NCBI GenBank assembly: GCA_963664295.1
Contig: OY760935.1
Coordinates: forward strand, 160,001-224,000
DNA length: 64,000 nt
Source of the DNA: Candidatus Altimarinota bacterium
GTDB lineage: Bacteria; Patescibacteriota; Gracilibacteria; CAIRYL01; GCA-016699755
Reading direction: 5' to 3'
Each line of letters opens with the position of its first letter. The stretch's first letter is position 1. This document shows positions 1 to 64,000 of the stretch, piece by piece. The notes under the pieces are model-generated. The model was not told the DNA's origin, ran no database searches, and saw only the letters and a program-made list of their open reading frames with translations. A program made the position numbers and the translations under genes.

Positions 1-2
1 TT

Positions 3-1328
3 TGTGATTCTGGTAATTTTGGAGGTTTAACTTGTGGTGATTTTGGTTATCCAAATGGTAATTTAGTTTGCGTAAGTTGCACCTCGATTGATATTTCTTC
101 TTGCTATACATCAAGAAGTGGATCATCTAATCCTGCTGGTAATCCAAATTGGATTTGGAACAATGACGACGACGATGATGATGACAATGAAACTGGCAAT
201 GAAGAACAGGAAGGTGAAAATCAGGAAGAAGAAAACCAAGAACCAACAGAAACACCAGATGAAAATGAGCAAGCAAGTGAAGATGAAGAACAGGAAGAAG
301 AAAATCAAGAAGCAACAGAAGAAGATAATGAAAATAATGAGGAAGAAAATAAAAAAGAAGATCAAGACCAAGTTTCTGAGTCAGAAGAGAGTGGAGAACA
401 AGAAAAGCCAAGTGAATTATTAGATGAAGAAAAAATTCCGGAAAAAATTGAAAATAAAATAGAGAAAAAACCAAGTGAACCAGAACCTGCCACAGCAAAG
501 CCAGAGATAGAGTCAGAAAAAACAATAGAAGATAAGCAAGAAGAACAAAGAGAAAATTTATATCCTGCCGCAGAGGAACAAAAAGAAGCACAAGCAGAAC
601 AAATACATTTTAATTATAATTGGCTATTTAATTTTGAATATCACTTAAAAACTTATAGCAAATGGCAAATAATTGACTCAATCGACCAAACTCCGCTTTT
701 AGCAGGAGAATTAGAAAAAAATAAAACTTATTCACTCAGTGTTTATGATCAAAAAAATCAATTGATTGAAAAAAAAGAAATAAAAACAAATGAAGATGGT
801 GATTTTTCTTACGAAATAGAAAATCAGCTTGAGCCAGGCAGGTACGATGTTGTTTTTGTAGAACAGGTAAATGGTAAACCAAAATTTATTCGTCAGTATT
901 TTTTAAATGTAAAAAAAGAAAAAGAAGAAGATAAAAAAATAAATCTTGGAACAATAAATCCAGATCAAAATTGGCCAACAATAAATATAAAAGCATCACC
1001 GCGCAATGAAGTTTTTATTTATATTGAAGACAAAAAAGGCTTAATAGAACTTTTTGAGGAAAAAGTTGATAATTTTGGCTTAATGGATTTTGAAATTCCA
1101 AAAGATTTACCAAAAGGGGAATATAAAATGTATATAATAGAACTAACTCAAGCAGGAAAAGAAAATTATAAAATCACAAAAGATATTACTTATTTATTTG
1201 AGATAGATGATTTACTGCACGCTACTGCACCCGAAGAAAATAGTAATTATTTATTTTTATATTTTATTTCTTTTTGGGTTTTATTGCTTTTCTTTTCTTA
1301 TCGTTTAATAGTAAAAAATAAAAAATAG
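3..1328 (+). CDS. 5'-truncated surface protein: Cys-rich module, acidic low-complexity linker, two Ig-like beta domains, C-terminal TM anchor
   Basis: Frame is open from nt 3 (CDSGNFGGLTCGDFGYPNGNLVCVSC...NNDDDDDDDNETGNEEQEGE...) and in frame with the listed ORF 762..1328; hydrophobic C-terminal segment followed by KNKK. Confidence 0.75.
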   Translation, partial: CDSGNFGGLTCGDFGYPNGNLVCVSCTSIDISSCYTSRSGSSNPAGNPNWIWNNDDDDDDDNETGNEEQEGENQEEENQEPTETPDENEQASEDEEQEEENQEATEEDNENNEEENKKEDQDQVSESEESGEQEKPSELLDEEKIPEKIENKIEKKPSEPEPATAKPEIESEKTIEDKQEEQRENLYPAAEEQKEAQAEQIHFNYNWLFNFEYHLKTYSKWQIIDSIDQTPLLAGELEKNKTYSLSVYDQKNQLIEKKEIKTNEDGDFSYEIENQLEPGRYDVVFVEQVNGKPKFIRQYFLNVKKEKEEDKKINLGTINPDQNWPTINIKASPRNEVFIYIEDKKGLIELFEEKVDNFGLMDFEIPKDLPKGEYKMYIIELTQAGKENYKITKDITYLFEIDDLLHATAPEENSNYLFLYFISFWVLLLFFSYRLIVKNKK

Positions 1329-1392
1329 TTTACTTGTGAATGTTTTTTAACTTTGATAAAATATTATGATACATTGCCCGCAATATAAATAA

Positions 1393-2835
1393 ATGAAGAA
1401 AATAATTTGCAAATTTTTGGCTTTAATAATAGCAATAACCACTGCTAATTTCTGTGAATTAACAGAAGTTAAAGCTTTGCAAGTGCCTGATTTTATTATT
1501 TATGAAGGCAGATTATTAGATAGTGCGGATCAGCCGATCACAACAGCTTATATGTTTCGCTTTTCTTTGTGGAAAAGCAATGATTTTAATTCTGCTGTTG
1601 ATCTTAATGCTACGGGCGGAATAGACACAACCGCACCAAATTATGGACAATGGCAAGAACAACAAGTGGTGACCCCAAATAGTAAAGGTATTTTTTCTGT
1701 TCAACTTGGAAAAACAACACCTTTCACAGGTATTGATTTTAGTTTACATAAATATTTGCAAGTTGAAATTAAGGCAGTGGCCGACCCAGCTACTGCTTAT
1801 CAACTCATGGATCCTACTGGAGACAATGGCACAGATGCCAATGATCGCAAAGCAGTTGGCTCTTTGCCATATGCTCTTAATGCAGAAAGTGCATACAAAA
1901 GTAATCAAGAAGTTTTTGTTATAGATGCCGACGATACAATAGAAACCGCAGGAGTAGGTGCAATTCAGCTTCAGTTTGGCAATTCTCTTGGCAAGATTTT
2001 GTCGTACGATTTTACTAATAGTTATTTTGATTTTAATGATAGTGTAAATATTCAGGGTGACTTAACTCTGACTGGTCTTATCAATGGTGTTAATATCGCT
2101 CTTGTTCACACACAAAACACAGACACAGGCACAAGTTCGCCAACTTTTGAAATTAATAGTGCTGGAAATAAATTAGTTATTGATACAGCAGGGCTCACAG
2201 ACGATAGAATAGTGACCTTTAATGACGCCGATACTGTTGTGGTGGGTGAAGACAATGTTCAGACTTTGACCAATAAAACAATCGATGGAGATCAAAATAC
2301 ATTAGTAAATATCGACCGTTCTGCATTAAAAAACCAAAATAAAACAATAATTCTTTCACCTGATTATCAAAATATCACCATTTATCAAGATGGCACTGAC
2401 AATAAAGCTAGTATTTATGGCGGTAATGATGGTGATCAGCAGTATTATTTCTTAAGCTCACAAGAAAGCACTCTGCAGGATTTAGACTTAAAAATTGTAG
2501 TTCCTGTGCCAGATGACTTTGTGGCTTGGCAGTCAAGCGCAGTTGTTGGGCAAAGTGATCCTCTGGGAATGGTTATAAAAACCACAACAATAGATCCAAG
2601 CATTACTCAAGTTGATGTTGTTGTTAACGATAGCCTTGGTAATCCTGCCACCTTAACAGGAGGAAGCGACCTTGCTGGTTTTAATGTTGATATTTGGGAA
2701 AGAAAAAACATTGCATTTACTGGTACACCAACTTTTACCCCAGGTGAAAGTTTTTTGCTTACAATAAAAATGCAAGCCAAAGACAATAAAAAAGTTTATG
2801 TTGGCGAAATAAAACTAAATTATATTGGTAAATAA
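1393..2835 (+). CDS. Secreted fibre/adhesin-like protein (YxGRL-type N-terminal domain)
   Basis: Signal peptide; IYEGRLLD...FSLW...GIFSVQLG...YLQVEI...PYALNA motif series; QTLTNKTID fibre-type motif. Confidence 0.6.
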   Translation: MKKIICKFLALIIAITTANFCELTEVKALQVPDFIIYEGRLLDSADQPITTAYMFRFSLWKSNDFNSAVDLNATGGIDTTAPNYGQWQEQQVVTPNSKGIFSVQLGKTTPFTGIDFSLHKYLQVEIKAVADPATAYQLMDPTGDNGTDANDRKAVGSLPYALNAESAYKSNQEVFVIDADDTIETAGVGAIQLQFGNSLGKILSYDFTNSYFDFNDSVNIQGDLTLTGLINGVNIALVHTQNTDTGTSSPTFEINSAGNKLVIDTAGLTDDRIVTFNDADTVVVGEDNVQTLTNKTIDGDQNTLVNIDRSALKNQNKTIILSPDYQNITIYQDGTDNKASIYGGNDGDQQYYFLSSQESTLQDLDLKIVVPVPDDFVAWQSSAVVGQSDPLGMVIKTTTIDPSITQVDVVVNDSLGNPATLTGGSDLAGFNVDIWERKNIAFTGTPTFTPGESFLLTIKMQAKDNKKVYVGEIKLNYIGK

Positions 2836-2840
2836 AACTC

Positions 2841-2869
2841 TTGACAAGAATAAAAATGTATGCTATGTT
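2841..2869 (+). promoter_or_regulatory. sigma70-type promoter
   Basis: TTGACA-17 nt-TATGTT with TGn extended -10, upstream of ATG 2894. Confidence 0.65.
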
Positions 2870-2893
2870 AGCAAACATTTTTATTTATATTTT

Positions 2894-3451
2894 ATGAAAA
2901 ATAAAAGAATTTTATCAAATGAAGCTAGTTTTTTAAGGGAAAAAGTAGCTGGTGATGAAAAAAAATTTCAGTTTGCACAAAAAGTTATGCAAGGATCTAT
3001 TGATGGCTATTTTGGTGACGATCCTGTGCAAAAAGTGTTATTTGAGATAGCCTTAAAGCTGAAAGTGTCAGGCACAACAGACTTGCAAAGTTATTTAGAT
3101 AGTATGTCTTTTAATAAGGAACAATTGCAATTTATTGAAGAAAGACTAAAGGCAGATCTTGAAACAATATTTATAGCAATGTATGCCAACCTAAGAGGTG
3201 AAAAATTGAGAAAAAAATTAGAAAAAATTATGACAATACCTGAGATGGTGCTTAGAAGTGGTGGATTAAAAACTGATAATAAATTGTTCGCGCTAATTGC
3301 TAATCATATACATGCCTTACTTCAAAATGGTTTTTCTTTAGAAGAAGTTCAGGAAATTTTTAAAAATACACAAAAAAAAATCAGTCCTAAACCTAGCATA
3401 AAAGATCAGCTTGACTTAATAGATGAAATTTTTAGTCGTAAATGGCTATAA
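2894..3451 (+). CDS. Hypothetical helical protein (orphan)
   Basis: Long ORF; start moved to ATG 2894, downstream of the promoter. Confidence 0.6.
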   Translation: MKNKRILSNEASFLREKVAGDEKKFQFAQKVMQGSIDGYFGDDPVQKVLFEIALKLKVSGTTDLQSYLDSMSFNKEQLQFIEERLKADLETIFIAMYANLRGEKLRKKLEKIMTIPEMVLRSGGLKTDNKLFALIANHIHALLQNGFSLEEVQEIFKNTQKKISPKPSIKDQLDLIDEIFSRKWL

Positions 3452-3453
3452 GC

Positions 3454-4371
3454 TTAGCTATTTAAATACTCAAGGGATTTTTTTACTTCTTCTTTACTGC
3501 CAATAAAAATAGGTGTTCTTTGATGAACTTCTTTTATTTCTAAGTCTAAAATATTTTGCCCTTTTTCATCTTTTGCCAATCCGCCAGCCTGCTCACTAGC
3601 AAAAGCAAAAGGCGCACATTCAAAAAGCAAACGCAATTTGCCATCAGGATGCTTACTAAAAGAAGGATAAGAAAAAATACCATTACCTTTTGCGAAAATT
3701 TGATGAATATCTGGCACCATACCACCAGAATAACGCAAAGTTAAAGGTTTTTTTTGCCAATAATCAACCAGTTTTGCATATTTTTCATTTTCAGAAGAAG
3801 CACGCAAATTACCAGGAGAAAAAGTTTTTGCAACAGGGCTGATTTGCATATTTTCGTTAGTAATTGAAAATTCACCTAATTCATTCATAGTAAATTCAAG
3901 TATTTTACCCCTAATAGCCATAACAAAAACAGTGCGAGGGCCAAAAATAAGATAACAAGATGCCACCATATCTCGTCCTTTTTTGCCAATAAAATTGTTT
4001 CCCTCAAAAATTCCAAAAATAGCACCAATGCTGAGATTAGTTGTCACAAGAGAAGATCCATCTAAAGGGTCAAAAGCAACAGCAAATTTGCCATTTTTGT
4101 TGATTTGTTCCGCGTCATCTTTTTCCTCAGAGGCAATTACGCTAACAAGCTCAGTTGCTTTAAGGTGATTAGTAAAAATCATATCCGCAAGCACATCTAA
4201 GGCAAGTTGGTTTTCGCCATAAAGATTAGAAGTGCCAGCAAGTCCAAGGTCGCCAGTGCGAATAGCATGAGCAACAAATTTACCAGCTCTAGCAATAGAA
4301 AAAAGCAGTTTAGATAAATCTGGATCAATATTTTCTTTTTCTAAAAAATTATTTAAAAGCTTTGGAGGCAT
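3454..4371 (-). CDS. fbp: Class 1 fructose-1,6-bisphosphatase (SBPase-like subtype)
   Basis: ASEE, FDPLDGSS, LRYSGGMVPD, KLRLLFECAP and HQRTP motifs; start set at ATG 4371. Confidence 0.9.
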   Translation of the reverse strand: MPPKLLNNFLEKENIDPDLSKLLFSIARAGKFVAHAIRTGDLGLAGTSNLYGENQLALDVLADMIFTNHLKATELVSVIASEEKDDAEQINKNGKFAVAFDPLDGSSLVTTNLSIGAIFGIFEGNNFIGKKGRDMVASCYLIFGPRTVFVMAIRGKILEFTMNELGEFSITNENMQISPVAKTFSPGNLRASSENEKYAKLVDYWQKKPLTLRYSGGMVPDIHQIFAKGNGIFSYPSFSKHPDGKLRLLFECAPFAFASEQAGGLAKDEKGQNILDLEIKEVHQRTPIFIGSKEEVKKSLEYLNS

Positions 4372-4447
4372 ATGTTTTAAAAATATATTATAAACTTGCC
4401 ATAAATTGCTTTGTTTTTCAATTAAAACTCTGGCAAAATGCAAACGC

Positions 4448-5239
4448 ATGAGGAGAATACCTATTCTGATTTTGGCACTAGTTTTACTGACTAATACTTG
4501 CCAAGCAGGCGAGTTTTTTAGCTCTGTTTCGGAAAAATTAACACAAACAAAAAGCACAGTTTTTTCGGTTTTTTATTCACAAAATAGCGAAAAAAAAATA
4601 AATCAAAAAATTCGTACAGATTTATCCAAAGAAGAAATTGAAGAACTAAAAAAAGAGGTAGAAAGAAAAAAAATAATTCGAGAAAAAGAAAATTGGCGCT
4701 TAACTGAACATTATTGTCTTTTGCGTTCTGATTATGACAATTTTCTTTTTTGTTTAGAAAAATTAGAAGAGCAAAAACAAGCTTGCGAAGCACAAAAAAC
4801 ATACGGAAACAATATTTATATTTCTTTAAATGACCAGCTTTTGTATGCGGTTAAAAACTGCCAATTAGTTGCTTATAGCATTGTTATTACTGGCAAAAAC
4901 AAAACACCAACTCCAACAGGCACTTTTCATATTTATTCTGCCAGAGGTCCACACTATATGCAGGGAGAATGGTTTGTGAATAAAGCATTTTATTTTTGGC
5001 GTGGTTATGCCTTGCATGATGCTGGTTGGCGCACAGGAAAATACTGGGAAAAAGAATATAGAGCCTATTATGGTTCACATGGTTGTGTAAATTTACCTCA
5101 AAAAACAATGAATATTTTGTGGGATCAGTATGTAGTTGGAGATAATGTTTATGTTTATTATTCACTTCCAGAAGAAATTTTTAGTGAATTAAAAGAAAAA
5201 ATAGGCACTAAAAAGCCAATAATATCCACAGACGAATAA
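4448..5239 (+). CDS. L,D-transpeptidase (YkuD family)
   Basis: Signal peptide; TGK..PTPTG.F and catalytic LHDA...SHGCVNL. Confidence 0.88.
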   Translation: MRRIPILILALVLLTNTCQAGEFFSSVSEKLTQTKSTVFSVFYSQNSEKKINQKIRTDLSKEEIEELKKEVERKKIIREKENWRLTEHYCLLRSDYDNFLFCLEKLEEQKQACEAQKTYGNNIYISLNDQLLYAVKNCQLVAYSIVITGKNKTPTPTGTFHIYSARGPHYMQGEWFVNKAFYFWRGYALHDAGWRTGKYWEKEYRAYYGSHGCVNLPQKTMNILWDQYVVGDNVYVYYSLPEEIFSELKEKIGTKKPIISTDE

Positions 5240-5274
5240 ATAAAAAAATATATTTACTGAAATATGCGCTTTGC

Positions 5275-5303
5275 TTGAAAAAATCGCTTTTTTATGAGAT
5301 AAT
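5275..5303 (+). promoter_or_regulatory. Putative pilB promoter
   Basis: TTGAAA-17-GATAAT with TGn. Confidence 0.4.
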
Positions 5304-5324
5304 ATTATGATTTGAACCTTATTT

Positions 5325-6980
5325 ATGGGCGAAGATAATCAAAATAAAGATCAAAATGGCGTAAAATCTCTGCTTACTGGGCTAAATCAAGAGTTCAAAG
5401 AGCGAGAAATAGCAGAAAAAGCAAAAAATATGAGTATTGGCTATGTTGATTTAACAAAATTGCCAATAAACATAGATTTACTTGATATTATTAGTCGTGA
5501 ACAGTCTATAAAAGCTCAAGTAATGCCATTTTTTAAAGTTGGCAAAAAATTACGCTTAGCTGTAATAGATCCAGAAAAAGAAGAAACAAAAAATTTAATA
5601 AAAGAATTAAAGGAAAAAGATTTTGATATTCATTTAAGCCTTTGTTCTGAAGAATCACTTGTTTTTGCTCAGCAAAAATACAAATCAGAACTTCATTTTG
5701 AAGAAAAAGAACTAATAGCAGAAGACAGCGCAAGAGTTGATAATGTAGCCCAAGAAATAGATTCAATTCGTGAACTTCCAGAAAAATTAAAAGATTTAAA
5801 ATCTGATGAAGCATTAAATTTATTGCATGTTGAGATTTTGCGCTTAAATGCTAGTGATTTGCATTTTGAGCCACAAAAAAATTCATACAGAATAAGAGCA
5901 AGAATAGACGGATTATTAACTGATTTTTTTGATTTAGACCTAAACACAAGCCAAGGTTTAGTAAGGCAAATTAAGCATTTAGCTCGCATGAAGCTTAATG
6001 TTGTGAATGTGCCTCAAGATGGCAAATATTCTTTTAAAGCAACAGAAAGAAGTGTTGATGTGCGTGTTTCCACTTTACCAGCAAAAAATGGAGAAAGTAT
6101 TGTTATGCGTTTTTTAGATCCAAAAAAAGGTTTACTTAGCTTGGAGCAACTTGGTTTTTCAGAAAAAGCATTAGTAAGATTTAGGCAAGCAGTTTCACTA
6201 ACAAATGGTCTAATACTAGCAACAGGTCCAACAGGAAGCGGTAAAACAACCACTCTTCATTCTGTTTTGCACGAAATAAACACACCAGATAAAAAAATTA
6301 TTACCATTGAAGACCCAGTAGAATTTCAAATTCCTGGAGTTGTGCAATGTGAGGTAAAAGAAGATCAAGAATTTACTTTTGCAAGTGGCTTAAAATCTGT
6401 CTTAAGGCAAGATCCAAATATTGTTATGATTGGTGAAATCAGAGATCAAACAACAGCAGAAACAGCAGTACAAGCCTCACTGACTGGACATTTGGTGCTT
6501 TCAACTTTACATACAAATTCATCTGCTGATGCAATTCCTCGTCTTTTAAACATGGGAGTTGCGCCTTTTGTGCTTGCTCCTGCAGTAAAATGTATAGTTG
6601 CACAAAGATTAGTGCGCACATTATGCAAAGACTGCTTGCAATATGAAGAGCCAGAAGAAATTGTATTAAGAGAAATAAAACAAGTTGTTGATAATTTAAA
6701 TAATCGTGGAGAAAAAATAGAATTACCAACAAAATTACCAATAGCAAAAGGTTGTGACAAGTGCTCAAATACAGGCTACAAAGGCATTACAGCAGTTTCA
6801 GAGGTTTTATTTATTGACGCAACACTCGAAAATATGATTTATAAAAATCCTACAGATATGGAAATAATAAAATACGCAACCGAAAACGGCATGCGTACAA
6901 TGTGGGAAGAGGGGATATTAAAAATAATTAACGGAGAAACTTCTTTTGATGAAATTGTCCGCCATATTAACAAACAATAA
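5325..6980 (+). CDS. pilB: Type IV pilus/T2SS assembly ATPase (PilB/GspE)
   Basis: Walker A GPTGSGKTT, TIEDPVE, LRQDP, GEIRD, TGHLVLSTLHTN, tetra-Cys CKDC/CDKC. Confidence 0.92.
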   Translation: MGEDNQNKDQNGVKSLLTGLNQEFKEREIAEKAKNMSIGYVDLTKLPINIDLLDIISREQSIKAQVMPFFKVGKKLRLAVIDPEKEETKNLIKELKEKDFDIHLSLCSEESLVFAQQKYKSELHFEEKELIAEDSARVDNVAQEIDSIRELPEKLKDLKSDEALNLLHVEILRLNASDLHFEPQKNSYRIRARIDGLLTDFFDLDLNTSQGLVRQIKHLARMKLNVVNVPQDGKYSFKATERSVDVRVSTLPAKNGESIVMRFLDPKKGLLSLEQLGFSEKALVRFRQAVSLTNGLILATGPTGSGKTTTLHSVLHEINTPDKKIITIEDPVEFQIPGVVQCEVKEDQEFTFASGLKSVLRQDPNIVMIGEIRDQTTAETAVQASLTGHLVLSTLHTNSSADAIPRLLNMGVAPFVLAPAVKCIVAQRLVRTLCKDCLQYEEPEEIVLREIKQVVDNLNNRGEKIELPTKLPIAKGCDKCSNTGYKGITAVSEVLFIDATLENMIYKNPTDMEIIKYATENGMRTMWEEGILKIINGETSFDEIVRHINKQ

Positions 6981-6983
6981 ATA

Positions 6984-7235
6984 TTATTTTACCTCTTTAA
7001 TATCAAGTGTTGCTCCTGCATCAGCAAGGCTTTTTAAAAAAAGCTGAACTTTTTCTTGAATTAGTGTTGCTCCTGGGATTTTTTCCACAAAAATAGCATC
7101 TTCTGCAACAGTAATGCTATCTATTCCTAATACTCCTTTTGTCACCTCTTCTTCTATTGAGCCAAAAGGTTGATCATTGCCATTATTGATAGTAAGGTCA
7201 TATAGCCGAGTTGTTTCAATTTTGGGATATTTCAT
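6984..7235 (-). CDS. Small hypothetical protein, paralog of 7248..7520
   Basis: 83-aa ORF; shares PKI-x5-YxLxI and LG..V..PG..L..KxQxFL pattern with its neighbour. Confidence 0.7.
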   Translation of the reverse strand: MKYPKIETTRLYDLTINNGNDQPFGSIEEEVTKGVLGIDSITVAEDAIFVEKIPGATLIQEKVQLFLKSLADAGATLDIKEVK

Positions 7236-7247
7236 TTTAACCTTGAA

Positions 7248-7520
7248 TTATTTAGTTTCTATTTCGCCAATAACAAGATTAAATTTTTCTTGATCAATAT
7301 TGCTAAGAAAATCTTGCATTTTACTTTTCATCAAAGCTTCTCCTGGTACGCCACCAACAAGAAGAGTTCTGTTAAGTGCTTGTAAATTTTCTAATCCTAA
7401 GTTTGCCATCATAAAACTTCTTGCGTTAGTAATAATTTTTTCTGCTTCTGCAGTTTCAGGGTCTTTAGGTGAAATAATAAGATTATATTTTTTTTCAGCA
7501 TCGATTTTAGGGATTGTCAT
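7248..7520 (-). CDS. Small hypothetical protein, paralog of 6984..7235
   Basis: 90-aa ORF; TTGACA on the minus strand at 7566-7571 upstream. Confidence 0.7.
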   Translation of the reverse strand: MTIPKIDAEKKYNLIISPKDPETAEAEKIITNARSFMMANLGLENLQALNRTLLVGGVPGEALMKSKMQDFLSNIDQEKFNLVIGEIETK

Positions 7521-7609
7521 ATGTTTTAAAATAAGGGCAAATAATATTCACTATTATTGTAAATTTGTCAAGAGTAAAAAAATATAAACACAAAAATCAG
7601 ACCTTTTAC

Positions 7610-7638
7610 TTGAGAAAAGAGGCTTATTTTGATATAAT
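7610..7638 (+). promoter_or_regulatory. Promoter of the prgI-like operon
   Basis: TTGAGA-17-TATAAT with TGn. Confidence 0.6.
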
Positions 7639-7664
7639 AATATGAATATATAGAAACCAAAAAA

Positions 7665-8567
7665 GTGCTTCAATACAAAATTCCACAAAATGTGCAAATT
7701 GAAGACCGCATAACTTCATTTTTAACAGTAAGACAACTGATTATTTGCGCTATTGGCGGTGGGATTATATATATGATTTATATTTGGCTTTCAAAGTATT
7801 ACTACGCAGAAGTTTGGCTACCGCCAGTTTTTATTCTTAGCGCAATCACTCTTGCTGTTGCATTTGTAAAAATAAATGGACTAACTTTTACAAAATGGAC
7901 ATTGCTTTTTTTGGAACACATGATCAACCCAAAAAAAAGAGTTTGGGATAACACAAAAACAAATGAATTGTTTTTTAGTTTTGTGACCAGCAAAAGAACA
8001 ACAAAAAAGAAAGAAGCAAAAAAAGAGCAAGAGTTAGAAGAAAAAGACTTCACAGCCTTGGAAGAAATCACAGCAAGATTAGACAGCAATCCATTTGAAA
8101 ACATAAAAAAAACAGAAAAAAAACAAGAAGTAGCAAAAAAAGAAAATTTTTCAGACCATAGTATCTTACTTGATGACAAAGAACGAGAAAGACATGAGCA
8201 AAGGCTAGAAGAAGCAATATTAGCAAATATAAAACCGAAAAATCCTCAAAAAATAAAAAAATCACTACAGGAAAAAATCACAAAAACACCACAAAAAGAA
8301 GCAAAAATCGAAATAGAACACGAAATAAAACCTTTAAAAAGCACAGCCTCTGTACAAAAAAGAGAATTTGCAATACCAGAAATAGCAACAACAAACCCAC
8401 AAACAACAATAAAACCACAGACAGCAAGTCGTTTTCGTCCAGTTCGTGAGAAAAAAATAAACACAGTAGAAAAACCGCAAGTACCAGAAGACCACAAAGA
8501 AATGCTTAGTAAAAAAGGCGAAAAAGAAATTAAAGTAAATTTTGTTCCCAAAAAAGATGAACGATAA
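7665..8567 (+). CDS. PrgI-family membrane protein (VirB3-like) with long charged C-terminal tail
   Basis: QYKIPQNVQIEDRI..LTVRQL, two TM helices, P(K)KRVW motif. Confidence 0.8.
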   Translation: MLQYKIPQNVQIEDRITSFLTVRQLIICAIGGGIIYMIYIWLSKYYYAEVWLPPVFILSAITLAVAFVKINGLTFTKWTLLFLEHMINPKKRVWDNTKTNELFFSFVTSKRTTKKKEAKKEQELEEKDFTALEEITARLDSNPFENIKKTEKKQEVAKKENFSDHSILLDDKERERHEQRLEEAILANIKPKNPQKIKKSLQEKITKTPQKEAKIEIEHEIKPLKSTASVQKREFAIPEIATTNPQTTIKPQTASRFRPVREKKINTVEKPQVPEDHKEMLSKKGEKEIKVNFVPKKDER

Positions 8568-9264
8568 AACAGTAAGACAACGCAAAACCAGTCCACAGGC
8601 AACAACACAGGTTTTTATGCCAGTTTCAGAAGTAAAAGACAGCACATTGGTATTAAAAAATGGTGGAATTAGAGCAGTTTTGCAGACATCAAGCGTAAAT
8701 TTCAATCTCAAATCAGAACAAGAGCAAAATTCAATTATTTATGGTTTTCAGAACTTTTTAAATAGTGTTGATTTTCCTGTGCAAATTGTTGTGCGCAGTA
8801 AAAAACTAGATATTGATAATTATCTTGAAAATCTCACAGACATAGCAGAAAAACAGGAAAATCCATTACTTAGAAAGCAGTCTTTTGAATACATAGAATA
8901 CATTAAAAAATTAGTAGAATATGCAGATATTATGGAAAAGAAATTTTTTGTAATTGTGCCCTATGATCCCCTAAGAGCAAAAACTCAAGGAATGTGGAAG
9001 ACTTTTTGGCAGGGAATTCACCCAGCTGATTCTTTGGAAGCAATTCGCCAAAGACACAGAGAGTTTTCTTCACTTAAAAAAGGCTTAGACACAAGAGTAA
9101 ATTTAGTAAAAGCAGGACTAGAAGGTTGTAATTTAAGAGTAGAAAGATTAAACACAAAACAATTGGTAGAATTGTTTTTTCAGATTTACAATCCAGACAC
9201 AGCGCGTAATCAAAAAATAAAAGGCAAAGATGGCTTTGAAGCATTAGATATTCTCCCAACCTAA
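8557..9264 (+). CDS. TraC/VirB4 N-terminal-like protein that accompanies PrgI in CPR genomes
   Basis: LKNGG.RAVL...SVNF.LKS.EQ, FLNS.DFP.QI...S, F.V.VPY, L.T..L.ELF...YNP; no Walker A motif. Confidence 0.7.
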   Translation: MNDKTVRQRKTSPQATTQVFMPVSEVKDSTLVLKNGGIRAVLQTSSVNFNLKSEQEQNSIIYGFQNFLNSVDFPVQIVVRSKKLDIDNYLENLTDIAEKQENPLLRKQSFEYIEYIKKLVEYADIMEKKFFVIVPYDPLRAKTQGMWKTFWQGIHPADSLEAIRQRHREFSSLKKGLDTRVNLVKAGLEGCNLRVERLNTKQLVELFFQIYNPDTARNQKIKGKDGFEALDILPT

Positions 9265-9281
9265 GTCAAGACGTGATTTGA

Positions 9282-9310
9282 AAGATAACATAAAAAATAT
9301 AATTTGTCAA
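9282..9310 (-). promoter_or_regulatory. Consensus sigma70 promoter pointing antisense into the TraC-like gene
   Basis: Minus strand TTGACA-17-TATCTT with TGn. Confidence 0.5.
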
Positions 9311-9319
9311 GAGATAGTT
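9302..9319. repeat. 18-bp direct repeat, left copy (ATTTGTCAAGAGATAGTT)
   Basis: Identical to 10174..10191. Confidence 0.85.
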
Positions 9320-9331
9320 GAAAAAAATCAC

Positions 9332-9377
9332 AAAAAGAAAAAACGGCCACAGCCCGGGGCGGGCGTGCGACCGTTTT
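9332..9377 (-). terminator. GC-rich intrinsic terminator of the cassette gene
   Basis: Minus strand AAAACGGTCGCA-CGCCCGCCCCGGGC-TGTGGCCGTTTTTTCTTTTT. Confidence 0.75.
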
Positions 9378-9399
9378 GATGAATCATCCTCCTTTCTTT

Positions 9400-9828
9400 T
9401 TAGTTGTTTTCCAGTAGCGCTGGGATGTCGATCGACAGGTCGGTGATATTTCTGCGAATGTATTCCGCCAATATTCCGCGCGGAATGCGAAGCGTCATGG
9501 TGGATTGTCTTTGGGCGTGGTCATAATCGACCTTGATGTACGGCTCGAGTTCGAACCAGTTTCCCACGCTCCCGTAGGCAATTTTTGTCACATTGTTGCC
9601 ATTGACCTGCAAAACGCTGGCCAAGCTCGAGAGCAGATTTGCCGCCATGTAGGCCTCGGCGACCTGTTTTGAGACATATTTGCCCCCACTTTCACTGTCT
9701 TCGTTGGGGGCACGTCCTATGGATGTGACGACGACTATGTCGCCTTCCATTTTTGTTATAACTTCGGCAGCCCCGCAGACTGCCGGGAGAATGAGACAAA
9801 TAAGCAGAGCACTAGCCAATTTTTTCAT
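9400..9828 (-). CDS. GC-rich secreted protein, weak LPP20/FlgP-like resemblance
   Basis: AAGGAGG SD before ATG 9828; signal peptide MKKLASALLICLILPAVCGA; VVVTSIGRAP...A..NL pattern. Confidence 0.7.
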   Translation of the reverse strand: MKKLASALLICLILPAVCGAAEVITKMEGDIVVVTSIGRAPNEDSESGGKYVSKQVAEAYMAANLLSSLASVLQVNGNNVTKIAYGSVGNWFELEPYIKVDYDHAQRQSTMTLRIPRGILAEYIRRNITDLSIDIPALLENN

Positions 9829-9890
9829 GATTTCCTCCTTGGAAAAGTGTGTAGTGGGGCATAATTGCCCAAGCTCTAAAAAATAAACCT

Positions 9891-9951
9891 TAACTTCGAC
9901 TCTTTTAAGCACAAAATATATATAAATTTATGACCAAAAGAGTCGAAGTTA
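9891..9951. repeat. Perfect 16-bp inverted repeat with 29-nt spacer
   Basis: TAACTTCGACTCTTTT (9891-9906) / AAAAGAGTCGAAGTTA (9936-9951). Confidence 0.9.
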
Positions 9952-10106
9952 GTATTAAACAACAATAATAATGAAGAGAGGATCTGCTCTCATGCTTAAA
10001 TAATTTAAGCACCGATTCATTTGCAATCATGCATTTATAAGCAAAAAGATATACATAAAGCATAAATTGTACTAAGAGCAGGTCACTCTTCACTATCTAC
10101 CTATGC

Positions 10107-10118
10107 TGTCAAAGATCA
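10107..10118 (-). promoter_or_regulatory. boxA-like antitermination site
   Basis: Minus strand TGATCTTTGACA versus the E. coli rrn boxA TGCTCTTTAACA, about 35 nt after a -10 box. Confidence 0.45.
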
Positions 10119-10153
10119 GCTTAATAAATAAATTATTATTCTTAAGTTGCAAT

Positions 10154-10182
10154 AATTTACAACAAAAATAGACATTTGTCAA
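10154..10182 (-). promoter_or_regulatory. sigma70 promoter of the cassette
   Basis: Minus strand TTGACA-17-TAAATT. Confidence 0.6.
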
Positions 10183-10191
10183 GAGATAGTT
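10174..10191. repeat. 18-bp direct repeat, right copy
   Basis: Identical to 9302..9319. Confidence 0.85.
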
Positions 10192-10213
10192 TTTCTAAAG
10201 ATAAATTATAATT

Positions 10214-11296
10214 TTACACTTGATCAAATTCACTTTCTCCAAAGGCAATTAGTCTCTTTAGAGCCATGTCAGAGCTACTTATTCCCATTGCCTTTCTGGT
10301 TGCTGGTGAAAAATCATCAACATGTGCTCCTCTAACAAATTGATTACCTCTTTTAACAGGGTCAGCAGAGGTAATTACATTTTCATTTGCAATTCCATAA
10401 GTATTTTTTAAGTGTTCTGTTAAAAATATACTTGCTTTGATTTGTTCTAATTTTGGCTCCTCAACTCCATATTGGCCTTTTTTGTCTTCTCTAAGTGCTA
10501 TTTCAACTGCAATAGTATGACGATTGATATCCCCATAGCCAAGTTTGTAAGGAATATTGCCTAAAGCCCCGTAGCCTTGTTGTGCATCAAAAAACTGCAC
10601 AATTGCACCATTGTGAGCAATCATAAAAGCTGCATCCATACTTTTTGCTAGGGTTTTTAATCCTGATTTGGTCACCTCTTGGTCACTCATTTTGTTGTGA
10701 GCGCCAGTGCCATGATAGGCAATAAAGTTTTTTCTTCTAAATACCTTTGATGATTGCATACTAAATGGCTTTGTATCAGTTATGTAATAAATAATTCTTC
10801 TACCATTTTCATCATAAACTTCATTATTATTAATTTTTTTAATTGCTTCTGCTTGTGTACATTTTATGAGTAATAATTGTTCATTCAAAATTTCTACATT
10901 AGGGGTTATGTCTTTTCTAAAAGTTTTTCGTTTTAGTGATGTTAAGTGAGGAATACTGCTATCCACTTTTGCTTTTAAGTTTCTTTCTTTTTGCACACTT
11001 TGTTGAGCTACTTGTGCTTTTGCTTTTTCTTTTGCCTTGTTTCTTATTTTAATTAAGTCATTGAGGGTTAAATTTTTTAATTCATCTCCTTCTGCCAATG
11101 TTGTTTGCCATGTTTTCATGTAATATTCTGCTCCATCCCAGCTTTTGCCCAGTTTATAAAAATAATTGATCATTTTTTGAGCATTTTCTGCGTTTTGATT
11201 TTCTCGAAACTCATTACCTAGTTGATTAGCACCACTATTTTCTAGTTTACTCTTTGCTTTTTGCAAGAAACCGCCAATTTGCTCACCTAAAGTCAT
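10214..11296 (-). CDS. Orphan N-terminal region fused to an Amidase_2/PGRP-like peptidoglycan amidase domain (degenerate)
   Basis: IAYHGT, AAFMI..NG.I.Q, N..TIAVEI, EQI.A...L...L...YGI...NVI pattern. Confidence 0.65.
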   Translation of the reverse strand: MTLGEQIGGFLQKAKSKLENSGANQLGNEFRENQNAENAQKMINYFYKLGKSWDGAEYYMKTWQTTLAEGDELKNLTLNDLIKIRNKAKEKAKAQVAQQSVQKERNLKAKVDSSIPHLTSLKRKTFRKDITPNVEILNEQLLLIKCTQAEAIKKINNNEVYDENGRRIIYYITDTKPFSMQSSKVFRRKNFIAYHGTGAHNKMSDQEVTKSGLKTLAKSMDAAFMIAHNGAIVQFFDAQQGYGALGNIPYKLGYGDINRHTIAVEIALREDKKGQYGVEEPKLEQIKASIFLTEHLKNTYGIANENVITSADPVKRGNQFVRGAHVDDFSPATRKAMGISSSDMALKRLIAFGESEFDQV

Positions 11297-11410
11297 TAAT
11301 TTTATCCATAAATCATATAATTATAACATAAAATTATCAAAAATAACAATTTAATGTCCTGAATTTTTCATTTTTCTGCTATGATTCTGTTCAGCATTAT
11401 TTTTTGATTT

Positions 11411-12823
11411 ATGTCTGAAATTCGAGTGCGTATACCGCCATCACCAACAGGTCTTTTGCATGTGGGCACAGTCCGCACAGCACTTTATAACTATCTTTTT
11501 GCAAAAAAACACAAAGGAAAAATTGTTTTTCGCTTTGAAGATACAGACAAAGAACGAAGCAAAAAAGAATACGAAGAAGATATTTTAAGTGGCTTAAAAA
11601 ACCTTGGATTAAGCTATGATGAAGGTGTTTTTTATCAATCAAAACGCACAGAAATATATAAAAAATATTTAGAAGTTCTCTTAGAAGAAGGCAAAGCTTA
11701 TAAATGCTTTTGTACCAAAGAAGAATTAGAAAAAAAACGGGAAGAACAAATAAAAAACAAGCTTCCTCCTCGTCACGAATGTTGCTGTTGTGATAATCAA
11801 GACAGAAAAGGGGACTTTGTTGTTCGTTTTAAAGTGTCAAAAAATAAAGACATTATTTTTGATGACCTTGTGCGAGGAAAAGTAAAAATAAGCTCAAATG
11901 AAATTGCAGATTTTGTTATTGCAAAGAGCATGACAGAGCCACTTTATAATTATTGTGTGGTTGTTGATGACTATGAAATGAAAATAAGCCATATTATTCG
12001 TGGAGAAGATGGCATATCGAATACTCCAAAACAAATTATGATTTATGAAGCTTTTAACTGGAATATTCCTCAGTTTGCTCATTTGCCTTTAATATTAAAC
12101 CAAGACAAATCCAAGCTTTCTAAACGAAAAAACAGGGTTAGCGTTGATGCATTTTTAGAAGATGGGATTTTGCCTGATGCTTTGTTGAACTTTTTAGCTC
12201 TTTTGGGTTGGAATACTTCCGATGAAAAAGAGATATTCACACTAGACGAGCTTATTCAGGAATTTGATTTAAAAAATGTACATAAAGGAGGAGCAGTTTT
12301 TGATGAAAAAAAACTTTTATGGATAAATGGTTTATATATTCGCAATAAATCCACAGAAGAATTAAAAAAATTAGTTATTCCTTATTTAAAAAAAGCAAAT
12401 ATTGATTATATGAAACATGGTGAAGATTTTTTCACAAAAGCGCTTAAATCTACGCAAGAACGTATGAAAAAACTTTCTGAAGCACCAGAGTTATTAGCTT
12501 TTTTCTTTAAAGAAGATTTGGATTATCCAGTTGATTTTTTTGAGCATGAAAAAATGGGTGTCACTCAAGATGTGGCAAAAAAAGCCCTTAAAGAAGCCAT
12601 AAATGCAATATCAAATTTAGAAGAAATCACCCAAGAAACAACAGAAGAAGTATTAGTGGCAAAAATTAAAGAATTGGGTTGGAAAAACGGACAATTACTT
12701 TGGCCTATTCGAGTGGCATTAAGTGGAGAAAAGTTTTCACCTGGTGTTTTTGAACTTTTGGAGATTTTTGGTCGCAATGAATCATTAAAACGCATAAATA
12801 AAGGCTTGGAAATTCTCGCATAA
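11411..12823 (+). CDS. gltX: Glutamate--tRNA ligase
   Basis: PSPTG.LHVG (HIGH), RFEDTD, IRGED, KLSKR (KMSKS). Confidence 0.97.
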   Translation: MSEIRVRIPPSPTGLLHVGTVRTALYNYLFAKKHKGKIVFRFEDTDKERSKKEYEEDILSGLKNLGLSYDEGVFYQSKRTEIYKKYLEVLLEEGKAYKCFCTKEELEKKREEQIKNKLPPRHECCCCDNQDRKGDFVVRFKVSKNKDIIFDDLVRGKVKISSNEIADFVIAKSMTEPLYNYCVVVDDYEMKISHIIRGEDGISNTPKQIMIYEAFNWNIPQFAHLPLILNQDKSKLSKRKNRVSVDAFLEDGILPDALLNFLALLGWNTSDEKEIFTLDELIQEFDLKNVHKGGAVFDEKKLLWINGLYIRNKSTEELKKLVIPYLKKANIDYMKHGEDFFTKALKSTQERMKKLSEAPELLAFFFKEDLDYPVDFFEHEKMGVTQDVAKKALKEAINAISNLEEITQETTEEVLVAKIKELGWKNGQLLWPIRVALSGEKFSPGVFELLEIFGRNESLKRINKGLEILA

Positions 12824-12826
12824 ATC

Positions 12827-14431
12827 ATGGATCTATCATTTTTTAAGAAAAAATGGCACTTTCGACATCAAAAAGAAAATGAAAAAAATCTTTATGAGCT
12901 TTTTCTTAAAGCTCGTAAGCTAAATCCCACGGATGAGTTTTTAAGCCCTAATAATAGCCATTTGTCCGATCCTGATAATTTTCCAGAAATGCAAAAGGCT
13001 TGCGAAAGGGTTTATTCTGCTATCCAAAAAAATGAAAAAATTTTGGTTTTTGGTGATTATGATCTAGATGGGATCTCTGGTGCGGCCATTCTTTTTCGCA
13101 CATTAAAATTATTAGGTGCTAATGTTTCTGTTTGGCTTCCTTCGCGTGCTGATGGCTTTGGATTAACAAAAAAATACGCTCAATCCGCAATAGAAAGAAA
13201 ATTTGACCTAGTAATAACTACAGACTGTGGTTTTTCAGATTATAATTCTGTTGTGAGCCTAAAAGAGCAGGGGATTGACACAATAATCACAGATCACCAC
13301 TCCATACCAAAAAAAATTCCACCTTATTATGCAATTATTCATCCTCAATATCCGATTATGCAGGATACTCTTTTCGCTGGCGCGGGAGTGGCTTTAAAAT
13401 TTGCCCAAGGTTTGTTGAAAAATAATCTCCCAGCAGAATTATTAGAATTTTCTGCTTTGGGTACAGTAGCGGACTTAGTTGAACTCACTAATGAAAATAG
13501 AATTATAGTTGCTCTGGGGATAGAATGTCTTAAGAAAACAAAAAATCCTGGACTACAAAGATTATTTGCATTGTCTGGCACAAAACAAAATGAAATTGAT
13601 GTGGAAAAAATAGCTTTTTTTATTGCACCTCGTCTGAATTCAGCCGGCAGAATGGCACACCCAATGGAGGCACTGGCTTTGCTTTTGGGTAAAGTGGAAA
13701 ATGCACCTATCTTAGAAAAAATAAACTCAGAAAGACAATTAGTGACAGAAAAATATATAAAACAAATATTAGAAGAATTAGACCATAATCAGCCAGCTTT
13801 AGTTGTCAAAACTGATGCAACAGCAGGCATAATCGGGCTTTTGGCTGGCAGATTGCAAGAACGGTTTAACAAACCAGTTGTTGTGCTGTCAGAAGAAGAA
13901 AATGAATTCAAAGCTTCCTGCAGAAGCCCAGAGGATTTTCATCTTGCAGATTCGCTCAAAGAACTTTCAAGTCATTTTTTGGCTTATGGCGGTCATGCGC
14001 AAGCCGCAGGCTTTTCTTTGATTAAAGAAAATTATTCTAATTTTGAAAAAGATTTTCATAATTTAGTGCTCAAAAAAAGAGGGAATAAGCCACCAGCGCC
14101 TTTATTAAAAATAGACGCACAAATTAGCTTAGACGACCTAAGTCTTGAGTCGGTGGAGCAACTTTTATGCCTTGCTCCTTTTGGTGCTGGTTTTTCCGCT
14201 CCTGTTTTTTCTATAAAAGCAGAAGAAATTTACGACTCCAGATGCGTTGGTAAAACAGGTAAGCACCTGCTTTTTAGATGCGGATCTTTTTCTGCCATTG
14301 CTTTTTCTTGTGCTGATGCGCTTGATTTTATTCACAAAAAAGGTAGCCGAGTCGAAATTGCCTTTACTCCGGAAATAAACACATGGAATGGCTCAAAATC
14401 TGTAAAATTAAAAGTTTATGATTTTAGATAA
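12827..14431 (+). CDS. recJ: Single-stranded DNA exonuclease RecJ
   Basis: GDYDLDG, TDCG, TDHH, GTVAD, PRLNSAGR, GGHAQAAG. Confidence 0.95.
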   Translation: MDLSFFKKKWHFRHQKENEKNLYELFLKARKLNPTDEFLSPNNSHLSDPDNFPEMQKACERVYSAIQKNEKILVFGDYDLDGISGAAILFRTLKLLGANVSVWLPSRADGFGLTKKYAQSAIERKFDLVITTDCGFSDYNSVVSLKEQGIDTIITDHHSIPKKIPPYYAIIHPQYPIMQDTLFAGAGVALKFAQGLLKNNLPAELLEFSALGTVADLVELTNENRIIVALGIECLKKTKNPGLQRLFALSGTKQNEIDVEKIAFFIAPRLNSAGRMAHPMEALALLLGKVENAPILEKINSERQLVTEKYIKQILEELDHNQPALVVKTDATAGIIGLLAGRLQERFNKPVVVLSEEENEFKASCRSPEDFHLADSLKELSSHFLAYGGHAQAAGFSLIKENYSNFEKDFHNLVLKKRGNKPPAPLLKIDAQISLDDLSLESVEQLLCLAPFGAGFSAPVFSIKAEEIYDSRCVGKTGKHLLFRCGSFSAIAFSCADALDFIHKKGSRVEIAFTPEINTWNGSKSVKLKVYDFR

Positions 14432-14444
14432 AAATATATTGCAA

Positions 14445-14509
14445 AAAATCTCCTCTTCACCTTTTTTGTTAAAATTAAATTAAAAAGTGCGATGAAAGAA
14501 GGAGATTTT
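14445..14509. terminator. Imperfect long hairpin between convergent recJ and ftsL-like genes
   Basis: AAAATCTCCT...AGGAGATTTT arms plus TTCA/TGAA. Confidence 0.4.
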
Positions 14510-14521
14510 CTGCTAGTTTTA

Positions 14522-14875
14522 TTATTTGTTTTGAGCAATGGCAGTATCACCTCTAATAAACTTAGGTTTCTCGGCATCAACCATAGAGGCGATTTTTGGA
14601 TCACTTTCCAAATTTTCCAAGCTTTGTAAGTCAGCTATTTTCATTCCCAAAACTTCGTTTTGGGTTATTAAACTTGCCCTTTCTTCTCTTAAAACCTTCA
14701 AAACATGACCCTTGGTAGCTACCCTGTTTGAATGAGAAAGAAAAAGCAAGGACAAAAGGCAGATTACCGCTATCATAACGAATAGAGTTGCCGTTAGTCC
14801 AGTTTCCATTCTCTCGGAAAGAGTCCTTTTTTTAATTCTTTTTCTTGCTGGATTGCTAATAGCAACTGATTCCAT
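14522..14875 (-). CDS. FtsL-like cell division protein
   Basis: Basic N-terminus, single TM helix, coiled coil; directly downstream of rsmH. Confidence 0.7.
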   Translation of the reverse strand: MESVAISNPARKRIKKRTLSERMETGLTATLFVMIAVICLLSLLFLSHSNRVATKGHVLKVLREERASLITQNEVLGMKIADLQSLENLESDPKIASMVDAEKPKFIRGDTAIAQNK

Positions 14876-14888
14876 TTATTTTGAAAGA

Positions 14889-15809
14889 TTAAATTAATTT
14901 TTGAATTGCTCTCAGCTTTGCGCTTCTTGAGCGGGGATTTTCTGTTATTTCTTTTTCTGTTGGTATAATTGGTTTTCTGCTTAGTAGTTTATATTCTGGT
15001 CCATTGCATATACATTTTGGTAGTTCTTTTGGGCATTTGCAGTTTTTACTTGCTTCTCTGAATATATTTTTGACTATTCTGTCTTCGAGTGAGTGAAATG
15101 TGATAACTGCAATTATTCCGTCTTTTTTCAATATTTTCATTGCGCCCTGAAGGGCTTTTTCTATGTTTTCAAGTTCATTGTTCACTTCTATTCTTATTGC
15201 TTGGAAGGTTTGTGTTGCTGGATTTTTACCTCCCCATCTTCCTTGTCTTTTGCTTTTTTTAATTATTTCTACTAATTCTGTTGTGTTTTCTATTTTCTTA
15301 TTTTTCCTGTATTTGCTTATGTTTTTTGCAATTCTTCTGCTGTCTTTTTCTTCTCCGTATTTGAATATAATTTCAGCTAATTTTTCCTGGGGATAAGTAT
15401 TTACAACTTGATAAGCAGTAAGACTTGTATCATCAGACATTCTCATGTCTAGTATTGCCTCTTTTTTGAATGAAAAACCTCGTTCGTCAGAATCCAGATG
15501 GGGCGATGAAATCCCTAAGTCAAAAAGAATTCTGTCTGCTTCCTTTATTTCCTCTTCTAAGTGAATAAAGTTTTTCCCGATAATTGTGCAATTTTTAGCG
15601 TATTTTTTCAACTTATTTTCAGCTCTTTCTGCGTTTTTTTTGTCCCATTCAAATCCGTATAAATGCCCGTCGGGAACTATCTTTTTAAGGATTTTTTCAG
15701 AATGACCACCAAGTCCAAGTGTGCAATCAACGCAAGTTAAGCCGTTTTTTAAATTTAATATTTGGATTACTTCGTCAAGAAGTACGCTTTTATGCATTGG
15801 TAAGGTCAT
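14889..15809 (-). CDS. rsmH: 16S rRNA m4C1402 methyltransferase
   Basis: HKSVLL.E, DCTLG.GGHS, DLGISS, LDMRM, FQAIRIEVN.EL, FHSLEDR, NPRSRSAKLR; start could be 15797. Confidence 0.96.
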   Translation of the reverse strand: MTLPMHKSVLLDEVIQILNLKNGLTCVDCTLGLGGHSEKILKKIVPDGHLYGFEWDKKNAERAENKLKKYAKNCTIIGKNFIHLEEEIKEADRILFDLGISSPHLDSDERGFSFKKEAILDMRMSDDTSLTAYQVVNTYPQEKLAEIIFKYGEEKDSRRIAKNISKYRKNKKIENTTELVEIIKKSKRQGRWGGKNPATQTFQAIRIEVNNELENIEKALQGAMKILKKDGIIAVITFHSLEDRIVKNIFREASKNCKCPKELPKCICNGPEYKLLSRKPIIPTEKEITENPRSRSAKLRAIQKLI

Positions 15810-15842
15810 TTTTGGCAAGAGGCGATAGTTTTAAAGATCGTT

Positions 15843-15870
15843 TTTGTATAAATTTTTTGTATGTGGATAA
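15843..15870 (-). promoter_or_regulatory. DnaA boxes upstream of rsmH
   Basis: Perfect TTATCCACA (minus, 15862-15870) and TTATACAAA (minus, 15843-15851). Confidence 0.55.
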
Positions 15871-16018
15871 CTTTTTTACTCAAAATTTCTATATTGCTCG
15901 TTAATATACTGCTAAAGGCTGTTTTTTTTGTCAAACAAAATTTTTGGATTTTTCTTAAAATGTTCACTTTTTTTGAACGCTAAATTAAAAAAATAGCTTA
16001 AATAAGCCAAAATATGCA

Positions 16019-16660
16019 CTAATTTTTTTTCAAAATTTCTCTTGCAATATTATTTATTTTATTACTTAATAATATTCCTTCTCTTAGCATTTCCACTTTT
16101 TCATTATCAATTTTGACAATAGTGGAAGGAACTGTGTTTTTGCTTTCTTTTTCTGTCTCACAAAAAAGAATTTTTTGACCATCAAATTGATTTTTTATTG
16201 ATTTAAAGTCATTTTTTGTTTTTTCTCCAGACTTATTTGCACTTGTGGAAACAAGTGGTTTTTTCCAATATTTTTGCAAAAATGTCAAAAGGTTTTTGTT
16301 ATCAGGAATACGAATGGCTAAATTAGCTTGATTTGGAAAAAAATCAGAAAGAGCACCAGATTTGCGAGGAAGAATGATAGTGCAAGCTCCAGGCCAAACT
16401 TTTTTTGCAAATCTTAGCGCAAAATCAGAAAATTCCACGATTTTTTTAGCAGTTTCAAAATTATCAACTAATAATAAAAATGGTTTTTCTTCTTCACGCC
16501 CTTTTGTAGTTTGGATTTGCTTAATTGCTTCTGGGTTTGCAGGATCGCCAGAAAATCCATACACAGTCTCGGTAGGAATTAAAGCAATATTTCCTTTATT
16601 TAACCAATTGTTTATTTGAGGAAAATTTTCTTCTGTAAATTTTATACTTTTCGAGTTCAC
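16019..16660 (-). CDS. tsaC: Threonylcarbamoyl-AMP synthase (TsaC/Sua5 family)
   Basis: PTETVYG, KGR...KP, WPG..T, STSAN.SG, PST; start set at GTG 16660 to avoid overlap with carB. Confidence 0.9.
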   Translation of the reverse strand: MNSKSIKFTEENFPQINNWLNKGNIALIPTETVYGFSGDPANPEAIKQIQTTKGREEEKPFLLLVDNFETAKKIVEFSDFALRFAKKVWPGACTIILPRKSGALSDFFPNQANLAIRIPDNKNLLTFLQKYWKKPLVSTSANKSGEKTKNDFKSIKNQFDGQKILFCETEKESKNTVPSTIVKIDNEKVEMLREGILLSNKINNIAREILKKN

Positions 16661-16709
16661 AAATTCATAAAAATATGCAAAAATCACATAGAAAATTTTA
16701 TCAAGAAAA

Positions 16710-18359
16710 TTGTCTACAAAAAAGAAGATTAAAAAAGTTCTCTTGCTTGGTTCCGGTGCTTTGAAAATAGGTGAAGCTGGTGAATTTGATTTTTCTGGTT
16801 CACAAGCCATAAAAGCATTAAAACAAGAAGGAATTGAAGTTGTATTACTAAATCCAAACATTGCTACTAACCAAACCTCAAAAGGAGTAGCAGATAAGGT
16901 TTATTTTTTGCCTGTAAATGCTGAATTTGCAGAAAAAATAATCAAAAAAGAAAGACCTGATGGAATATTTTTAGCATGGGGTGGTCAAACAGCACTTAAT
17001 TGCGGTATAGAACTTTTTGAAAAAGGTGTATTAAAAAAATATAATGTTGAAGTTCTTGGTACTCCAGTACAAACAATTCAAATGACTGAAGATAGAGATT
17101 TGTTTTGCAAGGCTTTGAGTGAAATTGATGTGAAATATTGCCGTTCTGTGGCTTGTAAAAATAAAGAAGAAGCCAAAAAAGCAGTTAAAAAAATTGGTTT
17201 TCCGGTAATTATTAGATCAGGTTTTACTCTTGGTGGAGGTGGTTCTGGTTTTGCGGAAAATTCAAAACAATTTGAAAAATTAATAGAAAAAGCTTTTGCT
17301 CATGCTCCGCAAATATTAGTAGAAGAGAGCATAAAAGGCTGGAAAGAAGTTGAGTTCGAGGTTGTGCGTGATAAAAACGGCAACAAGATTACAGTTTGTA
17401 ATATGGAAAATTTTGACCCTATGGGTATTCACACAGGAGAATCTATTGTTGTTGCACCAACTTTAACCTTAAACGACAGAGAGTGGCAATTGCTTCGTTC
17501 AACTGCCTTAAAAGTAATTGAACATTTGGGAATAGTAGGAGAGTGCAATATTCAATATGCACTTGATCCTTATTCCGAAGATTATCGTGTTATTGAAGTT
17601 AATGCTCGTTTATCTCGTTCTTCTGCGCTTGCTTCCAAGGCAACTGGTTATCCACTTGCTTTTATTGCTGCTCATATTGCTTTGGGTAAAACTCTGCCGG
17701 AATTGCAAAATGAAATCACTAAAAAAACAGTAGCTTTTTTTGAACCTGCTTTGGATTTTATTGCTTTAAAAATTCCTCGTTGGGATTTGGATAAATTCCG
17801 CAAAGTTTCTCATAATATTTCTTCAGAAATGAAAAGTGTCGGTGAAGTCATGGCAATTGGTCGTAGCTTTGAAGAAGTTTTACAAAAAGGCTTAAGAATG
17901 TTGCAAATAGGAGCACACGGCATAACCCATCACCCTTTTGATATAAAAGACATAGACAATGAGCTTACTAATCCAACACCAAAGCGTATTTTTGTAATTT
18001 ATGAAGCATTAAAACAGGGTTATAAAATAGAAGATATTTGCGAAAAAACCGGCATAGACAAATGGTTTATTCGCAGAATTGAAAATATTGTAAAAACAGA
18101 AAAAGAAGTTAAAAAATGTCTCAAGGATGAAAAATGCGACAAAAAAGAAGCGCTTTTAAGAGCAAAAAAAGATGGATTTTCTGATGCTCAATTAGAAAAA
18201 ATATCAAAAGGAGCATACACAGAAATGGAAGTTCGCAAATTACGCAAAAAATACAAAATAACCCCAGCAATCAAACAAATAGACACACTAGCAGCAGAGT
18301 TTCCAGCAGAAACAAATTATTTATATATGACTTATCATGGTCAAAAAAGTGATATATAA
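16710..18359 (+). CDS. carB: Carbamoyl-phosphate synthase large subunit, N-terminal half only
   Basis: GSG.LKIGEAGEFDFSGSQA, GGQTALN, TEDR, CNMENFDPMGIHTGESI, EVNARLSRSSALASKATGYPLA; ends after IDTLAAEFPAETNYLYMTY. Confidence 0.92.
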   Translation: MSTKKKIKKVLLLGSGALKIGEAGEFDFSGSQAIKALKQEGIEVVLLNPNIATNQTSKGVADKVYFLPVNAEFAEKIIKKERPDGIFLAWGGQTALNCGIELFEKGVLKKYNVEVLGTPVQTIQMTEDRDLFCKALSEIDVKYCRSVACKNKEEAKKAVKKIGFPVIIRSGFTLGGGGSGFAENSKQFEKLIEKAFAHAPQILVEESIKGWKEVEFEVVRDKNGNKITVCNMENFDPMGIHTGESIVVAPTLTLNDREWQLLRSTALKVIEHLGIVGECNIQYALDPYSEDYRVIEVNARLSRSSALASKATGYPLAFIAAHIALGKTLPELQNEITKKTVAFFEPALDFIALKIPRWDLDKFRKVSHNISSEMKSVGEVMAIGRSFEEVLQKGLRMLQIGAHGITHHPFDIKDIDNELTNPTPKRIFVIYEALKQGYKIEDICEKTGIDKWFIRRIENIVKTEKEVKKCLKDEKCDKKEALLRAKKDGFSDAQLEKISKGAYTEMEVRKLRKKYKITPAIKQIDTLAAEFPAETNYLYMTYHGQKSDI

Positions 18360-18377
18360 AATTTTTTAATAAAACTT

Positions 18378-19076
18378 GTGATTAAGTTTAAAAATATTTC
18401 CAAATCATACGGCATAAGTGAGGTATTAAGTAATGTATCTTTTGATATTAACCCTGGAGAGTGTGTTGCTATCACAGGAGAGTCTGGAACAGGAAAGTCA
18501 ACTTTGCTCCATATGCTCATTGGTGCAAAAAGACCAACAGAAGGCAGTATTCAGCTTGATAATTTTCGAATTGAAAAATTAACTCCTCAAAACTTACAAA
18601 CATTTCGAAGAAGTATAGGGGTTGTGTTTCAAGATTTTAAATTACTTCCTCAGAAAACAGTATTCGAAAATATTGCTTTTGCAATGGAGGCTTGGGGCGA
18701 AAGTGATCCTGTAATTGAACAAAGAGTATATGAGGTGCTTGCAAAAGTAGGTATGAAAGACAAAGAAAATAGATTTCCAAAAGAATTATCCGGTGGAGAA
18801 CAGCAAAGAACAGCAATAGCCAGAGCTATTGTGCACAATCCAAAACTTATTATTGCTGATGAGCCAACTGGTAATTTAGACAAAAGGAATTCCGAAGAAG
18901 TTTTAAATCTCTTAAAAAAACTAAATGAAGAGGGGATAACCTTAATAGTAGCCTCTCATAACAATGAAGTTTTAAGTTTATTAAAGCCAAGAATACTAAA
19001 AATTGAAAATTGTAAAATAACAGAAGCAGAACAAGCTGATATGACTACTAATAAAATTGATCTTTCTCAAAAATAA
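18378..19076 (+). CDS. ftsE: FtsE-like ABC ATPase
   Basis: GESGTGKST, IGVVFQDFKLL, LSGGEQQR, ADEPTGNLD. Confidence 0.7.
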   Translation: MIKFKNISKSYGISEVLSNVSFDINPGECVAITGESGTGKSTLLHMLIGAKRPTEGSIQLDNFRIEKLTPQNLQTFRRSIGVVFQDFKLLPQKTVFENIAFAMEAWGESDPVIEQRVYEVLAKVGMKDKENRFPKELSGGEQQRTAIARAIVHNPKLIIADEPTGNLDKRNSEEVLNLLKKLNEEGITLIVASHNNEVLSLLKPRILKIENCKITEAEQADMTTNKIDLSQK

Positions 19077-19649
19077 ATGAAAAACTCAATTACACGCGAA
19101 GAGGCTTGGGAGCTTCTTAATAAACACATCAAAAAACAAGAGATGATTTTTCATGCTCGCGAGTCAGAAGAAATAATGCGAAAAGTCGCAGAAAAAATGA
19201 ATGAAGACCCTGAATTTTGGGGAATTTGTGGCTTATTGCATGATCTTGATTATGAAGAAATTGGTGAAGACTATGCAAAACATGGAATAAGAACAGTGGA
19301 AATATTAAAAGAAGAAGGCTATGAAATTCCTGAAATGTTTCAGGCAATTTTAGCCCACACAGAAGCCCTGGAAGAATCAGAGCAAAAAAGAGAAAGTAAA
19401 TTAGATTTTGCCTTGGCATCTAGTGAGACTATTTCTGGTTTTATTGTGGCTGTTGCCTTAATGCGTCCAACAAAACTAGATGGCATGAAGCCAAAATCTG
19501 TAAAAAAGAAGCTAAAAGACAAAGCTTTTGCAGCAAAAGTAAATAGAGAAATGATTAATGATATTGAAAAGATAGGACTTTCTCGTGATGAGTTTATTGT
19601 CCTTGCTATCGAGGCTGTTAGTGGAATGAAAGAGGAAATTGGTTTATAA
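19077..19649 (+). CDS. HD-domain (HDIG-type) hydrolase
   Basis: H..E, GLLHDLDYE, HG, AI.AH, SVKKKLKDKAFAA.VNRE. Confidence 0.85.
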   Translation: MKNSITREEAWELLNKHIKKQEMIFHARESEEIMRKVAEKMNEDPEFWGICGLLHDLDYEEIGEDYAKHGIRTVEILKEEGYEIPEMFQAILAHTEALEESEQKRESKLDFALASSETISGFIVAVALMRPTKLDGMKPKSVKKKLKDKAFAAKVNREMINDIEKIGLSRDEFIVLAIEAVSGMKEEIGL

Positions 19650-19653
19650 ATTT

Positions 19654-20142
19654 TTATATCAATCTTACTCCAGCCTTAACCATGCCATAATCAGTTAATT
19701 CAAGCTGAGTTTTTTGAAATAATTCATAATTAAATTCAACACTAATTTTTTCAAAAAATTCTCTTAATCTTTCTCTAAACTTAGAGATAAAATTATCAGA
19801 ACAACCCATTTCGCTTAAATTAGAGCAGGGAACTCCCAATGCGCTATCTATTTTATTAAAAATAGGCCCAGAAATTAAAATTAAGTGAGTTGTTTCTTGC
19901 CATTTTTCAACAAGACTCAATATTTGCTCCATACAAAGCCAGAGCGGGTAAGTAAAGTGATGATTTCTTTCAAAATCGGTAAATTGATCTCTGTGTTCAT
20001 TGGGGCAAAAAATATCAAGATTAATATTAACATCAGGTGGTACAAATTGCTGAAGCCAGTCTTGAAGCTCTTTAGTCTCGTCTTCAATCATCATGCAATG
20101 CACAAAGCCAATATTTATTTCTTTTTGAGGGGATTTTTTCAT
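19654..20142 (-). CDS. Hypothetical protein (orphan)
   Basis: 162-aa ORF with upstream TTGACT-16-TAGAAT (20166-20193, minus). Confidence 0.6.
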   Translation of the reverse strand: MKKSPQKEINIGFVHCMMIEDETKELQDWLQQFVPPDVNINLDIFCPNEHRDQFTDFERNHHFTYPLWLCMEQILSLVEKWQETTHLILISGPIFNKIDSALGVPCSNLSEMGCSDNFISKFRERLREFFEKISVEFNYELFQKTQLELTDYGMVKAGVRLI

Positions 20143-20196
20143 TTTTAATGAAAATTAGAATATATATTCTACAAATAAATTAAAAAAAGTCAATAC

Positions 20197-20226
20197 ATAA
20201 AAACGGCCTTTTGCGACCGTTTTTAT
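20197..20226 (-). terminator. aspS terminator
   Basis: ATAAAAACGG...CCGTTTTTAT hairpin just downstream of the stop. Confidence 0.65.
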
Positions 20227-20246
20227 TAAAAACAAATTTATTTAAA

Positions 20247-22019
20247 TTATTCTTCGTCAATAATTTTAATTCCCAATTCTTCAATTTGATCATTAGGCAT
20301 AACACCAGGAGCACCAAGCATAAGGTCTTGAGCATTTTGATTTTTTGGAAAAGCAATAACTTCGCGAATATTAGGTTCATCACAAAGCAACATAATCAAA
20401 CGATCCAAGCCAAAAGCAATTCCGCCATGAGGAGGTGCGCCATACTCAAAAGCACGAAGCATATGACCAAATCTGCGTTCAGCATCTTCTTTGGTAATAC
20501 CAAGAATATCAAAAATTTTTGCTTGCAAATCTCTTTCGTGAATTCTAATAGAACCTCCGCCAAGCTCAACACCATTCATAACCATATCATAAGCAACAGC
20601 ACAGGCTTTTAATGGATCAGAATCAAGCAAGTCCACATCTTCTGCTTTTGGGCGAGTAAAAGGATGATGACAAGCTCCAATTGAGCCATCTGAGCCTTTT
20701 TCAAACATTGGAAAATCCGTGATCCAAAGTAAGTAAATTTCTTCATTTTTGCGAAGACCAAAATGGTCACCAAGAGCTACACGCACAGCTCCAAGGCTGT
20801 CACAAACTGTGTGAAAATCGCCAGCACCAAAGAAAAGCGCATCACCTTCTTTGAAGTTAGTTTTTTCATATAGTTCTTTTATTTGTTCTTCGTTAAAGAA
20901 TTTCAAAATAGGAGAAGCAGGCTCTTCACCTTTTCTCCAGAGAATATAAGCAAGTCCTTTTGCTCCGTTTTGTTGAGCAAGTTCAGTAAATTTATCAATT
21001 TCTTTTCTAGTCAAACTACCGCCATCAGGACATTTAAAAACACGAGCAATTCCGCCTTCTTTCACTGCACTAGCAAAAACAGAAAAATCTGACTTAGATG
21101 CCCAGTCAGTAATATCAACAAACTCCATACCAAAGCGAAGATCTGGTTTATCTGAGCCATATTTATCCATTGCGTCTTGATAAGTCATTTTTGGCACTGT
21201 ATCACCAGAAAGAATTTTTTTATGAGGATTTATTTCTTTAACAATGCGCAAAATAAGTTCAGAAAATAAATTTTGTACATCATCTTGATCCACAAAACTC
21301 ATTTCGATTTCAAACTGAGTAAACTCTGGTTGCCTGTCTCCTCTTTGGTCTTCATCACGAAAACAACGGGCAACTTGAAAATATCTTTCCAATCCACCAA
21401 CCATTAAAAGTTGTTTTAATTGCTGAGGTGATTGTGGAAGCACATAAAACTTACCATGATGCAAACGAGCAGGCACAAGATATTCTCTTGAGCCCTCTGG
21501 TGTTCCTTTAATCAAGATAGGAGTTTCTATTTCCAAAAAGTCTTTTTCATCAAAATAATCACGAATTATTTTTGTTGTTTGATGACGCACCTTAAGGTTT
21601 TTTTGCATTTTTGGACGCCTAAGATCAAGATATCTGTACTCAAGGCGTAAATCCTCACGCACTTCCTTATTGTCATCAACCTCAAATGGAGGAGTTTTTG
21701 CTTTATTTAAAATATCAATTTCATCTATTAAAACTTCAATTTCACCAGTATTAAGATTTGGATTAACCATTTCCGCTGGGCGTTCTCGCACAGTTCCTTT
21801 TGCTTTAATTACAAATTCAGAACGCAAATGTTCTGCTATAGCATGGGCTTCTTTATTGTGCTCAGGGTCAAAAACAATCTGCACAACACCGGAGCGATCA
21901 CGAAGATCAATAAAAATAACTCCGCCATGATCTCTCCAAGAATTTACCCAACCACAAAGAGTGACTTCTGTGTTAGCAGTTTTTTTATTTAGTTCTCCGT
22001 TACTGTGAGTTTTCAGCAT
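20247..22019 (-). CDS. aspS: Aspartate--tRNA ligase
   Basis: [59 protein letters not shown]. Confidence 0.98.
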
Positions 22020-22138
22020 GATTTTTTTTAAAAAATACTCAAAGAAGATTTTTCCATAAAAAAGAAATTAAAAAAAGCAAAAAAACTTGAGAAAAACACC
22101 ATAAATTGATAAAATTAGATAAATTTTTTAAAAAAACA

Positions 22139-22747
22139 ATGAAAAAATTATTTTCACTAATAACATTAACACTATTACTTACAGTTGGCCTAAGCGCTTG
22201 CACAAGCGATAAAGACAATGAAAAAACTGAATCAGAAGACACTCCTCCTGCAGAAAGAGTGGTTTCCAAAGACGAACTAAAAGACATTGTCTTTAATGAA
22301 AATTTTACAAGTGAAGAATATTACGCAGAACTTGCAAATTCTGCAGAAAGTATTCAAATGAATATTGCATTAGAAACAGCAAAAGAAAAAAATGATCCAG
22401 CTGAATGCGATGTTTTAGCTACAGAAAAAGAGCAAACAGCATGTAAAGATGATTATTATGTAAACAAGGCAAGAGAAGATAAAAACATGGAGACCTGTGC
22501 GAATATTCAAGATGAAGGCAAAAAAGATATTTGTGAATCAATGGCAATTAACGCTAAAGTTAATGAAAGCAATAATCCTGAAGATTGTGAGGCCTTAAGC
22601 GATCCAGCAAAAGTTCAAAGATGCAAAGACAACTTATTAAAAGACCAAGCTATTGAAGAAATGAATGAAGAAAAATGCGATAGAATAAGCGACAATATTA
22701 TTCAAAAAGCTTGTAAAGATATTGTAAAAATTCGCAAAGGCAATTAA
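22139..22747 (+). CDS. Lipoprotein with four Cys-pair helical repeats
   Basis: Lipobox LSAC; C-x11-C units repeated about every 31 aa. Confidence 0.75.
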   Translation: MKKLFSLITLTLLLTVGLSACTSDKDNEKTESEDTPPAERVVSKDELKDIVFNENFTSEEYYAELANSAESIQMNIALETAKEKNDPAECDVLATEKEQTACKDDYYVNKAREDKNMETCANIQDEGKKDICESMAINAKVNESNNPEDCEALSDPAKVQRCKDNLLKDQAIEEMNEEKCDRISDNIIQKACKDIVKIRKGN

Positions 22748-22773
22748 GTAAAACAATTTATTTTTAAAAACAT

Positions 22774-22803
22774 AAAGATCCGGATTTTTTCGGATCTTTT
22801 TTT
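22774..22803 (+). terminator. Intrinsic terminator
   Basis: AAAGATCCG/CGGATCTTT stem followed by a T run. Confidence 0.75.
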
Positions 22804-22819
22804 ATGTTAAAATTCCCGC

Positions 22820-23878
22820 ATGTTTAAAGAAATAACAAGCAAATTAGGCGAAAAAAAATATCGCAAAAAACAATTTGAACATGCGATATTTCGTGAATTA
22901 GTAGAAAATATTGAACAAATTACTGTATTTCCAAAAGAACTCAGAGAAAAGCTCAAAAAAGAGCCATTTTTTCAGATGGAAATAAATAATTTGCTAATTA
23001 CAAAAGACAAAAAAACCAATAAAGTTTTATTTAAAACCAAAGATAATTTTTTTATAGAAAGCGTTCTTATGCGTCATGTAGGTCGCAATACTGTTTGTGT
23101 ATCTTCGCAAATTGGTTGTCCTTGTGCTTGTGCTTTTTGTGCAACAGGCAAAATGGGCTTTAAGCGCAACCTAAGTACTCAAGAAATAATCGAACAAGTG
23201 CTTTTTTGGGCAAGGCAATTAAAAAAAGAATACCTAGAAGAAAAAAAAGGAGAATGGAATCCAAAAAATCCACCACCATCACATAGAGTGCGCAATATTG
23301 TTTTTATGGGAATGGGGGAGCCACTTTTAAATCTAGACAATGTCTTAGAAGCAATAAAAATTCTTAATGATGATCACAAATTTGGCATAGGCGCGCGCAG
23401 AATAACAATCTCCACAGTAGGCATAATTCCACAAATAAAAAAATTAACAGAATTAGATATGCAAATAAACTTGGCAGTTTCTTTGCATGCACCCGAAAAC
23501 GAACTTAGGTCACAATTAATTCCGCAAAATAAAGTTTTTCCATTAAAAGATTTAATGCAGTCTCTTTGGGATTTTTCCAAAAAAACACTCAGAAGAATAT
23601 TTTTTGAATACACTGTTATTGATAATATTAACGACTCTGAACAAGATGCGCACAATCTTGGAAAATTATTACAAAACAAACTTGCCCATGTGAATTTTAT
23701 TCCCCTTAATGAAAACCCAGATGTAAATAAAGATTTTAAAAAACCAAAAATGGAAAAAATTCGTAAAATGCAAAAAATATTAGAAAAATATGATCTTCCA
23801 TCAACAGTAAGAGGGGAATTTGGAGATGAGATTGCTGGTGCTTGTGGACAACTAGCCGGCAAAAAGCTTGACAAATAA
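22820..23878 (+). CDS. rlmN: 23S rRNA m2A2503 radical SAM methyltransferase
   Basis: CVSSQIGC...C.FCATG, FMGMGEP, SLHAP, ACGQL. Confidence 0.95.
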   Translation: MFKEITSKLGEKKYRKKQFEHAIFRELVENIEQITVFPKELREKLKKEPFFQMEINNLLITKDKKTNKVLFKTKDNFFIESVLMRHVGRNTVCVSSQIGCPCACAFCATGKMGFKRNLSTQEIIEQVLFWARQLKKEYLEEKKGEWNPKNPPPSHRVRNIVFMGMGEPLLNLDNVLEAIKILNDDHKFGIGARRITISTVGIIPQIKKLTELDMQINLAVSLHAPENELRSQLIPQNKVFPLKDLMQSLWDFSKKTLRRIFFEYTVIDNINDSEQDAHNLGKLLQNKLAHVNFIPLNENPDVNKDFKKPKMEKIRKMQKILEKYDLPSTVRGEFGDEIAGACGQLAGKKLDK

Positions 23879-23919
23879 GCTAAATTTGTAAAAAATAAAC
23901 CACCTTTTATGTTTATTTT

Positions 23920-24318
23920 ATGGAAAAAGTAAGAGACAGACTGGTGCCACGAATACCCGAACCTAGTGTGGAGAAGGTTAATCCTGAAAAATTGCCTACC
24001 AAAAAAACATTAATGCTTTCTCCAAAAGTTCCAAGAGAGCCAATTCAAGTTGGCGATACGCTTGAAGTTAGTGTTCCAGTGATGAAATTGCCAGATCCTT
24101 TGCCAGTGCAGGTTGGTGTTTGTATTGCACCTGCTTATTTAGACTTTAAAGATGCAGAAAAACACCCTTTTGATCAGGTTTATAATGGCAATGGCTCTTT
24201 AAATATTGCAGTACAAGCAAAAAGACCAAGCACTAAAGCTTTTTTATTTGTTGATCTTTTTGATAAGCAAGGTAATAAATTAGACACAGCAGTTTCAATA
24301 GACTTTACTATTAGGTAA
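23920..24318 (+). CDS. Hypothetical protein (Pro-rich N-terminus, beta-rich C-terminus)
   Basis: 132-aa ORF; TTGACA at 23868. Confidence 0.6.
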   Translation: MEKVRDRLVPRIPEPSVEKVNPEKLPTKKTLMLSPKVPREPIQVGDTLEVSVPVMKLPDPLPVQVGVCIAPAYLDFKDAEKHPFDQVYNGNGSLNIAVQAKRPSTKAFLFVDLFDKQGNKLDTAVSIDFTIR

Positions 24319-24319
24319 A

Positions 24320-24562
24320 ATGGATCAAGTTAGTCGTTTTGTTTTAGAAGGTGCATCTGCCAATATAGATCCAAACTTAAAAAAAAGAATTGGGATAGAT
24401 AAATTTTTAGAAAATCCTCCAGAAGATCCAGAGGCAGAAAAGCAAGCAATTAAACAAATTTTAGCTATTATAAGAAGAGGTGTGGCTAATGGTCTTCCAG
24501 TATTTATTGTTGCTGATTTATCTCTAGCATTGTTAAAATACAGAGATGAAATTGATATATAA
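24320..24562 (+). CDS. Hypothetical protein
   Basis: 80-aa ORF starting 1 nt after the previous stop. Confidence 0.55.
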   Translation: MDQVSRFVLEGASANIDPNLKKRIGIDKFLENPPEDPEAEKQAIKQILAIIRRGVANGLPVFIVADLSLALLKYRDEIDI

Positions 24563-24587
24563 AAATTTTTTAAATAAGGTGAATTAT

Positions 24588-24616
24588 TTGACATAATATA
24601 ATTTATATGTTATTAT
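24588..24616 (+). promoter_or_regulatory. sigma70 promoter
   Basis: TTGACA-17-TATTAT with TGn. Confidence 0.65.
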
Positions 24617-24648
24617 AATATTCGAAAATTCCCCTTTAAAAAACAAAA

Positions 24649-25026
24649 ATGCGAATAAGATCTGGATCTGAAAATGGTTCTAATAAACATAGGTCTTTAT
24701 TGTCAAAGAAGTCCAGTTCTGATTTTTCTGATGACCATGACAAGGTTATTCATGATCCAGGAAAAATAATTCCCCATACCCCTTGGGTAGAAAGTCAGAA
24801 AAAAGTGGTACAACTGTTAACTGGGGAAAGTGCGCGTTTTAATAGGACTGGAAAAGAAAAAGAAGCTAGAATATATGAATTAGCTGCTATGAGAGCGCAA
24901 CAAAGATTGCGAGAATTAGAAGCGACTTTAAAGGCGCAAGGAGAAGAAATTCAAAGATCTCAAGCACAATTTAGCAAAAATGTCAGAAGCACATTAGAAG
25001 GAGATAGTTCAGGAAAAGCCGCATAA
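24649..25026 (+). CDS. Hypothetical coiled-coil protein (orphan)
   Basis: 125-aa ORF behind a consensus promoter. Confidence 0.6.
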   Translation: MRIRSGSENGSNKHRSLLSKKSSSDFSDDHDKVIHDPGKIIPHTPWVESQKKVVQLLTGESARFNRTGKEKEARIYELAAMRAQQRLRELEATLKAQGEEIQRSQAQFSKNVRSTLEGDSSGKAA

Positions 25027-26163
25027 CTAAATATTCTTCACAGCTTCTGCAACCTTAGTGCCAACATTTTTGTCAAATAAAGGTGGCATAATATTTTCAG
25101 CTTGCGGATTAGAAACCATATCAGCAAGTGCCTCAGCCACAGCAATAAACATTTCGTTTGTAAATTTTTCTGCGCCAAGATCTAAAATCCCTCGAAAAAG
25201 CCCAGGAAAACAAAGCGCATTATTAACCTGATTAGGAAAATCGCTCCTACCAGTAGCAACAACCAAAGCTCCACCTTTTTTTGCTTCATCAGGCATAATC
25301 TCTGGAACAGGATTTGCCATAGCAAAAACAATCGCATTCTCAGCCATTTTGGCAATGTCTTCAGCTTTTAATAAGTCGGGAGCAGAAACGCCAATAAAAA
25401 TATCAGCACCCACTAAAGCTTCCTGTAAAGATCCTTTTTCATTATTTAAATTATATTTAGCCATTTTTTCTTTGGCACTATTAAGATTTTCTCGTCCTTC
25501 ATAAATAGCTCCTCGAGAGTCACACATCACAAGATGTTTAGCGCCAGCACAAATTAATAATTTTGCAGTCGCAATACCGCCAGCGCCAGCGCCAGAAAAC
25601 ACAATTTTAGTCTCAGAAAGATTTTTATTAGCTACTTTGAGAGCATTTTTAATGCCAGCAAGAGTGACAATGGCAGTACCATGCTGATCATCATGAAAAA
25701 CAGGTATTTTTAATTCTTCTTTTAATCTTTTTTCAATCTCAAAACAACGAGGAGCAGAAATATCTTCCAGATTTATGCCACCAAAACAAGGTTCAATTAA
25801 TTTGCTAAAACGAATTATTTCTTCAGTGTCTTTGGTATCAAGACAAATAGGCACTGCATTAACATCGCCAAATTCTTTAAAAATTGCTGATTTTCCCTCC
25901 ATAACAGGTAAGGACGCCTTTGGCCCAATGTCACCAAGTCCCAAAACAGCACTACCATCAGTAATAATTGCAATAGTGTTTTTGCGCCATGTTAATTCAT
26001 TAACTTTTTTTGGATCTTTAGCAATTTCTTGGCAACAAGCTGCCACACCAGGAGTATAAAAAACTGAAAGGGCTTTTTTTGTATCAAGTGGTGCTTTTGA
26101 TTTTATATCAATTGCTCCTCCTAGTCTTTTGTGTTCCTTAATTGATTCTTCGTTAAAATCCAT
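25027..26163 (-). CDS. NAD(P)-dependent malic enzyme
   Basis: YTPGVA, DGSAVLGLG, PVMEGK, INLEDI, HDDQHGTA, GAGAGG, ATGRSDFPNQVNN. Confidence 0.95.
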   Translation of the reverse strand: MDFNEESIKEHKRLGGAIDIKSKAPLDTKKALSVFYTPGVAACCQEIAKDPKKVNELTWRKNTIAIITDGSAVLGLGDIGPKASLPVMEGKSAIFKEFGDVNAVPICLDTKDTEEIIRFSKLIEPCFGGINLEDISAPRCFEIEKRLKEELKIPVFHDDQHGTAIVTLAGIKNALKVANKNLSETKIVFSGAGAGGIATAKLLICAGAKHLVMCDSRGAIYEGRENLNSAKEKMAKYNLNNEKGSLQEALVGADIFIGVSAPDLLKAEDIAKMAENAIVFAMANPVPEIMPDEAKKGGALVVATGRSDFPNQVNNALCFPGLFRGILDLGAEKFTNEMFIAVAEALADMVSNPQAENIMPPLFDKNVGTKVAEAVKNI

Positions 26164-26168
26164 AATTA

Positions 26169-27107
26169 TTATTTATTTTTTTCAATAAAAAATCTTACTT
26201 GCTCCATAATGCCATCAGCATCAAGACCATATTTCATATAAAGATCTTCGGGAGTACCACTTTCGCCAAAGGTTTTCATTCCAAGTCGTAAAAGCTTAGT
26301 TCCAATTCCATTGTCAGCAATAATTTCCGAAACAGCACTGCCTAGGCCACCAGTTACACTGTGATCTTCAACACTAATGGCAAATTTATTATTGCTTAAT
26401 ATTTTTTTGATACCTTTTTCGTCAACAGGATTAAGCGCAGATACATTCACAACAGTTGGTTTAATGCCCATTGCTTCTAGTTTGCCAGCTCCAGCCAAAG
26501 CGCGATGCACTACAGCTCCAGTTGCAAAAATCACCACTTCTTTTCCGTCTCGCAAAATATTCACTTTGCCAATATCAAATTTTGTTTTTTCCTCAAAAAT
26601 AACTGGCACTTTTTGCCTGCCAAGTCGTAAATAGCAAGGTCCATGTTCTTTTTTAAGAATATGTTGAACAATAGCTCTTGTTTCCACGCTATCAGCAGGG
26701 GAGTATATTTTTATATTTGGAATTGAACGCAAAATAGCCACATCTTCAAGAGCTTGATGAGTTTCACCATCTTCACCAGTTAATATGCCAGCATGAGAGC
26801 CAACAATAACCACAGGTAAGTTTGATGTGCAAACAGTATTGCGAATTTGTTCCCACCCACGACCAGTGACAAAAATAGCAAAACTACAAACAAAAGGTTT
26901 TTTTTCGGCTATTGCTAAGCCAGCACCTGTGCCAATTAAGTCTTGCTCAGAAATACCTACATTAAAAGCACGATTAGGATATTTTTTGGCAAATTCTTTT
27001 GTTTTTGTGCTACCTGCAAGATCGGCATCAACAGTTACCATTTCCGGAAACTGATCAGCAAATTCTACTATTGCCTTGCCAAATGCACTTCTTGTTGCTT
27101 CTTCCAT
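26169..27107 (-). CDS. Transketolase, C-terminal subunit
   Basis: DADL..ST, GISEQ, GEDG.THQ.LED, EDH...GGLGS. Confidence 0.93.
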   Translation of the reverse strand: MEEATRSAFGKAIVEFADQFPEMVTVDADLAGSTKTKEFAKKYPNRAFNVGISEQDLIGTGAGLAIAEKKPFVCSFAIFVTGRGWEQIRNTVCTSNLPVVIVGSHAGILTGEDGETHQALEDVAILRSIPNIKIYSPADSVETRAIVQHILKKEHGPCYLRLGRQKVPVIFEEKTKFDIGKVNILRDGKEVVIFATGAVVHRALAGAGKLEAMGIKPTVVNVSALNPVDEKGIKKILSNNKFAISVEDHSVTGGLGSAVSEIIADNGIGTKLLRLGMKTFGESGTPEDLYMKYGLDADGIMEQVRFFIEKNK

Positions 27108-27321
27108 GAATAAATTTAAATGCTTTGTTATTTTTGCACGAAGACATTAAAAATCCAAATCAATCTTAGTGCTAATTAAATTTATTTTTGCCTTTCGCAA
27201 TTCAAAAAGAAACTCACGACAACCTTTACTACCGTTGTTTCGAGGAGTCCACTTAGGTGGACAACGAAGTAATCTCTTTTTTTTATCCTGCCCTCTTTTT
27301 TCTTGCCATGTCCTCTTACTC

Positions 27322-27587
27322 TGTCATCCTGAGCCCCCTTACTTCGTCATCCTAAGTGAGCGTAGCGAAGCGAAGGATCTCCCGTAGCCATTACTGCTGA
27401 ATTACCTAAGGCAGTATTTGAGCGAATGGACAAGGAGATTGCGGTTCGTAGCCCGCAATGACAAGATAGATTTTGAGTAAATGGATAAGGAGATTCTTCG
27501 CTCCATTTCATTCCGCTCAGAATGACAGCAGGGGTGTGTTTTCCGCTCAGAATGACAAAAAAAGAGGCAGGCTTGCTCGGAATGACA
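27322..27587. repeat. Cluster of nested palindromic REP-like elements (locus 1)
   Basis: GTCATCCT(G/A)AG left ends (2 copies), CGAAGCGAAGGATCTC core, (CTCAG/CTCGG/CCGC)AATGACA right ends (4 copies). Confidence 0.85.
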
Positions 27588-27655
27588 GAAGAGGGAATAT
27601 TTAGGACAGGCTTTAAGTATTAGCACTTAAAAATATTAATTGTTTTTGGTTTTTT

Positions 27656-30600
27656 CTACTCACCCCAGCAGAGATCAAAATAAGGACACCTAGAATTATC
27701 GTCACCAATTTTTTCACAAATTTCAGATTTTTTATTCTCCTTTAGCTTGGAGAAGTCCAAATTTTGAATTTTTTCCCAAGTTCTAATAATTTCTTTTTTA
27801 TGTTGCTCAATTTCTTCTGCATTTGGCATAAATTTTCGCTCAACATAACCATTTTGTGGTTTCAAAAAATGTAATTCATAACTTTGAATATTATATTTTT
27901 TTGAAAAACTTTCCGAATTTTTAGCAAGTACGCCAAAAAATAAAAGTTGGCGATAATAATTGCCTTTTTTTAATTCATTTTTTTGTGTTGTGCCTTTGAT
28001 TTCACCTTCACTTTTTGGGGTACCGCTTTTGTAGTCAATAATTTTAACTGTTTTTGCTTGTGGGTCAATAAACTCAATTTTGTCTATTTTTCCAGTTAAA
28101 TGAGCTACGCCAACAAGCACATTATCTTTGCGAAAATTATATTCTGTGTCTGCTGGTTTACCAAAAGTACCCTTTTTTTCTGCAAAATAATCTTCTAAAA
28201 TTCTTTCACCCTCTTTTAAAGCCAATTCTTTATCATTTTTATCTGCCTTTTCTTTGTATATTGAGTTTTTTAAAGCTTGAATTGCTATTTCCACTTTTGG
28301 CTCTTTTTTTTGATTTATCATTTCTTGAAAATAAACCTCCAATCCTTTATGTACAGCGGTTCCAAGTAGCAAAAGATAAGGTTTTTTGCGAGGCAAAGCT
28401 AAAACATGTTCATAAAGACATTTTCTTGGGCAGACCTGATAATCTTCATAAACAGTATGAGAAAGTTTAAATTTTCCAGGACTTAACTTTTCTTTAATAA
28501 TTTCCAAACTTTCTTTGTGTAGATTTTTTTCCTGATATTCAAGTTTTATTTTTGCTTTTTTTTCAAAATTATCGCCCTTTTTTTCAATAATAATTTTTTC
28601 AATTAAATCAGGTGCATTTTCTTCCAATTCAGCAACAAATTTACTTTTATTTTTTTCTTTACCGTCAATATTTTGCTTAAAATAAGAAATAAACAGCATT
28701 TCTTCTGCCCTAGTCATAGCAACATAAAACAACCTGCGCTCTTCCTCTTCGCTATTACTATTTTCTTGAGATTTTAATTTGATTAGCAGGTTAATGCTTC
28801 TGTCATTTTTTTTGCCCCAATTATTTTGAATAGCAGAAGGAATAAAAACCACAGGATATTCCAGGCCTTTTGCTTTGTGTCCAGTAATTATTCTCACTGC
28901 TTCTTTTTCTGTATAAAATTCTCGTTTATTTAAAGAAATATCAAACTCTTCCCTTAATTTAAGAATATTAAGAAATTCTTTGATATCTAAGTCAGGGTCA
29001 TTAAAATACAATCTTTCTGCTTCCGACAAAATAGTACTGAGATTGTTTAAGTCCTGCACTTTTAATTTATCTTCTTTAATTAAATAATTTAATAACTCAC
29101 TTTCTGTGAAAATTTTTCGCAAAAAATCAGGAAAATTCATGTTATGTAAATCTTTTTGCCATTTTAATAAATTATTTGAGAATTTTTTGATCAAAAAATC
29201 ACTTTCTGTCTCAGATAAATGCTCAAAATAAGATTTTTTTTCTTTTTCTTTAAAAATTTTCCAAATTTCTTTTTCAGGTATTTTTAAGAAATTAAAATGA
29301 ACAACCTTAAAAAACAATTCATCACTCAAAGGCTCTTCAATAAGTTTAAGCAAGGTTAAAAACTGGCGAACAATACTTGAATCAAGCGCATTTGATTTGC
29401 TCTCAAAAACCGCAGGAATATTATTTTTTTCTAAATATTTAAGCCATTCTGATCCTTCAATATTTTTTCTAACAATAATTGCCATTTCAGAAAACTTTTT
29501 TCCTTCCATGTTTAATTTTTGGATCCAATTTGCTATTTCTGTTTTTTCTTCTTCCTCGTTTTCAAGCTCAAGAATTTTATTTTTAAAATTATTTTTTCCT
29601 TTATGTGAAGCAAGATTAGACCAAAACAAATCAAGATTTTCCTGATTTTGCATTCTTTCTGTGTTTTTTTGAATTAACGCTTGTCCGCCATTAACAACTT
29701 CTTCGCTTGATCGATAGTTTGTGCTTAATTGAAGCACATTTCCATCAGGAAAATATTCCTTAAATCGCAAAATATTTTCCATTGAAGCTCCCTGAAAGCG
29801 ATAAATAGATTGATCCGCATCACCAACAGCAAAAATATTAGGCTTTTCGTCTTCACTTATTGTTTTAATTATTTCTAATTGACTATTGTTTGTGTCCTGA
29901 AATTCATCAATAAGAATAAATTGATACTCCTCGCGCAAGTTATAAAGCAAATCTTCGTCTTTTTTTAATTGCTCCAACACAAATAAAATCATGTCATCAT
30001 AATCATACAAACCTTTTTGCTTAATTTCTTCTTCATATTTTTCATACAAAATCACAATATCCTCACACCTTTTAATCTTTTTTTCTTGTGATGAATATTT
30101 ACCCTTCATTTTGCCTGTTTTTGGGTTGTATTTTTCCTCATTAGGAATATTTTTAAATTCCTCAACTTCTGCTTCAATAAGTTTTTTATAATCCCTTGGG
30201 CTATATCCTTCTCTTTTTAAGGTGGATATAGCTGATCTTATTTGCTTAAGTGCTCCATTGAAATTCGTAAATGTTCTAAGTATTCCTAATTTTTCTCTTA
30301 AAAGAATGTTTTTTATGAGTTGCACATGCGCTAAATCATCAATTGCCTCTAGTTTATTAGTGTTAATAAATTTTTCTGGATATTGCTGAATAATATCATT
30401 TGCAAAGGCATGAAAAGTTTTAATATTCACATCATAAGCAACAGCGCCAATAATCTCTGCAAGCCTTTCCTGCATTTCTGCTGTTGCATTTTCTGTAAAA
30501 GTAAGTGCAAGAATATTTTTTGCAGGATAGTCAGTTTTATGAAGAATATTTGCAATACGCATGGTGAGCACCCTAGTTTTTCCTGCACCTGGTCCGGCAA

Positions 30601-30688
30601 TTAACAAAACAGGTCCGTAGATAGCATCTACGGCCTGTTTTTGTTCTTCCGAAAGTATTATTAGTTCTTGTTCAAAATCTTTTTTCAC
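27656..30688 (-). CDS. UvrD/PcrA-family SF1 helicase fused to a C-terminal PD-(D/E)XK nuclease
   Basis: AGPGAGKT, DEFQD, VGD.DQSIY.FQGA, NYRS, H.AKGLE, EERRLFYVAMTRA, GKIDK..IIDYKSG, C-terminal Cys cluster. Confidence 0.92.
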   Translation of the reverse strand: MKKDFEQELIILSEEQKQAVDAIYGPVLLIAGPGAGKTRVLTMRIANILHKTDYPAKNILALTFTENATAEMQERLAEIIGAVAYDVNIKTFHAFANDIIQQYPEKFINTNKLEAIDDLAHVQLIKNILLREKLGILRTFTNFNGALKQIRSAISTLKREGYSPRDYKKLIEAEVEEFKNIPNEEKYNPKTGKMKGKYSSQEKKIKRCEDIVILYEKYEEEIKQKGLYDYDDMILFVLEQLKKDEDLLYNLREEYQFILIDEFQDTNNSQLEIIKTISEDEKPNIFAVGDADQSIYRFQGASMENILRFKEYFPDGNVLQLSTNYRSSEEVVNGGQALIQKNTERMQNQENLDLFWSNLASHKGKNNFKNKILELENEEEEKTEIANWIQKLNMEGKKFSEMAIIVRKNIEGSEWLKYLEKNNIPAVFESKSNALDSSIVRQFLTLLKLIEEPLSDELFFKVVHFNFLKIPEKEIWKIFKEKEKKSYFEHLSETESDFLIKKFSNNLLKWQKDLHNMNFPDFLRKIFTESELLNYLIKEDKLKVQDLNNLSTILSEAERLYFNDPDLDIKEFLNILKLREEFDISLNKREFYTEKEAVRIITGHKAKGLEYPVVFIPSAIQNNWGKKNDRSINLLIKLKSQENSNSEEEERRLFYVAMTRAEEMLFISYFKQNIDGKEKNKSKFVAELEENAPDLIEKIIIEKKGDNFEKKAKIKLEYQEKNLHKESLEIIKEKLSPGKFKLSHTVYEDYQVCPRKCLYEHVLALPRKKPYLLLLGTAVHKGLEVYFQEMINQKKEPKVEIAIQALKNSIYKEKADKNDKELALKEGERILEDYFAEKKGTFGKPADTEYNFRKDNVLVGVAHLTGKIDKIEFIDPQAKTVKIIDYKSGTPKSEGEIKGTTQKNELKKGNYYRQLLFFGVLAKNSESFSKKYNIQSYELHFLKPQNGYVERKFMPNAEEIEQHKKEIIRTWEKIQNLDFSKLKENKKSEICEKIGDDNSRCPYFDLCWGE

Positions 30689-33600
30689 GCAAGCATTTTA
30701 CCAATAATTCTTTTTGTCGCATACTTAATTTTAGTGGCCATTTTAATACCTCCATTAGCAATGATTTGATCTAGATAATCTTGATCTTGTGCTTCTACAA
30801 TAGAAAGAGAATCAAGTAAGTCTAAATTAATAACCACTCCATTTTTATGTAAATAAATAAGTGCATCAACATAATCTGCATTCCCGCTTTTTTCTAGAGT
30901 TAAGCCAAATAAAAGTTCATCATAAACTTTAATTCCATTTTGTTGTAGCCTAATAAGCGCGTTAATATGATCTGTGCTTACTGCTTCTTCCAATGTTAAA
31001 CATCTAACAAAGCTACCATTAACCTTAACTCCATTTTGATGCAGTGCAATTAATGCATTTACATAAGTTTCACTCAAGGCTTTATTTTCAGGTAAGCTTG
31101 CTATAAAAATACTGTCAACATTAACTCCATTTTCTTGTAGCTGAAATAGTGTATTTATATAAGCTTCATTTGTTCCTTCTGATAAAGTTAAATTTTTTAT
31201 AATATAGCCACTAACTTGAATTCCATTTTCCTGTAATTCAATAAGAGTGCTTATGTAGTCTGAATTTAAACTTTTTTCAAGAGATAGATGCTTTATTAAA
31301 TCATCGTCAATCTGAATTCCATTCTCCTGTAATCCAGTAAGAGTGTTCATATATTCTGGATTTAAAACTTTTTCAAGAGATAGATAATACACTAAAGGGC
31401 GATCAATTTTAGCTCCATTTTCCTGTAATTCAATAAGAGCATCTACATATTCTGGACTTAAAACTTTTTCAAGGGTCAAAAATTCCATTATCATGTGGTC
31501 AATAGTAATTCCGTTTTGAAGCAATCTTACAAGAGCATCGGTGTAGTCACTATTTTCGACATCTCCCTTAAAGAGATAAATCATAAGACGTAAATTATTA
31601 AGATCCATTCCATTTTGCTGTAATTTAATTAAATTATTAACACAGGCTTCGCTTTCACCTTTTTCTAGGTCTAAAAATGATATAAAGCTTTCATTAATAT
31701 TAATTCCATTTTGCTGTAATTTAATTAGTCCGTTTACATATGCTTCGCTTGCGCCTTTTTCTAGTGTTAATTGACGCACAATGTCATCAAAGTCATCTTG
31801 AATACCGTTTTTGTGTAATTTAATTAAATTATTCACATAGACTTCATTTTCACCTTTTTTTAAATTCAAATCCGTCAACACATTATCTATACCATTTTCC
31901 ATAAGTTTTAGTAGATTTTTTGTGTAAACAGAGCTTTTAAACTCATTGCTCCCGTTAGCATAAAAATTTTCTGGGTTCGGTTCTCCTCCGGCATGTACCC
32001 AGAATATAAAGTTATCTCTGGCAACTGGGTCAACAAAAATGTCACTTCGAGGATCAAAGAATAGGTAGGCGCGAATATTATTTGCAATAAGTATTTTTAA
32101 GTTTTCAATTGCAGTGTTCATTGTTGTAATGTCAACACGATAGACCCTAAAGAACATTTCATTATTGAAATAAACCCCAAGTGATTCAAGTTCAACAAGT
32201 GCATCAACAATAGCATCGTTCATTGCTAATTCTTTGAAATCAGGGTTGGTGTAATATTCAATAAGATCTAATATTTGAATATTATTTTCGTGTAGTTTTA
32301 CAATGTTTCTCATGTATGACACATTTTGCAGAGCTTCGAGGCTAACACGTTCTACAATGTAATAAGGCACAACAACTCCTTCTGAGCTTAAAGTTGCAAG
32401 AGCGCTTTGGACAGCAGGGTTACTTAGGTCGTCTGTGTCAAGCAAGTAAAGCATAGCAGTACTCACATCAACTCCTGCATTTTGTAATTCTATAAGTGCA
32501 TTAACTTGAGCTTCACTATTATTATAATACATTTGTATGACCATTTGGTCATTGACATTACCTCCTGCATTTTGCAATGATTTAACAATGTTCATAAAGT
32601 CAGCATCTTTCACTGAGGCTATTATTCTATTGATTCCACGAAGACCACTATTTATGCAATAATTTGTAATCTCAACTCCTTGTTCATGAAGAAGGAAAAC
32701 AGCATCAATAAATTCGTTTGTAATATAATCCTTATTTCTTTCAACAATAGTTTTATCAAAATCTATTCCTTTTTCTAGAAAGCGTGAATAAATATTTTCA
32801 GCTTCTTCAGAAATCACTATTTCAGCTTCAGGATTTTGTGCAAAAAATATTTCGGTTTTTGCTGTGTCTAAAATAGTGTCGTCTTTTGAATATAAATCTA
32901 TTGTCACATAAAAGAATCCAGACCCAGACCCTATTGTTACAGGGAGCTGATTATTGCCATTATGAAGTTTTTTAAATAAGATTTGATCAACTTTGTCTCC
33001 ATTGTAAACATAACGATCTTTTGTTACTGATTTATTTCTATATACAGTGACAACTGCATACTTTGCGGATGGTAAATTTTCTGGATTATTAAGTGGCAAA
33101 TTAATGTGAAATTTTTCTCCTTCTGTGGCAATTTTTAAATTAGGGTTTTTATCACTAGTAGGCAAATCTGTTGTAAGCCGTTTAATTGTAATATAATCTT
33201 CTTTGTCGCCAACATGATCACAGTCTTCGTCGACTTGGATTTCTTTTTCACCAATTTCAAGTTGAGGGCTTAATGCATTGCCAGACTCATCAAAAGATTG
33301 AGCTGTGATACTAACTATTCCTGTAGCAGGGAAGAAAAGGTCATAATTACCACCTTCTGAGTAAGGTAGTTCCAATGTTTCAGTTCTCTCTCCATTACTT
33401 AGTGTGAATTTTATAGTTTGTCCAACATATTCTTCAGGAAGATTTAGTGTACATGTGAAGTTTCGGTAAAGACTAATTTGTTCATCAGAGACACCAGCAT
33501 TAAGTCCTTGTTTTCTATCATCAATTCCATTGCCATCTATATCTCCTCCGCTATTAAAACTGAAATCTTCAGAATCAAGATATTGACCATCTTGTGAATT

Positions 33601-34713
33601 AAAGAAATGAATAGTTCCATGTACTGGTCCTGTGCTGTCTACAGGTACTTCCACAGAATGATAAGCATGATTTTTGATCACAGTAGGATCTGTTTCTCTC
33701 CCTGTTGAGCTACCATCAGCATTTTTCCACTCAATATTCATTTCCACAAAATCAAGTTTTGTTTTGGAAAAAATACTGACATCAAAATTTACTGTTGCCA
33801 GCCCACCATTCACAATATCGGCAGTATCTACAGGATAAACTTTAACTCCATCGCGTATAGCTTCATTAATTTTGCCATCACCATCTGGGTCAAAATCAGG
33901 TTCGCCATCGCCATCAAGATCAGGTGCACCAAGCTTAAGGAAAACACCAGGCATAATTTCAACAGTTTGTGTTTCAGCTTCTGTGTTGATTGGAGCACAA
34001 GAGCCATCAAGGCAAACTTGATCAGGTGTTTCTGCATCGCCAGGCTCAAAAGTAATTTGCATATCAGAATCCAATCTTACATGTGTTATATCGCCGTCTG
34101 GATCTGTCACAGTAAAATCAATAAAATCAATATTTTCAAAAGTGATCTGATCTTCTTCATCTCTATCTTCATTGTATTGATCAATAATGTCTTGAATTGC
34201 AATTACGCCACCACCGTCACCATAAAACCAATGATTTAAAACAGTGCCATCTTTTAAAGTAATTGGTGTGTATCTGTCTATTGATGAGCCCGGACCTACT
34301 GTTAATTTGTCATTTTCAGATAGGGGACCAACAGCATTGCGCTCATCTGGATTGTCGTCATTATCAAGACCAAGTGTGCCAGCAATTTTTCTTGTATCAA
34401 TAGCTTTGCGAGCAATTTCACCAGCAGGATCAACAAAAAATAAACCTTTTGATGCAAGAAATTCAGCCATATTGCCATATTTATCTTGTAATATAGCTTG
34501 ATCGCCTTCGCTAGCCTGACTTAAAGGTGCTTTTGAAAGATTAGGAGCACCTGCTCCCTTTTGTGTTGGAAATTCAGCAGGTTCGCTGTCTTTACAGCCC
34601 GCATTTATAAGCATCATTGTACTTACACCAAGAATGCTAGCAGTTTTTAATGCTTGCTTTCCCATCTCTCTTTTTGTTTTAGGGGAATTGTTTGGTGTGT
34701 TTTTAGAATTCAT
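30685..34713 (-). CDS. 1342-aa lipoprotein with Ca-binding-type DxDxDG motifs, beta domains and a 32-aa helical repeat array
   Basis: Lipobox-like LINAGC; DLDGDG, DPDGDG, DIDGNG; repeats Y..ALI.LQ.NG..I-x-L.LEK. Confidence 0.8.
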   Translation of the reverse strand: MNSKNTPNNSPKTKREMGKQALKTASILGVSTMMLINAGCKDSEPAEFPTQKGAGAPNLSKAPLSQASEGDQAILQDKYGNMAEFLASKGLFFVDPAGEIARKAIDTRKIAGTLGLDNDDNPDERNAVGPLSENDKLTVGPGSSIDRYTPITLKDGTVLNHWFYGDGGGVIAIQDIIDQYNEDRDEEDQITFENIDFIDFTVTDPDGDITHVRLDSDMQITFEPGDAETPDQVCLDGSCAPINTEAETQTVEIMPGVFLKLGAPDLDGDGEPDFDPDGDGKINEAIRDGVKVYPVDTADIVNGGLATVNFDVSIFSKTKLDFVEMNIEWKNADGSSTGRETDPTVIKNHAYHSVEVPVDSTGPVHGTIHFFNSQDGQYLDSEDFSFNSGGDIDGNGIDDRKQGLNAGVSDEQISLYRNFTCTLNLPEEYVGQTIKFTLSNGERTETLELPYSEGGNYDLFFPATGIVSITAQSFDESGNALSPQLEIGEKEIQVDEDCDHVGDKEDYITIKRLTTDLPTSDKNPNLKIATEGEKFHINLPLNNPENLPSAKYAVVTVYRNKSVTKDRYVYNGDKVDQILFKKLHNGNNQLPVTIGSGSGFFYVTIDLYSKDDTILDTAKTEIFFAQNPEAEIVISEEAENIYSRFLEKGIDFDKTIVERNKDYITNEFIDAVFLLHEQGVEITNYCINSGLRGINRIIASVKDADFMNIVKSLQNAGGNVNDQMVIQMYYNNSEAQVNALIELQNAGVDVSTAMLYLLDTDDLSNPAVQSALATLSSEGVVVPYYIVERVSLEALQNVSYMRNIVKLHENNIQILDLIEYYTNPDFKELAMNDAIVDALVELESLGVYFNNEMFFRVYRVDITTMNTAIENLKILIANNIRAYLFFDPRSDIFVDPVARDNFIFWVHAGGEPNPENFYANGSNEFKSSVYTKNLLKLMENGIDNVLTDLNLKKGENEVYVNNLIKLHKNGIQDDFDDIVRQLTLEKGASEAYVNGLIKLQQNGININESFISFLDLEKGESEACVNNLIKLQQNGMDLNNLRLMIYLFKGDVENSDYTDALVRLLQNGITIDHMIMEFLTLEKVLSPEYVDALIELQENGAKIDRPLVYYLSLEKVLNPEYMNTLTGLQENGIQIDDDLIKHLSLEKSLNSDYISTLIELQENGIQVSGYIIKNLTLSEGTNEAYINTLFQLQENGVNVDSIFIASLPENKALSETYVNALIALHQNGVKVNGSFVRCLTLEEAVSTDHINALIRLQQNGIKVYDELLFGLTLEKSGNADYVDALIYLHKNGVVINLDLLDSLSIVEAQDQDYLDQIIANGGIKMATKIKYATKRIIGKMLA
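30750..31930 (-). repeat. Coding tandem repeat, about 12 units of 32-33 aa
   Basis: e.g. YVDALIELQENGAKIDRPLVYYLSLEKVLNPE / YMNTLTGLQENGIQIDDDLIKHLSLEKSLNSD. Confidence 0.85.
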
Positions 34714-34743
34714 TTTTAATGGTTTAAAAATTAAAAGTATAGC

Positions 34744-34772
34744 ATAATAAAATATAAACTTAATTTTGTCAA
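34744..34772 (-). promoter_or_regulatory. sigma70 promoter of the large repeat protein gene
   Basis: Minus strand TTGACA-17-TATTAT. Confidence 0.6.
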
Positions 34773-34876
34773 GACTTTTTCTTAAAAAAAGATTTTTTAG
34801 AGTAAAACAAGTATAAATTCCCTTGCAAAAAAGGTAAAGTTTATGCGAAACTTACATTCGCATTTTTTTATCTCTA

Positions 34877-35056
34877 ATGAAATCCGTAAAGAATTATTTT
34901 CAAGAAGCTATACACGAACTAAGGCAAGTGCAATGGCCTACAAAAAACCAAACAATAAGAATATCTGTAATTACAATTATTTTTGTGTTTGCGAGTGCTA
35001 TTCTTATTGGCTTGCTTGATTTACTTTTAGGTGATTTATTTTTCTTAATTCGATGA
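34877..35056 (+). CDS. secE: Preprotein translocase subunit SecE (absent from the ORF track)
   Basis: MKSVKNYFQEAIHELRQVQWPTKNQT followed by a TM helix and LD; ATGA overlap with nusG. Confidence 0.93.
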   Translation: MKSVKNYFQEAIHELRQVQWPTKNQTIRISVITIIFVFASAILIGLLDLLLGDLFFLIR

Positions 35057-35844
35057 ACGACGACAAACAAATTCAAAATGAACAGGAGCTTCAAGAACAA
35101 GAAGCACAAACTGAAGAAAATACTAGCTCAGAGCCAGTATTAGAAGAGCAAGCTGAAGAAAGCAATGAAACAAATGAAGAAATAAGTGAAAATGAGCCTA
35201 GTTCTGTGGAGATAGATGAGCAAGAAACAAAAGAAAAAGAGGAAGTAAGTCCTTCTTCTATTTTTCAGCAAGATGAAACAGGAGGAATGGAGCTAAAAAA
35301 AGGCAGACAAGATCCTTCCCAAGGTCGCAATTGGTATGCAATTCACACTTACTCTGGCTATGAAGATGCAGTAGAAAAAGCCCTAAGACAAAGAATAGAC
35401 AGCATGAACATGCAAGATAAAATATTTAATGTAGTAGTTCCAAAAGAAACAGAAATTATCCTCAGAAAAGGCAAGCCAGTTCAAAAGAAAAAATGTATTT
35501 TCCCAGGTTATGTCCTTGTGGAAATGGTTGTGACTGATGATTCTTGGTATGTTGTGCGTAATACTCCAAATGTCACTGGTTTTGTTGGCTCTGGCACTAT
35601 TCCAGTGCCTGTCACGCCAGAAGAATTTGGATTAGTAAAAGACCGCATGGGAACAGAAGAGCCAAAATTCAAAGCAGACTTCAAAAAAGGCGATATTGTC
35701 AAAATTATCGACGGACCATTTGCCACTTTCGAAGGTGTTGTTGATGTTGTTAATGAAGAAAAAGGTAAATTAAAAGTATTAGTGACTATTTTTGACAGAG
35801 AAACGCCTGTTGAACTTGCTTTTAATCAAGTTAAAAAGAAATAA
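35053..35844 (+). CDS. nusG: Transcription factor NusG with acidic N-terminal extension
   Basis: WYAIHTYSGYE, FPGYVLVEM, VRNTPNVTGFVG, KOW GPF..F.G, IFDRETPVEL. Confidence 0.95.
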   Translation: MNDDKQIQNEQELQEQEAQTEENTSSEPVLEEQAEESNETNEEISENEPSSVEIDEQETKEKEEVSPSSIFQQDETGGMELKKGRQDPSQGRNWYAIHTYSGYEDAVEKALRQRIDSMNMQDKIFNVVVPKETEIILRKGKPVQKKKCIFPGYVLVEMVVTDDSWYVVRNTPNVTGFVGSGTIPVPVTPEEFGLVKDRMGTEEPKFKADFKKGDIVKIIDGPFATFEGVVDVVNEEKGKLKVLVTIFDRETPVELAFNQVKKK

Positions 35845-35846
35845 TC

Positions 35847-36464
35847 ATGTCTAAAAAAGTTATTTTTTTAATTTTATTACTTGTCTGTGGAGTTTTTGCA
35901 ACTTTAGAGTTTCTTATTTCACCTCCGCAAACAAGCTCATTAAACAAAAATAACGAAAACATAGAACAAGAAGCAGGAAATAAGTCCATTCCGTATTTAA
36001 AAGGATTTAAAATTTCTGATTTTAGCACAGTTGAATTTGCAGATTTATCAATAGAAGAGCTGAAATTTGCAGACACTTTATTTAAAAGTGTTTCCCTTGC
36101 AACTTTAAATGAAGAATTTTCAGCCTCAAGTGCTCTGATTAAATCAGAAGGGGATACAGTAGTAAAAATTACTGAATTTCATGCTAAAAAAAATATAACC
36201 AGTGCAAAATTATTTGAAATGATTAAATCTCATCTTTATGAAAACATTCCTGAAGATGATAAAAACACAATAATAATTAACCAAACTGATTCATTTGGTG
36301 AACATTCTTTTTATTTTAATAACAAAAAAAATCATCCAGGAATGGTATTTTTAGTAGTAAAAGGTCACAACAAAGTCATGGCTTTTGAATACCAAGAAGA
36401 AGATCACGATAAAATTTCTTTGGCAATAAATAATATTTTTAAAAACGAGATTGACTTTTTATAA
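35847..36464 (+). CDS. Membrane-anchored hypothetical protein
   Basis: N-terminal TM/signal; 205 aa between nusG and rplK. Confidence 0.7.
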   Translation: MSKKVIFLILLLVCGVFATLEFLISPPQTSSLNKNNENIEQEAGNKSIPYLKGFKISDFSTVEFADLSIEELKFADTLFKSVSLATLNEEFSASSALIKSEGDTVVKITEFHAKKNITSAKLFEMIKSHLYENIPEDDKNTIIINQTDSFGEHSFYFNNKKNHPGMVFLVVKGHNKVMAFEYQEEDHDKISLAINNIFKNEIDFL

Positions 36465-36478
36465 TTGAAAGGTATAAT
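36451..36478 (+). promoter_or_regulatory. rplK promoter
   Basis: TTGACT-16-TATAAT. Confidence 0.6.
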
Positions 36479-36501
36479 TTTTTGGCTTTTGAATATAAAA
36501 T

Positions 36502-36927
36502 ATGGCAAAAAAAGTAACAAAAATTATTAAATTGCAGGCGCCAGCAGGCAAAGCAAATCCAGCACCTCCTTTAGGTCCGGTTTTAGGTGCAGCTGGTATT
36601 CAGATCCAAGATTTCTGCAGTCAATTTAACGATAAAACAAAAGAAATGGGCAACACTATTGTTCCTGTTGTATTAACAGTGTACGAAGATCGCTCTTTTT
36701 CTTTTATTCTTAAGTCTCCTCCTGCTGCAGTATTGATCAAAAAAGCAATCAATCTAAAATCAGGTAGTGCAAAACCACATTTAGACAAAGTTGGCTCAAT
36801 TAATAGAGCTCAACTAGAAGAAATTGCAAAGACAAAAATGGATGATTTAAGCGCAAACGACATGGATGCCGCCGTAAAAATAATTGCAGGTACTGCTCGT
36901 AGTATGGGCGTAAAAGTCGAAGGATAA
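36502..36927 (+). CDS. rplK: 50S ribosomal protein L11
   Basis: [25 protein letters not shown]. Confidence 0.98.
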
Positions 36928-36940
36928 AACAGTTTTTATT

Positions 36941-36975
36941 GTGGGACTTTGTTGTTTAACAAAGGCTTGCACCAC
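36941..36975 (+). promoter_or_regulatory. L1-leader-like cis-regulatory RNA
   Basis: GTGGGA-CTTTGTT-GTTT-AACAAAG-GCTTGC-ACCAC: outer GUGG/CCAC stem, internal loop, 7-bp inner stem; lies between rplK and rplA. Confidence 0.6.
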
Positions 36976-36989
36976 TTTTAATTAAAAAC

Positions 36990-37358
36990 ATGAAAATTTT
37001 AAAACTAATACAAGCAATTTTCTTGTATATCACAGCACTTATTGGTGTTATTTTGGTAACAATCGGTACAGTAAGTCTCATTGATTACGGTATTGAGACT
37101 TACATTTTTGGTATTCGAGAAAACACAAGCTATATAAATAGAACTTGTGAGCATCCAAAATACATAAATGGTGAAGAAATTGAACGCACAACAGAAGAAA
37201 TTGCAGAATGTAAAGAGCAAGAAAAAGAAAGCGCAAAAGAAGATTGGAAATATCAATCTGCCCGCAGAATATCAAACAATATAGCCTTACTTATTGTTGG
37301 TATTCCTCTTTGGATTTGGGGCTGGCGCACAGGTAGAAAAGCCACAAAAAAAGATTAA
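36990..37358 (+). CDS. Two-TM membrane protein (DUF5671-like)
   Basis: FLY...LIG TM helix, Cys-pair loop, IA.LIVG.PLW..W TM helix. Confidence 0.7.
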   Translation: MKILKLIQAIFLYITALIGVILVTIGTVSLIDYGIETYIFGIRENTSYINRTCEHPKYINGEEIERTTEEIAECKEQEKESAKEDWKYQSARRISNNIALLIVGIPLWIWGWRTGRKATKKD

Positions 37359-37382
37359 TTTAAAATTTAACTTATAATAATT

Positions 37383-38081
37383 ATGAAAAAATTTGGAAAA
37401 AATTATCGCCAAGTAAGTGAAAAACTTGAAAAAGGCAAGGTGTACACACTGGCTGAAGCTATGAAATTAGCCACAGAAACATCAACAACAAAATTTGATG
37501 CAACTGTAGAAATTCATGTAAATACTGGCACAGACCCAAAACATGCTGATCAGATTGTTCGTGATACTGTTGTACCTCCGCATGGCACTGGTAAGTCTCA
37601 GCGTATTGCTGTTTTTTGTGATGATACTAAGGCTGATGAAGCAAAAAAAGCAGGTGCTGAGGTAGTTGGATTAGAAGATCTTGTTGAAAAAGTTTTAAAA
37701 GGTGATATTGACTTTGATGTAGCCATTGCTCAGTCATCTGTTATGAAAGATATTGCCAAAGCTGCCAAAGTTCTTGGGCCAAAAGGCCTAATGCCTAGTC
37801 CAAAATCTGGCACAGTGACAGAAGACATTAAAAAAGCAGTAGAAGAAATTAAAAAAGGAAAAATTGAATTTAGAAATGATAAAGCAGGAATAGTTCACTC
37901 AATTCTTGGTAAAGTTTCTTTTGGTGACAAAAAACTTCTCGAAAATGCACAAGTTTTCATGCGCGCTTTAGTTGATGCAAAACCATCTGGAATAAAAGGT
38001 GTTTATTTAAAGAAAATTACTGTCACAACTTCTATGGGACCTGGTATTAGTGTTGATATTTTTTCTGCAACACAAGGGTAA
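37383..38081 (+). CDS. rplA: 50S ribosomal protein L1
   Basis: [34 protein letters not shown]. Confidence 0.98.
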
Positions 38082-38102
38082 GTTTATAAAAATCGTAAAC
38101 TT

Positions 38103-38132
38103 AAAAGCCACTGTTTATAAGTGGCTTTTTTT
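38103..38132 (+). terminator. rplA terminator
   Basis: AAAAGCCACT/AGTGGCTTTT stem followed by a T run. Confidence 0.8.
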
Positions 38133-38149
38133 AATCTATAATATTTTTG

Positions 38150-39166
38150 ATGAAAAAGAAGAAAGTCTTAATCGGGTTATCAGGCGGAATAGATTCATTT
38201 GTATCAGCATTATTATTGCAAAAGCAGGGATATGAAGTAATAGGTGTATATTTTATGACAACAAAAAACCAAAAATTAGCAGAAAAAGCTCAAGAAGTAG
38301 CAAAAAAATTAAAAATAAAACTAATTATAATGAATACAGTTGAATTATTTTCAAAAACAATAATTCAAGATTTTTTAGAGCAATATAAACAAGGTTTAAC
38401 CCCAAATCCTTGTGTTTTTTGCAATCGCATATTCAAGTTTCAGTTATTACTAGAAGCGCAAAAAGAATTTAAAACCGACTACATAGCCACAGGACACTAT
38501 GTAATTAAAAAAGAAAACAAATTATATCGAGCAAAAGATAAAAATAAAGATCAAAGTTTTTTTCTTGCCCGCTTAACAGAAAAAGAGACAGAAAATGCAC
38601 TTTTTCCATTAGGAGAACTCACAAAATCCGAAGTAAAAGAAATAGCAAAAAAAGAAGGTTTCAAAGAAATAAGCACAGAAAAAGAAAGTCAAGATTTATG
38701 CTTTATTGAAGGTGAGACAATAGATTTTTTAAGAAAAAATTTACCAAAAAATAATCAAAAAAAAGGCAAAATAATAAATTGGCAAACAAAAGAAGAAATA
38801 GGTGAACATGAAGGCATTTTTTCTGTCACAATCGGACAAAGAGCAAAAATAGGTGGGCAAAAAAATCCTTTATTCATAAAAAAAATAGATTTAGAAAAAA
38901 ACATTGTTTATGTAGCAGAAGATAGTGAGTTGTATGGGCAGAAAATGGAATTAAGTCAGACAAATTGGCTACAAAAGCCAAAGCAAAAAGAAGTTTTAGT
39001 TCAATTAAGACATAGAGCTAAACCAATAGAAGCAAAAATAAAAATATTAGCTGATAATAAGGTAAGAATAGAATTTGCAGAACCAGTAAGAGCAATAACG
39101 CCAGGACAATCAGTAGCAATTTACAATGGCGATCAGCTCTTAGGAGGTGGAGTAATTACAAAATAA
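38150..39166 (+). CDS. mnmA: tRNA 2-thiouridylase MnmA
   Basis: SGGIDS, TPNPCVFCN..FKF, ATGHY, KDQSFFL, ESQDLCF, TPGQ. Confidence 0.95.
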   Translation: MKKKKVLIGLSGGIDSFVSALLLQKQGYEVIGVYFMTTKNQKLAEKAQEVAKKLKIKLIIMNTVELFSKTIIQDFLEQYKQGLTPNPCVFCNRIFKFQLLLEAQKEFKTDYIATGHYVIKKENKLYRAKDKNKDQSFFLARLTEKETENALFPLGELTKSEVKEIAKKEGFKEISTEKESQDLCFIEGETIDFLRKNLPKNNQKKGKIINWQTKEEIGEHEGIFSVTIGQRAKIGGQKNPLFIKKIDLEKNIVYVAEDSELYGQKMELSQTNWLQKPKQKEVLVQLRHRAKPIEAKIKILADNKVRIEFAEPVRAITPGQSVAIYNGDQLLGGGVITK

Positions 39167-39247
39167 TAAATAAAAGCTTGTCATAAGTTTGGTTCAGAAT
39201 TTTTTGTGATCATTACTACTTAATAGTCTGAATAGTGTCTTTGATTC

Positions 39248-39404
39248 TGTCATTCCGAGTCCACCTCTTGCTGTTGTCATCCTGAGCGAAGCGAAGGATC
39301 TCCCGTAGTCATTACTACACAATCACCCAAGGTAGAACCTGAGCGCATGGCAAAGGAGAGCCGGACTGGCAAGTTCGCCGTGACGAATCAAGCTCGCAAT
39401 GACA
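39248..39404. repeat. Palindromic REP-like element (locus 2)
   Basis: TGTCATTCCGAG half end plus a full TGTCATCCTGAGCGAAGCGAAGGATCTC...CGCAATGACA unit (39275-39404). Confidence 0.85.
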
Positions 39405-39412
39405 AAAAATAA

Positions 39413-41686
39413 TTACAAATTCTCTCTAATGGCAATAAGCCCTTTTTTGCCAATTAGATTTTCAATTTCTTCATCATTAGCACTTCTAATGCCAGCTACA
39501 TTGCCAAAATTTTGTAAAAGAATTTTTCGCTTAGCAGAGCCAATTCCAGGCACAGAGTCTAGGGCAGATTTTTTACTATTTTTTTCTCGCAAATTACGAT
39601 TAAAAGAAATAGCAAAACGATGAGCCTCATCACGAATATTTTGTAATAAATGACCGGCAGGGGAGTTTTTTGCAATATTAACAGGAGTTTTTTTATTTTC
39701 CACAAAAACCTCTTCTTCTTTTTTTGCAAGAGAGCAAAAAGGCACATTGAGATCAAATTTCTTAAAAGCCTTTAATGCAGAGCTGAGTTGCCCTTTGCCA
39801 CCGTCAATTAAGATCAAGTCAGGCAAGGCATTAAAACTAGCGTCTTTTTTCTTTTTTACATGAACCATATAAGGATTACTATTATCACAATCACGCTCTT
39901 TAAGGGAACAAACTTGTTTAATAAACACCTCTGGTGTTTTGCGAATATGCTCAAAGCCTAATTTCTCTAGATATTCAATTGATTTTTGACCAAATGAAGC
40001 CAATTTATATATTTTTTTTGCTTTGGTTTTATTTAAAACATGACGCACAAGAAAATCAGACAATTTTTTGCCCCGAAATTTAGGAAAAATAAATAAATCA
40101 GTAATTAAATGAATATTTTCTTTTTCAAATATCTTTTCTTGTACAAAACCAGCAATTTTTTTTTCTTTTTTAAGTACATAAAAATTATCAGGTTTTAGTT
40201 TTTTATTTTTTAATTCCTTTTTAATTTCTTCAAAATCTTTTTTTCCTGCTTTGCGAATAGAAAAACCTTTTAGTAGAGGCTGAGGAAGCTTCTGAAAGCG
40301 CCTGCTGATTACTTCTTCTATGGCAGAAAAATCATCAATTTTACCTTTTTCCAGAGTTTTTATTTTAAATTTACGGTAGTGTGCTTTTTCTGCTTCACCA
40401 TTAACAAAAACAACCATACTGCCGACTGTTTCTGTGCCAGAAAGATGCGAGATATCATAAGCCTCAATTCGCTTGGGAATATCCTTTAAGCTTAATTTTT
40501 TTTGTAATTCTTTTAATTCTTCATCGTGGTTTTTTTCTTTTTTCATAAAACTTGGCGCGTTTTTGCGAGCATAATTTTCCGCATTTTTTTTCGCCAAATC
40601 CAAGAGTGACTTTTTTTTGCCTTTTTGTGGCAAGACAATTTCTGTTTTTAAATAATCTTCCCAGCCTGCTTTTTCTTTTGCAGACAATATTTCAGGGTCA
40701 AGCACGATAATTTTTGGTATTTCCTGGGTTTTTTCCGGATAATTTCGCAAAAAAGCAGACAAAGACTCAAAAAGATTTTCCCCAAGAGGAATTACAAAAT
40801 CTTCTGAGCCAATTATACGTCCATCGCGAATTTGAAAAAGGTGAAAAAAAGCCTGATCAAATTTTTCAATAAGCCCAAGCACATCAGCACTAAAACCAGA
40901 AGCATCGGCTGCAAATTGTTTTTCAGAAATATTTTCAACAGCTAGCATTAAATCTCTTTTTTGTGCTGCTTCTTCAAAATTTTTATTCTCAGCACTTTTC
41001 ATCATGTCAGCTTTTATTTGCTTGAGAATATCCCCAGTTTGTCCACTAAGAAAGCGCATAGCTGTTTTTACATTTTTTTGATATTGTTCTTTGTTGATAT
41101 TGCCTATACAAGGTGCTTCGCAGTGTTTTATGTGATATTCAAGGCAAGGTATTTTTTGAGCACTTTGTTTTTTGATACCTATTTCTCCATTTTTTTCTTT
41201 AATTTCTAGTCTGCAAGTACGAAATTTAAAAAGCCCTTGAAGCATGTCTATTGTTTTTTTTGCTGAGTTTGAGGAAGTTTTTGGTCCAAAATATTTTGCA
41301 CCATCATTTGTAATTCTGCGCACCAACAAAAGCCTAGGAAAATCCTCCTGCACAGTAAATTTAATAAATTGAAAAGTTTTATCATCACGCAGAAGAATAT
41401 TGTATTTTGGTTGTAATTCTTTGATTAAGTTATTTTCCAGCACTAAAGCCTCTGGTTCATTGGAGGTTTCAATAAAATCAACATTCACAGTATTTTCTGC
41501 CAATTTTTTTGCTCTTGGCGAGGTATATTGCCCGCTTAAATGATTTTTTATTCGCTCTTGTATATTTACTGCTTTGCCAATATAAATAATATTACCTTTT
41601 TCATCTTTTAGCTGATAAACACCTGTTTTTTTGGGCAGGGATTTTATTATTTTTTGATGGATTTTTTTAAGATCTTTTTCTTTCAT
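39413..41686 (-). CDS. uvrC: Excinuclease ABC subunit C with internal GNAT domain
   Basis: GIY-YIG (GVY..YIGKA), Cys-rich region, UVR FEEAA..RD, YDISH..G, DGGKGQ, RDEAHRFA, HhH VPGIG; start set at ATG 41686. Confidence 0.93.
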   Translation of the reverse strand: MKEKDLKKIHQKIIKSLPKKTGVYQLKDEKGNIIYIGKAVNIQERIKNHLSGQYTSPRAKKLAENTVNVDFIETSNEPEALVLENNLIKELQPKYNILLRDDKTFQFIKFTVQEDFPRLLLVRRITNDGAKYFGPKTSSNSAKKTIDMLQGLFKFRTCRLEIKEKNGEIGIKKQSAQKIPCLEYHIKHCEAPCIGNINKEQYQKNVKTAMRFLSGQTGDILKQIKADMMKSAENKNFEEAAQKRDLMLAVENISEKQFAADASGFSADVLGLIEKFDQAFFHLFQIRDGRIIGSEDFVIPLGENLFESLSAFLRNYPEKTQEIPKIIVLDPEILSAKEKAGWEDYLKTEIVLPQKGKKKSLLDLAKKNAENYARKNAPSFMKKEKNHDEELKELQKKLSLKDIPKRIEAYDISHLSGTETVGSMVVFVNGEAEKAHYRKFKIKTLEKGKIDDFSAIEEVISRRFQKLPQPLLKGFSIRKAGKKDFEEIKKELKNKKLKPDNFYVLKKEKKIAGFVQEKIFEKENIHLITDLFIFPKFRGKKLSDFLVRHVLNKTKAKKIYKLASFGQKSIEYLEKLGFEHIRKTPEVFIKQVCSLKERDCDNSNPYMVHVKKKKDASFNALPDLILIDGGKGQLSSALKAFKKFDLNVPFCSLAKKEEEVFVENKKTPVNIAKNSPAGHLLQNIRDEAHRFAISFNRNLREKNSKKSALDSVPGIGSAKRKILLQNFGNVAGIRSANDEEIENLIGKKGLIAIRENL

Positions 41687-41731
41687 TGCCCTTATTCTAG
41701 CAAAAAATAAAGATTTTGCTATAATTGCTTT

Positions 41732-42808
41732 GTGGAAGAAAAAGATATACAGCGTGGGCAAATATTGCTTTATGCAGGGCCGGAGAGCTTTTTATTAAAA
41801 GAACACATTAGCCAAATGAAAAAAGCTTCTTTTCAAAAATATGGTGAATTTAATGTCATGTCGATTTTATTTGACCCGCCAGACAGAGGAGCAAACGAGT
41901 ATTTAAATCAAAAAACAAAAGAAATATCAGCAGAAATCATCACTCCAGCTTTTTTTGGTGAAAAAAGAGTGATTTTTTTGGAAAATTTTCCACCACCAGT
42001 AAAAGGCAATATATCTAAAGACGATATAGCTAAATATTACCAGCGTATTATTAAATCATTAGAAAATTTACCAGCAGAAAATGTGGTTATTATTTCCGCA
42101 GAAAATCCAGACAGAAGAACAAAAATTTGGAAAGATTTACAAAAAATAGTCAATCAAACACAAGAATTTAAATCACTTGAAAGCCATGAATTAAATAAAT
42201 GGATACTGAGTAGAGTTGCAAGCCAGGGAGGAAAAATGCTTCCCTCAGCCTCGACTTTTTTAGCGGAATATTGCGGAAATGATCTTTGGTGGATTAGTCA
42301 GGAAATAAACAAATTAATTAATTATTGTGAAGATAAGCCAATTTCTGAGGTAGATATTCAAAAAATTTCTGTTATGAATTCTGAAATTGCTGATTTTGCA
42401 CTTATTAATTCATTGCAGGAAAATAATCTCAAAAAAGCTCTCAAGGTTTTTCAGTCAGAATTAGAAGAAACAGGTGCACCACAAGTTGTATATTACAAAG
42501 ATATTGTGCCTGCTGTGCGCCAATTATTAAAAATAATCTGGGCAGTAAAAAACAACCGCACTGCAAAAGATGTTGGCGTTCACCCTTTTGTTTTTTCTAA
42601 ATGGCAAAGAGTAGCCAGCAAATTTGATTTTGAAAAAATTAAAAAAGCCTATGGAGCACTTGTGCTCATAGATGAGGGATTAAAAAATGGCAAAATTGAA
42701 GTAGCCACCAATGACCTAAGAATGTTTAACTTGGTGATAGAGGTTTATTTTTTGGAATTTTTCTCAGAACAAGAGTTGGATTTAAAAAAACCTCTTTTAA
42801 AAAAATAG
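41732..42808 (+). CDS. holA: DNA polymerase III subunit delta
   Basis: LLY.G.E.FL, P.FF.EKRVI, D.R....K.L, G.DL..I..EI.KL, HPF, D..LK.G. Confidence 0.85.
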   Translation: MEEKDIQRGQILLYAGPESFLLKEHISQMKKASFQKYGEFNVMSILFDPPDRGANEYLNQKTKEISAEIITPAFFGEKRVIFLENFPPPVKGNISKDDIAKYYQRIIKSLENLPAENVVIISAENPDRRTKIWKDLQKIVNQTQEFKSLESHELNKWILSRVASQGGKMLPSASTFLAEYCGNDLWWISQEINKLINYCEDKPISEVDIQKISVMNSEIADFALINSLQENNLKKALKVFQSELEETGAPQVVYYKDIVPAVRQLLKIIWAVKNNRTAKDVGVHPFVFSKWQRVASKFDFEKIKKAYGALVLIDEGLKNGKIEVATNDLRMFNLVIEVYFLEFFSEQELDLKKPLLKK

Positions 42809-42810
42809 CT

Positions 42811-43644
42811 TTAATTAAAATAAATCAATAAAGCACTTTCTATAAACAAAAATATAGAAAAATAACTAAGGGAAACTTTTCTAAAAATACTGAGAAGAAA
42901 TTTAGCTGTGATAAAAGAAAAAACAAAAGAGCTCAAAAAACCACTAAGAGTAATTAAAGCAGGTAGTTCCTCAGAAAATCCCTCATTTAGAATGCGCTTT
43001 AATGAAAGCAAGCTGGCGCCAAGAATAATAGGAGTAGCCAGCATAAAAGAAAATTTTGCTCCTACATCACGACGAAGACCTTGAAATAAACCACCGGAAA
43101 TAGTTGCGCCAGAGCGGGAAATGCCAGGCAAAATAGCAATAGCCTGAAAAGCGCCAATAATAAAAGCATTTTTTAAACTTATTTTTTTATTATTTGTTTT
43201 TTTGGGTAAATTTTCTGCTAATAAAAACAAAAGAGCAGTTAAAGCAAGAAAAAAGGCAACATAAAGAGGTGTGCGCACAGACTCTGTTAAGTCTTCAAAA
43301 AGAAGAGCAATAACAACGGCAGGAATAGTGCCAATAATTAATAAATATAATAATTTTTCCCCTTCTTGTTCTTCTTTGCTTATTTTTTTATTTATTCCAA
43401 AAAGTTGTACAAATTTTTTATACAAAAAACTAATAATATCCCAGAAATCACGCCAAAAAAGGATAAAAAGTGCAAACAAAGTACCGCTATGTAAAAAGAT
43501 ATCAAAGGTTTTAAGAACCCGAGGGTCAATATTATCTAAGCTAAAAAAATGTTCAGCAATTACCAGTTGTCCACTTGAAGAAACAGGAAGAAACTCAGTA
43601 ATTCCCTGTAATACGCCCAAAATAATACTTTCTAAAAAATTCAT
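42811..43644 (-). CDS. uppP: Undecaprenyl-diphosphate phosphatase
   Basis: QGITEFLPVSSSG, H.GT, PGISRSGATI, FSF. Confidence 0.95.
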   Translation of the reverse strand: MNFLESIILGVLQGITEFLPVSSSGQLVIAEHFFSLDNIDPRVLKTFDIFLHSGTLFALFILFWRDFWDIISFLYKKFVQLFGINKKISKEEQEGEKLLYLLIIGTIPAVVIALLFEDLTESVRTPLYVAFFLALTALLFLLAENLPKKTNNKKISLKNAFIIGAFQAIAILPGISRSGATISGGLFQGLRRDVGAKFSFMLATPIILGASLLSLKRILNEGFSEELPALITLSGFLSSFVFSFITAKFLLSIFRKVSLSYFSIFLFIESALLIYFN

Positions 43645-44117
43645 GCTAAAAATCCTAAAAGACTTTGAAAGCCATAAGTAAATAAAGCAAATCTAGCTCC
43701 TCGACCAATTAAAGATGCAAGAAGAAATCTATTAAAGGGAAGCTCAAAAATTCCTGCACCCCAGGTAATAAGCTTGTAAGGCAGGGGGGTAAAACCAACA
43801 ATCATAACGCCCCAAAATTCCCATTTAGTTAAAAATTTTTCAGTTTTATCTACCTTTTTTTTGCCAAATATTTTGATTGCTGTGGGATGACCAAGCTTAT
43901 AGCCAAGATAATAAGCAAGACTAGCTCCAAGTAAATTAGAAATTAAGGCAACTATAAAAACCAAATGAATATTCATGCCCGCAACTGCCTCTGCTCCAAT
44001 GACAACTTCTACAGGAATAGGCTGAATAACAGCTTCTGTGGAAGAAAAAAGAAAAAGCCCAGCTAGTCCATATTCGGCAACAAATTCTTTGCCAAATTCA
44101 AATAAAGTTTCTAGCAT
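43641..44117 (-). CDS. YqaA/DedA (VTT) family membrane protein
   Basis: E..I.PIP.E, G....Y.LG, FTPLPYK....AG, GR..RF. Confidence 0.88.
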   Translation of the reverse strand: MLETLFEFGKEFVAEYGLAGLFLFSSTEAVIQPIPVEVVIGAEAVAGMNIHLVFIVALISNLLGASLAYYLGYKLGHPTAIKIFGKKKVDKTEKFLTKWEFWGVMIVGFTPLPYKLITWGAGIFELPFNRFLLASLIGRGARFALFTYGFQSLLGFLA

Positions 44118-44127
44118 TAAATAATAA

Positions 44128-44895
44128 TTAAGATTCTTCTGTCACTTCTGGTGTGCCTATTTCTTGTTCCACTTCTTGATAGCCCTCTTCTTCTGTCTCT
44201 TCTTCAAAGCCAGCAGGATCATCTTGTGTTAAATTGGGATCAATGAAAGCAGGCAAGCCACTTTCATTCATATAAGCAATTCTGTACATAATTTCTGCTA
44301 ATTCTCCACGAGTCATGTCTTGATCTGGATTTACTTTTTCTGCTGAGTTTTTGTCTAAAAGATTTTTTTCCTTGGCATATTGAAAATAAGGAGCAAACCA
44401 ACTATCTTTTGGTACATCTTGATAAGGATCAAAAGAAATAGCAATTTCGTTAACATCAACATTATTAGTTTTAATCACCATTTTTAGAGCTTCAGCAAGA
44501 TTTAAAGTTCTTGCTGGAGCAAATGTGCCGTCTTCGTTGCCATTAACAATTCCTAATTGCTTAGCTTTGTAAATATATTCTGCAAACCATTCACCTGTTT
44601 CTACATCAGAAAAAGGTTTTTCATTTGCTTGTTCACCGTTTATTCCAGAGCCCAAAAGGATCATTTTAAGAGCTTCGGCGCGATTTACCTGTTGATCAGG
44701 CTTAAAAGTGCCGTCAGAAAATCCATTTACAATTTCATTATCAGATAAATAATTTATTGCTTCATAGTTTTTATGAGTTTGTGGCACATCAGAAAAACTA
44801 CAGTCTTCGTCATCAACAGAGCAAACAGCCATCATGGCCTGAGTGCTGGAAATGCCTAGAAATAAGGCAATAAAAGTATAAATTATTTTTTTCAT
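44128..44895 (-). CDS. S-layer homology (SLH) domain protein
   Basis: Signal peptide; three SLH repeats FSDV...G..DGTF.P...NRAE / TRGE; acidic tail. Confidence 0.9.
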   Translation of the reverse strand: MKKIIYTFIALFLGISSTQAMMAVCSVDDEDCSFSDVPQTHKNYEAINYLSDNEIVNGFSDGTFKPDQQVNRAEALKMILLGSGINGEQANEKPFSDVETGEWFAEYIYKAKQLGIVNGNEDGTFAPARTLNLAEALKMVIKTNNVDVNEIAISFDPYQDVPKDSWFAPYFQYAKEKNLLDKNSAEKVNPDQDMTRGELAEIMYRIAYMNESGLPAFIDPNLTQDDPAGFEEETEEEGYQEVEQEIGTPEVTEES

Positions 44896-44941
44896 ATTTT
44901 TTAAAAACAAAGTAGTCTGTATTTTACAGAAAATAAAGGAT

Positions 44942-45832
44942 TTATTCTATAAAAAAATTATCACCAAAAATTTTTAGTGTTTTTTGCTTAATAATTATTT
45001 TTTTGTTGCTATTTGCTGTTTTTATAAATTGAAGTAGGTTTTCGATTTGTTCAAATTCTAAGGAGGCAGGTTGCCAAAAAATACGCAAAATTTCTGCTTG
45101 AATAATTTTTGGCTGATTTAAGAATTTTTTTCGATTTATTCCTGTTGTTTCTGATTGGTTTTTTTGAAGCCATTTTTGCGCTTTTTGTTCAATCAAATCC
45201 TGAGAATTTTTTAAAATAGCACCAAAACGAGCAAGTGAATTTTTTGCTTCTGGAAAGCGTTTTTCAATAAGTGGAAAAAGCTCATTGCGAAGGAAATTGC
45301 GAGTAAAAGTGCTTTCAAAATTGCTTGAGTCTGTCTGAAAAGGGATTTTGTTTTTTTCTAAATATTTAATAATTTCAGTTTTTTTAATATCTAGCAATGG
45401 CCTAATCAGAACTCCATCTTGTTTCTTAATTCCACTAGCACCTTTTAATCCTGTTCCTCTTAATAAATTAAACAAAATAGTCTCCGCATTATCATCAAAA
45501 TGATGAGCTAGTAAAATAAAATTAGCTTTTTTTTGTTTATAAATTTTATATAAAAAATTATATCTGGCTTTACGGGCTTTTTCTTCCGATTGTTCTGGTT
45601 TTTGCCATTTTTCACTAATAAAGTCATAGCTCCATTTTTTTGCCATTTTTTGAGAAAATTTTTCATCTCTATCAGCTTCTTTTTCTCTTAATTGGTGATT
45701 AAAGTGAGCAATAATAATGTTTTTAAAACCAGTCTGGCAAAGAATTTCGCCTAAAAAAACAGAATCAGCTCCACCAGAACAAGCTAATATGTATTTTTTT
45801 TCCTTATTTAAATCATTAAGATTTAATTCCAT
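44942..45832 (-). CDS. tilS: tRNA(Ile)-lysidine synthase
   Basis: SGGADS, H.NHQLR, AR.ARY, AHH.DD.AET, RPLL, RN.LR. Confidence 0.93.
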   Translation of the reverse strand: MELNLNDLNKEKKYILACSGGADSVFLGEILCQTGFKNIIIAHFNHQLREKEADRDEKFSQKMAKKWSYDFISEKWQKPEQSEEKARKARYNFLYKIYKQKKANFILLAHHFDDNAETILFNLLRGTGLKGASGIKKQDGVLIRPLLDIKKTEIIKYLEKNKIPFQTDSSNFESTFTRNFLRNELFPLIEKRFPEAKNSLARFGAILKNSQDLIEQKAQKWLQKNQSETTGINRKKFLNQPKIIQAEILRIFWQPASLEFEQIENLLQFIKTANSNKKIIIKQKTLKIFGDNFFIE

Positions 45833-46512
45833 TTTAATTTTTTTAAGGCATTAAAAGCCGCATCAATACTTGCTTTTTGTTTACTTGAACCTTTGCCTTT
45901 GGCAATGCATTTTTCATCTAAATAAGCACCAACGATGAATTTTTTGTTATGGTCAGGTCCACTTTCTTTAAGAACCTCAAAATGAGGGGTTATGCTCTTT
46001 TTTTCTTGAGCAAGCTCTTGAAAAAGAGACTTAGAGTCTTTGTGTAGATTTTGGGCAATAATTTCATCTATTTCCGGATAAAGAAATTCTTTGAGAATTT
46101 TTTCAACCTCTCTTAAGCCGCTATCAAGATAAATAGCACCAATTACAGCCTCAAAAGTATTAGCAAGAATATATTCTTTTTTTCTGCCTCCTGATTTTTC
46201 TTCTCCTTTGGACATGAATAAATATTTACCCAGATCTATTTTTTTAGATAAGCGAGCAAGATTTTCTCCGCAGACTAAAGCGCTTCTATAGGCAGTTAAG
46301 ATACCTTCTTCTTCTTTTGGGAATTTTTTAAATAAAAAACGAGTGGAAAGTAGTTCCAACACAGCATCGCCCAAAAATTCCAACCTTTCATTACTATCTC
46401 GTTTTAATCCTTTATGCTCGTTTAAATAACTTTTATGAGTAAAAGCTTCTTCAAAAATTTCTTTATTTTTTATTGTAATGCCGAGTTTTTCACAAAGGCT
46501 TTTTAATTCCAT
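45823..46512 (-). CDS. rnc: Ribonuclease III
   Basis: FTHKSY, NERLEFLGDAVL, FEAVIGAIYLD, dsRBD GPDH. Confidence 0.97.
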   Translation of the reverse strand: MELKSLCEKLGITIKNKEIFEEAFTHKSYLNEHKGLKRDSNERLEFLGDAVLELLSTRFLFKKFPKEEEGILTAYRSALVCGENLARLSKKIDLGKYLFMSKGEEKSGGRKKEYILANTFEAVIGAIYLDSGLREVEKILKEFLYPEIDEIIAQNLHKDSKSLFQELAQEKKSITPHFEVLKESGPDHNKKFIVGAYLDEKCIAKGKGSSKQKASIDAAFNALKKLKWN

Positions 46513-46922
46513 TATTTTTTAATATCTTTTGCAAGACTAGAAAGCACTCCATTAACAAATTTGCCTGCTGTTTCGTCTCCAAATTCTTTAGCTATTTCAA
46601 TAGCTTCGTTCAAGATGACTGCAAGGGGAGTGTCAGTTTTCATAATTTCATAAGCACCAATTTCTAAAACACACCTTTCTACTGAGCAAAGTTTTTCAAT
46701 AGGCCATTTTGGAGCATATTCCTGAAGTTTTTCATCAATTTCTTCTCTAATACTAATAACTCCTTCAAAAAGCTCGCGAGCAAAAGAATGGTCTTTTAGT
46801 TCAGGAGCAAATTTTTGGATAATGTAGTCAAAAATTTTTTCAGGTTCTTTGTTCTTGCTCACTGTCACAGCAGTAAGCGCCTGAAAGGCTGTTATTCTGG
46901 CAATGTGTCTTAGTTTAGCCAA
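46512..46922 (-). CDS. nusB: Transcription antitermination factor NusB
   Basis: R..AR..AFQAL, W..E.L, NEAIEIAK.FG, FVNGVL. Confidence 0.94.
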   Translation of the reverse strand: MAKLRHIARITAFQALTAVTVSKNKEPEKIFDYIIQKFAPELKDHSFARELFEGVISIREEIDEKLQEYAPKWPIEKLCSVERCVLEIGAYEIMKTDTPLAVILNEAIEIAKEFGDETAGKFVNGVLSSLAKDIKK

Positions 46923-46937
46923 TTTATAAGGATCAAA

Positions 46938-47162
46938 TTAAGCTTGTATTTTTGTCACCTCAGCTTTTTTCTTTTTAAGAACTTCTCTTTTTTTATAATA
47001 ACCACACTCAGCACAAGCAGTGTGAGTTTGGCGTTTTGCGCCACAATTTTCACAAGTTGTTAAAGAAATTTTATCAAGAATTTTTTTCTGAGTTTTTTGC
47101 TTATAAGCTGAATGTCTTGTGCGACCGTATGATCTAGCAACTTTCTTTTTTGGTACTGCCAT
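46938..47162 (-). CDS. rpmF: 50S ribosomal protein L32 (Zn-ribbon type)
   Basis: MAVPKKK, CENCG, H.AC.ECGYY. Confidence 0.95.
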   Translation of the reverse strand: MAVPKKKVARSYGRTRHSAYKQKTQKKILDKISLTTCENCGAKRQTHTACAECGYYKKREVLKKKKAEVTKIQA

Positions 47163-47226
47163 ATTATCTATTTAAATAAATGCTCTGGAGATTTTGGACT
47201 AATTTTTTAAAAAATGCAAGGCTTTT

Positions 47227-48078
47227 TCATGCTTTATTTTGTTTTTCTTTTGCTCTTATTGTATTAAGAATTAAGGAAATTACTGTCATTGGACCAACTC
47301 CACCAGGGACAGGAGTGATATAACTTGCTTTTTTGCTTACTTCTTCATAATCCACATCACCACACAATTTGCCATTTTCATCACGGTTCATGCCAATATC
47401 AACAATAATTGCACCTTTTTTAACCATATCTGCGGTGATTAGCTTTGCTTTGCCAACAGCAACAGCAATTAAATCTGCCTTTTTAGTATATTCTGCAAGG
47501 TTTTTTGTGTGAATATGGCAAACAGAAACAGTAGCATTGCGATTTAAAAGCATCATAGCCAAAGGTTTGCCAGTAATATTAGAATGACCAACAATAATTG
47601 CGTCCATACCTTGTACGTCAATATTATATTCATCTAATAATTTAATTACGCCAAAGGGAGTTGCTGGTGGTAAATCTTCGAAATCTTTAGATAAAAAAAC
47701 TTTTCCAAGATTATAAGCACAAAATCCATCAACATCTTTAATTGGCTTGATCTGGCGAATAACTAAAGGCACAGAAATGTGTGCAGGTAAGGGAAGTTGC
47801 ACAATAATTCCTGTCACTTCTGTGTCTTCATTTAATTCAGTAATTTTGCTTAACAATTCCTCCTGACTTATGTTTTCTGGATAACTTACTTCTTCATATA
47901 AAAGTCCAGCTTCGAGAGCAGCTTCTTTTTTTTTGCGAATATAAACCTTACTAGCTGGATCTTCGCCCACTTGCACAACTACTAATTTTGGTTTTTGTGC
48001 CATTTTTGCCACTTTTTCTTTGGCTTCTTGTAGTAGTTTGTCTGCCAGTTTTTTACCATCTAATATTTTTGTGCTCAT
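47227..48078 (-). CDS. folD: Methylenetetrahydrofolate dehydrogenase/cyclohydrolase
   Basis: VG.DPAS..Y, QLPLP, KDVDG, DVD, TPVPGGVGPMT. Confidence 0.97.
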   Translation of the reverse strand: MSTKILDGKKLADKLLQEAKEKVAKMAQKPKLVVVQVGEDPASKVYIRKKKEAALEAGLLYEEVSYPENISQEELLSKITELNEDTEVTGIIVQLPLPAHISVPLVIRQIKPIKDVDGFCAYNLGKVFLSKDFEDLPPATPFGVIKLLDEYNIDVQGMDAIIVGHSNITGKPLAMMLLNRNATVSVCHIHTKNLAEYTKKADLIAVAVGKAKLITADMVKKGAIIVDIGMNRDENGKLCGDVDYEEVSKKASYITPVPGGVGPMTVISLILNTIRAKEKQNKA

Positions 48079-48083
48079 TGTTT

Positions 48084-48680
48084 TTATAAATATTTTTTAA
48101 TTATTTCAAAAACCTGATTGCCAAGGCTTTCTATGCTTTGATTTGCATCAAGTATATACACCTTTGGTTTTTCAGAGTCTTTATTTTCTTGGATTAAATT
48201 TTGATAATTTTCACTCACTCGCTTAAGCACATCTTCTTTTTCAAATAATTCTTTACCCAAGCCTCTGCTGTCCACCCTTTTTAAGGCTTCGTTAGGTTCA
48301 ATTTGTAAATAAAAAATAATATCTGGTTGTGGAAATTTTTCATTGAGTTTTTTTAGCCATTCGCGATCACAACTTAGTCCGCCAAAAACAATAGTGCTCC
48401 AAAAATAACGATCAGAAACCACTGTTTTTCCTTCTTTTAAGGCTGGATTTATTGTTTTGTAAACATGATCTGCTCTATCAGCGCAAAATAATAACTGCAA
48501 GGCCTCAGGAGAAGTTTTTTGTTTGTTTTGAAGAATTTCTTTACTGAGTAAGCCCATTGCCTCTGTTGTTGGTTCGCCTGTTGCTACTGCTAATTTGCCA
48601 TTTTCAATAAGCTTGTGAAAAAGCAAATCTTTTTGAGTTGTTGTGCCAGAGCCGTCAATTCCTTCAAACACTATAAACAT
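48084..48680 (-). CDS. tmk: Thymidylate kinase
   Basis: FEGIDGSG.TTQ, EP, LF.ADR, SDRY. Confidence 0.93.
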   Translation of the reverse strand: MFIVFEGIDGSGTTTQKDLLFHKLIENGKLAVATGEPTTEAMGLLSKEILQNKQKTSPEALQLLFCADRADHVYKTINPALKEGKTVVSDRYFWSTIVFGGLSCDREWLKKLNEKFPQPDIIFYLQIEPNEALKRVDSRGLGKELFEKEDVLKRVSENYQNLIQENKDSEKPKVYILDANQSIESLGNQVFEIIKKYL

Positions 48681-48723
48681 GCCTCATATTTTGGCATGAA
48701 TTTATGAAAATTTCATCTATTTT

Positions 48724-49356
48724 TTAATCAATAGCAATTAAATATTCATGGTTTGTATTTTTTGGAGCAATTTCGCCACTTGTTTTTGCAGTAAAGACGC
48801 CAACTTCTCCTGGCATAATATATTTATTGCCATTTTCGCTTTCCAGATTGATTATTCGCAGGTCAACATAGTTTTCCCATTCATCTTCTGTGTTCCAAGC
48901 AAAATCACTAGTGTTTTTTAGTTCTATTTTATTGCCATTTTGATTGATTAACTTTGCTTTTCCATTTTTGCTCCAGTGAATTTTTGTCACTACATCATTT
49001 TTGGTTTCAAAAAAGCCAAAATATGGATGAAGTGTGTTTCCTTCTCCTTTTCCAAGAAAAGAAACCATCACGCCACCAGGAACTTCTTCAAAATTAACAT
49101 CAAATAAATTTTTATTTTTTTCTAAATCATTAATTAGTGATTGTGAGCCCTCTATTTTTTCTAATTCTTCAAGACTTTCTCTTAAAATTGTTCTTTCTAA
49201 GAAAGTTTCTATTTGGTTTTTTTCTTCTATGATGCTGGCTTTGTTTTGTTCAGCAAAATTTTTTGCCCTCATAAACAGCAAAAACCCGCAAATTACTGCA
49301 ATAAATATTACTGAAATTATTATTTTATCTTTCTGGTTTTTGTTTAATTTAAGCAT
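48724..49356 (-). CDS. Membrane-anchored hypothetical protein
   Basis: N-terminal TM helix; 210-aa ORF. Confidence 0.65.
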   Translation of the reverse strand: MLKLNKNQKDKIIISVIFIAVICGFLLFMRAKNFAEQNKASIIEEKNQIETFLERTILRESLEELEKIEGSQSLINDLEKNKNLFDVNFEEVPGGVMVSFLGKGEGNTLHPYFGFFETKNDVVTKIHWSKNGKAKLINQNGNKIELKNTSDFAWNTEDEWENYVDLRIINLESENGNKYIMPGEVGVFTAKTSGEIAPKNTNHEYLIAID

Positions 49357-49459
49357 TTTTGTTTATTTTTCAGAACATAATACCATATTTTTTTTACAAA
49401 ATCGAGTGTAATTTGTGGTTTTTGGTGTAAAATTAGCAAAGATTTGAGACTATTTTTAA

Positions 49460-50287
49460 ATGAAAAAAATTCTTATTTTTGGCGCACAAGGAATGTTAGG
49501 ACAGGATTTTTTTAAAATTTTATCCACTGATTTTGAAATTATTCCTTTTTCTCGCTATAACCTTGATTTATTTGATTTAGAAAAAATAGCACCAGCTATT
49601 TTAGAGCTAAAGCCAGATATTGTAATTAATTGTTCTGCTTTTACAGATACAGAAAAAGCAGAAAATTCAGAATACAAAGATGAAGTTTTGACCTTGAATA
49701 GAGATGCTCCAGTAGAAATGGCAAAAGCCTGCAAAGAGCTAGGTGCTGAGTTTATTCATTTTTCCACTGACTTTGTTTTTGATGGCAAAAATCCACCTTA
49801 TTTAGAAGATAGTGAAAAAAATTCACTTAATTTTTATGGCTTGAGCAAGTCCGAAGGTGAAGATTGTGTACAAAAAATTTATTCAAAATCTGTTATTATC
49901 CGCACTGCTTGGTTGTTTGGAGATGGTGGAATTAATTTTGTGAAAAAAATTCTTTCATTGTCAAAAAAGAAGAAAAAAATTGATGTTGTTGATGATATTT
50001 TTGTTTCAATGACATACTCTATTGATCTTGTTAATGCTGTTAAAGAGTTGATTATGAACAATAAATTTGATCAAAAAATTTATCACTTTGTAAATGAAGG
50101 TCAAAACTCACTTTTTGATATTGCAAAAATAATTGCAGAAATAAAAAATTTCAAAGTAGAAATAAGTCCAGTTTCTAGTGATAATTTTTTATCAAATATC
50201 CAAAGACCAAAAAAAGCCTTGCTAAAAAATTCTAGCAATATAAAACTAAGACCTCTAAAAGAGGCGTTGCAAGACTTTCTTTCTTGA
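49460..50287 (+). CDS. rmlD: dTDP-4-dehydrorhamnose reductase
   Basis: GAQGMLG, STDFVFDG, YGLSK, RTAWLF. Confidence 0.92.
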   Translation: MKKILIFGAQGMLGQDFFKILSTDFEIIPFSRYNLDLFDLEKIAPAILELKPDIVINCSAFTDTEKAENSEYKDEVLTLNRDAPVEMAKACKELGAEFIHFSTDFVFDGKNPPYLEDSEKNSLNFYGLSKSEGEDCVQKIYSKSVIIRTAWLFGDGGINFVKKILSLSKKKKKIDVVDDIFVSMTYSIDLVNAVKELIMNNKFDQKIYHFVNEGQNSLFDIAKIIAEIKNFKVEISPVSSDNFLSNIQRPKKALLKNSSNIKLRPLKEALQDFLS

Positions 50288-50319
50288 GAAAATAAACAAA
50301 ATCAATAATAATCTTAACA

Positions 50320-51045
50320 ATGATTAAAAAAGGAATAATTTTAGCAGGAGGCACAGGAAGCAGACTTTATCCAGCAACAAAAGTGACCAATAAGCACCTT
50401 TTGCCTGTTTATGATTCGCCAATGATTTTTTATCCCTTAAATACTCTCAAAAAAGCAGGAATAGAAGATATTTTAATAGTTTGCGGAGAGGATCATGTGG
50501 GTGATTTTGCTCGTTTGCTCAAAGATGGCTCTGAATTTGGAGTGAAATTAACTTACAAAGTTCAGACTGAGGCAGGTGGTATTGCTCAGGCGCTTTCTTT
50601 GGCTGAAGATTTTGTTAATAATCAAAACATGACAGTTGTTTTGGGGGACAATATTTATGAAGATGATTTTAGCGAGCCTGTTCAGGCTTTTGAAAAAGGA
50701 GCACATGTTTTTCTTAAAGAAGTACCTGATCCTAATAGATTTGGCGTGGCTGAGCTTGATGAAAATAACAATGTTTTAAGTATTGAAGAGAAGCCAGAAA
50801 ATCCTAAGACAAATTTTGCTGTCACTGGTTTGTATCTCTATGATTTTACGGTTTTTAACAAAATTCGTTCTTGCAAGCCCAGTGCTCGTGGTGAGCTAGA
50901 AATTACCGATGTAAGCAATTTGTATATTCAAGAAAAAAACCTGGGAGCTTCTATAATAAAAGGTAATTGGTCTGATGCAGGTACGCACGAAAGCCTTTTT
51001 AGAGCTACTGTCATTGCCAGAGATTTAAAATTAAAAAATGCCTAA
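50320..51045 (+). CDS. rmlA: Glucose-1-phosphate thymidylyltransferase (short form)
   Basis: GIILAGG.GSRLYP, K.LLPVYD, LGDN, EEKP, RGELEITD, W.DAGT. Confidence 0.9.
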   Translation: MIKKGIILAGGTGSRLYPATKVTNKHLLPVYDSPMIFYPLNTLKKAGIEDILIVCGEDHVGDFARLLKDGSEFGVKLTYKVQTEAGGIAQALSLAEDFVNNQNMTVVLGDNIYEDDFSEPVQAFEKGAHVFLKEVPDPNRFGVAELDENNNVLSIEEKPENPKTNFAVTGLYLYDFTVFNKIRSCKPSARGELEITDVSNLYIQEKNLGASIIKGNWSDAGTHESLFRATVIARDLKLKNA

Positions 51046-51991
51046 AGTTATTATTGGTATTCTTGCTTATAATGGTGAAAAATATTTTGATCGCTGTTTA
51101 GGGTCACTTTTTAAACAAGATTTTGCAGACTTGGAAATAATTGTATTTGATAATGCTTCACCAAATAATGACTACAAAATATTGCAGGAAAGATACGGAG
51201 ATAAAGTAAAAATAATTCGTTCCGAGAAAAATCTTGGTTTTGGTCGAGGACATAACAAAATTATCCAAGAAACAGAAAGTGAATATTATCTTTGTCTTAA
51301 TCAAGATATGTTTTTTGATAAAAATTTTGTGACAGAGCTTGTTAGAGCTATTGAAAAAGATCCAAAATACGGCATGGCAACTGGCAAGCTTTATCGTTGG
51401 GATTTTGAAAATGATAAAAAAACAGACAAGATAGATACAGTAGGAATGAAAGCTTATGCAAATCATCATTTTGCAGACAGAGGGCAAGACGAAAAAGACC
51501 TTGGACAATATGATAAAGAAAAAGAAATATTTGGCTCATCAGGTTCAGCAGTGCTTTTTCGTAGAATTGCCTTAGATGATGTTGGTCTGTTTGATGACTT
51601 AATGTTTATGTACAAAGAGGACATAGATCTTAATTATCGTTTTCAATGGGCAGGTTGGAAGTGTGTATATACACCAAAAGCACTTGCCTGGCACGATCGC
51701 ACAATAGAAAAAACAAAAGAAAGAATAAAAAGAAATCCAAAAATTAGAGAATGGTCTTATTTAAACCATTTAATTATGGTAGAAAAGAATTTTTCTCCGC
51801 ATTATTCCTTGATGACAAAAATAAAAACTCGATTTTATTTATTTTTAAGAAAAATTTGGGCGCATATTATAGAAAGAGATACAATAAACGCAGAAAAAGA
51901 ATTCAAGAACCTAATGCCAGAGATTATTAAAAGAAAAGAAGCAATGCAAAAAAGAGTTTCTGCTAAAGAAATTGAAAAATATTTTAATTAA
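51038..51991 (+). CDS. GT2 family glycosyltransferase
   Basis: DNAS, NLGF..GHN, LNQD, FMYKEDID. Confidence 0.9.
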   Translation: MPKVIIGILAYNGEKYFDRCLGSLFKQDFADLEIIVFDNASPNNDYKILQERYGDKVKIIRSEKNLGFGRGHNKIIQETESEYYLCLNQDMFFDKNFVTELVRAIEKDPKYGMATGKLYRWDFENDKKTDKIDTVGMKAYANHHFADRGQDEKDLGQYDKEKEIFGSSGSAVLFRRIALDDVGLFDDLMFMYKEDIDLNYRFQWAGWKCVYTPKALAWHDRTIEKTKERIKRNPKIREWSYLNHLIMVEKNFSPHYSLMTKIKTRFYLFLRKIWAHIIERDTINAEKEFKNLMPEIIKRKEAMQKRVSAKEIEKYFN

Positions 51992-51993
51992 GA

Positions 51994-52806
51994 ATGAAAT
52001 TATCAATTATTATATTAAATTTTAATTCCCAGGATTTTACAGATAAATGCCTTAAAAGTCTTGCAAAATTTCCACTAAAATCAGAATATGAAATTTTGAT
52101 TATTGATAATGCATCAAAAAACAATGAATTAGAAAAAATTCGTCAAAAATGGGAAAACAAAGAACATAAAAACATAAAATTTATTCATTCTCCAAAAAAT
52201 TTAGGCTATGGACAAGGTAATGAATTAGCAATAAAACAAGCAAAAGGGGAGTATGTTGCAGTGATCAATCCAGATATTGAAGTTAATAAAAATACTCTTG
52301 ATGGTTTGCTTGATTTTTTAGACAAAAATCCAAAAGTGGGATTGGTAGGGCCAAGATTGTACTATAAAAATGGCTCAACTCAGGATTCTTTTCGTAGATT
52401 TCCAGTGCCAATAGATTTATTGATTAAAAGAGTAAATTTTTTAAGAAAACGCTTTCAGGGTCGCATGGCAAAATTTTTGATGTGGGATGTGGATTTTAAA
52501 AAACCAATTCCAGTGGATTGGGTTGTTGGCGCTTTTTTTGTTATGCGCAAAAAAGCCTGGGAAGAGGTAGGTGGTTTTGATCCTCGCTATTTTTTGTTTT
52601 TTGAGGACACAGATATTTGCAGAACAATGTGGAAAAAAGGCTGGGAGGTTTATTACAATCCTCTTTATACAGCAATTCATAATCATGAAAGATTATCAGA
52701 AACAAGTGGTTTATTAGATATTTTTTGTAAAAAAACTGTCCGGACACATATAGCAAGCGGGTTTAAATATTTTTTTAAGTGGGGATTGGGCAAGAAAAGA
52801 AGCTAG
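51994..52806 (+). CDS. GT2 family glycosyltransferase (rhamnosyltransferase-like)
   Basis: DNAS, NLGYG..N, INPD, DWVVGA, GFD.RYFLFFED.D. Confidence 0.9.
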   Translation: MKLSIIILNFNSQDFTDKCLKSLAKFPLKSEYEILIIDNASKNNELEKIRQKWENKEHKNIKFIHSPKNLGYGQGNELAIKQAKGEYVAVINPDIEVNKNTLDGLLDFLDKNPKVGLVGPRLYYKNGSTQDSFRRFPVPIDLLIKRVNFLRKRFQGRMAKFLMWDVDFKKPIPVDWVVGAFFVMRKKAWEEVGGFDPRYFLFFEDTDICRTMWKKGWEVYYNPLYTAIHNHERLSETSGLLDIFCKKTVRTHIASGFKYFFKWGLGKKRS

Positions 52807-52864
52807 ATAAACTAAGTTGTACTTTTTTCTTTTAGTTCCTTTTTTGGTCATTTTTTTCTTTTTC

Positions 52865-53132
52865 TGCCATTCTGACCGCTTTTTTTGTAGCCCTCTTTGT
52901 TTCATCACCCTGAGCCCCCCTTGTTTTGTCATTCGCCTAGGCGAATCTCCCATAGTCATTACTGTTGTAATAATCGAGGTAGTATCCCTAATTCAGTCAT
53001 CCTGAGTGAAACGAAGGATCTCCCGTAGTCATTACTACATAATCACCCAAGGTAAAACCTGAGTTCATGGCAAAGGAGATTCTTCGGCTCTCCTTCTTCG
53101 CTAAAGCTACGAAGGATTCACTCAGAATGACA
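52865..53132. repeat. Cluster of palindromic REP-like elements (locus 3)
   Basis: Degenerate left ends, a truncated copy from 52927, and a full GTCATCCTGAG...GAAGGATCTC...CTCAGAATGACA unit (52996-53132). Confidence 0.85.
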
Positions 53133-53171
53133 TCTCAAAAATTTAGCAATAATAAGATGAATTATCTTAGG

Positions 53172-53945
53172 TTAAAGCCCTACAATATCCAGCCAAAAAT
53201 TGACAAAAAATTTACCCCAAAAAAGTGCAATTAAAGCACCTAAAACCAAAAAAGGACCAAAAGGAACTTCGGATTTAGAGCCTTTTTTGTTGAGGTAAAT
53301 AATTATTGGAGAAAAAAAGGCACCAATAAAATAAGCCAAAAAAAGTGCAACAATAACTTTTTGCCAACCAAGCACAATGCCCATAAAAGCGCCAAGATAA
53401 AAATCACCCAAACCAATAACATCTCGTTTGTAAACATACTTCAGCGGATATTGCAGTCCAAAAAGACCAACAGGTATCAATAAGCCAATTAAAGCATCTT
53501 TTGTTTCAGGAATAGGCAGATTTTTATCAGCAAAAAAACTAAGAACAAAAAATATTATAATTATTCCGCCATGTAGAGGGATAAGCTTGTATTTAAAATC
53601 ATAAACAGCAAGAAACCAAAGAATTGTCACTACTGCCAATGACCAAGCGAGCAAAAGAGAGTTAAATGCAGTAAAATAAGCAGTTAAGCCCCAGATAGCC
53701 CCTGTTAATATCTCTGCTATTGGGTGTTCTATAGAAATTGCCTTTTTGCATTTTCGGCATTTTCCACCAAGAAAAACCCAAGAAAGAACAGGTATTAAAT
53801 CAAGTTGGGTTAGTTTGTGTTGGCAATGATCACAATGTGATCTGCCTAAAAAAATTCCTTTTTCGTTTGAGTGCAAGCGAGAAACTAAAACTCCTAGAAA
53901 ACTGCCAACAAAAAGCCCAATTATAAAAAAGATTACTGTATACAT
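53172..53945 (-). CDS. pilD: Prepilin peptidase (A24)
   Basis: GSFL, RS.C..C...L...DLIP.LSW..L.GKCR.C, D....IP, GLGD, PFGPFL. Confidence 0.93.
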   Translation of the reverse strand: MYTVIFFIIGLFVGSFLGVLVSRLHSNEKGIFLGRSHCDHCQHKLTQLDLIPVLSWVFLGGKCRKCKKAISIEHPIAEILTGAIWGLTAYFTAFNSLLLAWSLAVVTILWFLAVYDFKYKLIPLHGGIIIIFFVLSFFADKNLPIPETKDALIGLLIPVGLFGLQYPLKYVYKRDVIGLGDFYLGAFMGIVLGWQKVIVALFLAYFIGAFFSPIIIYLNKKGSKSEVPFGPFLVLGALIALFWGKFFVNFWLDIVGL

Positions 53946-54115
53946 GATTTGATTATATTGCGCCTTAGGCTTTTTGGGAAGATTTAAATTTATTATTTTT
54001 ACATCACCATATTTTTATTTTTTCGCAAGGGATTTTTAGCTTTTCCAAAAATAAAGGTTTGATTTATGTATAAATTTAGGGCAAAATGCTCAGGCTATTT
54101 TTTTATGGCTTTCTG

Positions 54116-54352
54116 ATGTCCAAAGAAGATGTTATCGAATTAGACGGAAAAGTATTAGAGTGTTTACCAGGTGGTTTCTTTCGAGTCAAGATAACAGCAG
54201 AAAACTTCCCAGAGGAACATTCAGAAATCCATGCACGCGTTAGTGGTAGAATGCGCAAATATTCTATCCGTATTCTCCCGGGGGACAAGGTCAAAGTTGA
54301 GCTTTCTCCTTATGACCTAACGCAAGGCAGAATTACTTATCGTGAAAAATAA
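54116..54352 (+). CDS. infA: Translation initiation factor IF-1
   Basis: KEDVIE..G, SGRMR...[22 protein letters not shown]; start set at ATG 54116. Confidence 0.96.
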
Positions 54353-54361
54353 TTAAAAACT

Positions 54362-54475
54362 ATGAAAGTAAGAGCTTCAGTAAAGAAAATTTGTAAAGAT
54401 TGCAAAACCATTCGCAGAAAGGGCGTTGTCCGCGTTATTTGTAAAATTAAAAAACATAAGCAAAGACAAGGTTAA
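54362..54475 (+). CDS. rpmJ: 50S ribosomal protein L36 (absent from the ORF track)
   Basis: [37 protein letters not shown]. Confidence 0.97.
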
Positions 54476-54496
54476 TTTTATTTTTTTAAAAGATAT

Positions 54497-54865
54497 ATGG
54501 CAGTAAGAATTGCTGGTGTCACACTTCCGAATAAAAGAATTGAGATTGCTCTAACATACATATTTGGTGTTGGAAAAAGTCGCTCAAACACAATTTTGAA
54601 CAATCTCAAAATTAATTTAGACAAAAGAGCAGATGAACTTACAGAAGATGAAGTAGCTCAATTAAGAACAGAAATTGATAAATATGTCACAGAAGGTAAC
54701 TTAAGAAGAAAAATTTCATCTGATATTAAAAGATTGCAAGATATTGGTTGTTATCGTGGTTATCGCCACAGAAGAAGATTGCCTGTTCGTGGTCAACGCA
54801 CAAAAACTAATGCTCGCACTAGAAAAGGCAAAAGCACTCCTATTGCAAATAAGAAAAAAGTTTAA
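54497..54865 (+). CDS. rpsM: 30S ribosomal protein S13
   Basis: [19 protein letters not shown]...[17 protein letters not shown]. Confidence 0.98.
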
Positions 54866-54887
54866 TTTTATAATTTATTATTGTTAA

Positions 54888-55289
54888 ATGGCAGTAACTA
54901 AGAAAAAAACAACAGCGAAAAAGAAAAAAACAAGAAGAAGCGTGCTAAATGGCAGAGCATATATCACAGCTTCTTTTAATAATACTATTGTCACTTTGAC
55001 AGACGAAGAAGGAGAAGTTATTTCTTGGAGTTCTGCAGGAGCTAGTGGTTTTAAAGGCTCTCGCAAATCTACTCCATATGCAGCTCAAGTTGCTGCAGAA
55101 AACGCTGCAGAAAAAGCTAAAAACTCTTGTGGCATTGAAAATTTACAAGTTTTTGTGAAAGGTGTTGGGCCTGGTAGAGAGCAAGCTATTCGTGGTTTAC
55201 ATACTTCTAAATTAAATTTGCTTTCTATTACTGACTTAACAACAATTCCACACAATGGTTGTCGTAAGAAAAAACCAAGAAAAGTTTAA
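54888..55289 (+). CDS. rpsK: 30S ribosomal protein S11
   Basis: [34 protein letters not shown]. Confidence 0.98.
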
Positions 55290-55322
55290 CTTTATTATAT
55301 TATTTTTTGTTTCTAATTAATT

Positions 55323-55943
55323 ATGAGAGGTTCTCAAGCAAAATGTAGGCTATGTCGCAGAGAAGGCGAAAAACTATTTCTTAAAGGTGACAGATGTAAT
55401 AGTCAAAAATGTGCCATGGTTAGACGCCACACAGTTCCTGGTCAAGGCGCAAAAGCTCGTTTTACAAAATTATCTGAATTTGGAAAACAGCTAAGAGAAA
55501 AGCAAAAAGCTAAAAGAATTTTTGGTGTTTCTGAAAAAGTTTTCAGAAATTATTATGAAAAAGCCACCAACCAAAAAGGCATGAGTGGTGAAAATTTGTT
55601 AAGATTATTAGAAAGAAGATTAGACAATGCTGTATATAAAGCAGGCTTAGCAGAATCTAGAAGAGAAGCAAGACAAATGGTGACACATGGTCTTTTTGAG
55701 TTAAATGGCAGAAGAGTAGATGTTCCATCTATTTCTCTTCGTCCTGGCGATACTATAGTAATGCGTGAAAGATCTCGTAATCATCCTTCATACGCAAAAG
55801 CAGCTGAAAGAAAAATCAAAACTCCTGGTTGGTTAAAATTTGACCTTAAAAAACATCAAATTGAGATCACAAGAATGCCAGAAGCAGACGAGCTTGATCA
55901 ATCTATTGCTATTAGCTTGATTATTGAGTTTTATTCACGTTAA
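55323..55943 (+). CDS. rpsD: 30S ribosomal protein S4
   Basis: CRLCRREG, QLREKQK, LERRLDN, ARQMV.HG, IEFYSR. Confidence 0.98.
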   Translation: MRGSQAKCRLCRREGEKLFLKGDRCNSQKCAMVRRHTVPGQGAKARFTKLSEFGKQLREKQKAKRIFGVSEKVFRNYYEKATNQKGMSGENLLRLLERRLDNAVYKAGLAESRREARQMVTHGLFELNGRRVDVPSISLRPGDTIVMRERSRNHPSYAKAAERKIKTPGWLKFDLKKHQIEITRMPEADELDQSIAISLIIEFYSR

Positions 55944-55967
55944 TTTTTTCCTTTTGTTTTTTTAAAA

Positions 55968-56948
55968 ATGCATATTCTTCACGAAGAAATCGGTTTTCCA
56001 AAGATTACTTCTCAAAAAACTGAAGATAATAAAGCGATTTTCACAATTTCTCCTTTGCCATCTGGTTTTGGTATGACTATTGGAAATGCGCTTAGAAGAG
56101 TTCTTCTTTCTTATGTTCCTGGTAGTGCTATTACTGCGGCCAAGATTGAAGGCGTTTCTCATGAATACAGTACAATGTCCGGAGTGCAAGATAGCGCTCT
56201 TGATATTCTTTTAAATTTAAAAAGAGTTCCTGTTCGTAAACACAGTCAAGATGCTGAAATTGTCACTTTAACTGCAAAAGGTGAAGGTGATGTTTTAGCA
56301 AAAGACATTAAAACATCTTCTGATGTAGAAATTCTTGATCCTGACTTTGTAATAACTTCTTTAGACAAAAAAAGTTCTAGTTTAAAAATGGAACTAAGAA
56401 TTGAAAAAGGAGTTGGCTATATTCCAGCTACAGAAAGACAAAAAGATGAAACAGAAGCAGGCTGGATACTAATAGACGCAATATTTTCACCAATTGTAAA
56501 AGTAAAATACGATGTTTCTCCTGTTCGTGTTGGTCAAATGACTAACCTAGATAAACTTACAGTAGAAGTTGACACAAATGGCTCAATAGCCCCTGAAGAA
56601 GCAATGAAATTTTCTGCAAAAATTTTGGAAAAATATTTCAGCTTATTCCAAAAAGACGAATCAGAGTTTATAGAAGCTGATTATATTGCTGATTTTGATG
56701 CTCGCAAAAAAGTTGGCACAAGCGAAGAAGAAACAGAAGATGAAAAAGAAACTTACACACCAATCGAGGTGCTTAATTTTTCACCAAGAACATTAAATGC
56801 TCTTATTAACGGTGATATTGGCTCTGTTGAAGAACTTGTTGAATGCACAGAAGCAAAATTAGACACATTAAGAGGTTTTGGTAAAAAAGCAATGACAGAA
56901 GTAAGAGACAAGCTTGCTGAAAGAGGATTAAAATTAACTGATTCATAA
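55968..56948 (+). CDS. rpoA: RNA polymerase alpha subunit
   Basis: PL..GFG.TIGNALRRVLL, HEYST, IDA.FSP, alpha-CTD R..NAL...GFGKK. Confidence 0.97.
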   Translation: MHILHEEIGFPKITSQKTEDNKAIFTISPLPSGFGMTIGNALRRVLLSYVPGSAITAAKIEGVSHEYSTMSGVQDSALDILLNLKRVPVRKHSQDAEIVTLTAKGEGDVLAKDIKTSSDVEILDPDFVITSLDKKSSSLKMELRIEKGVGYIPATERQKDETEAGWILIDAIFSPIVKVKYDVSPVRVGQMTNLDKLTVEVDTNGSIAPEEAMKFSAKILEKYFSLFQKDESEFIEADYIADFDARKKVGTSEEETEDEKETYTPIEVLNFSPRTLNALINGDIGSVEELVECTEAKLDTLRGFGKKAMTEVRDKLAERGLKLTDS

Positions 56949-56964
56949 TTTATTTTTTTGAAAA

Positions 56965-57333
56965 ATGCGACATAGAAAAAGTTCAATAACAACTAGGTTA
57001 GGAAGAAGAAAAGGTCACAGAGAGCTTATGCTTCGTAATCTTTTAACTTCTTTGTTTTTAAACGACAAACTAAAAACAACAGAAGCAAAAGCAAAAATAG
57101 TTCGTTCTGAAGCAGAAAAGCTCATCACTAAGCTAAAAAGAAACGATAAGGCAAATGCAATTCGTGAAGCTAAAAAAGTTTTATTTACAGTTCCTGCTAC
57201 AAAAAAAGCTATTGAAGTAGCAGAAGGATATAAAGAAAAAAGCTCTGGCTATACACGTCTTACAAATGTTGGCATAAGAGAAGGTGATGCCTCAAAAATG
57301 GTTTTAATAGAATTTGTTGAAAATACGAAATGA
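56965..57333 (+). CDS. rplQ: 50S ribosomal protein L17
   Basis: MRHR...LGR...HR..ML, TT.AKAK, GYTR, R.GD. Confidence 0.96.
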   Translation: MRHRKSSITTRLGRRKGHRELMLRNLLTSLFLNDKLKTTEAKAKIVRSEAEKLITKLKRNDKANAIREAKKVLFTVPATKKAIEVAEGYKEKSSGYTRLTNVGIREGDASKMVLIEFVENTK

Positions 57334-57785
57334 AAACTTATTTACCAAAAGTCAAAGATATTCAAATGAATAGAGAATGGTATCTTCTTGATGCCAATGA
57401 AGTTTCTCCAGGAAGATTGGCTACTACAGCAGCCAGGATCTTGAGTGGAAAACATAAACCAACTTACACCCCACATCTAGATACAGGAGATGGTGTTATT
57501 ATTATTAACGCTTCAAAAGTTTATTTAAGTGGTTCAAAAAGAGAAAATAAGAAATATTATCGTCATTCTGGAAAACCAGGTGAATTAAAAGTGAAAAAAG
57601 CAGGCACAATGCTAGAAGATAATCCAGAAAAAATTATTTTACTCGCAGTAAAAGGTATGCTTGCAAAAAACAAGCACAGAAAAGATATTTTAAAGAGATT
57701 AAAAATTTATGCTGATGAAAATCATGCACAAGAGGCGCAGAAGCCAAAAACAATCTCTGTTGATGAATTTAATGTTAAATCTTAA
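57330..57785 (+). CDS. rplM: 50S ribosomal protein L13
   Basis: W...DA, GRLA, GKHKP.YTPH.D.GD, YYRHSG.PG, AVKGML. Confidence 0.97.
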
Positions 57786-57793
57786 TTTTAAAA

Positions 57794-58429
57794 ATGGCTG
57801 AAAAAGAAGAGAAAAAAACTACGGCAAAAAAAGCAGTAAAGAAAACTACAACTAAAAAAGAAACTGCAAAGAAGACTACTACAAAAAAAGCAACAGCAAA
57901 AACTACTGCAAAAAAAACTGTAGCTAAGAAAACTACAACTAAAAAAGAAGCTACAAAAACCACAAAAGTAGTTAAAAAAGAAAAAAGCAATGTTGTAAGC
58001 AAGAAAAAAGCAAGAAAACAAATTACTTTTTCTCTTACTGGTAAAAAATATTTTTATGCAGTAGGTAAAAGAAAAACATCTGTTGCTAGAGTTCGTCTTT
58101 ATGAAGGAGGCAGTGGTAAAGTGGAAATTAATGGCAAAGATATAAAAGATTATTTTTTTGGAATTTTGGGTCAAAATGCACTTTTCCCAGCCAAGCTTAC
58201 AGAAACTCAAAAATCTTTTGATATTACTGTAAAGGTTCTTGGTGGTGGTGTTAGTGCACAGGCTGATGCTACTCGTCATGGTATTGCTAGAGCATTAGTA
58301 GAGGCTGATCCAGAGTTTAGATCCGTTTTGAAAAAAGCTGGACTACTAAGTCGTGACTCAAGAGTAAAAGAAAGAAAGAAGCCAGGATTAAAAGGAGCAA
58401 GGCGTGCTCCTCAATGGCAAAAACGTTAA
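57794..58429 (+). CDS. rpsI: 30S ribosomal protein S9 with Lys/Thr/Ala-rich N-terminal extension
   Basis: [36 protein letters not shown]. Confidence 0.96.
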
Positions 58430-58439
58430 TGACTTTATT

Positions 58440-58465
58440 AAAACCGTCCTCAAGGCGGTTTTTTT
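58440..58465 (+). terminator. Terminator after rpsI (probably bidirectional with mutM)
   Basis: AAAACCGTC-CTCAA-GGCGGTTTTTTT. Confidence 0.75.
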
Positions 58466-58473
58466 ATAATTAT

Positions 58474-59286
58474 TTATTTTTGACACTTTTTACAATACAC
58501 AGTGCCTCTGCCCTCTAGGCGAGTTTTTTGAAGCACAGAGTTGCAGATAAAGCATTTTTTTCCACCACGACCATACACCATAAGTTTTTCCTGATTACTG
58601 CCTTTTTTATTATTGGCATCAACATAATCAGAAAAACTAGTGCCTCGATTAGAAATAGCCTTATTTAAAATCGGCACAATATTTTTATATATTTTTTTAA
58701 GCTCAGCTTTGCTTAATGAATTTGCTTGGCGCATAGGCTGAACACCAGATAAAAAAAGAATTTCATCAGCATAAATATTACCAATTCCAGCAACAATATT
58801 TTGTGCTAATAAATATTTTTTAATAGAACCTTTTTTGTTTTTTAGGTTTTTTTCAAAGTAATCAAAAGAAAAATTATCGTCAAGCGCATCAAAACCAAGC
58901 TTGCAAATACCAGTTTCTTTTTGAAAATTATCAAGACTACAAAGCCAAATTTTGCCAAAACGACGAATATCAGCAAAAATTAAGCTCTTATTATTAAAAT
59001 TAAGCCTCACTCGTTCAAATTTTTCTTTTTTTGAGTTTTTAGAGCGCAATAAAACACGACCAGTCATGCGTAAATGAATAGTGATAATTTTATTATCAAA
59101 GACAAGAGACAAAAATTTACCATGTCTTTTTATATCCCTTAAAACAGCGCCTTTGAGTTTATTAAACTCTTTTTCGCAAATATTAAGAGCTGTTTTGTCG
59201 CTTGTTATAATGTTTTCAAAGCTTTGTCCAAGAATATTTTTTTGCAAATCCCGGACAATAGTTTCAACTTCAGGAAGCTCAGGCAT
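58474..59286 (-). CDS. mutM: Formamidopyrimidine-DNA glycosylase
   Basis: MPELPEVET, R.GK, HLRMTG, D.RRFG, GIGNIYADE, Zn finger CFIC...CKKCQ. Confidence 0.97.
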   Translation of the reverse strand: MPELPEVETIVRDLQKNILGQSFENIITSDKTALNICEKEFNKLKGAVLRDIKRHGKFLSLVFDNKIITIHLRMTGRVLLRSKNSKKEKFERVRLNFNNKSLIFADIRRFGKIWLCSLDNFQKETGICKLGFDALDDNFSFDYFEKNLKNKKGSIKKYLLAQNIVAGIGNIYADEILFLSGVQPMRQANSLSKAELKKIYKNIVPILNKAISNRGTSFSDYVDANNKKGSNQEKLMVYGRGGKKCFICNSVLQKTRLEGRGTVYCKKCQK

Positions 59287-60297
59287 TTATCTATAATAAA
59301 GCATTATTTTAGAATTTTTTTCTTTAGGAAGCAAAGAAGAAACAGCTTTGCCCATAGGACCAAAAAGTTCGTCCCACGGAGAAATATATTCCGAATAATC
59401 AACAAGCTGAGCATTGGTAAGCCCATCTTTTTCTAGTTGAGATTGTAGGTCTTCAAGTCCACCAATGCTGTCTATTAGACCATTTTCAAGAGCTTGTTTA
59501 GCGGAATAAATTCTGCCATCTGCAAGTTGACGCACATCGTCAGTAGACATATTGCGACCATTAGCAACTTCGTTTACAAAATTTTCATAAGATTCGTCAA
59601 CAAGAGCTTGAAAAATAGCTCTTTCTTCTTCGTTTAATGTTGTAAATGGTGAACCCATATTTTTCATATCACCAGAGGTGATTGCAACCATATCAACACC
59701 AATTTTATTAAAAAGTTCTTCAGCATTAGGTATTTCCAAGATTACACCAATAGAGCCAATAAGGCTTTCTCTGTGAGCAAATATTTTGTCAGTTTGCGAG
59801 GCAATATAATATCCACCGCTTGCTGTCATGCTCTCTGTGAGTGTATATACTTTTTTTACCTTGTTAAGCTGTTTGAGTTTTTGCGCAATTTTATCAGAAT
59901 CAATCACAGTACCACCCGGAGAATCTATTTTAACCACTATTCCACGAATAAGCGGATCTTGTTCAATGTCATTTAATATTCTAAGCATTGACTCACTTGT
60001 TGTTCCATCATATAAACCAGTACTTTCATTGATAATCATGCCATCAATATGCACAATAGCTACATATTCCTCTGGTGAATTAAAATTGTCCACAAAAACC
60101 TCATTGCCATACCAATCAACATTAGTTTTTACAAAATTATTATTACTACTGTCTTGTGAAGATAAGCCACCAATAACTCCTAAAAGAAAAAAGCCAAAAA
60201 TTAAGAAATATAAAACACCTTTTATAAAAGCAAAAATTCTTTCAAGTTTGGATTTTCTTAGCTCAATTATTAAAGGCTCTTTTGGGTCAATTTTCAT
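59287..60297 (-). CDS. sppA: Signal peptide peptidase SppA (36K type, S49)
   Basis: IDSPGG, ASGGYYIA, GSIGV, G..K, ADGR. Confidence 0.93.
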   Translation of the reverse strand: MKIDPKEPLIIELRKSKLERIFAFIKGVLYFLIFGFFLLGVIGGLSSQDSSNNNFVKTNVDWYGNEVFVDNFNSPEEYVAIVHIDGMIINESTGLYDGTTSESMLRILNDIEQDPLIRGIVVKIDSPGGTVIDSDKIAQKLKQLNKVKKVYTLTESMTASGGYYIASQTDKIFAHRESLIGSIGVILEIPNAEELFNKIGVDMVAITSGDMKNMGSPFTTLNEEERAIFQALVDESYENFVNEVANGRNMSTDDVRQLADGRIYSAKQALENGLIDSIGGLEDLQSQLEKDGLTNAQLVDYSEYISPWDELFGPMGKAVSSLLPKEKNSKIMLYYR

Positions 60298-60345
60298 TTC
60301 TAATAATAAATAGCAGAAAAATACTAGCTTTTATTATTAAAAGGG

Positions 60346-61413
60346 TCAAATTTGTGTTTTATTTTTCATGCTCAATAAACCGCTTTTTATGACCAATTTT
60401 CTTAAAAAATTATTATACATAAAAGGGGACTTTAGGTTTTTAAATAAGATATTGGTTTTTAGTTTCTTGCAATTTTTTTTGTATATTTTTAAAAAGTTTT
60501 CAGGATTAGAATTAACAGCATCAGCAAGCGTAATGGAGCTTTTTATGGCAAAACTAAGCCCTTCTGCAGAGCTTGGACTAATCAGTCCCGAAGCTTCGCC
60601 AGCGAAAGCAATATTGTTATGACCAAAAAATATTTGAGAGGGCTTTTGTGGACGAAAAATGATTGCACCTTCTCTTTTGATTTTTTTATTAAACTTAAAG
60701 CCTTTTTTTCTAAGCTTACTTTTTAGTTTTTCGAATTTTTTTTGTGGATTTTGATTTTGCTCAAGAGCAGAGCCAATTAGTAGGTAGTTATTTTTTGGTA
60801 TTGTCCAAGAATAAAAATCAGTAATTTCTCTGTCAAAAATAGCAGAAAAATAAGGTAGATTATTTTTTTGCTCAAACCACTCCTGAATTGCTACATAAGC
60901 TTTTGGTAGACTGTTGGGAGTTAATTTTCTGCGCAAAATAGATCCTGCACCACTTGCATCAATTAATATTTTTGTTTTGATTTCTTTTAATAGATTGTTT
61001 TTTTGAAATTTTATTTTGATGTGGTCTATTTCTTGTTTGTAATCAACAAAAGTGCTATTTTGGCTTATTTCCACTGTTTTTGGAATTTGTAAAAAGAGCC
61101 AGTGATCAAATTGATGACGATCAAAATTAAGATAAAACCTTTGATAATTGCGCTCAAGATTGTTCTGAAAGTCCATTGTGCGCACAGCAAAAAGCTGAGG
61201 ATTTACTAAAATATCTTTTGGCAAAGCTAAGCCAAGTTCTCCTAATATTTTTTGTGCATCAGGGGCAAGTAGTCCACCACAACATTTTTTTATATTACTT
61301 TTGGAGTTTTTAAAGTCTTTATTATCTATCAATAAAGTTTTATATTTTTTGTTTATTTTTTGCGCCAAAATACTGCCGGCAGGTCCAGCACCAATTATAA
61401 CGATATCATACAT
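60346..61413 (-). CDS. FAD-dependent oxidoreductase, CbrA/geranylgeranyl reductase-like
   Basis: IIGAGPAG, KCCGGLLAPDAQK, NPQLF.V, GEA.GLISPSS.EG. Confidence 0.85.
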   Translation of the reverse strand: MYDIVIIGAGPAGSILAQKINKKYKTLLIDNKDFKNSKSNIKKCCGGLLAPDAQKILGELGLALPKDILVNPQLFAVRTMDFQNNLERNYQRFYLNFDRHQFDHWLFLQIPKTVEISQNSTFVDYKQEIDHIKIKFQKNNLLKEIKTKILIDASGAGSILRRKLTPNSLPKAYVAIQEWFEQKNNLPYFSAIFDREITDFYSWTIPKNNYLLIGSALEQNQNPQKKFEKLKSKLRKKGFKFNKKIKREGAIIFRPQKPSQIFFGHNNIAFAGEASGLISPSSAEGLSFAIKSSITLADAVNSNPENFLKIYKKNCKKLKTNILFKNLKSPFMYNNFLRKLVIKSGLLSMKNKTQI

Positions 61414-61460
61414 AAATACATCATAGAATAAGCAGGTTATTTCTGCAACTATGTGTTTCT

Positions 61461-61946
61461 CTAATCACATTTTTTTCCGCTTTCTGCAGTGCATGAAGTA
61501 TTGTCTGCATAAAGCTTAATTACTTTATTTGTACCAAAATTAACAGCTTGCCAGTTTTCTTCATCATCAGGATCAGCTGTTACTAGAGCAGGAATAAAAA
61601 TTTCATCACTGTTTTCATTAACAGCGTTATTAACAGAATTTCGAGAGCTAGCAGTCCAAAAAGCCTCTGAATCAGAAACTTCTTCAAGATTAACTCTAGT
61701 ATGATCATCATCTTCGCCATTATTAACAGCTTCAAAGCCTGCAGAATGGTCAGAAATTTCATAAAGCGCATTCTCTATTCCACTTTCTGCTGCCAAAAAA
61801 GCATTATTATTCCTTTCTACATTTTTTGAAGCCTTGGAAGAGCTTAAAATAACAGTACTTGCACCAACAGTCACTAAAGTCAAAAAACCTATAGTTAATA
61901 GTGCAATCGCAATAGCATTACCTTTTTTTATTTTTTTATTTTTCAT
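61461..61946 (-). CDS. PilX/GspK-like minor pilin (short)
   Basis: KKG|NAIAIAL hydrophobic helix without Glu5; AF.AAESGIE.AL motif. Confidence 0.75.
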   Translation of the reverse strand: MKNKKIKKGNAIAIALLTIGFLTLVTVGASTVILSSSKASKNVERNNNAFLAAESGIENALYEISDHSAGFEAVNNGEDDDHTRVNLEEVSDSEAFWTASSRNSVNNAVNENSDEIFIPALVTADPDDEENWQAVNFGTNKVIKLYADNTSCTAESGKKCD

Positions 61947-62893
61947 AGTTCTGAGAATAAAACATTGTTATAAACACGAGAAGAAGCGGTTGTTTGTAGG
62001 AAGATTGTTGAATTAGGTCCGCTTAATTGAAGCGCTTTTTTGCCATTAAAAGAAGCTTTTAAGGCAATGGTGACATGGGGTTGCATTTGTACGTCTTTTC
62101 CTTCTTCGTTAAAAGCTTTTCTTGGATCCTCCAAGGGTGCAACATAAAAACTTAAATCTTCTACTTTGACCAATGGGGGAGTAATTGAATAAAAATGCAG
62201 ACAATGACTATTGTCTCCTAGCTCAATCCAGCTATTGCCGTTAATACAGTCAGTTTCATTAACTTCAGTCCCCATGTAATCATCATGAGCAACCCAGGAG
62301 TCATTTAAGCCATTTCCGTCCATATCAGCAACAACCATTTTTGCAATAGCCAGGCTTTCTAGCCCTGTGTCATTTGCTCCGCCGTCGTCAATTGCACCTG
62401 AAAAATCATCATCAATTCCATTGCCAATTCTTTTGAGAATTGTTTTTGTCTTGCCGTCAGCAGATATTAAATAAAGCTCATCTTGTTTGTTTGTTTGAAT
62501 AGCTTTTTGCGTAGGATCATCGTCATCAGCAAGAGTGTTTGCATTGGTGGAAAAATATCCTTCATGCATATTGCGAGAGTCTTTATCTGCGTAATAGAAA
62601 TAAAATCTTTTTTCATATTCTTGAGCATTTTCTCCATAATTTGTAGCTCCTTGTGTTTCTATTGAAAAATATTCTTCAAAATCAATAGTGTTTACTCTAA
62701 CTTCTCTGATTATTCTTTCTGTCAAAAAGCGGGCTTCTTGATAAAGCTCATTTAGTGCTTTTTGTTTTTTTTGTGCTTGATAATAACTCACAACAGTAGT
62801 ACTCACCATAACCATTAAAGTTGCAAAGATGCCAATGGCAACAAGCACTTCCACTAATGTGTAGCCTTTTTTGATATTTTTTTTAGTCTGCAT
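61943..62893 (-). CDS. PilW/GspJ-like minor pilin
   Basis: KKG|YTLVEVLVA; E.I.RE.R; QP.VTI...QTT.SSR; start set at ATG 62893. Confidence 0.85.
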   Translation of the reverse strand: MQTKKNIKKGYTLVEVLVAIGIFATLMVMVSTTVVSYYQAQKKQKALNELYQEARFLTERIIREVRVNTIDFEEYFSIETQGATNYGENAQEYEKRFYFYYADKDSRNMHEGYFSTNANTLADDDDPTQKAIQTNKQDELYLISADGKTKTILKRIGNGIDDDFSGAIDDGGANDTGLESLAIAKMVVADMDGNGLNDSWVAHDDYMGTEVNETDCINGNSWIELGDNSHCLHFYSITPPLVKVEDLSFYVAPLEDPRKAFNEEGKDVQMQPHVTIALKASFNGKKALQLSGPNSTIFLQTTASSRVYNNVLFSEL

Positions 62894-63575
62894 AGTTTTC
62901 ACGGGCATAATAATCAGTAAGAGTTTGAGCCAATACAACCTCATGGCTCACATTTTCTTCCTGCCATGTGACAGTAGATTTAACCAAAATTCGATTATCT
63001 TTTGCTGGGTCAGCAGGAAAATCACCATCAATACTGTCAATATAAGTTATTTCAATATCACGTCTGAAGTTTGTTTTTGTGTTTCCTGTTGGCTTATGAG
63101 TATAAAGATTATTGCTATTTAAATATAGTTCTGAGCTAAGACTTGAGCTATTTGGTATTGGTATCAATGCCCAACGATAATTAGTTTCATCAAAATCAAC
63201 AATAAAATCTCTGACAAAGTTTCCATCACTAAGTTTGCCAAAAGGATGATTATTTTGATCATCACCAACACTAATATTACAAGCTAAATCATCGTCATCA
63301 ACTTCGCCATCTTCGTCGGTATTATCCCAAAAATTCCAGCATTGACGCATATTTGCACTCCAGGTCATCCAGTTTGTATCGCGCATATTGCGTACAGCTT
63401 CAATGCCTTCACGAGCAAGATTGAGAGCAACAATTCGGTTTTTGTTTACAGAATTAGCATGAATAGCAGAGCTAATTAGGGCAGTAGCGCCAGCTAAGCC
63501 CATGCCAAAAATAAACAATGAGACTAAAACCTCAATCATGACAGAGCCTTTTTTTGTTTTTTTCTTAAAAAACAT
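62883..63575 (-). CDS. PilV/GspI-like minor pilin
   Basis: KKG|SVMIEVLV; A.NLAREGIEAVRN.RD; FRR.I.I...V.S.V.W. Confidence 0.85.
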   Translation of the reverse strand: MFFKKKTKKGSVMIEVLVSLFIFGMGLAGATALISSAIHANSVNKNRIVALNLAREGIEAVRNMRDTNWMTWSANMRQCWNFWDNTDEDGEVDDDDLACNISVGDDQNNHPFGKLSDGNFVRDFIVDFDETNYRWALIPIPNSSSLSSELYLNSNNLYTHKPTGNTKTNFRRDIEITYIDSIDGDFPADPAKDNRILVKSTVTWQEENVSHEVVLAQTLTDYYARENYAD

Positions 63576-64000
63576 TATTTTTTATTAATTTCAAAAAATT
63601 TAGATATTTTATTAACCTTAAAATTATAGGTTTGTTCAGCAAACCTAGATTCTAAATCAAAGCTTAAATTATTAAAGTTATTGCTTGCATTATCGCCAAT
63701 AATCATACTTGCATCAACAGGCAAGAAAATAATTACAGCTTCTGTTATATCTGTGCCATCGCCTTGCAAAGAATTTATTTCAACATATTCTGATAGTTCA
63801 TGAATTTTTGCATCAGGTATTATGTAGTCATTTAGTTCATCATAAAGACCATCAGGAGCATCAATCGGATCAACATCAGCAAAAGTTGTGAAAGTAGCCT
63901 TTTTTTCACCATCAATTTCTTCAGTTTTTATATAAATACCATAGCCACCCTCAGGAACTTCGCCATTGCCATCACTATCCCAATCTAAAACTTTATTTGT
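63575..64000 (-). CDS. 5'-truncated FimT/GspH-like minor pilin
   Basis: Frame open to the window edge: TNKVLDWDSDGNGEVPEGGYGIYI...FADVDPIDAPDGLYD...; position in the minor pilin operon. Confidence 0.6.
   Translation of the reverse strand, partial: TNKVLDWDSDGNGEVPEGGYGIYIKTEEIDGEKKATFTTFADVDPIDAPDGLYDELNDYIIPDAKIHELSEYVEINSLQGDGTDITEAVIIFLPVDASMIIGDNASNNFNNLSFDLESRFAEQTYNFKVNKISKFFEINKK

Follow-up and report, generated by a model that had tools for sequence, protein, structure and literature searches.

Genes behind promoter, boxA and hairpin-leader modules in a Gracilibacteria genome: candidate messages for the ribosomes of another cell

Results

In the window, by which we mean the whole stretch of 64,000 nucleotides analysed here from the genome of a Candidatus Altimarinota bacterium, the transcription unit at 9302–10191 belongs to a set that follows one rule, a promoter, a boxA, a hairpin leader and a Shine-Dalgarno (SD) sequence in front of a gene; the rule picks out a small and fast-evolving set of envelope genes in about one quarter of the class genomes searched. 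The promoter, boxA, hairpin leader, SD, codon use, trailer complementarity, terminator and spread across the class are all directly observed. Since signals of the rRNA transcription type are combined with start signals and a codon choice unlike the cell's own, we tentatively read the unit as a processed, end-paired message that would be made like rRNA and translated by the ribosomes of a host cell.

Anatomy of the unit at 9302–10191

The unit lies on the minus strand between two copies of an 18-mer (Table 1). An earlier note on this DNA, drawn from the letters alone, had described the exact 18-mer at 9302 and 10174, a minus-strand promoter, a boxA-like site, a hairpin-rich leader of about 320 nt, an AAGGAGG that is rare among host genes here, a secreted 142-aa protein and a GC-rich terminator, and each of these elements was found, the secretion being predicted from the hydrophobic N-terminus. 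The leader is 319 nt long with two large hairpins, and its structure score (z −6.64) was reached by 0 of 100 shuffles; hairpin 1 is a predicted RNase III substrate. The terminator hairpin scored z −3.61 (1 of 200 shuffles). The description as a GC-rich cassette applies to the ORF and the terminator, the only GC-rich parts, but not to the leader, which at 29.7% GC lies under the 33.5% of the genome. The second AAGGAGG, after the stop, is present and directly abuts an ATG; it represents the complement of the leader arm, not a usable SD. An Rfam scan of 9200–10300 gave no match at the gathering level and only sub-threshold hairpins of miRNA type; the unit encloses an ORF conserved as a protein, and no structural RNA was detected in it.

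Table 1 Features of the unit, its surroundings and associated loci (window positions unless a contig is given)
Feature	Position	Strand	Remarks
Third copy of the 12-nt promoter core	7563..7574	+	same orientation
PrgI-family gene	7665..8567	+	family match
Left flank, short VirB4 N-terminal-like gene	8542..9264	+	conserved across the class
Left 18-mer	9302..9319	+	contains a second −35 (9310-9305), extended −10 at 9287-9282
Terminator hairpin, GC-rich, with T-rich tail	9321..9377	−	arms 9340-9351 and 9366-9377
Trailer at the stop codon	9386..9408	−	complementary to leader arm B; includes the second AAGGAGG
142-aa ORF	9400..9828	−	predicted signal peptide; GC 50.6%, GC3 0.60
Shine-Dalgarno AAGGAGG	9834..9840	−	canonical; ATG 5 nt downstream
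Leader hairpin 2	9891..9951	−	25-nt arms
Leader hairpin 1	9961..10104	−	arm A (5') ~10090-10082, arm B (3') ~9983-9973
boxA-like site TGATCTTTGACA	10107..10118	−	sequence pattern
−10 hexamer TAAATT	10154..10159	−	17 nt from the unit −35
Right 18-mer	10174..10191	+	contains the unit promoter −35 (TTGACA, minus strand 10182-10177)
Right flank, Amidase_2 gene	10214..11296	−	family match
nusB (46527-46904) and RNase III (46075-46467)	46075..46904	−	adjacent genes, same strand; factors the proposed mechanism needs
Seventh unit (L160)	G000:C1 363853-364233	−	strong SD, membrane protein, GC 0.34, GC3 0.31

Six GC-rich genes share a promoter and boxA

A composition scan of the genome returned six isolated ORFs with a GC content of 46–52%, a GC3 of 0.50–0.61 and hydrophobic N-termini; the 826 core ORFs, a set from which the six genes and all ORFs above 44% GC had been left out, have a mean GC3 of 0.22 and a maximum of 0.39. 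A strict promoter and boxA pattern, written after viewing these leaders and blind to composition, matched the genome six times and the control sequence never, with one match upstream of each GC-rich gene. A relaxed pattern gave 10 matches against 2 in the control: five of the six GC-rich genes (the unit at 9302–10191 not among them), one more gene with an SD (the seventh), tmRNA, RNase P RNA, a structured unit with no ORF and a site within an ORF. The 16S leader also carries a boxA, together with a leader-trailer helix. What the present analysis adds is that, in a genome known in full, boxA matches the GC-rich genes one to one and also marks stable RNAs; it further adds controlled counts across the class, the switch between leader arms and, for the repeat, the comparison with a related strain described below. 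A search of titles and the opening lines of abstracts outside subscription journals found no description of a boxA/SD unit class.

Three of the units are paralogues that share 28–30% identity and have homologous leaders, trailers and terminators, with one outside relative; GC3 stays high in all three. The boxA, leader and trailer of the seventh unit resemble those of the 264-kb unit. When selection for RNA structure was considered as a cause of the GC-richness, structure scores fell below z −2.3 in 5 of 7 units and in 5 of 20 core genes. No rho gene was found in the genome; boxA therefore has no Rho to counter in this organism, and a role as an anti-Rho device was rejected.

The start signals set the units apart as well. 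SD motifs precede 24 of 873 ORFs in the genome, five of which are genes of GC-rich units, and G makes up only 5–8% of ORF upstream regions at −12 to −5. The 3' end of the cell's own 16S rRNA, GGACCACCCCTT, is an altered anti-SD without CCTCC, as in another genome of the family (G004), and all seven unit SDs pair better with the canonical anti-SD than with the cell's own, by 1.7–4.8 kcal/mol. Anti-SD loss in part of the Parcubacteria and bS21 loss in the clade of the present organism are reported (PMC9297842), and a Peribacter is described as SD-scarce and without CCUCC (PMC10783764).

Several observations lie beside this set. The ORF-less unit (L168; G000:C1 ~778580-779150, minus strand) consists of promoter and boxA followed by ~560 nt of structured sequence and a terminator; it has no Rfam match at the gathering score and is possibly an undescribed stable RNA. 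The 16S and 23S rRNA genes are unlinked (G000:C1 ~568600-570200 and 1134800-1137600). Large clusters of REP-like repeats occur on G000:C1 near 233-269 kb, 579-622 kb, 658-662 kb and 759-762 kb, and three GC-rich units adjoin such clusters, in a genome with no match to a Y1 transposase.

The stop-codon region is complementary to a leader arm

In the units tested, the sequence around the stop codon can pair with the 3' arm of leader hairpin 1 (arm B). The score was reached by 4, 1, 2, 6 and 13 of 150 shuffles in five units, the first figure being that of the unit at 9302–10191, and was not significant in the 87.6-kb unit (94 of 150). Folding of whole transcripts mostly leaves arm B with its leader partner, arm A (p 0.92–1.0), and upon removal of arm A it pairs with the stop region in all five units folded (0.85–1.0), the sixth and seventh units having been left out. 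Shuffled trailers reached 0.7 in 12 of 67 cases overall and in 6 of 20 for the unit at 9302–10191, and because the alignment of leader and trailer had served to choose the arms, this test is in part circular and not independent. An earlier duplex test that allowed long loops was noisy, with 2 of 6 units below 5%. Among units of relatives, the own trailer ranked first in 6 of 30, with about 1 expected; the leader-trailer score exceeded that of a mid-gene window in 14 of 30, which is no signal.

These parts suggest a mechanism with four steps. First, NusB/E would bind to boxA in the way they do on rRNA and would bar access to the cell's own ribosomes, an effect reported for E. coli suhB and lambda N. 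Second, RNase III would cleave leader hairpin 1. Third, the freed arm B would pair with the trailer and close the message in the manner of a pre-rRNA leader-trailer helix. At last, the RNA would be passed to a host, which would make the protein and export it into its own envelope.

Two known systems come close. In rRNA operons, boxA brings in Nus factors, and leader-trailer helices are cleaved by RNase III (PMC10250234); a strong promoter, a close boxA, leader hairpins and flanking complementary strands are common to both, and 16S, tmRNA and RNase P RNA likewise have a boxA in the present genome. Unlike in rRNA operons, however, the units enclose an ORF with an SD, their trailer has to oust a leader arm that competes with it, and Rho is absent. 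With suhB and lambda nutL-N, for which repression of translation by Nus loading across long structured leaders is described (PMC5725501), the units share a boxA far upstream of the SD and structured RNA between the two, whereas they differ in being dispersed orphan envelope genes with foreign codon use, a leader-complementary trailer and an SD that misfits the cell's own anti-SD.

Units occur across the class

The strict pattern is present in 93 of 401 class genomes and its backwards control in 8. Other genomes hold 109 sites, of which we read 108: 16S rRNA follows in 8, tRNA or tmRNA in 5, 1 has no downstream sequence, and 76 of the remaining 94 have a downstream ORF. An SD precedes 39 of these 76 ORFs versus 15 of 162 neighbouring ORFs, and a hydrophobic N-terminus is found in 25 of the 39 versus 44 of the 162, in counts whose neighbour controls include shadow ORFs and in which kin are not independent. 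GC3 exceeds that of the neighbours in only 24 of 36 units of relatives. The 16S end was readable in 31 of 49 genomes searched; 19 keep CCTCC and 12 do not, and most relatives could therefore read the unit SDs themselves. CUUCC-type anti-SDs still pair with canonical SDs through G-U wobble, so those found in relatives do not discriminate. One unit of genome G217 has an SD that matches its own altered anti-SD better (−14.4 versus −9.2), and several units in G036 and G040 show no anti-SD preference or no GC shift. In G217 we also noted three boxA/SD units with near-identical promoters (L138, L140 and L142; G217:C9 211491-213900), whose small proteins look, by eye, like a degenerate receiver domain.

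Whose ribosomes would read the units

Translation by a host would account jointly for the SD, the codons, boxA and the end-pairing, and we lean tentatively towards it, although we know of no precedent for designed export of mRNA between bacteria. The idea of expression in another cell, raised as speculation in the earlier note, has gained the most support of its claims, all of it from DNA sequence. A bolder version, in which the messages would be "mRNA effectors" (rRNA-like, hidden from the cell's own ribosomes, sealed by a helix and sent through a relaxase-less T4SS-like machine, so that host ribosomes and host secretion build envelope proteins specified by the parasite), appears unlikely. 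Three VirB4/VirD4-like ATPases are encoded elsewhere in this 100%-complete genome, which has no match to the relaxase families PF03432, PF08751, PF03389, PF02486, PF01076 and PF07514, although a relaxase of a new type could be present; these ATPases are a possible route for RNA.

The strongest alternative, although a doubtful one, is that the units are messages gated by Nus factors and RNase III and read by the cell's own ribosomes, where boxA would repress translation until the hairpin is cut, the strong SD would aid initiation behind a structured leader, and the products would be fast-evolving surface proteins of the cell itself. The anatomy is the same as that of the lambda N leader, in which RNase III is reportedly involved; nusB and RNase III genes are present, the canonical anti-SD kept by most relatives and the G217 unit that fits an altered anti-SD agree with such gating, and signal peptides would be just as expected of proteins that the cell displays on its own surface. 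Repression of translation through boxA over 100–200 nt is described (PMC5725501). Own-ribosome gating, however, leaves unexplained both the persistence of a GC3 of 0.50–0.61 across diverged paralogues in a genome with a GC3 of 0.22 and the better fit of 7 of 7 SDs to the canonical anti-SD.

The units bear on a largely unsettled question, namely by what means CPR/Patescibacteria influence their hosts. If host ribosomes read the units, they would be a new route of control from bacterium to bacterium, with hosts predictable from codon use; if the messages were mRNA effectors, unit SD and codon use would point to the host of each uncultured lineage; and if the cell's own ribosomes read them, the units would still be a regulon under Nus and RNase III that has not been described before, and SD-less genomes would have a second mode of translation.

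The 142-aa protein

The protein encoded at 9400–9828 has no Pfam match at E 0.1, PF02169 included, and no NCBIfam family. One close homologue (77–81% identical) and, among 1.84 billion representative proteins, three distant ones (24–26%) were found, all without names; there is no close relative beyond its own lineage among 5.8 billion proteins, and DNA scans of metagenome, viral and genome collections and of seven family genomes returned no family member and no junction. The best matches, whose taxonomy the earlier note had proposed as a check, include no close homologue in a donor lineage. The predicted structure has a mean pLDDT of 69. Its best three structural matches (Z 6.6, 6.1 and 5.7) are to HP1454, Lpp20 and Tip-alpha, a group represented by PDB entries 5ok8, 4kzs and 3gio, the Atlas LPP20 cluster matches at 0.84, and Foldseek against the PDB gave no match at E 0.001. 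We tentatively assign the model an LPP20/Lpp20-like fold, as a lead rather than a family assignment and one from which no function follows: it resembles the Lpp20/HP1454/Tip-alpha fold (Pfam PF02169) in its top three structural matches and its predicted secretion, but Z stays below 8 on a model of pLDDT 69, neither Pfam nor NCBIfam matches, and no lipobox is claimed.

The 18-bp repeat and a related strain

In the genome of 1,215,430 bases (33.5% GC), the 18-mer occurs exactly twice, even with one mismatch allowed, and each copy holds a minus-strand TTGACA with a −10 at 17 nt. Commonness genome-wide, which the earlier note had named as grounds against a cassette, thus does not apply; yet its 12-nt core, CTCTTGACAAAT, is promoter consensus and has nine copies in the genome, including those that the note had placed at about 7564 and 34765, so only 6 of the 18 bases are private to the pair. 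A match at all six extra bases has a chance of ~0.003 per pair and was seen in 1 of 36 pairs of core sites. The identity ends at 18 bp, with no extension to ~100 bp at the unit ends. The left promoter (9282-9310, minus strand) runs antisense into the VirB4-like and PrgI genes. The repeat is therefore the −35 region of two like promoters, a strong-promoter sequence, and taken alone it is of modest interest. Slightly more probably than not, it is a seam left when promoter homology drove an insertion or duplication; a coincidence of promoter consensus is possible, and an enzyme site is improbable. Behind the third core, at 6984-7520 on the minus strand, lie two small orphan ORFs of 83 and 90 aa, which look alike and have no Pfam match.

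A related strain, represented by the contigs of one run (X4) from another study, carries the GC-rich gene at the same site. Its left flank gene differs at 5 of 692 nt (99% identical), its ORF at 46 of 356 nt (87% identical), its amidase gene at 35 of ~630 nt and its hairpin 2 at 2 of 89 bases (9857-9945), and the stretch of signal peptide and SD is replaced. At third positions of the ORF, 14 changes are to GC and 6 to AT. The −10 of the left promoter is nearer consensus in this strain. A reading of the left 18-mer as the stump of a lost unit, in which TATCTTTCAAA resembles boxA, was rejected because at 9284 the strain has a change that brings the −10 closer to consensus and makes the sequence less like boxA. 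The four bases after the core are TAAA in both copies of the strain versus ATAG in both copies here. This apparent parallel change is suggestive only, because the two copies are on different contigs with 175 nt uncovered (X4, 9946-10120) and TAAA also follows 2 of 7 other cores here. Recombination at the −35 is nevertheless plausible, given that both copies changed alike and that one relative (G050) shows a 14-nt layout of the same kind, in which the repeat, 86 nt beyond the stop, serves as promoter for the second of two tandem units. As to vertical inheritance in synteny, which the earlier note had held would count against its cassette, the gene is at the same site in the strain; 40 relatives from other genera match mostly the VirB4-like flank, and the neighbours of this flank differ in the 9 loci read.

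An import of the genes fits part of this evidence. In the manner of morons or PeSL cassettes, orphan genes from an unsampled, GC-richer pool of phages or elements would have been recombined behind native modules at like promoters, with SD and GC as relics of the donors. T4-type phage PeSL cassettes and lambdoid morons (PMC2839356) likewise consist of an ORFan with its own sigma70 promoter, SD and terminator, and a promoter sequence repeated at both ends could serve enzyme-free recombination; PeSL homology is ~100 bp with mini-circles, however, in contrast to the 18 bp here with no circle seen, and boxA and the 320-nt leader are additions here. The identity at both ends with copies changed alike, the shared 14-nt −35 region in G050, the 3 of 33 units followed by another unit, and the gene that differs more between strains than its left flank all fit import. 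Against it, the protein has no close relative outside its lineage, each gene lies between a leader and a trailer that fit one another, high GC3 does not decay, and a long flanking repeat is present in only 1 of 30 comparable units of relatives and 0 of the other five GC-rich units. We consider import unlikely as a whole; it may be right on how the units move and wrong on why they look foreign. Recent capture from another cell, an acquisition that the earlier note had raised as speculation, is disfavoured because the proteins are orphans and paralogues only 28–30% identical all keep high GC3.

The note's mobile cassette with a dedicated recombination site is not supported. No joint of an empty site or circle between the repeats was present in the contigs of five runs (X1–X5), in which rare variants are dropped (X5 covers scattered AT-rich bits only and was left out of the comparison); in the sample from which the DNA probably comes, contigs run across the whole region and show no joint, and a metagenome scan for the junction was empty. 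As the note had remarked, no recombinase is nearby: the unit has none, the genome has one distant tyrosine recombinase gene (PF00589), and resolvase PF00239, IS110 PF01548 and Y1 transposase PF01797 have no match in it. Its suggestion to look for other high-GC, SD-led genes flanked by the motif did turn up five more genes, but none of them is flanked. A site-specific or T-DNA-like cassette, with the 18-mers as att or border sites and the T4SS-like genes close by as the means of excising or transferring the DNA, is thus very improbable: an exact direct repeat unique in the genome, the concerted change of both copies, the PrgI and VirB4-like neighbours with three ATPases elsewhere, and an inverted repeat that would span an empty site speak for it, and 12 of 18 nt being promoter consensus, the missing joints and enzymes (the six relaxase families included), sister units without borders and the changing neighbours of the flanking genes speak against it.

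The inverted repeat just mentioned is 16 nt long (88%), lies at 9293-9308 and 10200-10215 flanking the two 18-mers, and would form one hairpin across an empty site; no differences are listed for it in the related strain, and the intervening bases differ.
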